A program made the translations under genes and the position numbers. DNA of 37,078 nucleotides from a virus (Duplodnaviria > Caudoviricetes), in IMG/VR virus record IMGVR_UViG_3300005589_000018, positions 1 to 37,078 of that record; one strand, given 5' to 3'. Under the pieces are notes generated by a model. The model was not told the origin of the DNA. It saw only the letters and a list, made by a program, of their open reading frames with translations, and did no database searches. This document shows, in pieces, positions 1 through 37,078 of the stretch; position 1 is the stretch's first letter; each line of letters begins with the position of its first letter.

Positions 1-50
1 GAGAACATAAGAGCGCGGCAGATCATGGACGCCACCGCCAAGCGACATAA
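1..50. repeat. 50-bp terminal overlap (identical to 37029-37078); circular assembly
   Basis: gagaacataagagcgcggcagatcatggacgccaccgccaagcgacataa occurs at both ends, and a gene reads through the join. Confidence 0.97.
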
Positions 51-285
51 GCGCAAGGTCAGGGTTCACGTCCGCAAAGCGATCCATTCGGAAAACAAAC
101 GTCTCGGTCAGAAGGCCGATGCGCAGGTATTGTTTCATGGCCTCAGTTGCCGACGTGACAAAGGACGCGATCAGGTCATCATCGCCTGATCCATCAACGC
201 GCAAATATTCCTTCATATCCGCCGCGCTTACTGCCGGATCATCAGCCGAGGCCGTGACAGAAACCGATTTGCGATTGAACGTCAT
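1..285 (-). CDS. Head-tail connector/adaptor (HK97 gp6 / phiE125 gp8-like), 5' part; continues across the join into 37028..36669 (~214 aa total)
   Basis: ATG at 285 overlaps the upstream TGA (ATGA). MTFNRKSVSVTASADDPAVSAADMKEYLRVDGSGDDDLIASFVTSATEAMKQYL has the typical K.YLRVD...DD.LI...AA motif and is in frame with MSLGGG at 48/37076. Not in the ORF track. Confidence 0.88.
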   Translation of the reverse strand, partial: MTFNRKSVSVTASADDPAVSAADMKEYLRVDGSGDDDLIASFVTSATEAMKQYLRIGLLTETFVFRMDRFADVNPDLALMSLGGGVHDLPRSYVL

Positions 286-539
286 GCCTTAGCCTTTCTC
301 GGGCGACCGGGCTTGCGCTTGGCTTTCGGTGTGGCCTTATTCTTCGGCGCTGCCATGTGTGCCTTATTCTCCGGTGCGGCGACCTCTGCCTTGCGCTCAA
401 CAATGGCCACAGCCCCATCGGCAATGAGATTGCGTAGAAGATCATCGCCAACCCTGTGAATGCTTCCCTTTGCCCATGTCTCAACCCGCAGGCCATCCGG
501 CGAGACTGACATTGTTTTGAGCATCTCGATTTCCGTCAT
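282..539 (-). CDS. Small basic protein with C-terminal AT-hook-like tail
   Basis: 85 aa; GAGGG RBS; ends KRKPGRPRKAKA; lies between decoration and connector genes. Confidence 0.75.
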   Translation of the reverse strand: MTEIEMLKTMSVSPDGLRVETWAKGSIHRVGDDLLRNLIADGAVAIVERKAEVAAPENKAHMAAPKNKATPKAKRKPGRPRKAKA

Positions 540-576
540 GGCGTGAACACCCTCTGAATAACCCTAAAGCCAGTGA

Positions 577-600
577 GAGGGCCAGCCGCAGCCAGCCCTC
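577..600 (-). terminator. GC-rich hairpin after the capsid/decoration genes (weak terminator or mRNA stabiliser)
   Basis: Minus strand GAGGGCTGGC-TGCG-GCTGGCCCTC; no immediate U-tract. Confidence 0.5.
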
Positions 601-609
601 CTGCAAGCG

Positions 610-1059
610 TTAGGTAGCAGCGGTGCCGCTGTCGATGGTCGCCTCACCCATCACAGCGCCCTTGCGCTTGATAGCGTGAACCGTAACAGCCGCGTCAGTG
701 CCAGTGGTGCCAACGGCGGTCATGCGCACATAGCGCTTTTCGCCGCGATAGCCGATGGAGCCGACAAGCGTGTCGTCGTCGTCATCGTCGGTCACTGCGA
801 GGTCGCTTTCTGCGCCGATCAGGTCAGCATCTGCAACGGCGGTTGCCCCTGCGTCCGTGGTGTCGTCGCCTTCCTCAACTTGGAAGGTGAAGCCACCCGC
901 TGCGCCTGCGTCGGTGACGGTCCCGGTCGATACGGTGAAGGTCAGGCTTTCCCAACCCTGCATATCGATCCAGTCGCCCTCGGCTTTGGTCGTGCCGGAC
1001 AGGGTGGCAGAGAGCGCCAGCCCATATTCGGCGTTGTTGCGTTCGTCAAACTTAGCCAT
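610..1059 (-). CDS. Putative capsid decoration/cement protein
   Basis: 149 aa, acidic, G/T/D-rich beta-type protein directly after the major capsid gene; AAGGA RBS; KRYVR motif. Confidence 0.65.
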   Translation of the reverse strand: MAKFDERNNAEYGLALSATLSGTTKAEGDWIDMQGWESLTFTVSTGTVTDAGAAGGFTFQVEEGDDTTDAGATAVADADLIGAESDLAVTDDDDDDTLVGSIGYRGEKRYVRMTAVGTTGTDAAVTVHAIKRKGAVMGEATIDSGTAAT

Positions 1060-1079
1060 GATGTTTCCTTTCTTCAGGC

Positions 1080-2288
1080 TTACGCGGCAACTTTGCCGAT
1101 GGTGATTGCGTCAAACGAGGTCACGTCACCGCCAACACCTTTGTAGGTGTAGTAGGTGATGAAGCCCTTGTTCGTGTAGGGGTCACGCAGGACGGTCATG
1201 TCCATGCCGTCAACGATGGTGTATGCCTTCGAGAAGTCAGCATAGACAACCGAGAGAGCGTTTGCAGCAACGGCGGGCATGTCATCCATGAACAGGACGG
1301 GCTTGCCGAGAAGCTGAATGGTCGCTTGACCGTCACGCATCAACACCGGGGAGAAGAAGAAGTTATCATTCCCCTTGAGTTGCAGCGCCTTGCCGAAGGT
1401 CGCACGCTTCATACCCCAGACTGCGCCAGCCTGATACGGCTCTTTGAGCGAGTTCTGCACTTCGATCAAGCCGCCAGCAGTGAGAGCCGCAGCCGCACCC
1501 ATGTTGACCTGATTGATTTTGTTGCGCTCATAGGTGCCAGACGATGCCTGTGCAGCGTAGGTCAGGAAGCCACGCGGCTTGTTGACGCCATCGCCAGTGA
1601 CAAACGCAGTGCCTTCAAGGCGCGCAAAGCGATCTGCAACCTTGCCGTCAAGCCAGCTTTCGACATCCACATAAGACGCGCGAACCTGCTCCGGCGTCAT
1701 GCGCGGGTCAGCTTCCATCTTGTGAACGGCGATCACCTTGCGGCCCACTTGCGGGGTATCGGTTTGACCACCGGATGCACCTTCGGAAACCCAACGCGCC
1801 CCGGCCTGATTGTCATCAATCAAGACTTCAAGCGAGGTGGATTGAGTGCGCTCGATGTTTGCCACTTGGCGAACGGGCGAGCTTTCGAACACACGGTCAA
1901 CAACCGTGGTGGAACGCTCTGGATACACGAGGTATCCGCCATCCGGGTTGCTGTCGGTGGACATTGCCTTGAGTTCGATCTGTGCGCCAGTGCCTGCGTC
2001 GATGCCGTTCTCACCTTTGCGGAGGAACGCCTCAAACTTGGCTTTTGCCTCGTTTTCCTCTTCGCCACCCTGACCGCCAGGGCGGTTCATTGCGGCCTGC
2101 ATTTTCGCTTGCGCGTCCTGCAATTCCTGCATTTTGGCGGTGATGTCGTTCGTCGCCTTGTCGAATTTGGCTTGGTCGATCACGTCCTTGGGCATGTTGC
2201 CCTTAACGCCATCAAGTTCGGATTTGAGGTCAGCAAGGCCGCTATTAACGCCCTCAACAAGACCTTTGAGTTCTGCAAAGTCGGTCAT
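1080..2288 (-). CDS. Major capsid protein, HK97 family
   Basis: 402 aa; N-terminal coiled-coil delta domain, DGGYLV.P, AFVTGDGVNKPRGFL, LLGKPV...DDMP, LRDPYT.K motifs. Confidence 0.96.
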   Translation of the reverse strand: MTDFAELKGLVEGVNSGLADLKSELDGVKGNMPKDVIDQAKFDKATNDITAKMQELQDAQAKMQAAMNRPGGQGGEEENEAKAKFEAFLRKGENGIDAGTGAQIELKAMSTDSNPDGGYLVYPERSTTVVDRVFESSPVRQVANIERTQSTSLEVLIDDNQAGARWVSEGASGGQTDTPQVGRKVIAVHKMEADPRMTPEQVRASYVDVESWLDGKVADRFARLEGTAFVTGDGVNKPRGFLTYAAQASSGTYERNKINQVNMGAAAALTAGGLIEVQNSLKEPYQAGAVWGMKRATFGKALQLKGNDNFFFSPVLMRDGQATIQLLGKPVLFMDDMPAVAANALSVVYADFSKAYTIVDGMDMTVLRDPYTNKGFITYYTYKGVGGDVTSFDAITIGKVAA

Positions 2289-2291
2289 GAT

Positions 2292-2996
2292 TTACCCTTT
2301 CATCATTTGCAGTGTTTCGTTCAAAAGTGATTTGAGTTCGTCAACCTCTCGCTGATCGTCCTCACGGCCTTTGGTGTCTGCCTCACGCAGAACAACCTCC
2401 AACCGCTCCCATGCGCCCGCCGCTGCCGCCTTTGATGCGGTGCGGCTAAAGCCCAAGTCCTTGAATACGCGCTCAATGTCGCGCTTACCCATATCAGCCG
2501 ATTTCATGGCGTAGATATTGGCCAATTCATTCATGGGGAAAGTGACAACGGACGTTTCCCACAAGTCCAGCTTGACCAGCTTGCGAGTGCCGTTCCCCTC
2601 GTCCATTTCGTATTCTTGGGTCCGATATCCAATAGAAAGCCCCTCAATGGCCCCCATCTTGACCAGAGCGGCGATTTCCGCACCCTTCGCGGCTTTCTTA
2701 CTGATACGACCGCGCATGAATAGGCCGTTTTCATCCTCGCGCACTTCATCCCATGCGCCAATCGGCTGTGAAGGGTCATGTTGCCAAAGCATTTTTGGCT
2801 TCCGGCCCGATGCGATGCATTCCTTGAACGCGCCCGGCATGACAATATCGCCGCCGTTGTCCTTGTTACCAAAGATGGAGCCATAGCCTGAAACGGTTAG
2901 ATATTCATCATCCTCGCCATCGGCCTTGACCTCAATGGCCCCCGCCTTGAATTCGAGAACCCGCCCCGCGTCCTTTGCTCCGAGAAACATGCCCAT
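2292..2996 (-). CDS. Prohead maturation protease, HK97 family
   Basis: GYGSIFGNKD..GD, MLWQHD...PIG.W, GLSIGY, LWETSVVTFPMN motifs; start 2996 or 2990. Confidence 0.95.
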   Translation of the reverse strand: MGMFLGAKDAGRVLEFKAGAIEVKADGEDDEYLTVSGYGSIFGNKDNGGDIVMPGAFKECIASGRKPKMLWQHDPSQPIGAWDEVREDENGLFMRGRISKKAAKGAEIAALVKMGAIEGLSIGYRTQEYEMDEGNGTRKLVKLDLWETSVVTFPMNELANIYAMKSADMGKRDIERVFKDLGFSRTASKAAAAGAWERLEVVLREADTKGREDDQREVDELKSLLNETLQMMKG

Positions 2997-3055
2997 TGCA
3001 AACCCCTTGCAAATAAAGTTTGCAAAGTTATAGCACGGATTTGCAAATGCGACAA
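2996..3055 (-). promoter_or_regulatory. Putative promoter of the protease-capsid operon with four TTGCAA palindromes
   Basis: Minus strand TTGTCG-17 bp-TATAAC; TTGCAA at 2996, 3007, 3020 and 3041. Confidence 0.6.
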
Positions 3056-3068
3056 GAAACCGCGTTGA

Positions 3069-3896
3069 CTAGTCGAACCCGGCAGGGATGTAACCCACGG
3101 TGCATCGGCAGTTGATAGACGCTCCGGCAGGAAGTGACGGATCGCCGGGCCGTTGGCAAAGAACAACGCCGCCTAGGTATGTCGGCATCTTGAACGGATC
3201 ATCCATGCCCACCTTTTGGCCGTCCATTGACCGATGGTTGTATTTATCCACCACGCCATCACCTTCGCCAAAGTCGCGCGTCCTGTGGTCGTGAACGCTC
3301 ATCCACTCCTTGCGCAATTCCAGCCCGGTCGCCCGTGCGCTTTCCTGCGCGCCGTAGTTTGCTGCGCCGTGGGTTTCCGTTCTGGCGATGATTGCCGCGC
3401 GCCTGCGGGCAATGCCGGGGATTTGATCTGTAATCAGCTTGGCGATTGCCTCAACGCCTAGACCCTCGGCCTGACCTTGCGACACGGCGTCCACAATCAT
3501 CCTTCGAGTGGTTTCCGCCACGCTCACAATGCGCCGCCGAATGGCTTCCTGCGCGATCCAGTTGAGCGCGAGCCGGGCAAACATCTCGCCAAAAGTCTCC
3601 TTGGCTTCCAGATCAAGGCCGAATGCCTTTGCAGATACGAACATGCGCCGCCCAAACGTCTGGACGCTATCATAGGTCATGCGCATGTATAGGTCGCGCA
3701 TCCGCAGCATGTGAGCATCTGGAACGGAAGGCACAAAGCCTAGTTCCTGATATGCTGAGACAATGGCAAGCGTTTCCCGCGTGATTTCGTCAGCTACGGC
3801 CTTGCGGTGACGACGCCATAGGCGATCCATCATGCGCAGATGTATTTCGCGCTCACGCTCCCGGCTATGGCTGAGAAAGGCAGGCTTGCGGGCCAT
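3069..3896 (-). CDS. Minor head/head morphogenesis protein (Mu gpF / SPP1 gp7-like)
   Basis: RA..IARTET, KEW....D.RTR, H..MDGQ, INCRC motifs. Confidence 0.92.
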   Translation of the reverse strand: MARKPAFLSHSREREREIHLRMMDRLWRRHRKAVADEITRETLAIVSAYQELGFVPSVPDAHMLRMRDLYMRMTYDSVQTFGRRMFVSAKAFGLDLEAKETFGEMFARLALNWIAQEAIRRRIVSVAETTRRMIVDAVSQGQAEGLGVEAIAKLITDQIPGIARRRAAIIARTETHGAANYGAQESARATGLELRKEWMSVHDHRTRDFGEGDGVVDKYNHRSMDGQKVGMDDPFKMPTYLGGVVLCQRPGDPSLPAGASINCRCTVGYIPAGFD

Positions 3897-5134
3897 TATT
3901 CCCCCACGACCTTAAACCCGCCATAGGCGAGCGCCTTTGCATCATCTGCCCCCATGTCGAAGGCGTCACCCTCGTTGAGAAAATGGCCCTTTGGAGGCTC
4001 AGAGAAGCCGATCATTTCACGGGCCTCCTCGCGCGTCAGGATGTTTGCGGTCGCGGCGCGAATTGCGCGGTCAAACTTACGCCCACGCAACGCTTCAAGA
4101 GCGGGGATTGTGTCGAGGTCAAGGCGGAACTCATACCCCTTCCCATATCGCGGCAAGAGCCATGCGCCAAAGTCGTCAAGGAATTCCTTTAGAAGCGGAA
4201 TAACGGTATCGGTGTATAGCCGCTCCTTGGCCTGCTCCAAGTTGTTGAACGTGCTGGCGTCGTTGTCGATAAGCGGCAGGGGAACGCCATAGGCCGAAGC
4301 GATCTGTTTCGCTGCCTCTTTCATGGTGTTGAGAAAGTCCATATCGCGCGGTGAGTGCGACACGTCCACCCACTCGGCATCATCCGCCAACATGGGGATT
4401 TCCCCGGCGTTGCCTTCGCCCTGCATGGATTTCTTGAAATACTCGCGCATCCTTTGCAGCGTTTCCTGCCCCGGATATTGCCCCTTAAAGCGCACAATCC
4501 CACTCGGACGTGCGCTATTCTTCAGCAGGCTGTAATTCCACTTTGCCCCGGCGTTGTGGGTATCCCCCGCCAAGCCTGCCGCCATGAGTGGCGATTGACC
4601 GCGCCAATAGTTGTCGGGGTTGTAGGTCTTGGCAAAGAATAGATCGCTCTTGCCCGACACTCGCTCAACTGGAAACGTTGTTTTCTTGCCGTTGACCTCG
4701 TGAACGTATTCAGACGGCAGGCCGCTTGCGCCCGGCTTCACCGACACGTTCACTGGATTGACGGGCCATAGTTCGGTCGGCTTATCCCCGGCACCAGCTA
4801 TGACAAGCGATGTCTCACCCTGCAATAGCCTGTTTACAAGCATTTCAGTCAGCCACGCCGAATAGGATTGGCTTGGGTTTGGTCGCGCCATGAGATCAAG
4901 GATAGGGCTGGATTTTACCAGCGTGTCGCCTTGGTATAGGTTCACCTCGATTGACGTTGCTGCCGTGACAATCTCCTTGATCGCCCGGTAAACAATCACA
5001 TTCTGCTGATACCCTTCCCGAATGAAGGATTTCGCGTTGATGATTGAGGGCTTTGCCATCGGAAGCCCGAAGGCGATTGCGCCGCCTACCGGGTTGTCCT
5101 TGGTTTCGAGATTGCGAGAAAAGGGCCACGCCAT
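3896..5134 (-). CDS. Portal protein, HK97 family
   Basis: N.IVYRAI, RPNP.QS, GQSPL, N.ARPSG, IA.AYGVP, TFNN.EQA, LT.EEAR..IG motifs; start moved to MAWPF at 5134, just after the terL stop. Confidence 0.93.
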   Translation of the reverse strand: MAWPFSRNLETKDNPVGGAIAFGLPMAKPSIINAKSFIREGYQQNVIVYRAIKEIVTAATSIEVNLYQGDTLVKSSPILDLMARPNPSQSYSAWLTEMLVNRLLQGETSLVIAGAGDKPTELWPVNPVNVSVKPGASGLPSEYVHEVNGKKTTFPVERVSGKSDLFFAKTYNPDNYWRGQSPLMAAGLAGDTHNAGAKWNYSLLKNSARPSGIVRFKGQYPGQETLQRMREYFKKSMQGEGNAGEIPMLADDAEWVDVSHSPRDMDFLNTMKEAAKQIASAYGVPLPLIDNDASTFNNLEQAKERLYTDTVIPLLKEFLDDFGAWLLPRYGKGYEFRLDLDTIPALEALRGRKFDRAIRAATANILTREEAREMIGFSEPPKGHFLNEGDAFDMGADDAKALAYGGFKVVGE

Positions 5135-5135
5135 G

Positions 5136-6692
5136 TCAAAGAACTCCGAAGATTTCGCCTGTGCCGCGCCCGGAAACAAAGGCCTCAAATAGCGCGTCTA
5201 TCATTACGTCCGTTTGGTCATCGTGCTTGTGGCTATCGTCGTGCGAAAATGCACATACCTCAGACACAAACTCAAAGTTATGTGCATCACCATACGGCAA
5301 AACAACCTTTTTCGCAATGTGCTGCGCTTGAACGTCCATCGCGCGTGTGAGTTTGTCCTTATCCCGCTGCACTGGCGTAATTTGCAATGGCAATCGGCCC
5401 TCAAGCTCCTGTATCAGCCCTGTGCCGCTCGCCTTGTCCTCGACATACACGGCACGCAAAACGCCATCCCTAGTGCTATTTTTCAGGTGTGCAGCCTTAA
5501 CGAAGCTCTCGAAGTCCCGCCTAAGCTGATCCGCCTTCATCTTCGCGCGCTTGTATGACAGGCGATAAACACGACCGTCAAACACTCCCCACTCGGCGAA
5601 AACTGTCCAGTCATTCCAAGTGTTTGTTTTGTTCGCCGTGTCTACTGTTATGAACCTGTATTCAAAGACATCTGGATATGAAAGGTCTGCCCCGTCGTCT
5701 ACATCGCCATAATACAGGAAGTCGTCCTCTGCGAATATCCCCCCGTCCAGCGTGTCCGGGTCTTGCATGTATTGGCTAACGAACGTGTAAGGGTGCGCGT
5801 CACGCAGCGCGATCAAGTCATGGATGCTTTCCTTGTCTGGCCAGTATGACCATTTACCGTCGATGCACTCGCCGCGCTTTACATCGCGCTCGCATCTTTC
5901 GCGGATACCGTCTGGCAGGCTGTCGATATACTCCTGATCCACAAGCGCCGGAATGCGGATATGGTGGTCTACGGATAGGCCCATGCCACCGGAAAGCAGA
6001 AAGGCCGTGCTGTCGTCCACGTGGCCGCGCTGCTGGATAAACAGGAACGGCGTGCCCGAGTGGGCGCGACGGCTCCTCAGTGTGTTGATTAGGCGCGTGT
6101 GAGACTTTGACCGCTTGGCGTCTGAAAAAAGATCGTCGATCTTGTCCCAGTCATCCGCCATGATGTAGCCCGTGAAGCCGTCCGACATATACCCGCCACG
6201 AACACCCGTGATCTGCCCGCCGCTGGCTCGGCTGAACAACTGGTGCATCCGCTTGCCGTTGCGCTCTAGCGTCCAGTCGTCAACCTTATCCTTGCCTATC
6301 TGGAAGGGATAAAACTCCTGAAACTCTGACGACTTCATGAGTGCGCGCGACCGCTCGCTGTTTTCGGTCACGAGGTCTTTTGAATAGGACGTGTTTAGAA
6401 TGCGCACCCGGTCATGCTTGACCATGCAATAGACGGGCAGGTGAATGGACCAGAATTCGGTTTTCGTGCCGCCGGGTGGAATGTTGACTATGACGTTTTG
6501 CACGTCACCACTTAGAACGCGCTCGGCAATCCAGTTGTAGTAGTGGTGGTGCCAATTAGGCTTAAAGCTGTCTACCTGAGAAACGTTGAACCAAAGCGAG
6601 GTGAAGGCTAGCGGCGATGTTTCCCCGGCTGCGGCGAGCAAAGCGCGCTCGGATGCATCAAGCCCTTCCCACTCGATAGGATTGACTGCCAT
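5136..6692 (-). CDS. terL: Terminase large subunit, T1-like (headful type)
   Basis: 518 aa; F.PNWHH, NIPPGGTKTE (Walker A), GG.ITG.RGG, DD..K, IQQR.H..D, VEDKASGTGLIQ, HDDQTD motifs. Confidence 0.95.
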   Translation of the reverse strand: MAVNPIEWEGLDASERALLAAAGETSPLAFTSLWFNVSQVDSFKPNWHHHYYNWIAERVLSGDVQNVIVNIPPGGTKTEFWSIHLPVYCMVKHDRVRILNTSYSKDLVTENSERSRALMKSSEFQEFYPFQIGKDKVDDWTLERNGKRMHQLFSRASGGQITGVRGGYMSDGFTGYIMADDWDKIDDLFSDAKRSKSHTRLINTLRSRRAHSGTPFLFIQQRGHVDDSTAFLLSGGMGLSVDHHIRIPALVDQEYIDSLPDGIRERCERDVKRGECIDGKWSYWPDKESIHDLIALRDAHPYTFVSQYMQDPDTLDGGIFAEDDFLYYGDVDDGADLSYPDVFEYRFITVDTANKTNTWNDWTVFAEWGVFDGRVYRLSYKRAKMKADQLRRDFESFVKAAHLKNSTRDGVLRAVYVEDKASGTGLIQELEGRLPLQITPVQRDKDKLTRAMDVQAQHIAKKVVLPYGDAHNFEFVSEVCAFSHDDSHKHDDQTDVMIDALFEAFVSGRGTGEIFGVL

Positions 6693-6693
6693 T

Positions 6694-7143
6694 TCATTCC
6701 GTCAGCTTTTTGGCGAGGGCTTTTGCTAACTCGCTATCAATTGGCTGTGGCGCTGCGGGCATGTCTTTGCCGTTGGTGGTGTGGTCTACCTTTGTCGGTT
6801 GATCTAGGCCGAACAACTTAACCTTGCCATTTACGGCTGTTACCGCCGCGCTTGGGTTGTTTTCCTGAAGCGCAAGCTGTCTAGCTGTCTCATACTCCGA
6901 AAAGGCGTCTTTGACTGTGTATAGGCACATCTCAGCTGCCTGCGCCTGCAAGTCCCTGACCCTTTGCATAACCTTTGCATTGTCAAGGAGTTTTGACGCA
7001 TTGGTGTAGATGCTTGAATGCTGCGTTGCAGCCCTGACATCATAGGCGCGGCGATAGGCTTCTGCGGCATTGCCTGTTTCGACATATGCCATAGCAAAGG
7101 CCTCCTGCTTTGCTGTTAGATTGGTGTCTTCTGACTTCGCCAT
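6694..7143 (-). CDS. terS: Terminase small subunit
   Basis: LTAKQEAFA..YVETGNA.EAYRRAY HTH motif; C-terminal KVDHTTNGKD; immediately upstream of terL. Confidence 0.9.
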   Translation of the reverse strand: MAKSEDTNLTAKQEAFAMAYVETGNAAEAYRRAYDVRAATQHSSIYTNASKLLDNAKVMQRVRDLQAQAAEMCLYTVKDAFSEYETARQLALQENNPSAAVTAVNGKVKLFGLDQPTKVDHTTNGKDMPAAPQPIDSELAKALAKKLTE

Positions 7144-7170
7144 GCGCAAATATTACCCCAAGCCTATCGC

Positions 7171-7198
7171 AAAGAAAAGCCCCGCCCGAAGGCGAGGC
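7171..7198 (-). terminator. Rho-independent terminator ending the leftward early arm
   Basis: GCCTCGCC-TTCG-GGCGGGGC followed by TTTTCTTT. Confidence 0.85.
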
Positions 7199-7329
7199 AG
7201 TTAGCGCGGGAAATTTTTAGCGATGACGCCACCGTCTGGAAAACATACGTCATCGCTTATATCACCGAAAACCCGCGCAGGAGGAACAAGCAATGAATGA
7301 CTGCATCATGCGTTCTTTGTGAGTGGTGG

Positions 7330-7512
7330 TCAAGACGTTCGCGCAATCCTCTGCTCGATCATCATTGCCAGTGTCTTGGCGTTGTATGTGTCGTGATTGC
7401 GGCAGATCGTTTTGATGTCGTCAAGTGCGTTCTTTGCTTTGGCAAGGTCAGCCTCGGCGCGTGTGAGGTCGGCTATGAGTGCGTCCTCGTGATCTGTGAT
7501 TGTGCGTGTCAT
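7330..7512 (-). CDS. Hypothetical coiled-coil protein (60 aa)
   Basis: ATGA overlap with the upstream gene; heptad-like sequence. Confidence 0.7.
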   Translation of the reverse strand: MTRTITDHEDALIADLTRAEADLAKAKNALDDIKTICRNHDTYNAKTLAMMIEQRIARTS

Positions 7513-8120
7513 TTCGTCACCTTGAGATATTTGAACTTGTTTCCTGATCCGATCTTTTCGATTTTGCCATCGCGCCGTGCGTCTTGAAGGTGATAGCGCG
7601 CGCCAGCTTGGCTAATGCCGAACTTGTCGGCTATTTCATGCGACGTGCGTTCTACGCTGCAATACTCGACTATTTTTGCATTGATAGCTGCTCGAGCTTC
7701 CATGCGCCATTCGTTGCCGGTCTTGCGTGTGTCTCGTGATTTGTAGACGTATTCGGTCAGCTTTGTTGCCGGGTTTTGCTTTCGGTCTAGCTTGCCTTCG
7801 TCGAGCATTGCCTTTGCGACCTTGCGGACGGTTTCGACATGGAGGCCCATGAATTGCTCGATGTCTGTGGTTGTGCGCCATGTTTTGAGGCAGTAATCGA
7901 AGATTTGTTTTTTGCGCTTCTGCGCTGCGTTGCTGTCTCGTTTGTGCTGTTGCGGTGCTTTTTGTCGCTTTGTGTGTTTGAGCATGAGGCGACCGATTGC
8001 GGCCTCGTGTTTTGCGGCGGCTGTCGGGTTGCCGAAGGCGTCTAGGATGACTTGGACGTTTTGGCCTTTGTTCGGCGCGACGGTATGCGCTGCGATGCGG
8101 GGCGGTGTAGTGTGGATCAT
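7509..8120 (-). CDS. Tandem winged-helix DNA-binding protein
   Basis: Two repeated units I..YC....RT...I....G......R......DGK..+; GGAGG RBS; ATGA overlap. Confidence 0.75.
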   Translation of the reverse strand: MIHTTPPRIAAHTVAPNKGQNVQVILDAFGNPTAAAKHEAAIGRLMLKHTKRQKAPQQHKRDSNAAQKRKKQIFDYCLKTWRTTTDIEQFMGLHVETVRKVAKAMLDEGKLDRKQNPATKLTEYVYKSRDTRKTGNEWRMEARAAINAKIVEYCSVERTSHEIADKFGISQAGARYHLQDARRDGKIEKIGSGNKFKYLKVTK

Positions 8121-8617
8121 TTCAGATCCTCCATGCGGATGCTGTTGAGGATGGGCTTCCCGCCCTCTGTCTCATAGATGATGCAGTATTTATCGAGTGA
8201 TCCGCTGCGCCACGGGTTCCATCCAAATGATCCGCCCGCATACAGAGTCACCGTCTCGCGCTTAGGCTCTGGCTTGATGCGGTATGCGTATTCATCAAGC
8301 CATCCAAGGCCTTTCAGCGTCACCCAATGGTCTACATTCAAGAACTCCACACTACCGGGGCTTTCATAATGCGCCAGCAACAGCGCGCCCTTTTCTGCGT
8401 CGGTCATCTCGCCCCACGTTTTCGGGGTGTCGTCCTCGTCGGGCCACTCGGCAATGAAGTCAATCAATGTCTTGCGTTGGTCACAACACCGCCCGTCGTC
8501 ATAGCGCCAAATTTCATCGCTGCCTTTCCACGGAATGACACCTCCATCTCTCGGCCTTTCCTGCGCCACCTTCGCACCATCGCGGCGGCGGTATGCTTTG
8601 CCTTGTTCGATCTTCAT
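8117..8617 (-). CDS. Hypothetical phage protein (166 aa)
   Basis: Start MKIEQGKAY at 8617 with GAGGAG RBS and ATGA overlap. Confidence 0.75.
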   Translation of the reverse strand: MKIEQGKAYRRRDGAKVAQERPRDGGVIPWKGSDEIWRYDDGRCCDQRKTLIDFIAEWPDEDDTPKTWGEMTDAEKGALLLAHYESPGSVEFLNVDHWVTLKGLGWLDEYAYRIKPEPKRETVTLYAGGSFGWNPWRSGSLDKYCIIYETEGGKPILNSIRMEDLK

Positions 8618-8910
8618 GCCATGCTCCTCAGTTTTGGGTTGAACGCGGTCAGCACGTCTTTTTTCGGCATGGGTTTTGCCGTGCGCTGTGCGATGTAGGT
8701 GAAAGGCCGTTGCTTGTGCATGTCGCCGCGACAAGGTTCGTCCACGCGCTGGACGAGTGCGAGACCGCCGCGACCTGCAAGCCACATGAGCGCCCCGCCG
8801 TGAATGCCGGGATTGTTGCCGACGCTATAGATGATTTGTTCTCCTGGTTTCATCTGGCATAGCTGCCCGATGGCTGCGTTTTTTTCGGTGCTTAGGTGTT
8901 GTGTGGTCAT
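8614..8910 (-). CDS. Hypothetical phage protein (98 aa)
   Basis: First gene after the promoter at 8940-8985; coupled to the next gene. Confidence 0.7.
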   Translation of the reverse strand: MTTQHLSTEKNAAIGQLCQMKPGEQIIYSVGNNPGIHGGALMWLAGRGGLALVQRVDEPCRGDMHKQRPFTYIAQRTAKPMPKKDVLTAFNPKLRSMA

Positions 8911-8939
8911 TGGTTTTCTTTCTTATTTCCGTTGCCTCG

Positions 8940-8987
8940 ACCATACCGCTAAGAAACGAGGCAACCAAGCATGACGTTGCGTCAACT
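8940..8987 (-). promoter_or_regulatory. Promoter with TGACG-N3-CGTCA box (copy 1)
   Basis: TGACGCAACGTCA-3 bp-TTGGTT-17 bp-TATGGT; 22 bp identical to 19037-19058. Confidence 0.7.
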
Positions 8988-8989
8988 CC

Positions 8990-9300
8990 CAAGAAAAACG
9001 CAAAACACATCTTAGCGCCAAAAAGCACCCCGCTAAGATACCGCTGGGATACTAAGCCTTTGAAATATATGGATATATTTATATCATATATATCTTATCA
9101 TCTTATCAGACACTACTTTTCAGGTAGGTAAAAACAGCTTCTTAGGGTAGTGATATGATATAGATGATATGGGTCTCTATGGGTCTCTTTTATGTGTATC
9201 TATAGTGCTAAGATGCAAACATGTAAGATATCAAAAAAAACATGCAAAACCAAAGGCTTGCATGTTTTCTTATCTTTTCAAGATATGTTGAGATGAAGCC
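8990..9300. other. Putative replication origin
   Basis: Most AT-rich non-coding stretch; recurrent (T)AAGAT(A)/(T)ATCTT(A) units on both strands; inverted repeats 9009-9017/9031-9039 and 9237-9247/9258-9268; directly downstream of the replication ATPase gene. Confidence 0.65.
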
Positions 9301-10836
9301 CTATTCCAGCCGAAACCACTTCAAAACAACCTTTCCGCGATATTTGCGGCCTTCTTTCAACTGCACTTGCCCCGACGCCTCAAGGTGCCGACAGGTCGTC
9401 TCAATGACCTCTTTTGGCACATGAAGTCGGCTGGATAGCATTGCCGTGGTCAAGCCGTTCTCCGCGTCAATGAGGTTCAGGAGCCGCGCGGCAATCGCGT
9501 CCTCCGGCTTGGCCTTGGCGTTGTCGTTGGCAAAGACAAGCTGCACCTTGAAGTCAATTTCATCCTTCACATAGGCAAAGGCCCAGCGCACATGATCCAG
9601 CGTTCTGGTTCCGCTTGGAATGGCCAGAACAAAGCTGACCTTGGCAATCAACTCATAGGCTCGGCGGATCATGGCAACGCTGGCCTCTCCCGTCTTTTCG
9701 CCCATGTGGTCGGCGTAGTCGATCAGCCAATCAGCAATAGCGTCAAGCGCGGCATCCGCGTCAGGCTCGGTCAAAACATCCTTGCGCGCGCCGGAATACT
9801 CAACCCGATCCTCCGAGCCGTTGTAAATCAGCCCCAACTTGCCGCCCATCATTATGGGCATGTCAGGCTTTTTAAAGCCCTTGCGAGGACGCGGGTTTAT
9901 GTCACGCTCGGAGACGATCAAGGCGCGGCCCACAAAGCCCTGCGTGGCGGTCTCACCGTCCATCATGCCGTCAAAGGTGCTTGGCGTCGTAAACCCGATG
10001 ATGCTCATAAACGGACGCTCCAAACCGTTATCAATCATCGCCAGCATTCGGTTTGCCCGCTCCTCCCCTTGCTCGTCGTCATTATCCAAAGCCCGCGACA
10101 ATTGCGCGGCAAATTGCTTACGCAACTCCCGGCTCACGTCACCGCCCAAAATCATGCGGCTGTTGGCTTTTGAGTAAGCTGACATGATGGTGCCGAAAAC
10201 GCCCTCAAGGTAGGTCGCGCCGCCTCGCTTTTGCGCACTGCGCACCTTGCCTAGAAAAATGCCGATCTCGTCGATGCTGTAGAAAGACGCCTGATGCTCG
10301 ATCAGGTTCCGAATGATCTCCTGCTCGGATTTAATCGTGCCTTGCAGCGCGCCTTGCACCCCGGCGGAAATATGCAGCTCGTTGAAAGCCTGCATCACGG
10401 CCTCTTTGCCCGTGCTGGATGCCGCCACGCAGAATGAAAGGATATTCGCGCTCACACCGTCCCGCACGTCATAATGAGACATTCCGCCGATATTGCCGAT
10501 AGCAGTCATCGCCGCCGCCACGCATAGCCTGCGGCGAGGATAGCGGCATTGCCCGTCAATCCAATCCGTCACTTGCCCCACGAACCCCGGCGGGCGCGTG
10601 AGATCAATGTCAGACACATCCAGCGGCAAAGCAAAACCGTCATCCTCAACGCGCTCTGCATCAAAATCATCATGCGTCGGCACGGCCATTGCCGCCCCCT
10701 CCTCGAAATCGGCAAAATCATCTGGCGTCATCTTTGCCAGCGTTTCCTTGCGCTCCTGCTCTTTCTCGGCGGCTTGCTCGTCATATGACTTGCCCGTGTA
10801 ATAGTCGCTCAGGTTCCATACGTTTTCTGTGGTCAT
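9301..10836 (-). CDS. Replication ATPase/helicase (DUF3987-like) with C-terminal winged helix
   Basis: Walker A AASSTGKE, Walker B IDEIG, IIGFTTP, GFVGR; C-terminal HTH-wing; start MTTEN at 10836 (ATGA overlap). Confidence 0.75.
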   Translation of the reverse strand: MTTENVWNLSDYYTGKSYDEQAAEKEQERKETLAKMTPDDFADFEEGAAMAVPTHDDFDAERVEDDGFALPLDVSDIDLTRPPGFVGQVTDWIDGQCRYPRRRLCVAAAMTAIGNIGGMSHYDVRDGVSANILSFCVAASSTGKEAVMQAFNELHISAGVQGALQGTIKSEQEIIRNLIEHQASFYSIDEIGIFLGKVRSAQKRGGATYLEGVFGTIMSAYSKANSRMILGGDVSRELRKQFAAQLSRALDNDDEQGEERANRMLAMIDNGLERPFMSIIGFTTPSTFDGMMDGETATQGFVGRALIVSERDINPRPRKGFKKPDMPIMMGGKLGLIYNGSEDRVEYSGARKDVLTEPDADAALDAIADWLIDYADHMGEKTGEASVAMIRRAYELIAKVSFVLAIPSGTRTLDHVRWAFAYVKDEIDFKVQLVFANDNAKAKPEDAIAARLLNLIDAENGLTTAMLSSRLHVPKEVIETTCRHLEASGQVQLKEGRKYRGKVVLKWFRLE

Positions 10837-11174
10837 TCCCCACCTATCCAATCCTGAAATTTTACGCGGTCCTCGGGCGACATTGTTTTGTATCCCAATG
10901 CCGTTAGACGCTTTGCCGCGCGCGTTGTGACCGGGCTGCGTTCCATTTCCATAACAGCCGCCGCAACATATGCCTCAAGCTCCGCTTGCGTGGCAGATGT
11001 GGCCCATAGCTTTGCATCGTCGCGAATGCGCTCTTGCATGAGCGGCACGTCTGGCGATCCGGCCCCGTGATATTCCAGCCAATGCGTGACGGTCGCAATC
11101 GTTATCTCGCGATCCAGCCCAGCGCAGGCCGACAACGCCCTCCAAAGGTGTTCGGCGCGTTCGTTGTTGGTCAC
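10833..11174 (-). CDS. Hypothetical protein (113 aa) coupled to the replication ATPase
   Basis: GTG at 11174 overlapping the upstream TGA; helical sequence. Confidence 0.7.
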   Translation of the reverse strand: MTNNERAEHLWRALSACAGLDREITIATVTHWLEYHGAGSPDVPLMQERIRDDAKLWATSATQAELEAYVAAAVMEMERSPVTTRAAKRLTALGYKTMSPEDRVKFQDWIGGE

Positions 11175-11308
11175 AACGGCCACCCCGCAATAATGATGAT
11201 GCAGACCGCCACGGCCACACACGGCGCGACAATCCAGAAGGCAAGGCGAAGGTCGCGCTCGTATTGCTCCAAAAGTGCTTGTTTGCTTTCAATTTCGTCG
11301 TCAGTCAT
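11171..11308 (-). CDS. Small single-pass membrane protein (45 aa)
   Basis: MTDDEIESKQALLEQYERDLRLAFWIVAPCVAVAVCIIIIAGWPL; TAATG and GTGA overlaps; below ORF-track cutoff. Confidence 0.7.
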   Translation of the reverse strand: MTDDEIESKQALLEQYERDLRLAFWIVAPCVAVAVCIIIIAGWPL

Positions 11309-11463
11309 TACGCCACCCCACGGCGCGCAACATAAAGAGCGGCGAAGCGCAGAAAATCGCCCATCGTTGAAATGCCGTGCCGCTTCATTGCCGCCTCAAT
11401 TTCTTTGCGGTCATCATCCGTAAGAGGGACCGGGGTGCGCTTGGTTTCAACTTTGGTATCCAT
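11308..11463 (-). CDS. Ribbon-helix-helix (CopG/Arc-like) regulator (51 aa)
   Basis: MDTKVETKRTPVPLTDDDRKEIEAAMKRHGISTMGDFLRFAALYVARRGVA shows a strand-helix-G-helix pattern; GAGG RBS; first gene of the left arm; not in ORF track. Confidence 0.75.
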   Translation of the reverse strand: MDTKVETKRTPVPLTDDDRKEIEAAMKRHGISTMGDFLRFAALYVARRGVA

Positions 11464-11492
11464 TGTTTTTCCTCGTGGTGCTAAATTGTGGC

Positions 11493-11524
11493 TTGACGGT
11501 ATCCCCGCGGGTGCTTAGTGTCAA
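11493..11524. promoter_or_regulatory. Overlapping divergent sigma70-type promoters
   Basis: Plus: TTGACG-17-TAGTGT (11493-11521). Minus: TTGACA-17-TACCGT (11524-11496). Confidence 0.75.
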
Positions 11525-11603
11525 CCCACGGCTTTTGCCTTTGCGGTGTTTGGAGCGTGTCGCCGCCACGCAAGGCCCAATGGGTCACAACATAGGAGAC
11601 GTT

Positions 11604-12356
11604 ATGTCTATTCTCGAACAAGCATCTGTGCCTGATTTGGGTGCGCAGATCATCACCATTTGCGGTGATGCAGGCTTGGGTAAATCCAGCCTTGCCGCAA
11701 CATTCCCAAAGCCAATCTTTATTCGCGCCGAAGATGGCGTGGCGCGCATTCCGGCGGAGTTTCGCCCGGCTGCGCTGCCCGTTGTGCGCACCGAAGAACA
11801 GCTATGGGAACAACTCAAGGCGCTCGTGCATGACGAACACGACTACAAGACAGCCGTGATTGATACCGTATCTGCCGCCGACCGGATGTTCGTGCAGTCG
11901 ATCTTGAAACAGGATGGCAAAGCACGCTCTTTGAACCAAGCCCTCGGTGGTTATGGTGCCGGGTTTTCGGCGCTGGCAGCGCGTCACCAGCAGGTGCGCA
12001 ATGCCGCCGAAATGATGCGGATCAAGCGCGGCATGAATGTCGTTTTCTTGGCCCATACCGAAGTCGGCACAATGCGCTTGCCGGATCAAGACGACTTCAG
12101 CCGCTACAGTCTGCGCATCACGCATGACAAGAGCCTGCCGCCGTATCTGGACGATGTGGACGCGGTTGGTTTTCTGCGTCAGGTCATGGCGCTCAAGGGC
12201 GACGAAGGCGAACGCAAGAAAGCTGTCAGCAGCAATGAGCGTGAATTGGTCATGCACGTCACCGCGTCGAACGTATCGAAAAACCCATACGGCATCACAG
12301 AACCTGTTGCCGTGAAACTGGGTGAAAACCCGCTTGCAGAATTTGTGAAAGGATAA
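11604..12356 (+). CDS. Sak4-like (AAA_24) ATPase, single-strand annealing protein
   Basis: GDAGLGKS Walker A, EDG, YKTAVIDT, GYGAG, FLAH motifs; AGGAG RBS before ATG 11604; upstream of SSB and exonuclease. Confidence 0.85.
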   Translation: MSILEQASVPDLGAQIITICGDAGLGKSSLAATFPKPIFIRAEDGVARIPAEFRPAALPVVRTEEQLWEQLKALVHDEHDYKTAVIDTVSAADRMFVQSILKQDGKARSLNQALGGYGAGFSALAARHQQVRNAAEMMRIKRGMNVVFLAHTEVGTMRLPDQDDFSRYSLRITHDKSLPPYLDDVDAVGFLRQVMALKGDEGERKKAVSSNERELVMHVTASNVSKNPYGITEPVAVKLGENPLAEFVKG

Positions 12357-12361
12357 GCGAA

Positions 12362-12997
12362 ATGAGTTTCTGGGATTTGAGCGACGGCCAGCAGGCCAAT
12401 CAGAACGTCGAAAAGGAATATGAGGTTCCCGGCGGCAATATGGACCCGCTGCCGAACAACTCGGACGTGCTGGCCGAGATCAAAGAGGCCAAGTGGGACA
12501 GCGCCAAGGACGCCGAGGAAAAATACATCTCGATCCAGTGGCAGGTGCAGGAGCCTGCGCAATACAAGAACCGCGTGATTTTTCAAAAGCTGTGGGTTGC
12601 GCACCTTGATCCGAATGCAAAGAGCGAGGACAAAGCGAAGGCAAAGCGCGACAAGGCCCGCAAGATGCTGGCCACGATTGACGCCAACGCCAAAGGCCGC
12701 TTGATGCAGTCAACCGACGCGCCGACCGATGATAGCCTTGCGCTTGCGCTTCAGGGCGCGCAGATGGTCATCAAGGCGATGGTCTGGGAAATGCCGGATC
12801 GTGAGCGGTATGGCGAGTTTATTCGCGGCAACTGGATTAGCGCCGTGAAGCCGAAAGGTTCGGAACTGCACATTGGCGAGGACAAGCCCAAGCCGTCCGG
12901 CGGCGGTGCTGGCGCAGGCGCAGGAGGCCAGCCGAGCGGCGGCGGGTTTGATCTTGGTGGCGACGACATTCCCTTCGCACCGGAATGGCGCGTGTGA
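12362..12997 (+). CDS. Single-stranded DNA-binding protein (DUF669-like)
   Basis: Gly-rich linker and DDIPF near the C-terminus; lies between Sak4-like and exonuclease genes. Confidence 0.8.
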   Translation: MSFWDLSDGQQANQNVEKEYEVPGGNMDPLPNNSDVLAEIKEAKWDSAKDAEEKYISIQWQVQEPAQYKNRVIFQKLWVAHLDPNAKSEDKAKAKRDKARKMLATIDANAKGRLMQSTDAPTDDSLALALQGAQMVIKAMVWEMPDRERYGEFIRGNWISAVKPKGSELHIGEDKPKPSGGGAGAGAGGQPSGGGFDLGGDDIPFAPEWRV

Positions 12998-13854
12998 TGG
13001 AACAACGCACTCCAGAATGGTTCGCGGCTCGGAAGGGCCGCGTTACCGCCAGCCTTGTAGGTGGCCTGCTAGATTGCGCCCCTTACATGAGCAAAGACGC
13101 CGCATTCCGCGCTTTGGTGCGGTCCTGCCACGGGTTGCCAAGCGAGTTTGAGGGCAACATCGCCACGGAATACGGCAATGCCAACGAGGGACTGGCGCGA
13201 TCCGTTTATGAAATGGAGACAGGAAACACGGTCGAGGATGCCGGGTTTGTCACTTGGGATAATTGGCTTGGCGCAATCCCATACGGTTATATCCGCGATG
13301 ATGGCTTGATTGAGATCAAGTGCCCTTTTGGCAAGCGCAAGGATGAAGTGCCTGAATTTGCCAGCATTGAGGATCAGCCGCATTACTATGCGCAGGTGCA
13401 AATTCAGCTTTTCGTGACGGGCCGTGAATGGTGCCATTTCTGGCAATGGGCACCGCACGGAAACAAACTGGAAACGGTCAAATATGACGGCGCGTGGGTC
13501 AATGAAAACCTGCCGACGCTTTTGGCGATCTGGCAGGACGCGCAAGCCGCTGACCCAAAAGACTATGACGGCGAGGTGCGCAAGGTCATTGATACGCCAG
13601 AGGCTGAAAAGCTGATTGCGGAATACGATGAATTGAGTGACGCAATCGACAACGCCACGGCGCGCAAGAAAGACATCATCACGCGCTTGGTTGAAATGTC
13701 CGGCGGTAAGGATGCCAAGGTTGCCGGGCGCAATCTCACTTTGGTGAAGCGCGCTGGTGCTGTCAGCTATGCCAAGGCGATCAAGGCGATTGCGCCGGAT
13801 GCGGACTTGGAGCCGTATCGTGGCAATCCTAGTGAAAGCTGGCAGGTGAATTGA
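12997..13854 (+). CDS. YqaJ/lambda-exonuclease family protein (catalytic PD reads PY)
   Basis: EQRTPEWF..R.GRVTAS, YG..NE, IEIKCP, YYAQVQ.QL motifs; TGATG overlap. Confidence 0.88.
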   Translation: MEQRTPEWFAARKGRVTASLVGGLLDCAPYMSKDAAFRALVRSCHGLPSEFEGNIATEYGNANEGLARSVYEMETGNTVEDAGFVTWDNWLGAIPYGYIRDDGLIEIKCPFGKRKDEVPEFASIEDQPHYYAQVQIQLFVTGREWCHFWQWAPHGNKLETVKYDGAWVNENLPTLLAIWQDAQAADPKDYDGEVRKVIDTPEAEKLIAEYDELSDAIDNATARKKDIITRLVEMSGGKDAKVAGRNLTLVKRAGAVSYAKAIKAIAPDADLEPYRGNPSESWQVN

Positions 13855-13896
13855 CGCGACGTCACCATTTAATGACATGCGCGATAAGTGCATGAT
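13851..13896 (+). promoter_or_regulatory. Promoter with TGACG-N3-CGTCA box (copy 2)
   Basis: TGACGCGACGTCA-3 bp-TTTAAT-17 bp-CATGAT. Confidence 0.6.
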
Positions 13897-14041
13897 GTGA
13901 GGACGCAGGCTGAATTGGCTTTCCGTATCAACGCATTTTGACGTTGCCGGGAAAACTCGGAAGGCCATGAAAGCAGCTACCCCGCGCGCCGGAAACCAAA
14001 GACACGAAAGGCGCGCGGGGATTTATTGGAGAGGATGAAAG

Positions 14042-15406
14042 ATGAGCCTTGAAGAATATAAGTCGTTTGTTGAGGGAAAGACGCACCTAGCGGGAGAGTT
14101 TGGGTTTGATCCTGTTTATCAGAACGACAATTGCTACGACTTTCAAAACCAGCTTATCGAGTGGGCGCTGGCAAAGGGGCGGGCTGCTACATTTGCAGAT
14201 TGCGGACTTGGAAAGACGCTGATGCAACTTGTGTGGGCCGAGAACGTCCATCGCAAAACAAACAAGCCTGTTTTGATACTTGCCCCTCTTTCTGTGTCGT
14301 CACAGACAGTCGAGGAAGCAGAGAAATTCGGAATTGAGGCATACCGTAGCACGGACGGAACGTGGCCTATCGGTAAGGGCATCATTACCACCAACTACGA
14401 GCGGCTGCATCATTTCGATCTTTCGGACTTTTCTGGGATTGTATGTGATGAAAGCAGCATCCTAAAAAACTTCGACGGGAAGATCAGATCGGCAATCACC
14501 AAGGCGATGCGCAAGGTTAAATATCGCGCGATGTATACGGCAACCCCAAGCCCAAATGACTACACCGAACTCGGAACATCCGCCGAGGCATTGGGTGATA
14601 TGGCCTATATGGACATGCTTTCTACGTTCTTCAAAAGCAACGACGACACATTGCACCCGGCGCACATTGGTCAAAACTGGCGATTTAAGGGTCATGCTGA
14701 ACCGCACTTTTGGCGGTGGGTTGCATCATGGGCGCGGGCTATTCGAAAGCCATCGGATCTAGGCTTTGACGATGCGGGTTGGGATTTGCCTGAGTTGCGC
14801 GAAATTCACCACGAAATTCAAAGCAAGCCGCTAGACGGCCAGTTGTTTGCAATGCCCGTGAAGGGTCTTCCAATGGAGCGCGAGGAAAAGAAGGCAACAA
14901 TCAAAGAGCGGTGCGAACTTGCGGGTGAATTGATCCAAGATCATGACAACGGCGTCATGTGGTGTCAGTTCAATGCTGAGGCAGACATGCTGGCAGAAAT
15001 CGTGCCGGGGGCTGTAAACCTTCAAGGTAGTGACAAGGATGAGGCGAAGGAAGAAAAGTTCCGCGCCTTCAAGGATGGTGAGATCAAGTATCTCGTAACC
15101 AAGCCGAAAATTGCGGCGCTTGGCGTCAACTGGCAACACTGCAATGCCTGCACATACTTTGATGATTATAGCTACGAACAGTATTACCAAGCTGTTCGCA
15201 GGTTTTGGCGGTTCGGTCAAAAACGGCCTGTTACTGTTCACCAGATCGGCACGACTAGCTTGAGCAATGTGGCAAAATCACGCAGGCGAAAAGCCGAAGC
15301 GGCTGATAAAATGTTTCATGCGATGATGGAACACATGGTCGCGGCCCAGAAGCACAAAAAGATTTTTGGCGGAGGCGATGCCCCAAAATTCCCTGATTGG
15401 ATGTGA
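14042..15406 (+). CDS. SF2 (SNF2-like) helicase
   Basis: FADCGLGKT, TNYERL, CDESS, TATPSPND, GVNWQ, QAVRRFWRFGQ; GGAGAGG RBS. Confidence 0.9.
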   Translation: MSLEEYKSFVEGKTHLAGEFGFDPVYQNDNCYDFQNQLIEWALAKGRAATFADCGLGKTLMQLVWAENVHRKTNKPVLILAPLSVSSQTVEEAEKFGIEAYRSTDGTWPIGKGIITTNYERLHHFDLSDFSGIVCDESSILKNFDGKIRSAITKAMRKVKYRAMYTATPSPNDYTELGTSAEALGDMAYMDMLSTFFKSNDDTLHPAHIGQNWRFKGHAEPHFWRWVASWARAIRKPSDLGFDDAGWDLPELREIHHEIQSKPLDGQLFAMPVKGLPMEREEKKATIKERCELAGELIQDHDNGVMWCQFNAEADMLAEIVPGAVNLQGSDKDEAKEEKFRAFKDGEIKYLVTKPKIAALGVNWQHCNACTYFDDYSYEQYYQAVRRFWRFGQKRPVTVHQIGTTSLSNVAKSRRRKAEAADKMFHAMMEHMVAAQKHKKIFGGGDAPKFPDWM

Positions 15407-15561
15407 AAATGTTTTACATTGAGCGAAAAACGCTGACCAAATGGCGCAAAAATGACAATACATACGAGCCGATTGGACCTTGGTTGATAGACCGAGATCC
15501 GCAAGACGTGTTGAAAGATGGCGTATTCACGGGGCCATACAAATCAAAAGAGGAAAGAACT

Positions 15562-16560
15562 ATGAGCGTATCAAACCAAGTGATCACAGACGACTATGCA
15601 ATCTACAATGGCGATTGCATGGAGGTTGTTTCAGAAATGAAGAGCGACAGCATTGACATGGCGGTATACAGCCCTCCGTTTGCTGGCCTGTTTCAATATT
15701 CCGGCGATGAAAGGGATATGTCGAACTGCTACAATTACGAGGAGTTCTATAGTCAATACGCTTTCCTAGTGAACCAGCTTTACCGCGTGACAAAGCCCGG
15801 TCGGATCAACGCCGTTCACTGCATGGATATTGGCGAAGATGCCATTGGCACGGTTCACGACCTACCCGGCAACATCATCCGCATACACGAGGAAGCCGGG
15901 TTTCAATTCATGGGCCGCCGCTTGAAATGGAACGAGCCTCTTGCCGTTCGATTGCGCACAATGGTCCGAGGGCTGGCACATCAGACGATATGCGAGGATA
16001 GCGCCAAGTCCAGCATCGCCAATGCCGATTACGTTTTGTTCTTTCGCAAGCGTGGCGAAAACCGAACGCCTGTAACGCATGAGCGCGGCTTTACACGGTA
16101 TTTCGGGGCTGAAATCATGCCGGATGAGGTTCGTCAGTTTCGCGGTTTTGATGGGGATCAAAAGGAAAACAAGTTTTCGCATTTTGTCTGGCGTCGTTAC
16201 GCTTCGAGCGCGTGGATGGATATTCGCGCAAGCAACAAGCAAAAAACAGGATGCGGGCTTACCGCTCGGGCTGTTGTAGATGATGGCGAGGCGCGTGAAC
16301 CTGATGACGTGAAACACGTCCACCCGCTCATGCTGGACATCATTCATCGCTGCGTTGAGCTTTACACAAACACCGGCGAAACCGTTCTAACGCCTTTCAT
16401 GGGGGTAGGTTCCGAGGTTTACAGCCCCGTATATTTGGGGCGGCGTGGCGTCGGTGTCGAACTCAAAACCAGCTACTTCAATCAGGCCGTTAAGAATATC
16501 GCCTGTGCAAAAGCGGACTACGAAAAGGACGGTCTTGGCGACCTGTTGTCGCTTGAATAA
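15562..16560 (+). CDS. DNA amino-methyltransferase (N4-C/N6-A, beta order)
   Basis: GDC, SPPF (motif IV), H..PL, VLTPFMGVGS (motif I), GVELK.SYF; GAGGA RBS at 15562; alternative in-frame ATG at 15409. Confidence 0.9.
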   Translation: MSVSNQVITDDYAIYNGDCMEVVSEMKSDSIDMAVYSPPFAGLFQYSGDERDMSNCYNYEEFYSQYAFLVNQLYRVTKPGRINAVHCMDIGEDAIGTVHDLPGNIIRIHEEAGFQFMGRRLKWNEPLAVRLRTMVRGLAHQTICEDSAKSSIANADYVLFFRKRGENRTPVTHERGFTRYFGAEIMPDEVRQFRGFDGDQKENKFSHFVWRRYASSAWMDIRASNKQKTGCGLTARAVVDDGEAREPDDVKHVHPLMLDIIHRCVELYTNTGETVLTPFMGVGSEVYSPVYLGRRGVGVELKTSYFNQAVKNIACAKADYEKDGLGDLLSLE

Positions 16561-16806
16561 ATGACCCCAGATCAAGAAGCCAAAGCAAACGAGGCGGCGA
16601 ACAAAATAATTGAGGAATTGCGCGCCGCCTCAACACCGGAGCAATGCGCTGAGATAGGTGATCGCACGGCAAAGGTATTTGCGCGGCTTCAACAGGTGCA
16701 TGAGGTCAGGGCGATCCACATCGTCAATCTAGCAAAGATGAAACAAATGGAGTTCGAGATGAAACGGGAAGCTGAAAATCAAGCGCAAGCGGATTTGTTC
16801 GCATGA
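16561..16806 (+). CDS. Hypothetical protein with C-terminal QADLF clamp-binding-like motif
   Basis: 81 aa, helical; ATGA overlap with the helicase gene. Confidence 0.7.
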   Translation: MTPDQEAKANEAANKIIEELRAASTPEQCAEIGDRTAKVFARLQQVHEVRAIHIVNLAKMKQMEFEMKREAENQAQADLFA

Positions 16807-18620
16807 CCCTGCGTCCATATCAACAGAAAGCGCACGCCGCCGCTTGGGGCCATATCAAAAGCAGCATTGACCCGTGCCTAATCGAAGCCGCGACTGGCGC
16901 GGGCAAGTCGCACATCATCGCCGCGCTTGCAGATACCATTCACCAGCACACAGGCAAGCGTGTCTTGTGCCTTGCGCCCAGCGCCGAACTCGTCGTGCAA
17001 AACCGCGAGAAATTCCTAGCGACCGGGAATAAGGCCAGCATGTTTTCAGCCAGCGCAGGCGGAAAAGAATTAAGGCACAATGTTGTTTTCGGCTCGCCGC
17101 TGACGGTCAAGAACAGGATCAGCCGCTTCAAAGATGGGTATTCTGCCGTCATTATTGACGAGGCGCACGGGCTGACACCAACGCTCAAAAGCATCATTGA
17201 GGCCATGCGCGACGGCAATCCAAACCTGCGCGTGATTGGCACCACGGCCACGCCATACCGCATGAATGAGGGGTATATCTTTCGCATGTGGCCTGATGGC
17301 CGCGTGAATGACGATTACACAACGCGCGATCCGTATTTTGTCAAACTGGTTGACCGGATTACCGCGCCGGAATTGATCGGCATGGGGTTTCTCACACCGC
17401 CCCTTGTCGGTTCCCCCGGCTCGGAGGGATATGACACTGGCGGAATGCAAGTGAACAGCCGAGGGCAATTCGACAAGGCGGACGTTGATCGGGCATATCA
17501 CGGCAAGGGCAGGCTAACGGCGCAGATCGTGGCGGACGTTATTGAACAATGCCGCAATCGGCAAGGCGTGATGTTTTTCGCCGCGACAATCCAACACGCG
17601 CAAGAGGTCATGGAAAGCCTGCCGCCTGAATTGTCTGCCATTGTCACCGGGACAACGCCCAAGCGAGAACGCGACCGCATCCTTAAACGGTTTAAGGCGC
17701 GCGAGATTAAGTATCTTGTGAACGTCGCGGTGCTAACCACGGGCTTCGATGCGCCTCATGTGGATTGCATCGCAGTCCTGCGCAAAACGGAAAGCGCGGG
17801 ACTGTGGGCGCAGATCATCGGGCGCGGGTTGCGTCTGGATGAAGGCAAAGAGAATTGCCTTGTGCTGGATTACACTACGAACATTGACGATCACTTTCCC
17901 GATGGCGATTTGTTTGACCCGCAGATCAAAGCCAAGCGCGCCAAAGAAAAGGGCGACGGGATCAGCGCGATCTGCCCGGATTGCGACTATGAAAACACGT
18001 TTGCGGCAAACCCTGATTACGTTGACCTGCCAGCCGATGAAAACGGATATTGCGTTGATCTTGAAGGCAACCGCGTTGAAACGGAATACGGGCCGCTTCC
18101 TGCCCATTATGGGCGGCGTTGCTTTGGTATGCACAAGACCGGACCGGGCGGGACGTATGAGCGATGCACCTACCGTTGGACATCGAAAGAATGCCCGGAG
18201 TGCCAAGAGCCGAATGACATTGCGGCACGGTATTGCATCAAGTGCAAGGCGGAGATTGTTGACCCGAATGAGAAGCTGGCCGCAGAATTTAAGCGGATCA
18301 AGCGCGATCCGACGCAAGCGCAGACGGATAATGTTCTGAGCATGGACCTGCGAGAAGGCATTTCCCAAGCTGGTAATCGCACGGTGCGCGCTGACTTTGT
18401 GACGCCTTGGCGGTCGTTTTCGATATGGTTTACGCCAGAAAGCAAGGGCTGGAAACAGCGCGATGAATGGGCGCGGTTTGCGTCTGCAACGCAGGATGGC
18501 CAGCCTCGCACAGTCACCTATCGCAAAGACCCTGAAAGCGGGTTCTATCGCTTGCTTGGGCTTAATCATCCCGCAGATGTAGAGCCGGAACAACCCGCAT
18601 ATAAGGTAGCAGCACAATGA
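16803..18620 (+). CDS. DEAH-box SF2 helicase (RadD/YejH-like) with zinc ribbons
   Basis: LRPYQ, ATGAGKS, IIDEAH, TATPYR, LTTGFDAP, QIIGRGLR; CPDC, CPEC and CIKC motifs. Confidence 0.92.
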   Translation: MTLRPYQQKAHAAAWGHIKSSIDPCLIEAATGAGKSHIIAALADTIHQHTGKRVLCLAPSAELVVQNREKFLATGNKASMFSASAGGKELRHNVVFGSPLTVKNRISRFKDGYSAVIIDEAHGLTPTLKSIIEAMRDGNPNLRVIGTTATPYRMNEGYIFRMWPDGRVNDDYTTRDPYFVKLVDRITAPELIGMGFLTPPLVGSPGSEGYDTGGMQVNSRGQFDKADVDRAYHGKGRLTAQIVADVIEQCRNRQGVMFFAATIQHAQEVMESLPPELSAIVTGTTPKRERDRILKRFKAREIKYLVNVAVLTTGFDAPHVDCIAVLRKTESAGLWAQIIGRGLRLDEGKENCLVLDYTTNIDDHFPDGDLFDPQIKAKRAKEKGDGISAICPDCDYENTFAANPDYVDLPADENGYCVDLEGNRVETEYGPLPAHYGRRCFGMHKTGPGGTYERCTYRWTSKECPECQEPNDIAARYCIKCKAEIVDPNEKLAAEFKRIKRDPTQAQTDNVLSMDLREGISQAGNRTVRADFVTPWRSFSIWFTPESKGWKQRDEWARFASATQDGQPRTVTYRKDPESGFYRLLGLNHPADVEPEQPAYKVAAQ

Positions 18621-19042
18621 ACCTAAAAAACCTACCATTCCCGATTTATGGTGACACCACGTTTCGCGGCACGTGCCCGAAGGAAAGCGCCGAACAGGTG
18701 ACGTTTTTTGCCAAGCTGCGTCGTGAATATCCCGACACATGGGGCAAGCTGGCGCTGCATCCACGCAACGAACAGCAGCTCATGGGGGGGCAGTTTCGCG
18801 GCGTGATTAAGCAAAAGGCCGAAGGCATGACGCCGGGAGCGTCGGACGTGATTATTCCTGCGGCGCGGTCTTTTGTTTGTGAGATGAAGCGACGAGACCA
18901 TACGAAAAGCAAATGGCAAGATGGTCAGATTGAATACCTTGAAGCTGCGCAGGCGGCTGGCGCGTTTGCCTGCGTTGCTTTGGGCTGGGAGGGCGCGTGG
19001 TCTGCGTTTGAGGCTTGGTTGCAAGAAAACGAACAAAGTTGA
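18617..19042 (+). CDS. VRR-NUC nuclease
   Basis: E..EQ, H.RNE, G..PGASD, CEMKR, Q..YL motifs. Confidence 0.85.
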   Translation: MNLKNLPFPIYGDTTFRGTCPKESAEQVTFFAKLRREYPDTWGKLALHPRNEQQLMGGQFRGVIKQKAEGMTPGASDVIIPAARSFVCEMKRRDHTKSKWQDGQIEYLEAAQAAGAFACVALGWEGAWSAFEAWLQENEQS

Positions 19043-19084
19043 CGCAACGTCATGCTTGAGCGCGCAAATGGCAAGTCGTAGGTT
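19037..19084 (+). promoter_or_regulatory. Promoter with TGACG-N3-CGTCA box (copy 3)
   Basis: TGACGCAACGTCA-3 bp-TTGAGC-17 bp-TAGGTT. Confidence 0.7.
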
Positions 19085-19111
19085 GATTGCAGAACAAGAG
19101 GAGAAACAAGC

Positions 19112-19297
19112 ATGACCGTCACAGACAACTTCACCGAAGAGCAGCGCCGCAAGATCGACGCGGCCTATGCCGCTTGGCAGTGGGAAGAAAACCGCGACCG
19201 GGGCTATGACTTTCAACTTTGCCAGCGTCTACGCGCCGACTACTACCGCGCGATTGACGAGGCCACCGAGGAAAACAAGGAGAAAGAACATGCGTGA
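19112..19297 (+). CDS. Hypothetical protein (61 aa)
   Basis: GAGGAG RBS; first gene after the promoter. Confidence 0.75.
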   Translation: MTVTDNFTEEQRRKIDAAYAAWQWEENRDRGYDFQLCQRLRADYYRAIDEATEENKEKEHA

Positions 19298-19373
19298 GCT
19301 TATCGGAGACTTCATCGGCGTCGTGTCTATCTTTGCGACACTGTATTTGATGCTGCATTTGCCGCTTCTGTGA
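19290..19373 (+). CDS. Small hydrophobic peptide (27 aa)
   Basis: MRELIGDFIGVVSIFATLYLMLHLPLL; AAGGAG RBS. Confidence 0.65.
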   Translation: MRELIGDFIGVVSIFATLYLMLHLPLL

Positions 19374-19517
19374 GGTGCCGCACCACCCCATCTAACCAGC
19401 CCAACTTAGAGGATCACTGGCGGTTTTGATGGTCGGGCAACGCGCTACAGGCTGGGCAACGTGCGCCACATGGACCCCAGCCACGCGGCACCTCTCACAA
19501 GCAAAGGAGAAAGACAG

Positions 19518-19961
19518 ATGGAAAATAGGTTTGAATTTTTACACGCTGGCTATAATTGCCACGTTATTCGCAGAGATATGGGCCACCATTGCGGATACGT
19601 TGCGATCCCCAAAAGTCACCCATGGTTTGGCAAGGACTACAGCGACAAGGTTTCCGTTCCCAAGGAAGTAATCAGCCGTGAAACCAACATTGATAAGATC
19701 GGCGTCTTGAATCTTCTCTGCGCTGACGAGCCAACCGAAGATACCTGCGAAATCGTTTTGGCAGTCGATGTGCATGGCGGCATCACATACGCCGAACCGG
19801 AAGGCGAACAGTGGGTCTTTGGTTTTGACTGTGCTCATTTCGGTGATGCTCTCTCGCCGGAGCGAGTTATGCCCGGTGAGATATGGCGGGACAGGCCATT
19901 TGCTGAGGCTGAAACTCGCGCTCTGGCAGATCAGCTTCGCGAGTTCGACCCCACCACCTAA
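19518..19961 (+). CDS. Hypothetical phage protein with putative metal-binding motifs
   Basis: GHHCGYV, VHGGITY, GFDCAH; AAGGAG RBS before ATG 19518. Confidence 0.8.
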   Translation: MENRFEFLHAGYNCHVIRRDMGHHCGYVAIPKSHPWFGKDYSDKVSVPKEVISRETNIDKIGVLNLLCADEPTEDTCEIVLAVDVHGGITYAEPEGEQWVFGFDCAHFGDALSPERVMPGEIWRDRPFAEAETRALADQLREFDPTT

Positions 19962-20023
19962 CCCACACCCGGCGCAATCCCGCGCCACCCCCGCCCATTT
20001 CGGGCTTATTAAGGAGAATGAAA

Positions 20024-20308
20024 ATGACAACTGACGCTATGAAAGAAATGCCTCTTTACCAAAGCCACAAGCAGGTTTGGGCGTTGAAGATTGCCGACCT
20101 CAGACACACTGGAAACCAAGGCCAAGAAAGTGATGGGTCTTTGATGATGATCCCGGAAAATAAGGATTACGGACCAATAAAATTGCCGTCTGAGTATGTG
20201 CGGAAACACAACCCAAAGGTCGGCGGATACTATGTGGTCTACAAGGACGGCTACGAGTCGTGGTCTCCCGCAGACGCATTTGAAGATGGCTATTCTCGGG
20301 TCGAATAA
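20024..20308 (+). CDS. Small phage protein with GYYVVYxDGYxSWSP motif
   Basis: AAGGAG RBS; start 20018 or 20024; motif recognised from phage accessory proteins. Confidence 0.8.
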   Translation: MTTDAMKEMPLYQSHKQVWALKIADLRHTGNQGQESDGSLMMIPENKDYGPIKLPSEYVRKHNPKVGGYYVVYKDGYESWSPADAFEDGYSRVE

Positions 20309-20371
20309 TCGCCACCCCCGCCCGGTCCCGGCGTGTTTCCGGGCGGGGTCATTAGGAGAAGGAATGAGACG

Positions 20372-20557
20372 ATGACAGAAAGAGATACAGTATTTGCTGG
20401 ATGGGGATTTGCCGGGGCCGGAGTGAGCTTTCTGCCCTCCGCCCTTTTGTCGAACGTAGTTCCGCTGGGGCGAGAGCATGTAGCGGTTATTTGGATCGTG
20501 ACCTACCTCATTGGCTTTTGGGTTTTGCATCTGACCACCAAGGAGCAAGACCAATGA
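20372..20557 (+). CDS. Small two-pass membrane protein (61 aa)
   Basis: AAGGA RBS; two hydrophobic segments; ATGA overlap downstream. Confidence 0.65.
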   Translation: MTERDTVFAGWGFAGAGVSFLPSALLSNVVPLGREHVAVIWIVTYLIGFWVLHLTTKEQDQ

Positions 20558-21075
20558 CCGACACACTACTGGAACAGATCAAGCCTCAAAAACAGCGAGT
20601 GATTCACGATCCGCAAAACGGGAAATTTGGCGACTGTTATCGAACCGCAGTCGCCGTGGTTCTTGGTTTCGATGCGGAAGATGTTCCGCACGTCTGTGAA
20701 AAGGGGTGGGATAACCACGATGACCTAGACGGTATCGACGCCATGCGCTCTTTCCTCCGTCCGTTGGGCCTAACCATATCGAAAAGCGTCTATAACGGCG
20801 AGCTTGCATGGAGCGCATTCCAAGAGTGGATGGCTAAGTTCAACCCGTCCGTTCCGCTCATAGTTACAGGTATGGGTCTACGTGGCGTCAACCACTGTGT
20901 CGTCATGGTCGGCGGCGATGTCGTTTGCGACCCACACACCGGAGACGTAAACCACGATCCATTTTCAGGCGCCGCGGAGGCCGAAGGTGAAGCGTACTGG
21001 TGGGTGGAGGTTATCACGCCATCGGTAGAGGCCCTCGCCGCCTTCCGCGCAGCACAGGAGAAGAACGATGGGTGA
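20554..21075 (+). CDS. Putative papain-fold (C39-like) cysteine peptidase
   Basis: Q...GDCYRTAVA.VL, HCVV, DP match Cys-His-Asp order; AAGGAG RBS before ATG 20554. Confidence 0.6.
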   Translation: MTDTLLEQIKPQKQRVIHDPQNGKFGDCYRTAVAVVLGFDAEDVPHVCEKGWDNHDDLDGIDAMRSFLRPLGLTISKSVYNGELAWSAFQEWMAKFNPSVPLIVTGMGLRGVNHCVVMVGGDVVCDPHTGDVNHDPFSGAAEAEGEAYWWVEVITPSVEALAAFRAAQEKNDG

Positions 21076-21613
21076 GACGCTGAAAGAACGGCTGGATCGG
21101 TTGAGCGAGGGCGCAAACCCGGGACCATATAGTGTTAGAAGCTACCAAAGCGGGACAACGTATCTCGAACTTGGGAAATGGCCGGGTCATTATGCATCAG
21201 ACACGGTGCCGCCGATGGGCTGGGGTGATGCTGAAATTGTGAACCGAAACATTCCATCGTCTTGGGGAGATCAGGACAGAAAGGGATATACCGCGCACTT
21301 TCTTGCTGAACTTGGCAACGCCTACCGCTCCGGCGACCTGATCCCCCGCGACGAGATCACGCCCGCAATGGCGGCGGAGTGGCAACCGATTGAGACCGCG
21401 CCGAAGGATGGGGTTGGATTTCTCGCGTTTGAGCGCATTTCAGACGATCACTACACGATTTCTGTGTGCGTTTGGGAGGACGGCGATGATGGCGATGGGC
21501 CATATATGGTTCTTTTCCACGAGGCCAAAAATATACCGGTTAACGCGTCTCACTGGAGGCCTCTACCAGACCCGTCCGCCCTCACCGCAATCAAGGAGAG
21601 CAAAGATGACTGA
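21068..21613 (+). CDS. Mosaic accessory protein (Ead/Ea22-like N-terminus, DUF551-like C-terminus)
   Basis: ANPGPY; WQPIETAPKDG...SHWRPLP. Confidence 0.7.
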   Translation: MGETLKERLDRLSEGANPGPYSVRSYQSGTTYLELGKWPGHYASDTVPPMGWGDAEIVNRNIPSSWGDQDRKGYTAHFLAELGNAYRSGDLIPRDEITPAMAAEWQPIETAPKDGVGFLAFERISDDHYTISVCVWEDGDDGDGPYMVLFHEAKNIPVNASHWRPLPDPSALTAIKESKDD

Positions 21614-22469
21614 TGATCTGGTGGAGCGGTTGCGTGGGCCAGTGCAAGATGCCGCCCATGCCTTTATAAACGACTTTTTCAACAACAAGGACACACCGAA
21701 GCCTGAAATCACGATACCTGCCAAGGAGGACAATTCCGACCTCACGCTAGTTAATGGTATCAGAGAGGCTAGTGACGCCATCGAAGCCCTGCAAGCCGAG
21801 CAGTGCGTCGAGGTGACGGCGCTTGAGTGGGGCAAGCGTATCCAAAAAGAAAGGCCGATCCGGTTCATTACCAACAGCACATGCGGACGGTATCAGGTCA
21901 CTGAATGGCTTGACGGCTCTGGATATGTGGTCTGCTTTATGGGCAGGTTTGGCAGACATGAAAGAATCGAAGCACCCACAAGTGCAGGTGGTTCTGAACC
22001 ATTGAAAGCAGCCGCCCAAGCCGATTACGAGCAACGCATCCTCTCCACCATCACCACCCGCCCCGCGTCCGAGGTCCGGGCCGAGGCACATGCTGCGGCG
22101 GTAGAGGCGGCTGCGCGATGGCTGGAAGAACGAGCGAAGATGACCAGAGAAGCTGCAGAAGCACAAAGGTCAGTATCGCCTGAAAGCGACCCGCCACTCA
22201 CCGACGAAGCGCATCAAGAAAACCTGAAGGAGGTGTTTCGGCTGAATGCATCAGCAAACCTTCTCATGGCAGACGCGCGCGTCATCAAGAACCTCCACAC
22301 CGACGCCAGCCGCGAATACCTCGCAGCCCGTGAAGAGCGGATCAAGCGGGAGGCGCGGGAAGACGTTGCACACGGACTTTTGAAAATTATCCACGACACG
22401 GAAGATGCAGACATGCTGCGCTTGGCACTTCTTGAGGCGCTGGCCCTGATCGAGAAGGAGGGGGTGTGA
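21606..22469 (+). CDS. Hypothetical accessory protein (287 aa)
   Basis: Start MTDDLVERLR with AAGGAG RBS; V..LEW and KAAAQADYEQRI modules. Confidence 0.75.
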   Translation: MTDDLVERLRGPVQDAAHAFINDFFNNKDTPKPEITIPAKEDNSDLTLVNGIREASDAIEALQAEQCVEVTALEWGKRIQKERPIRFITNSTCGRYQVTEWLDGSGYVVCFMGRFGRHERIEAPTSAGGSEPLKAAAQADYEQRILSTITTRPASEVRAEAHAAAVEAAARWLEERAKMTREAAEAQRSVSPESDPPLTDEAHQENLKEVFRLNASANLLMADARVIKNLHTDASREYLAAREERIKREAREDVAHGLLKIIHDTEDADMLRLALLEALALIEKEGV

Positions 22470-22822
22470 TGATCGACATTGACGCAGAATTTCGCAAGGC
22501 ATTCGGCTTGCAGTCGTCCACAGCGAACACCGAAGAAACCACCACCATATCGGCAGAGGACTTGCTTGCCGACATGAAGCGGATACAGGCCAAATTAGGG
22601 CCACCGCCGCCGAGAGTTCAGGTGTCGAAACACGCCCCTGTTTTCGTAGACGCAAAGCCTTCGGCAGAACCGCGAACCGACGACATGCGTGCTATGTGCG
22701 ACGACCTAGGCCAGCAAAAGGTTCCCGGCGCACTTTTTCTGGATACCAGCTTTTTACCACTTGGTGGTGGCACCGTTCTGTTCATCAACCCGGTCAATAT
22801 TAAGGACAAAGACGATGACTGA
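22466..22822 (+). CDS. Hypothetical protein
   Basis: AAGGAGG RBS; overlap-coupled. Confidence 0.7.
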   Translation: MMIDIDAEFRKAFGLQSSTANTEETTTISAEDLLADMKRIQAKLGPPPPRVQVSKHAPVFVDAKPSAEPRTDDMRAMCDDLGQQKVPGALFLDTSFLPLGGGTVLFINPVNIKDKDDD

Positions 22823-23147
22823 CACGACAACGGAAGCGGTTGATCGGCTGGCGAAGCACATAGCGATGACATGCGCCTGCGCTATTGGTAAGAGAGCCGA
22901 GCAACCTGTCGCTGGCACCCTACGCGCCCTCACCGCCGAGCGAGATGCCCTTGCCGCAGAGGTCAAGAGGCTGAGGGTCGGGCTTCGCATAGTCGCGGAT
23001 CAAGTGACTTCCGACAGTATCCCGCCGGAGGTCATGGCAGACATCAACGCCGATACCCCGAAAGAACAAGCGGAGTGGTGGAACATGGGATATGACGCCG
23101 CAATTCGTTGGGCGATGGCATCACTGGAAGAGGGGAAGGACGGATGA
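22815..23147 (+). CDS. Hypothetical protein (110 aa)
   Basis: Start MTDTTTEAV with AAGGA RBS; LRAL.AERD coiled coil. Confidence 0.7.
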   Translation: MTDTTTEAVDRLAKHIAMTCACAIGKRAEQPVAGTLRALTAERDALAAEVKRLRVGLRIVADQVTSDSIPPEVMADINADTPKEQAEWWNMGYDAAIRWAMASLEEGKDG

Positions 23148-23245
23148 CCGACAACGAACGCACGATCCGCTCCGATGTTATCGCGATCAAGAAGGCACTG
23201 GCCGGGGCGCGTGAGGCGCTCGGGATGAAGGAGGCAGAAGGATGA
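23144..23245 (+). CDS. Small hypothetical protein (33 aa)
   Basis: MTDNERTIRSDVIAIKKALAGAREALGMKEAEG; ATGA overlaps at both ends; AAGGA RBS. Confidence 0.6.
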   Translation: MTDNERTIRSDVIAIKKALAGAREALGMKEAEG

Positions 23246-23478
23246 CCGCATGGACGCCAGACTGGCCAGCACCAACAAAAGATGAAGTGCGCGCCGCAGG
23301 ATTTAGCGGCGACGTTACGCGCTTCCCGCTGACATGGGCGGGATATGTGCGGAGATGCCAGATGAACGGCGTTGACCCACTGAAACCACCGAACAACGCA
23401 TGGTTCTATGCTCCGAATGCTTGCGTGCAAGAGCAACTCAACGCCGCATACGAGGAAGCAAAGGAGGCGCGGGGATAG
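23242..23478 (+). CDS. Hypothetical protein (78 aa), last gene of the rightward arm
   Basis: AAGGAGG RBS; ATGA overlap. Confidence 0.7.
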   Translation: MTAWTPDWPAPTKDEVRAAGFSGDVTRFPLTWAGYVRRCQMNGVDPLKPPNNAWFYAPNACVQEQLNAAYEEAKEARG

Positions 23479-23517
23479 TTGCGCGTTGAACGGTCGCGCC
23501 CCCGTCGCCATGTGGTG

Positions 23518-23782
23518 AACTGTCAAGCAATTCTTGATAGTTGAGCGCGGAACGATTGCGCAATCTTCGTCATCGTCATGCGGTGCGCTCGACTGGGAAA
23601 TTCCCAACCCAGAAGCGGTTTCAGTATGACGCCGCGCTCATGAGGTGTGGCAGGTCGGTTTTCCTAGCATTCCGACCGAGACAGCTAGGCGATGCCTCAA
23701 CGGGACCACACCGCAAAAGAGCGGTTTGAGCGCGGCGGTCCGCACAGGCGAACTCGCGGGCCAAGCCCAATACACCGCGCTC
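23518..23782 (+). ncRNA. Candidate large structured ncRNA with pseudoknot
   Basis: At least seven stems of 5-11 bp plus a loop-downstream CCTAGC/GCTAGG pairing; G-U pairs favour the plus strand. Confidence 0.5.
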
Positions 23783-23813
23783 CCCGAGAAACTACCACAC
23801 CACCAGACGTGAG

Positions 23814-23841
23814 AAAACCCCCGCCCAATAAAGGACGGGGG
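23814..23841 (-). terminator. Rho-independent terminator after the lysis genes
   Basis: Minus strand CCCCCGTCC-TTTATT-GGGCGGGGG-TTTT. Confidence 0.7.
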
Positions 23842-23924
23842 CGAGACAGGGGCAGTGCCTCAGAGAATACGCTGTTTCGCAGAGGCCTCCTTCAAAATGA
23901 CGGACTAACGCGCCGCCGTGCCTC

Positions 23925-24125
23925 TTACGGGCGACACGTCCCGGTCATGCGGTCGTCTGTGTCGGCAATCCAGTTGCCCCAAGGCCCACCGGGAACGGTC
24001 GCAGCGTCTGGCATATCAAGCCGCGCCTCTGCGTAAGCGATGCAGCCGGGCCTACCACCGACCGTCATTGGAGCGCAGGCGGTCAGCGGGAGTGTCACCA
24101 GAAGCGCGGCCATCGCGAACCGCAT
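23925..24125 (-). CDS. o-spanin (Rz1-like lipoprotein)
   Basis: MRFAMAALLVTLPLTAC lipobox; overlaps the 3' end of the i-spanin gene. Confidence 0.8.
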   Translation of the reverse strand: MRFAMAALLVTLPLTACAPMTVGGRPGCIAYAEARLDMPDAATVPGGPWGNWIADTDDRMTGTCRP

Positions 24126-24294
24126 CGCGCCCATTCTCGATCCGCTCTTGTGTGTCTTTGAGTGCGTCATACTGCGCCCCTTTCTTGCCTTCCGACTTGC
24201 CGCGAAAATACGCCACAAGAACCGCGCCGATAGCCGATGCGATTATCGCCGCATACATCTTGATCCTGCCGGGAATTGCGAAAAGCCACGTCAT
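24052..24294 (-). CDS. i-spanin (Rz-like)
   Basis: N-terminal TM followed by a charged helix; directly after the endolysin; ATGA overlap. Confidence 0.75.
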   Translation of the reverse strand: MTWLFAIPGRIKMYAAIIASAIGAVLVAYFRGKSEGKKGAQYDALKDTQERIENGRDAVRDGRASGDTPADRLRSNDGRW

Positions 24295-24926
24295 TTGATC
24301 CCCGCCCCCCACTTGCGCAGGCGTTCCTTGAAAATCCACATGGCCGCAAGAGCCACGACGCCACACACGGCCAGCGCCACAACCTGCGCAGTCCCGTCAA
24401 GCGCGTTGAGCGCCCCTACAGCCCCGCCAATGGCAGAAGCGCCCTGCACCACCGACGCTTGCAATGTGGTGGACTGTGCGGGCGTAGAGCGCGGCTGCTT
24501 GCGGGCAAGCCACCGAGGGACGTTGAAGCCGGGACACGCCTTGGCTGCGTATTGGTTGTGGCCTGTCACCTTGTCGATGCCATAGCGCGCGCCAAGGTCC
24601 GTCAGAAGGCCGCGCAAAGCGTCCTCTTGCTCGGGCGTGTAGTTGTCAGCGAAAAGGTCATTCTCAGAAGATCCGTGACCGCCGATCAGGCAAACTCCGA
24701 TTGTCCCGGTGTTATGGCCCTTCACATGCGCGCCAACCTGCTCAACGGGACGCCCGGTCGCTACCGTGCCATCGCGGTCAATGATGTAGTGATAGCCAAT
24801 ATCACGCCACCCCCGGCCCTTGTGCCACTTTCGGATCTCCGAAACCTTGGCGCTTGTTTTGCTTCCCGCCCGCCACTCTGGACGGGTCGCGCTGCAATGA
24901 ATGATGATTTCGCTAATCGGTCGCAT
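24291..24926 (-). CDS. Endolysin, N-acetylmuramoyl-L-alanine amidase (T7 lysozyme-like) with C-terminal TM region
   Basis: IIIHCSAT, GWRDIGYHY, GAHVKGHN, GH...KACPGF Zn ligands; hydrophobic C-terminus. Confidence 0.93.
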   Translation of the reverse strand: MRPISEIIIHCSATRPEWRAGSKTSAKVSEIRKWHKGRGWRDIGYHYIIDRDGTVATGRPVEQVGAHVKGHNTGTIGVCLIGGHGSSENDLFADNYTPEQEDALRGLLTDLGARYGIDKVTGHNQYAAKACPGFNVPRWLARKQPRSTPAQSTTLQASVVQGASAIGGAVGALNALDGTAQVVALAVCGVVALAAMWIFKERLRKWGAGIK

Positions 24927-25372
24927 CACGGCCCCCACTCGGTTTGTGTGTAGTTGCTTTCAATGGTCATGGTTACAGGGCCAAGCCGGAAGTATTCAGG
25001 CTCACGCCCATCGCAGTCGAAATGGCCCTTGATGCTCAGCCGCAGATCCCCAGCCGGGGCAAGATGCGGAATGAGCGTAGGAATTGAATAAACCCCGCGC
25101 CCCTCTGGGATTGACGCGGCCTGCACAGGCTCGGACAAGTGGAAGCCGTTCGCCCCCTCCCAAACACGCGAAGAATAGCCGGGGCATGATGTGCGCTTGA
25201 TAATATCCCACTCGATCACAATCTCATCGCCAGCCGACACTTGGCCCGGCGCAATCGCTACCGCGTCAATGATTGGCGGGCTGAATACCGTCTTTGCCGT
25301 TTCGACGCCCTCAATTCCGGCGGAAATGGTAATCAGGCTTGCGGATGCAATGAGGGCTATTTTTGTGTCCAT
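24926..25372 (-). CDS. Exported/membrane-anchored protein with periplasmic beta domain (lysis-associated)
   Basis: Start MDTKIALIAS at 25372; hydrophobic N-terminus; two Cys. Confidence 0.65.
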   Translation of the reverse strand: MDTKIALIASASLITISAGIEGVETAKTVFSPPIIDAVAIAPGQVSAGDEIVIEWDIIKRTSCPGYSSRVWEGANGFHLSEPVQAASIPEGRGVYSIPTLIPHLAPAGDLRLSIKGHFDCDGREPEYFRLGPVTMTIESNYTQTEWGP

Positions 25373-25542
25373 CACTGGCCAGCCCCCCACTTCACAAAAT
25401 CCATGATGCCCTTTGCCACCGCGCCAATAATGGCGAGAACAACCCACTTTTGATTGCCCTCAAGGCTTGATACCCGGCGCTCGATGTCGGCCTGCTTTGT
25501 CTCAGCAACGGCAAGGCGTGTGCGCAAGTCCTCGTCATGCAT
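25372..25542 (-). CDS. XhlA-like coiled-coil + TM protein (56 aa), holin-associated
   Basis: MHDEDLRTRLAVAETKQADIERRVSSLEGNQKWVVLAIIGAVAKGIMDFVKWGAGQ; not in ORF track. Confidence 0.7.
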   Translation of the reverse strand: MHDEDLRTRLAVAETKQADIERRVSSLEGNQKWVVLAIIGAVAKGIMDFVKWGAGQ

Positions 25543-25544
25543 CG

Positions 25545-25778
25545 TCAGCCCCTTTCCGTGCGGTCTTTGATGACGATAATATCGTCACGAACCTGTCTTA
25601 TCGTGGCGCGGTTTTCCTCAAGGATATGGCGAACCGTGCTAATCTGTGACCGCACATCGTCAAGCGCCTCGGGCCTGCTTTCCGCTTTTTGCTGCCGCAT
25701 GAAATAGTAGATCACGACAAGCGCCATTGCCCCCGGTGGACCGACAAGCGGCAATGCCTCTAGGATTACTTTTTCCAT
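25545..25778 (-). CDS. Putative holin (N-terminal TM + coiled coil)
   Basis: 77 aa, in the lysis cassette. Confidence 0.6.
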   Translation of the reverse strand: MEKVILEALPLVGPPGAMALVVIYYFMRQQKAESRPEALDDVRSQISTVRHILEENRATIRQVRDDIIVIKDRTERG

Positions 25779-26182
25779 TCCGACAAAGCCCCCGCGACCA
25801 TAATGAGGTTGATGGGCAGGAAAAACGACGCAGCATAAATGCCGACCGCCGGATCGCCGCCCGTATAAAATGCGCTGTATGAAATGGCGATGTAATTGGC
25901 GATCTGGACCACCCCACCCAAGACCACCAATCGCCTGTGTATCGGATCAATAAGCCCGATCAAGCAAGCGGCTGACGACGCCATGAGGATCATCGCCCAC
26001 ACTGCCGCAGGCCACGCATAGGCAAACTGCCCCCACGCCCCGGCATTGAACGCGCTGCCGTTGCCCATCGTGTCAATCCAGAACACAACGCCGATCCCGA
26101 AAAGCAGCGCATGAAATAGCTGAAATAGAGGGGCATATCGCTCAAGACTGTGCGGCCCTATGATGCGTTCAAGCTGGTGCAT
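25766..26182 (-). CDS. Four-TM membrane protein
   Basis: 138 aa, four hydrophobic segments. Confidence 0.7.
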   Translation of the reverse strand: MHQLERIIGPHSLERYAPLFQLFHALLFGIGVVFWIDTMGNGSAFNAGAWGQFAYAWPAAVWAMILMASSAACLIGLIDPIHRRLVVLGGVVQIANYIAISYSAFYTGGDPAVGIYAASFFLPINLIMVAGALSEWKK

Positions 26183-26508
26183 TATCTCTTATCCCACGCT
26201 TCAAAAGCCAGAAGCGCAGCCCATACGGCATACACCCCTTGCGGCGTCCAGTCTGGCACATACGGCACGGTAACAGCCCCAAATGCTGCCCCTGCCATAA
26301 CGTGCGCCGTGTCCATGATGCTATCGCGCCAGAGCGCCAAACCCTGCCCCGCGACCTCGACAAACACCCAATAGAGCAAAGCGGCCACAAGGACCGCCCA
26401 CCACGCGCTGATCCCCGTCAGGACCACAAAGCCAAGGCCGATTGCGAAATGCCCGGTTTGGTTTGTGACCGCTGAATACGGATCGCCTTTGAAGTCGTCG
26501 GAGTGCAT
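26182..26508 (-). CDS. Multi-pass membrane protein
   Basis: 108 aa, hydrophobic; NQ.GH and DS..D polar motifs; GAGG RBS. Confidence 0.7.
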   Translation of the reverse strand: MHSDDFKGDPYSAVTNQTGHFAIGLGFVVLTGISAWWAVLVAALLYWVFVEVAGQGLALWRDSIMDTAHVMAGAAFGAVTVPYVPDWTPQGVYAVWAALLAFEAWDKR

Positions 26509-26510
26509 GG

Positions 26511-27992
26511 TTAGACCTCGTTATCCTTTTCGGTCAGCGTCACAAGTGCTTGCGCTGTGGTCGTGCCGCTCTTTGATCCGACCGCAAGCCCGCCCTTTGC
26601 AATGTTACGCGCGGCAAGCACATCGGCACTGCCCGCGCTACCAGAGCAAGCAACAAGCGCGTCAGCCCCGGTCAGGATGTTGTCTTTGGCGATAATATCG
26701 GCGGCATTTTGTGGTGCGGCAGACAGGCCAGAATAGCAGATCGGAGCCGTTGGGTATGGACCGCTCACCTCGCCATCTGTGCTAAACACCCACTCGTTAC
26801 CGTCAACAGTCACGTCAGACGCAACGCCATAATCAGCAGCGGAATAGTTCGTGAAAATAGACTTTTGTCGCTGTGATCCAGTCAGCGCGATATGCGACTT
26901 ATTCGTGTGCTTGAAACACCGATTGTTGCGGACCGTGACGCCTCGGCACCCATTGACCGACCCAACGAAACAAGGCCCGTCCATTTCGATCACGGTGTTG
27001 CTTTCGACAATAGTGTGGCCCGGAATTGCCGATGCGTTCTGCCCAAACAACCTAACGCACTGCCCGGTTAGTTTTTGAAAATCATTACCGGAGACGCGGC
27101 GGGCTGCACCAGCGACATCCGTGTCACTCAACAGATATACGACCGCATTAAACTCCGCCGATTCATCACCGCCGAGGAAAATGTTGCGGCTTAAATCAAG
27201 CCCGCGACATGCCGCTGATTTTTCTTTCACAAGATAGCAATCGTCACCAGACGCGAATTTTCCAAAGGTGTTTCCGGTGACAATCGCTGATCCACCCGAC
27301 CAATAGAGCAAAACGCTGTCTGCGTCTGTGGCCACGACATTCTTAATCGTGTTTTCGGTGATGTGGTTTGTATCACGCGACCCGCGCATGACGACACGCG
27401 CCACCGCGTAGACGCCTGAGTAACCGTCACAGTGCACCCCGTCGATGTGATTGCCCGCAAAGAACAACGGAGCGTCGTGCTGTAGTCGATACACATAGCG
27501 CGCAACGTCAGTGACTACGTTGTCCTTGAAATAGGACGCGCCAGAGATCGACGCGGTGCTTTCGAGAATGAGGCCACCGGAAAACCCCGAAAGAATATTT
27601 CTTGAAATGGTAAAGGTTTCCGCGTCAACGCTGCCGGTCAGGAGGTATTCGCAGTCCGTCACGCGGCTATCCGTCAACGAAATATCACCAGCCGCTCCGA
27701 CATTCATGGCGTCTTTGAACCCGGTAACGGTAACGCCTGAAATATCCGTTGGCCCATTACATGAGAGGAAGTCGGACGCACCCGCGCCGAATACCGCAGT
27801 GACATCACGACCTTCCCCCGCAATTCGAAGTGGCCCAGATGGCGGTGACACAACGCCGCCGACAAAGAAATCACCTGCCGGAATGTAAAGCGTTTCACCA
27901 TTCGCCACACAGAAGTTAACCGCGTTTGCGAATGCAGTTTGGTTGTCTGTTGAGCCATCGCCAATAGCGCCGAAATCGGTGATATTCTTCAC
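26511..27992 (-). CDS. Tailspike/depolymerase, pectate-lyase-like beta-helix
   Basis: Starts with NITDFGAIGDGSTDNQTAF...LYIPAG; repeated xxGN/xxNxx rungs. Confidence 0.85.
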   Translation of the reverse strand: MKNITDFGAIGDGSTDNQTAFANAVNFCVANGETLYIPAGDFFVGGVVSPPSGPLRIAGEGRDVTAVFGAGASDFLSCNGPTDISGVTVTGFKDAMNVGAAGDISLTDSRVTDCEYLLTGSVDAETFTISRNILSGFSGGLILESTASISGASYFKDNVVTDVARYVYRLQHDAPLFFAGNHIDGVHCDGYSGVYAVARVVMRGSRDTNHITENTIKNVVATDADSVLLYWSGGSAIVTGNTFGKFASGDDCYLVKEKSAACRGLDLSRNIFLGGDESAEFNAVVYLLSDTDVAGAARRVSGNDFQKLTGQCVRLFGQNASAIPGHTIVESNTVIEMDGPCFVGSVNGCRGVTVRNNRCFKHTNKSHIALTGSQRQKSIFTNYSAADYGVASDVTVDGNEWVFSTDGEVSGPYPTAPICYSGLSAAPQNAADIIAKDNILTGADALVACSGSAGSADVLAARNIAKGGLAVGSKSGTTTAQALVTLTEKDNEV

Positions 27993-28768
27993 AGCGCAAC
28001 CCCCGTCTTGCGGGCCATGAATGCCTCGGCTCGGGCCAGCTCATCATCACTAATCGCGCGGTGCACATAGACGCCGCCGTAGAAGTTCATTTCAGCATGG
28101 GCGGAGCCGGGATTGCGGCCACCGATACGTATGCCGTAGGAGGACAGGTCCATTTCCTGAGCGCCCGACCCGGCCCATGCCATTGAGGATTGATTGCTCT
28201 GTGCAAGGAAGTCGTCAACTCCCGGACCAACGCGAGCGGATGACACTTGCGCAGTGTCGTTTAGATCGCCCGTCGCGCTTATTGTCGTTCCAGTCTGCGG
28301 TTGACGGATAAACCGTGCGCGCCCAAAAGATGAGTAAAGCGAAAACTGCCCTGTGGTCGTAATGCCAGGACCAAAAACATACGGACCGTTTTGCGCTGCG
28401 GCTGTCATCACATACCCGACGACCATAGTCGCGAATGTGTGGTTTGCGGCAGACGCTACGACAAGAATGTCATCCACCCCGTCGAACTCAAGCCAGTGAT
28501 AACCGAAAGCCGTTCGGTAGGTCGGGCGCGAGGCAGAGACCGCTTGAGAGGCGTGGTATCCGTTGCCGCTCGTGTCCAGCATCAACCCAACAGGATCGCC
28601 ATCCGCCGTGACAGGCACCGCCCCCGCCGCGTCCTGAAACAGCGTCGAGAGGTCGCTCGGGTCATACCACGCGCCCGCCTCGCCGTTGGCAAAGAGGAAG
28701 CGGAGGCCGGTTGACGCAACGCCAAACGGTGACGCAAACCCATCAAGAGGGGAAACAATCTGCCTCAT
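27989..28768 (-). CDS. Virion fibre protein with ConA/LamG-like domain
   Basis: GAWYDPSDLSTLFQD, D.SGNG.HA.Q, RP.Y, FDGVDD motifs. Confidence 0.7.
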   Translation of the reverse strand: MRQIVSPLDGFASPFGVASTGLRFLFANGEAGAWYDPSDLSTLFQDAAGAVPVTADGDPVGLMLDTSGNGYHASQAVSASRPTYRTAFGYHWLEFDGVDDILVVASAANHTFATMVVGYVMTAAAQNGPYVFGPGITTTGQFSLYSSFGRARFIRQPQTGTTISATGDLNDTAQVSSARVGPGVDDFLAQSNQSSMAWAGSGAQEMDLSSYGIRIGGRNPGSAHAEMNFYGGVYVHRAISDDELARAEAFMARKTGVAL

Positions 28769-28772
28769 GTCG

Positions 28773-29066
28773 TCACCCGTGGCTCACCATCACGTCAACC
28801 GATTGGTCGCTGTATGCGTAAACGCGAGCCGCCGAAATGCCGGGGAAAAGATCGGAAAGCGATACGTTTCGCTCACCTTGGCCCGGATTGTAGCGGATTG
28901 CCCCGAGCGCATCGGTTGGCGCTGTTGCGCTTGCCGTGCCCTTAACCAAAACGTGATAGCCGCCAGTGTTTTGGAACGTGATGCTCGAAATGTCCGCGTC
29001 GGTTAGCTGCGTCCATGCGCCTGCGGTGAGTGAGATAGTTGTGTTTTGCGCCATATCGGCCCCCAT
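28773..29066 (-). CDS. Small beta-rich virion protein (possible spike base)
   Basis: 93-97 aa; precedes the fibre gene; start 29054 or 29066. Confidence 0.65.
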   Translation of the reverse strand: MGADMAQNTTISLTAGAWTQLTDADISSITFQNTGGYHVLVKGTASATAPTDALGAIRYNPGQGERNVSLSDLFPGISAARVYAYSDQSVDVMVSHG

Positions 29067-29113
29067 TCATTTGTGGTCGTCTAAACATACCATGCGACCG
29101 CCATTTAGTCACG

Positions 29114-29746
29114 TCACACAATCATCCTGCGCCGGTATAGGCGCATTACGCCGCTGTCTATGTTCGCGTAGTTTGTCGTTCCCGGCTCGCGCATCCTAAC
29201 GCGCACCTTGCCGATCTTCTGCGCCGTGCCGGAATACACGCCGCCAGACAGGATTGCAAATTCGCCGCCAGCGCCCGCGTCATACCGCTGAGGCCCGCTA
29301 AGCAAGTGGACATTTTCGATCAACCGAGGGGCATGTGCCACAACGTCAAAATCAACCGTGTTTGCTGATTGACACGCCTCGCCCTCAACAGCATCCGAGT
29401 AGCTTGCCGATGTTGCTAAATACATCTGCAATACAGGCGCGTGATCGGTAGCGCCCCCATTGTGCGACACGTCTGACGCAACAACGCGATACTCATAGCC
29501 ATCCTCAAAATCAGGCGTTTCAACCGACGAAACACTGCCGTCAACAGAATGATCGTAAAATACCCCGTCAGCACCATCGCCTACGTTAGCCGCGTCATAT
29601 GGATGCCAGCTTGCTTGATTGATTGGCGCGTCAGTTGAGCCTTCTGCAATTGCCGTTGGATTGTTGGCAAGCGCGCCGATAAGGGTTGCCGTCACCGGGC
29701 TATCGGCATCCGTTTCGGTTGTAGCGATTGATCTGTAAGTGGTCAT
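29114..29746 (-). CDS. Minor tail/fibre protein
   Basis: 210 aa after the tail tip gene; N-terminal D.DSPVT..L..AL.NNP.AIAEG. Confidence 0.7.
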   Translation of the reverse strand: MTTYRSIATTETDADSPVTATLIGALANNPTAIAEGSTDAPINQASWHPYDAANVGDGADGVFYDHSVDGSVSSVETPDFEDGYEYRVVASDVSHNGGATDHAPVLQMYLATSASYSDAVEGEACQSANTVDFDVVAHAPRLIENVHLLSGPQRYDAGAGGEFAILSGGVYSGTAQKIGKVRVRMREPGTTNYANIDSGVMRLYRRRMIV

Positions 29747-29755
29747 TTTTACCCC

Positions 29756-32056
29756 CTAAAACATGATATACGCAGATGAGCCATCGGAAAACGTCAGGGT
29801 ATCATCAACGATATATGTGCCTTTTAGCTTTTCTTCGGCAGTTGCGCTGCCATAATCAGTGCGTGTGTTTTCTGTGATGAACCCATAGCGCCCCGTGAAT
29901 GAGTAGCTTTGCGCCCTTACTTCCAAGCGATGCCCGGCCTGCTTTTCCTCAATGGACATAACCTGCATCTGCACGCCAGAACCCAATCCGGTCTCGTCCT
30001 GCAAAACGCGAGTGCTAACCGTAATCGGTGCGCCCAATGCCAGATTAGACACATCCTTTGCATCGCAATCAAATTTCAGCCGCTTTGGCGTGGTGGCAAA
30101 TCGACTTAACATTCTCTGAGATACGGGCTGCGCAATCGTATCATCCCCGCCAAGACCGAGCCATCGAGACCGGATCACGTGATACCGCTGCACCGAATAA
30201 GGCAGAGCCGAAGACACGGCATAGGCCCGAGAATAATTCTCACTATCACTAACGCTTTCCGCGTAGTTAATAACGCCGTGCTCAAAGATAATGCTTGATA
30301 TGCGCTTGTCCGTCATATCCTCGACGGTCAATGATCTTTCCAAGAATGTCGCGTTATCACTAAGCGATGCTGCGACTTCACCTTGATTAAGCGGGCGATT
30401 GGCGCGAAAACCGATCTCTTGCTCAACGTCGTCCCAATAGAACATGACGCCAAAGTCGCCAAGCTCACCCATCAGCTTTGAAACGCCTGTAGGCTCCGAA
30501 ATGACGGTCGTCAGATTAAACCCGGAAAGCCAAACACCAGCCTCAGTCTGCCAATCCGTCAAGGGGAGAAAGTCAGTATTGATCCCCGCATAATTCGCCA
30601 ACAGATCATATGCCACATCCGCAATAGGCTCATTCTCAACGACAAAGCAATCTTGGAACGTGTCGCCAGCATCGTGTGATGACGCTTCACTACCCCAAAG
30701 CGCCCGCGCCGTAATCGTGATTGTATCACCAGATCGCGTGTAGGTGACAATCTCAGACCCGATCCGCGCCGTTCCGCTTGAAGGGTATTCCGCACCAATA
30801 TTCTCCGGCAAAAGACCGAAGGAAGGCAATCCGCTTTCATCAATGTCAGTTTCCAGTGATCCGCCGCTAGGTGACGGGCATTTCGCCTTGTCATTGTCGG
30901 CAAGGTCAAGAATATCCTTAGCGGTGATTGTGACGCTATCACCAGCACCCGGCCCGGATATTTCATCAACAACGTAGTGCCGAGCGCGCATGGCAGAAAT
31001 GGACTGCCCCACTTCCCCCTCAAGAACACGAATAGCCGCCCCGACATAATAGGGCCACCTAGCCTGCATCTTGCCCCAATGCGTGCCCCTGCTAAGAGGA
31101 TCATACCCGCCCTCGTCGGTTTGCGCGGTGCCGCTTTTGCGCTCCGCTTGATACTTATCAAGCCAAATATCGCTATCCTGCGCGTCGCCCAGCTTTATTG
31201 CCACTCGTGCCCGCTTGCCTAGAGGACCAGTCTCATTCCCTGCGCCGCCAAGCGACACCCATGCCGGATTTGTGCTAACAGACCGCAGCAATGGATACAC
31301 ACGCTCTGAGCGCGGCAGTCCGTTTTGCTGCTTGGAATACCTAAGCGTCTTTATGTTATCCGGCGTGACTGGTTCAAAGATTGCGCTATCAAACACCCGT
31401 GCGCCGTAAATCGTGCCGCTATAGTCGGTGGCATCTTCATCCGTGCATGTCGTGACGACTACAGTGCCTAGACCGCCGTTTTGCGAACCAGACCATTCCC
31501 CACTTGGAAATGCCCCAACCGCCGCATTCGTGCCAAGCGTGACAACCTCATTTACAAACGCCTCACGCCAATAAAGCGCAACGGAATTTGCCGACACATC
31601 AACAGCACCATAAAGCGTCCCAATCTTGCCCTCATAGTCAGAGACATCAACGGACACTTTGGCGCAATTTGATGGATGACCGGTGCCACCATCGCCCGCC
31701 CTAAACACGAGATTGCCGCTTGTGACGCCAAGGTATAGGCCAGTCACGAACGCGCCCAATTCCATTATGCACCCGGAAGGACCGGACGGGAAAGACAGAT
31801 CAACAGCAAAGAAAAAGTCTGCGTTTATGGCAAAATCAGCATTTGTCAGCGTGTCGCCTTGGTCATATGACCGATCCGGCCCACCAGTCGGCTCCGCAGG
31901 TGCGCCAAAATGAATTGGCGACTGGCATGACTTGCGCATATTGTAGCACTTGCGGGGGTAGTCGCCACCAAGTGCCGCAGGGCATGGGCTTGTGCCATAT
32001 GTCAGGTTGCAATATGGAACATCAACCTCAACGATCTGTAGCGTCTCACGTGTCAT
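29756..32056 (-). CDS. Tail tip/hub protein with inserted lectin-like domain
   Basis: 766 aa; Cys-rich N-terminus (C.LTYG..PC...KCYN...C); IGSEIV.Y, R...G..A..H motifs; position after the Dit-like gene. Confidence 0.75.
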   Translation of the reverse strand: MTRETLQIVEVDVPYCNLTYGTSPCPAALGGDYPRKCYNMRKSCQSPIHFGAPAEPTGGPDRSYDQGDTLTNADFAINADFFFAVDLSFPSGPSGCIMELGAFVTGLYLGVTSGNLVFRAGDGGTGHPSNCAKVSVDVSDYEGKIGTLYGAVDVSANSVALYWREAFVNEVVTLGTNAAVGAFPSGEWSGSQNGGLGTVVVTTCTDEDATDYSGTIYGARVFDSAIFEPVTPDNIKTLRYSKQQNGLPRSERVYPLLRSVSTNPAWVSLGGAGNETGPLGKRARVAIKLGDAQDSDIWLDKYQAERKSGTAQTDEGGYDPLSRGTHWGKMQARWPYYVGAAIRVLEGEVGQSISAMRARHYVVDEISGPGAGDSVTITAKDILDLADNDKAKCPSPSGGSLETDIDESGLPSFGLLPENIGAEYPSSGTARIGSEIVTYTRSGDTITITARALWGSEASSHDAGDTFQDCFVVENEPIADVAYDLLANYAGINTDFLPLTDWQTEAGVWLSGFNLTTVISEPTGVSKLMGELGDFGVMFYWDDVEQEIGFRANRPLNQGEVAASLSDNATFLERSLTVEDMTDKRISSIIFEHGVINYAESVSDSENYSRAYAVSSALPYSVQRYHVIRSRWLGLGGDDTIAQPVSQRMLSRFATTPKRLKFDCDAKDVSNLALGAPITVSTRVLQDETGLGSGVQMQVMSIEEKQAGHRLEVRAQSYSFTGRYGFITENTRTDYGSATAEEKLKGTYIVDDTLTFSDGSSAYIMF

Positions 32057-32879
32057 CGTATAGCCTCATCTGCATATCAAATGACATAAGGTCTTTCACG
32101 CCCATGTTAGTCGGCGCAATCGTATTGCCAGACCGCCACGCATAGAACAAATCGCCGTATTTCGTCGGACGCCACGCCCAAAAGAACGCGCCGCCATTGT
32201 TGAAGTGGCGCTGAAACGCCTTCCATGTCGCACCGCGCAAAAACGCAGGATCAATGTGCGATAGACTTGCTTGCGCAGATGATCCGGCGCGCACCGCCGC
32301 CACATTCACAAAGTGACCGCCCTCGGTAATGTTCGACGCCATCTCAACGTTCGTTTGCGTGATTGGTGGCGTGTATCCCGAATAGATACGCTGACCAATA
32401 GTGATAGCCGTTGAAAACAGCGCAACACCGATTTCAACATCACTCGACCCAGCATTGGTCACGCGGATACGCCAATAATCCGCAATTGTCGCATCGAAGT
32501 AGAAACCAACAGCCTGATTGTCTGACGGGCTAACCGACCCCGATCCGCAATCATTCCAAGTGCCACCGCTATTGACCGAATACTGAATTTCAACGTCCGC
32601 GCCGATATCGCCAAGGTTATGCGCGGCGATGGCTACAAAGTTGAGCGATTGCGGCGACGAAAGCACAAGCTGCAATATCGCCGTGCCGGTATCCGGCGTT
32701 GCAATCCAAGGGTCATACGTGGATGATGTCCCGGCGAGCGCCGCCGCCTCAACCTCTGTTCCCGTCGCCGTGGTTAGCGTGCCATCATCCGCCGCATTGT
32801 CCCAAGCGATGAGTGGGTTGTTTGACGTGCCAGCCGACGAAAGAGCCGCCGCAACGGTGCTATCAATCGCAATCGTCAT
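32046..32879 (-). CDS. Distal tail protein with discoidin-like insert
   Basis: Directly after TMP; AIAAHNL, YWRI motifs. Confidence 0.7.
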   Translation of the reverse strand: MTIAIDSTVAAALSSAGTSNNPLIAWDNAADDGTLTTATGTEVEAAALAGTSSTYDPWIATPDTGTAILQLVLSSPQSLNFVAIAAHNLGDIGADVEIQYSVNSGGTWNDCGSGSVSPSDNQAVGFYFDATIADYWRIRVTNAGSSDVEIGVALFSTAITIGQRIYSGYTPPITQTNVEMASNITEGGHFVNVAAVRAGSSAQASLSHIDPAFLRGATWKAFQRHFNNGGAFFWAWRPTKYGDLFYAWRSGNTIAPTNMGVKDLMSFDMQMRLYDDT

Positions 32880-34432
32880 ACGAACGCAATCCCCCTATCA
32901 CCAGCCTCATCCTGCAATTTGTCCAGAAGACCGGAAACAAATTTACCAGAGAACAAAGCATCGTCATCAAGACCAGATACGCTAACCTGCATCGGTGATG
33001 GGGCTGCGGATGCAGCCGCGCCACCCGATGCAGTGCCACCAGCCGATCCGCCGCCGCCAGACGATGTGACGCTCTTGATTGAGCTAACCGCACCCAAACC
33101 AGCCGCAAGAACCTGCGCAGCCAACGCAAGCCGCGTCCAAGGTGCCATCGGCACAGGCGAATTGAGCGCCTTGTTATACGCGCCCCAAGCGTCGATCAAA
33201 GCCTGCGCCGCAGTGAACGTCTTAGCAATCGCCATGACTTTCTTGCTGCTTGTGCCGGTCAATGTCACAAGGTTATTGAAGTAGTCACCCCATGCGCCAA
33301 GCTTGTCGGACAACGTGCCAACGGTCAAAGCACGCACCCGGTCAAGATGCTCTTTGATCCGCTCATATTGGCCTTCCAACTTCTTATCAAGTTTACCCTT
33401 GCCGTCCTCATCATCATCACCGCCAAGCCCAAGGATGCCATCAAGCGTCAAGCCCTCGTCTTTCATATTGGCCAGCAATTCGCGGATTTTTGTGATGCTT
33501 TCGTATGGCTTTGCCAACTCTTCTTCGAGCGTGGCCTTGGTCCCCATCAAGCCTTCAAGCTGATCATTTAGAGCGCCCATTGTCTCAGCCATAGCCGCTT
33601 GCGCCGCAGCCTCGTTGCCACCCTCAAACCCAAAGAAAGCAGGAGCCTTTTCCGCGATGCCGTCAAGGAACCGACCAAACGCAATTTGCATTTTGCCAAG
33701 CCCGGTTGACCACGCGAATTGAATTTCGTTGATGACGATTTGGAAGTTGGTTTTAAGGAGCATGACGTTTTTGCTTAGACGCTCAAACGCCTCTTTGCCC
33801 ACATCCCAAACAAGACCTATCGCATTTCCGAAACCACCAGCAGCGCGCACCAAGCGGGAGAACTGATACACCAACTCACCAGCCGCCACGACAAGCGCGC
33901 CGATACCAGTGCGGATAAGCGCACCACGAAGGAACGTCATCGCCCCTGCAAGGCTCATAGTTGCGATGCGCGCGGCAACAAACCCGGCAACGAACTTGCC
34001 CGCGAACAGGGTTGCCCCGGTCGCAGCAATCGCAATGATGCGCTCAAGATTGGCGTTTAGGAAGTCCATCGCCTGCGCCAAGCCCTCACTCACAAACGTG
34101 ATATTGGCAAGCGATCCGGCCAGAGGAACGGCGATAGCGACGGTTGCGCCCATGACCGCGCCAAGGACGCCAAACCCGCCGAGAAGCTGGGGAAGCTGCA
34201 TGGCAAGTGCGCGACTTGCGCTTGTTCCTGCCCCGACCTGAACCGCAAAGTCACCAACCTGAAACGCGGCGTTTTGAATGCCCCTTCCCATCGCCGCTGA
34301 TCGTGCGTCAACATTCCGAACCGCCGCGCCCATGCGCTTTGCCGACTTGGTTACACGGTCGAAACCGCGCTCCGCGTCAACAACGCCGCTCGTGTCGGAC
34401 CTAATGTCAATCTCAATGGGTGGTAGCGCCAT
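32876..34432 (-). CDS. Tail tape measure protein
   Basis: 518 aa, A/G-rich; QVGDFAVQV..G.....AL..QLPQLLG (lambda-type TMP N-terminus); LIRTGIGALVV. Confidence 0.92.
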   Translation of the reverse strand: MALPPIEIDIRSDTSGVVDAERGFDRVTKSAKRMGAAVRNVDARSAAMGRGIQNAAFQVGDFAVQVGAGTSASRALAMQLPQLLGGFGVLGAVMGATVAIAVPLAGSLANITFVSEGLAQAMDFLNANLERIIAIAATGATLFAGKFVAGFVAARIATMSLAGAMTFLRGALIRTGIGALVVAAGELVYQFSRLVRAAGGFGNAIGLVWDVGKEAFERLSKNVMLLKTNFQIVINEIQFAWSTGLGKMQIAFGRFLDGIAEKAPAFFGFEGGNEAAAQAAMAETMGALNDQLEGLMGTKATLEEELAKPYESITKIRELLANMKDEGLTLDGILGLGGDDDEDGKGKLDKKLEGQYERIKEHLDRVRALTVGTLSDKLGAWGDYFNNLVTLTGTSSKKVMAIAKTFTAAQALIDAWGAYNKALNSPVPMAPWTRLALAAQVLAAGLGAVSSIKSVTSSGGGGSAGGTASGGAAASAAPSPMQVSVSGLDDDALFSGKFVSGLLDKLQDEAGDRGIAFV

Positions 34433-34441
34433 TTTCTGCCC

Positions 34442-34685
34442 CTATTTCCGACCGTGCAATTCCCACCACTCATCATCTGTCAGGTCGGCTTGCTTGGCCC
34501 ATTCTTTCCGCGCTTCCTCTTTCGGGTCTCGCGTGAAGTGATTGTATATTTCAACCCACTCCGGCAAGGTCATTTCCCAAAACTCGCTTGGCGCTATGCC
34601 CCAGCTAACCGATAGCTGAAACATTACTGTCCAATTTAGCCCTTTTTCTTCTGCCCCTTCTTCTTTGGGGCTTGGGCTTTTTTTT
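34442..34685 (-). CDS. Tail assembly chaperone C-terminal (gpT-like) frame, reached by -1 frameshift
   Basis: -1 frame is open from the A8 run (34685-34678) to the stop at 34442; WGIAPSEFWEMT..E motif. Confidence 0.8.
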
Positions 34686-35010
34686 CCGGCACATCCTGCG
34701 GGCTAATAGCGGCAATGATTTGCTCACAAACCGCAGCGAACCCTTTGCCGCCATTGGCTAGGTCGCCCATCAAGAATGCATAGACGTCATCTTCGTCAAA
34801 CTCCGCCCCGCCCTCGCGCAGAAACTCACACACGACAAAAGACACGTCGGAAATGGACGGCTTACCCGCGCCAATCTCCTGCATCATATTGATGAGCGTG
34901 GTGTTCGATTTGCGCAACTCGCCATCAATGCGGCGCAGAAGGCGGTTGCTAGGCACAAGGCGATATTGATCATCGCCATAGTTCAAGATGATTTCGCGGA
35001 AAACGCTCAT
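34636..35010 (-). CDS. Tail assembly chaperone (gpG-like)
   Basis: 124 aa between tail tube and TMP genes; slippery GAA AAA AAA G near the 3' end. Confidence 0.8.
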   Translation of the reverse strand: MSVFREIILNYGDDQYRLVPSNRLLRRIDGELRKSNTTLINMMQEIGAGKPSISDVSFVVCEFLREGGAEFDEDDVYAFLMGDLANGGKGFAAVCEQIIAAISPQDVPEKKAQAPKKKGQKKKG

Positions 35011-35019
35011 TTATCCCTC

Positions 35020-35424
35020 TTAGGTGTAGGTGATGGTGCCAGACGACGCGAGTTCGCCGGATACGGTGCCCGGTTCGGTGCCTTCTGCACCAGTTACGCC
35101 ATAAGACGTAATCCCAAACTTGCCTGCAAACGTCCCGAGGCCACCCACATCGACTTGGCAATCATAGGTGAATTGATCCACATCTGCCATAAACGTCAGG
35201 AGGTCATCATTTTTGCAGATGCCCTCAAAGCCCCCCGACATGGCCCACTCGCCAACCGCGTCGTCAATGAATGTCTGAACGCCAGCATCATCTTTGTCGG
35301 TGATCACAATGCCTGCCTTGGTGATTGTGAAGTTGTCGGACGTGCTGCCGACGATTGCCGTGTATGTAGACCCGCCGTCGAGGCTGATCTTGATGCGCAA
35401 AGCGCGTCCTGCAAAAGCTGCCAT
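35020..35424 (-). CDS. Major tail tube protein (TP901-1/GTA-like)
   Basis: MAAFAGR...IK, ITDKDD.G, F.G.F.ITS, LASSG; AGGAGG RBS. Confidence 0.85.
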   Translation of the reverse strand: MAAFAGRALRIKISLDGGSTYTAIVGSTSDNFTITKAGIVITDKDDAGVQTFIDDAVGEWAMSGGFEGICKNDDLLTFMADVDQFTYDCQVDVGGLGTFAGKFGITSYGVTGAEGTEPGTVSGELASSGTITYT

Positions 35425-35477
35425 GTCGAAAACCTCCTAGAAATGGCGTTTGAGAAAATATACCGCATTGCGGCGTC

Positions 35478-35897
35478 TTATGCTAGGTCAACGTCATAGG
35501 TTACTCCGAAGGTCATAACGGCGTGGCGTGTAACCCCATCAGGATCATCATAGAACGTGTCACCGATAAACCGTGACGCAATGTGATGCGCCCCGGAAAT
35601 GGCCAAATCCCCCAAGTGCAAAACGTCATATACAAGCCCGTGAATTTGCTTGGCCTCTTTCATGCCCTTATGCCGCGTCCAGATATGAACCTGACATACT
35701 GCGTCAATGCCGTTACTTGTCTTGGTATCCATCGGGGATAGAACATCGCGCCCGATCACGACAAAGGGAAAGGCGCTGTCGTCTTCACTCTGCGCAGCCT
35801 GTGGCACATGGTCATAAACAGCGACAATCGCCGCCATGAGTGAAGCGTTCCCGGTTAGGGCGCTATAAATCGCGCTTTGCAGTGCGTCAGCCTTCAT
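35478..35897 (-). CDS. Tail terminator (DUF3168)
   Basis: ALQ.AIY.AL, VYDHVP, FPFVVIG, DPDG.TRH motifs. Confidence 0.88.
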   Translation of the reverse strand: MKADALQSAIYSALTGNASLMAAIVAVYDHVPQAAQSEDDSAFPFVVIGRDVLSPMDTKTSNGIDAVCQVHIWTRHKGMKEAKQIHGLVYDVLHLGDLAISGAHHIASRFIGDTFYDDPDGVTRHAVMTFGVTYDVDLA

Positions 35898-36328
35898 TTG
35901 ATAGCCCTCTCTAGCGCGCCCTCTATTAGCCCCTTGATCTTAGGCCAGTATTGCTTTGCAACTGGCATCCACACCGGACGCTCCTCCGGCATGCGAGACG
36001 TTCCCCATTCCAAATAGGCCGCATACATCAGCCCGCTAAACACCGACGCCCGCGCAAATCCCTTGCGGTCGAACATCACGCTATTCGCCAGCCGTCCAGT
36101 ATCGCTCATGGGTGCCTCACCCGGCGCAGATGCTTGGTGAACAACGCCACGCCGCTTATAGACGCGTCCAGTCGCCGGGCCTTGCTGAATACGGCGCTTG
36201 ATTTCGGACTGCATCATGAGGCCACCAGCTGCAACAGCATCGTCAACGCCCTTGCGCATTTCTGCGGTCAACTGACCAGCCGCTTGCTCAAATGCTCTTA
36301 GCCCCTTGACCTCAACGCGAATGCTCAC
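35894..36328 (-). CDS. HK97 gp10-like tail completion protein
   Basis: SAPGEAP.SDTG.L..S, YA.YLE.GT..M..RP motifs. Confidence 0.88.
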   Translation of the reverse strand: MSIRVEVKGLRAFEQAAGQLTAEMRKGVDDAVAAGGLMMQSEIKRRIQQGPATGRVYKRRGVVHQASAPGEAPMSDTGRLANSVMFDRKGFARASVFSGLMYAAYLEWGTSRMPEERPVWMPVAKQYWPKIKGLIEGALERAIK

Positions 36329-36672
36329 ACCGGCACCCCTTGATCTACATCAATAACCAACCATTGATTGCGAAACTCCAGATTGTTGATAAACCGGATA
36401 TTGTGACGCCGCCCGTCAATCTCGATTGCGTCCTTTTCGGTCAGCCCCGAGAAATACCGAACCACCACACGCAGGCGCGCGGTTGCCTCCACACGGTCAG
36501 ACGCATATCGCTCCGAGCCAGAGAGCGCCTTCACATTGCCCCGCGTCGGGCTGTCTGAGATAGCAGCCCAAGAGGACGTGACGCCGCCCATGCCATCGGC
36601 TGTCTGCGTCTCGCGCTGAAACACAACAGCCGTGCGCAGGTCAGACGCCTTGTATTTGGAGCAGCACATCAT
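36325..36672 (-). CDS. Head closure protein (SPP1 gp16-like)
   Basis: LR..V.FQ.....DG.GG....W, .SG.E, VRY motifs. Confidence 0.88.
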   Translation of the reverse strand: MMCCSKYKASDLRTAVVFQRETQTADGMGGVTSSWAAISDSPTRGNVKALSGSERYASDRVEATARLRVVVRYFSGLTEKDAIEIDGRRHNIRFINNLEFRNQWLVIDVDQGVPV

Positions 36673-37078
36673 GAGAACGGCAATTCATCGTGGCGACGAT
36701 ACGGCGAGACAAGTCGGGCCATTTGGTCCGTCACCCCTTCGCACGTGCCGTCATAAAGCGTAGAAACATACATCTTGATTGCCTGCACGATTGGCGCGGG
36801 AATGCTGCCCGAGCCATACCCCGCGACATACGTGATTTCCACAGCGTTCGTTGCGCGAAGTTCGGCTGGCCATGTTTCGCCCTCATTGAGATATACGCGC
36901 CCCCCTTGCAGGTCCACTTGGTAATTGTCGCTCGAAAACGTGCTGCTATCGTTTGCCCGGTCATAGGTCACAACGCTAGTGACGCTTTGAAGCGGCCCAA
37001 ACGGAAGGTCTATGCGGTCAGGATTACCGAGAACATAAGAGCGCGGCAGATCATGGACGCCACCGCCAAGCGACATAA
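36669..37078 (-). CDS. Head-tail connector, 3' part (continues from 285..1)
   Basis: LP.GPLQSV.SV, V.ITY.AGYG, P.PI.QAI, L..PYR motifs; in frame across the join. Confidence 0.88.
   Translation of the reverse strand, partial: MSLGGGVHDLPRSYVLGNPDRIDLPFGPLQSVTSVVTYDRANDSSTFSSDNYQVDLQGGRVYLNEGETWPAELRATNAVEITYVAGYGSGSIPAPIVQAIKMYVSTLYDGTCEGVTDQMARLVSPYRRHDELPFS
37029..37078. repeat. Second copy of the 50-bp terminal overlap
   Basis: Identical to 1-50. Confidence 0.97.

Follow-up and report, generated by a model that had tools for sequence, protein, structure and literature searches.

Phages reportedly carry non-coding RNAs that blunt host defence, among them the Racr RNA anti-CRISPRs, and phage tRNA clusters are likewise said to serve in counter-defence. 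Type III antitoxins (ToxI, CptI, TenpI) are H-type pseudoknots of about 35-57 nt, and in rRNA operons and the early RNA of phage T7, RNase III processing stems flank fixed products. Phage-borne small RNAs can neutralise RNA-inhibited toxins: the pseudo-ToxI RNA of phage PhiTE blocks ToxIN (PMC3475682) and abiF RNA/RCd22 neutralises the AbiF toxin in trans (PMC12373285), both being tandem repeats of one mimic. Short conserved elements are also used as recombination points for modular shuffling by T4-type phages, whose PeSL combine a promoter and a terminator and shuffle genes (PMC2839356). The nearest published architecture is that of the UG27 ncRNA arrays (bioRxiv 10.64898/2026.09.22.753630), which are phage arrays of conserved structure and diverse sequence, with conserved motifs around a variable centre, units that are gained and lost, and some pseudoknots.

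The locus reported here lies in a phage genome of 37,078 bp (the window, i.e. the whole stretch of DNA analysed), a complete viral record with direct terminal repeats, and belongs to a family of cassettes that shares features with these systems. In contrast to the RNase III stems of rRNA and T7, with their fixed products, it holds exchangeable cargo and shares one strand with a second stem. Like tRNA clusters and Racrs it would set phage non-coding RNAs against host defence, and true tRNAs occur in its clusters, but the majority of its units are no tRNAs, and no Rfam CRISPR repeat was matched in the 20 array loci scanned. Its long helix resembles RNase III stems (PMC1540722) in spanning about two turns with mismatches and in flanking a product for release. 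Unlike the tandem pseudo-ToxI and abiF mimics (PMC3475682, PMC12373285), it places unrelated inserts in a constant frame and has no ToxI match, although one cluster does hold an abiF RNA. PeSL shuffle genes, whereas the cassette shuffles non-coding inserts inside stems; UG27 arrays depend on a reverse transcriptase, whereas none was found in 36 records of the cassette family, which differs further in its two alternating frames, shorter units and clustered tRNAs. We found no published description of the family in the literature searched, and its arm motif was absent from six supplementary files of PMC10690425, three further files of which may hold it.

The minus strand of the window carries siphovirus-type head, connector and tail genes and the plus strand the replication genes, and the cassette (23518-23782) lies where the early and late arms converge, after the lysis genes. 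The sequencing runs containing this region are marine sediment metagenomes, of which runs X1 and X2 may be the source of the window sequence and are not independent of it. None of the runs listed as containing the region was an RNA library, which says nothing for or against expression. Elsewhere in the window, a recombination module (11463-13854, +) encodes a Sak4-like annealing protein, a single-strand binding protein and a RecE-like exonuclease, and no integrase was recognised among the ORFs scanned. Two long ORFs (21390-22469, +, and 8117-8785, -) had no PHROG or Pfam match, the second having homologues in two element-bearing phages.

The original prediction, made from the letters of this gap, described one large, geneless, pseudoknotted and possibly two-state RNA of the plus strand, not recognised as a tRNA, tmRNA, riboswitch or known ribozyme. 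Much of the description held. All 17 stem and repeat strands checked were located exactly where it had placed them, none of four ORFs tested across the gap matched PHROG, and the region 23510-23790 folded with z -3.33 on the plus strand (1 of 200 shuffles as good) and -2.29 on the minus strand (3 of 200). The H-type pseudoknot, of 6+6 bp, was rarely equalled by shuffled inserts (Table 1). ARAGORN found neither tRNA nor tmRNA in the window, and no Rfam 15 family matched there at gathering score, with just three weak matches (E 1.6-8.3) between 23300 and 24000. The idea of a single large RNA, in contrast, had to be abandoned: the region is an array of interchangeable modules that are exchanged and deleted independently, so that the undescribed structured phage RNA survives as modules without an Rfam match or a description that we could find.

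Two phages reached via the endolysin share an 18-mer with 23632-23649, and a scan of viral contigs with a 15-mer from one arm gave 82 pattern loci. Both arms were present at 37 of these, in 35 contigs besides the window, and the remaining 45 resemble chance; the use of a 15-mer from one arm as query accounts for part of the invariance of that arm, and since about 25 of the 35 contigs have four assembly prefixes in common, diversity is sampled unevenly. Whole-contig searches added units with arm insertions, including one in the cultured Octadecabacter podovirus OANV2 (MW805364, 38173-38267). Because this sole cultured carrier infects Octadecabacter, the host of the window phage is probably a member of the Rhodobacteraceae. 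The terms noncoding and intergenic are absent from the available part of the OANV2 paper (PMC9239159). The annotated hypothetical gp74 of this phage (MW805364.1, 38238-38762) overlaps both the A unit and a portion of the helix, and may be a spurious ORF call.

Contigs carry one to three units, and two frames alternate along them. The B frame is a conserved, G+C-rich, imperfect helix of about 20 bp with three mismatches, made of 18 arm positions (15 of which pair on the minus strand in the consensus) plus one to three insert pairs, around an insert of 37-62 nt; the 40 distinct B inserts fall into 32 unrelated families. Overlapping it, the A frame is an 8-bp acceptor-like stem around an insert of 36-95 nt (24 families), in which the stem measures 7-8 bp and is followed mostly by AA, with no encoded CCA. 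An A-type stem comes after 32 of 38 units (two units left out, and two of the 32 partners possibly mis-picked), and a strong partner for this second stem was present in 23/40 units versus 75/901 random windows. The frames are near-invariant while the inserts are unrelated. In the 37 units used for helix covariation (three with arm indels left out), the first B-insert pair is Watson-Crick in every case, with four pair types, and over the first three insert positions of 29 families 63 of 87 pairs are Watson-Crick, against a mean of 30.9 and a maximum of 45 in 5000 shuffles. Compensatory changes among homologues are present in the inner helix of the B units. One-base insertions match in all three interacting strands in OANV2 and in one G064 unit. 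This architecture of two frames, with covariation, independent exchange of inserts, and gain and loss at 8-nt repeats, is well supported, and we are highly confident that the loci form a family of modular non-coding RNA cassettes.

Table 1. Features of the cassette in the window (positions in the window)
Feature	Position	Strand	Description
Terminator-like hairpin, 4-U tail	23812..23850	-	follows the lysis genes and lies upstream of the cassette; minus-strand fold z -5.1; putative function
Candidate extended -10 promoter element	23789..23797	-	precedes the first base of unit A2 by 6 nt; by reading the sequence; speculative
Unit A2	23728..23782	-	8-bp acceptor-like stem 23782-23775 / 23735-23728; z -2.9
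Unit B	23632..23724	-	imperfect ~20-bp helix, 5' arm 23724-23706, 3' arm 23650-23632; 57-nt insert; z -3.4 on minus
H-type pseudoknot	23653..23689	-	two 6-bp stems, core of the B insert; 2/2000 shuffles of the 57-nt insert as good
Unit A1	23543..23639	-	8-bp acceptor-like stem 23639-23632 / 23550-23543; 81-nt insert
10-bp hairpin after A1	23518..23542		z -4.7 on plus, -2.8 on minus
143-nt block (A2+B) between 8-nt direct repeats	23632..23774		missing from close relatives

Read on the minus strand, the order in the window is terminator-like hairpin, A2 (insert of 39 nt, 23736-23774), long helix with pseudoknot, A1 and hairpin. A consensus terminator scan, which needs five T, did not call the hairpin at 23812-23850, and a sigma-70 scan found no site in 23000-24200, including the candidate -10 element; the stretch 23775-23820 is retained in relatives with two differences. 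The hairpin at 23518-23542 is not conserved in the aligned homologues L080 and L081. Arms of 14 nt, 93% complementary and 327 nt apart (23493-23506 / 23834-23847), flank the whole cassette, and a similar motif comes after a unit in G033. A degenerate 38-nt direct repeat (74%; 23474-23511 / 23536-23573, 62 nt apart) may be a decayed copy of the end of an A unit.

The long B helix has the 5' strand of A1 at its base, and conservation extends to both pairings. The conserved alternative is a local one, in which a single 8-nt strand takes part either in the long helix or in the stem downstream of it. The tandem and nested folds originally proposed do lie, together with the long-helix fold, within 3.3 kcal/mol of each other on the minus strand, but the nested fold of 240 nt is not the conserved alternative; it requires two adjacent A units, and relatives lack 23632-23774. 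The pseudoknot, which can form on either strand, is likewise present, but as a property of one swappable insert, and only 5 of the 32 insert families have one.

Several lines of sequence evidence bear on the strand. The G·U pairs in the A stems of 24 families number 12 in the minus sense versus one in the plus sense; 41 loci have only three tRNA genes between them, each at a distance of 12-89 nt from a unit and on the predicted RNA strand; the abiF RNA in L105 is likewise on this strand, some 200 nt past a unit; and a large ORF within 2.2 kb, found in 23 of 28 contigs, is on the predicted strand in 23 of 23, with TerL as the nearest large ORF downstream in 18 of them. The G·U asymmetry, the co-oriented tRNAs and abiF RNA, and a location ahead of terminase genes strongly suggest that the cassette is read from the minus strand of the window. 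Set against this are the better plus-strand z of the window region (-3.33 vs -2.29) and one helix column that is A·C on the minus but G·U on the plus strand in 14/37 units, while among the inserts neither strand is favoured (p 0.63). Transcription of both strands may occur at this convergent site. The three G-U pairs that had pointed the original prediction to the plus strand are real, but they are confined to window-specific parts, whereas the conserved family stems favour the minus strand.

Two further elements were noticed around the units. One is a recurring module in the flanks of units in L091, L109, L111, L132, L136, L159 and L162, where a pair of similar 14-nt motifs, separated by about 21 nt, immediately precedes the leader on the RNA strand and is a possible regulator site. 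In G053, a gene for an RtcB-type RNA ligase (L212, 9152-10555, -) is on the same strand as a two-unit array and about 1.4 kb upstream of it, and its product could repair or circularise cut RNAs.

The location ahead of TerL in 18 of 23 contigs, together with the conserved, mutually exclusive pairing of one 8-nt strand, would also suit inserts that act as regulatory small RNAs, or a cis leader switch, tuning expression of the late (terminase) operon. A cis switch, however, has no need of 32 unrelated inserts, and the window cassette sits behind a terminator-like hairpin and not ahead of terminase; it follows the lysis genes, and no minus-strand gene comes after it. Nor was any insert complementary beyond chance to the fetched sequence, which was phage sequence only. 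Such a regulatory role is therefore rather unlikely, though it is the best of the alternatives to the decoy model that we prefer.

Exchange of inserts between cassettes was extensive. All six multi-member A-insert families occur beside differing B inserts, and all four multi-member B-insert families beside differing A inserts. A joint 23631->23775, with 143 nt dropped, is present in a single contig from run X4 and another from run X5, the two runs belonging to two studies; eight letters at this joint fit either side, and relatives from both runs have A1 alone, without A2 and B. In run X3, 23632-23733 (102 nt) is identical while the flanks are different, and in run X4 the pseudoknot core occurs in two other contexts (two contigs); these rearranged relatives in runs X3-X5 are single contigs, some at depth 2-3. 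The insert of the window's A2 and a B-type insert in L128 are related; one insert thus occurs in both frame types. Recombination at the conserved arms would be the simplest cause of the exchange. Because four assembly prefixes cover about 25 of the 35 contigs, part of it would be shuffling within populations, and chimeric assembly might account for some insert combinations.

The cassette as a whole is accessory, since syntenic relatives identified through the helicase show hardly any gap or none at the junction (L041, L051) or one of about 120 nt (L049), and one 96%-complete syntenic relative has no cassette match. By blastn, the window region had no homologue among isolated phages or plasmids, and four insert-derived patterns found none among viral contigs, the matches of three being chance. 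A pattern search of metagenomes returned one contig, identical to the window across 6020 nt. In bacteria, the pseudoknot had no exact copy in the genome collection searched, the frame pattern gave ten matches of which none had full arms, and 0 of 301 sampled Alphaproteobacteria carried the cassette.

Exchange at both arms, deletion between the 8-nt repeats and an imperfect inverted repeat whose mismatches are fixed could also mean that the arms work as DNA, either as PeSL-like shuffling linkers or as attC-like hairpin recombination sites, with the inserts mostly passengers. Yet no genes lie within the frames, the six near-complete element-bearing genomes have no protein in common, recombinases included, the G·U pairs are strand-specific and the tRNAs co-oriented, and the B inserts, confined to 37-62 nt, are more structured than shuffles (mean z -0.75, i.e. 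mildly structured; p 0.001). We regard this account as improbable. Identity with PeSL was rejected separately (no sigma-70 site in 23000-24200, and a unit without a U tail), as was a transposon or MITE (no target duplication by eye, interior variable) and a CRISPR mini-array (arms inverted, inserts matching no fetched phage sequence).

The resemblance of the inserts to known RNAs was limited. Searched with Rfam at E<=10, the B inserts and frames in 20 array loci matched no family, antitoxins and CRISPR repeats included. Pseudoknots occur in 5/32 insert families against 1.2 expected, and a strong one is missing in 27/32. The window insert shares with type III antitoxins an H-type pseudoknot, in single copy, with no tandem repeats and no Rfam match. 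An abiF RNA (RF03085) was found in L105 (2814-2850, +) of G040 at 39.9 bits, the cut-off being 37; this was the only one of 33 records above the cut-off, it lies outside the frames, and the window has none. The G040 copy sits in a phage terminase leader, on a 5.5-kb fragment, and, with no Abi_2 match among five G040 ORFs tested, is a candidate solitary antitoxin mimic. An Abi_2 toxin gene was also absent from five genomes, G040 not among them. Among the candidates set aside were accordingly an Abi_2 toxin partner and a shared phage partner protein, neither being found in the genomes tested.

Three A units are tRNA-like, below threshold (L221 214-306, -; L227 146-220, -; L228 337-430, +), the one in L221 having two T-loop-like hairpins. 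With the three true tRNAs in the clusters, and a stem of 7-8 bp followed by A, they could be taken to mean that the A units descend from decayed tRNA genes, in a tRNA cluster that includes processing signals and has drifting remnants as its inserts. Against this, 21 of the 24 A families and all B inserts are without a tRNA match, near-invariant frames surround unrelated inserts, and one insert is present in both frame types, which leaves decay of tRNA genes an improbable origin. The hairpins might instead be templates for a UG27-like reverse transcriptase of the host or a co-infecting phage, giving short DNA hairpins. A variable central hairpin, conserved motifs in an internal loop and units gained or lost are as in UG27 (bioRxiv 10.64898/2026.09.22.753630), but the units are shorter than the 135-167 nt given there for UG27 and no UG27 protein trio was recognised. 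RVT_1 (PF00078) matched in 0 of 36 homologue records, and no reverse transcriptase was found among the window ORFs scanned, which makes a template role very improbable.

Least probable of all is the single plus-strand RNA or ribozyme of 265 nt, in two states, as first proposed, since its z of -3.33, its three plus-strand G-U pairs and possible read-through from the early arm are outweighed by modules that are exchanged and deleted independently and by family evidence for the minus strand. No ribozyme or riboswitch family was matched. Likenesses to hammerhead, HDV, pistol and riboswitch RNAs had no Rfam support, and the twister-sister ribozyme (RF02681), suggested by a loop resemblance, had no match at E<=10, although a permuted form would escape this model.

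For the exchangeable-insert cassette itself we propose the following course. The cassette would be expressed from the minus strand, either together with the late operon or by a promoter nearby. The long helix of about 20 bp would form first and then be cut by host RNase III; the cut would free the B hairpin, and the shared 8-nt strand would then close the tRNA-acceptor-like A stem. Substrates of E. coli RNase III typically span two helical turns (PMC1540722), and the B helix has about this length, which makes unit B of the window a candidate substrate; the proximal and distal boxes of such substrates are defined for E. coli. This processing step is plausible, and release of the inserts by a nuclease is somewhat more probable than not. 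Inserts would be shuffled at the conserved arms by the phage's single-strand annealing protein.

What the freed RNAs would do is a guess, namely that they would be decoys aimed at RNA-binding or RNA-cutting proteins of host defence. The guess draws on neighbours (tRNAs, abiF RNA) that are known counter-defence or antitoxin RNAs, on inserts that diversify like arms-race cargo and on the enrichment of pseudoknots, and it is weakened by the lack of any insert matching a known antitoxin in the array loci scanned, by abiF being a single case and by the lack of a host copy in the bacterial genomes searched. The decoy or antitoxin mimic named in the original prediction remains the leading guess for function. 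We hold the anti-defence role as a tentative one, somewhat short of an even chance, and the complete model of a minus-strand cassette with exchangeable inserts, cut by RNase III into decoy RNAs, is favoured at only slightly better than that, still below even. A bolder form, which we think doubtful, is a programmable RNA display, in which a universal, host-processed frame would be loaded from a shared pool of small RNA mimics (tRNA-like, antitoxin-like, pseudoknots), making a recombination-shuffled, RNA-only counter-defence library that needs no phage protein.

Phage RNA counter-defence has so far been known from a few single cases, namely pseudo-ToxI, Racrs and tRNAs. The present family is unannotated in the terminase leader of many marine phages, and the cultured pair of OANV2 and Octadecabacter carries the element, so that its transcription, processing and function are directly testable. 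If the model is true, a constant frame with dozens of exchangeable RNAs, in siphoviruses and podoviruses alike, would mean that RNA counter-defence can operate systematically, and each insert would be a lead to an RNA-sensing protein of the host.
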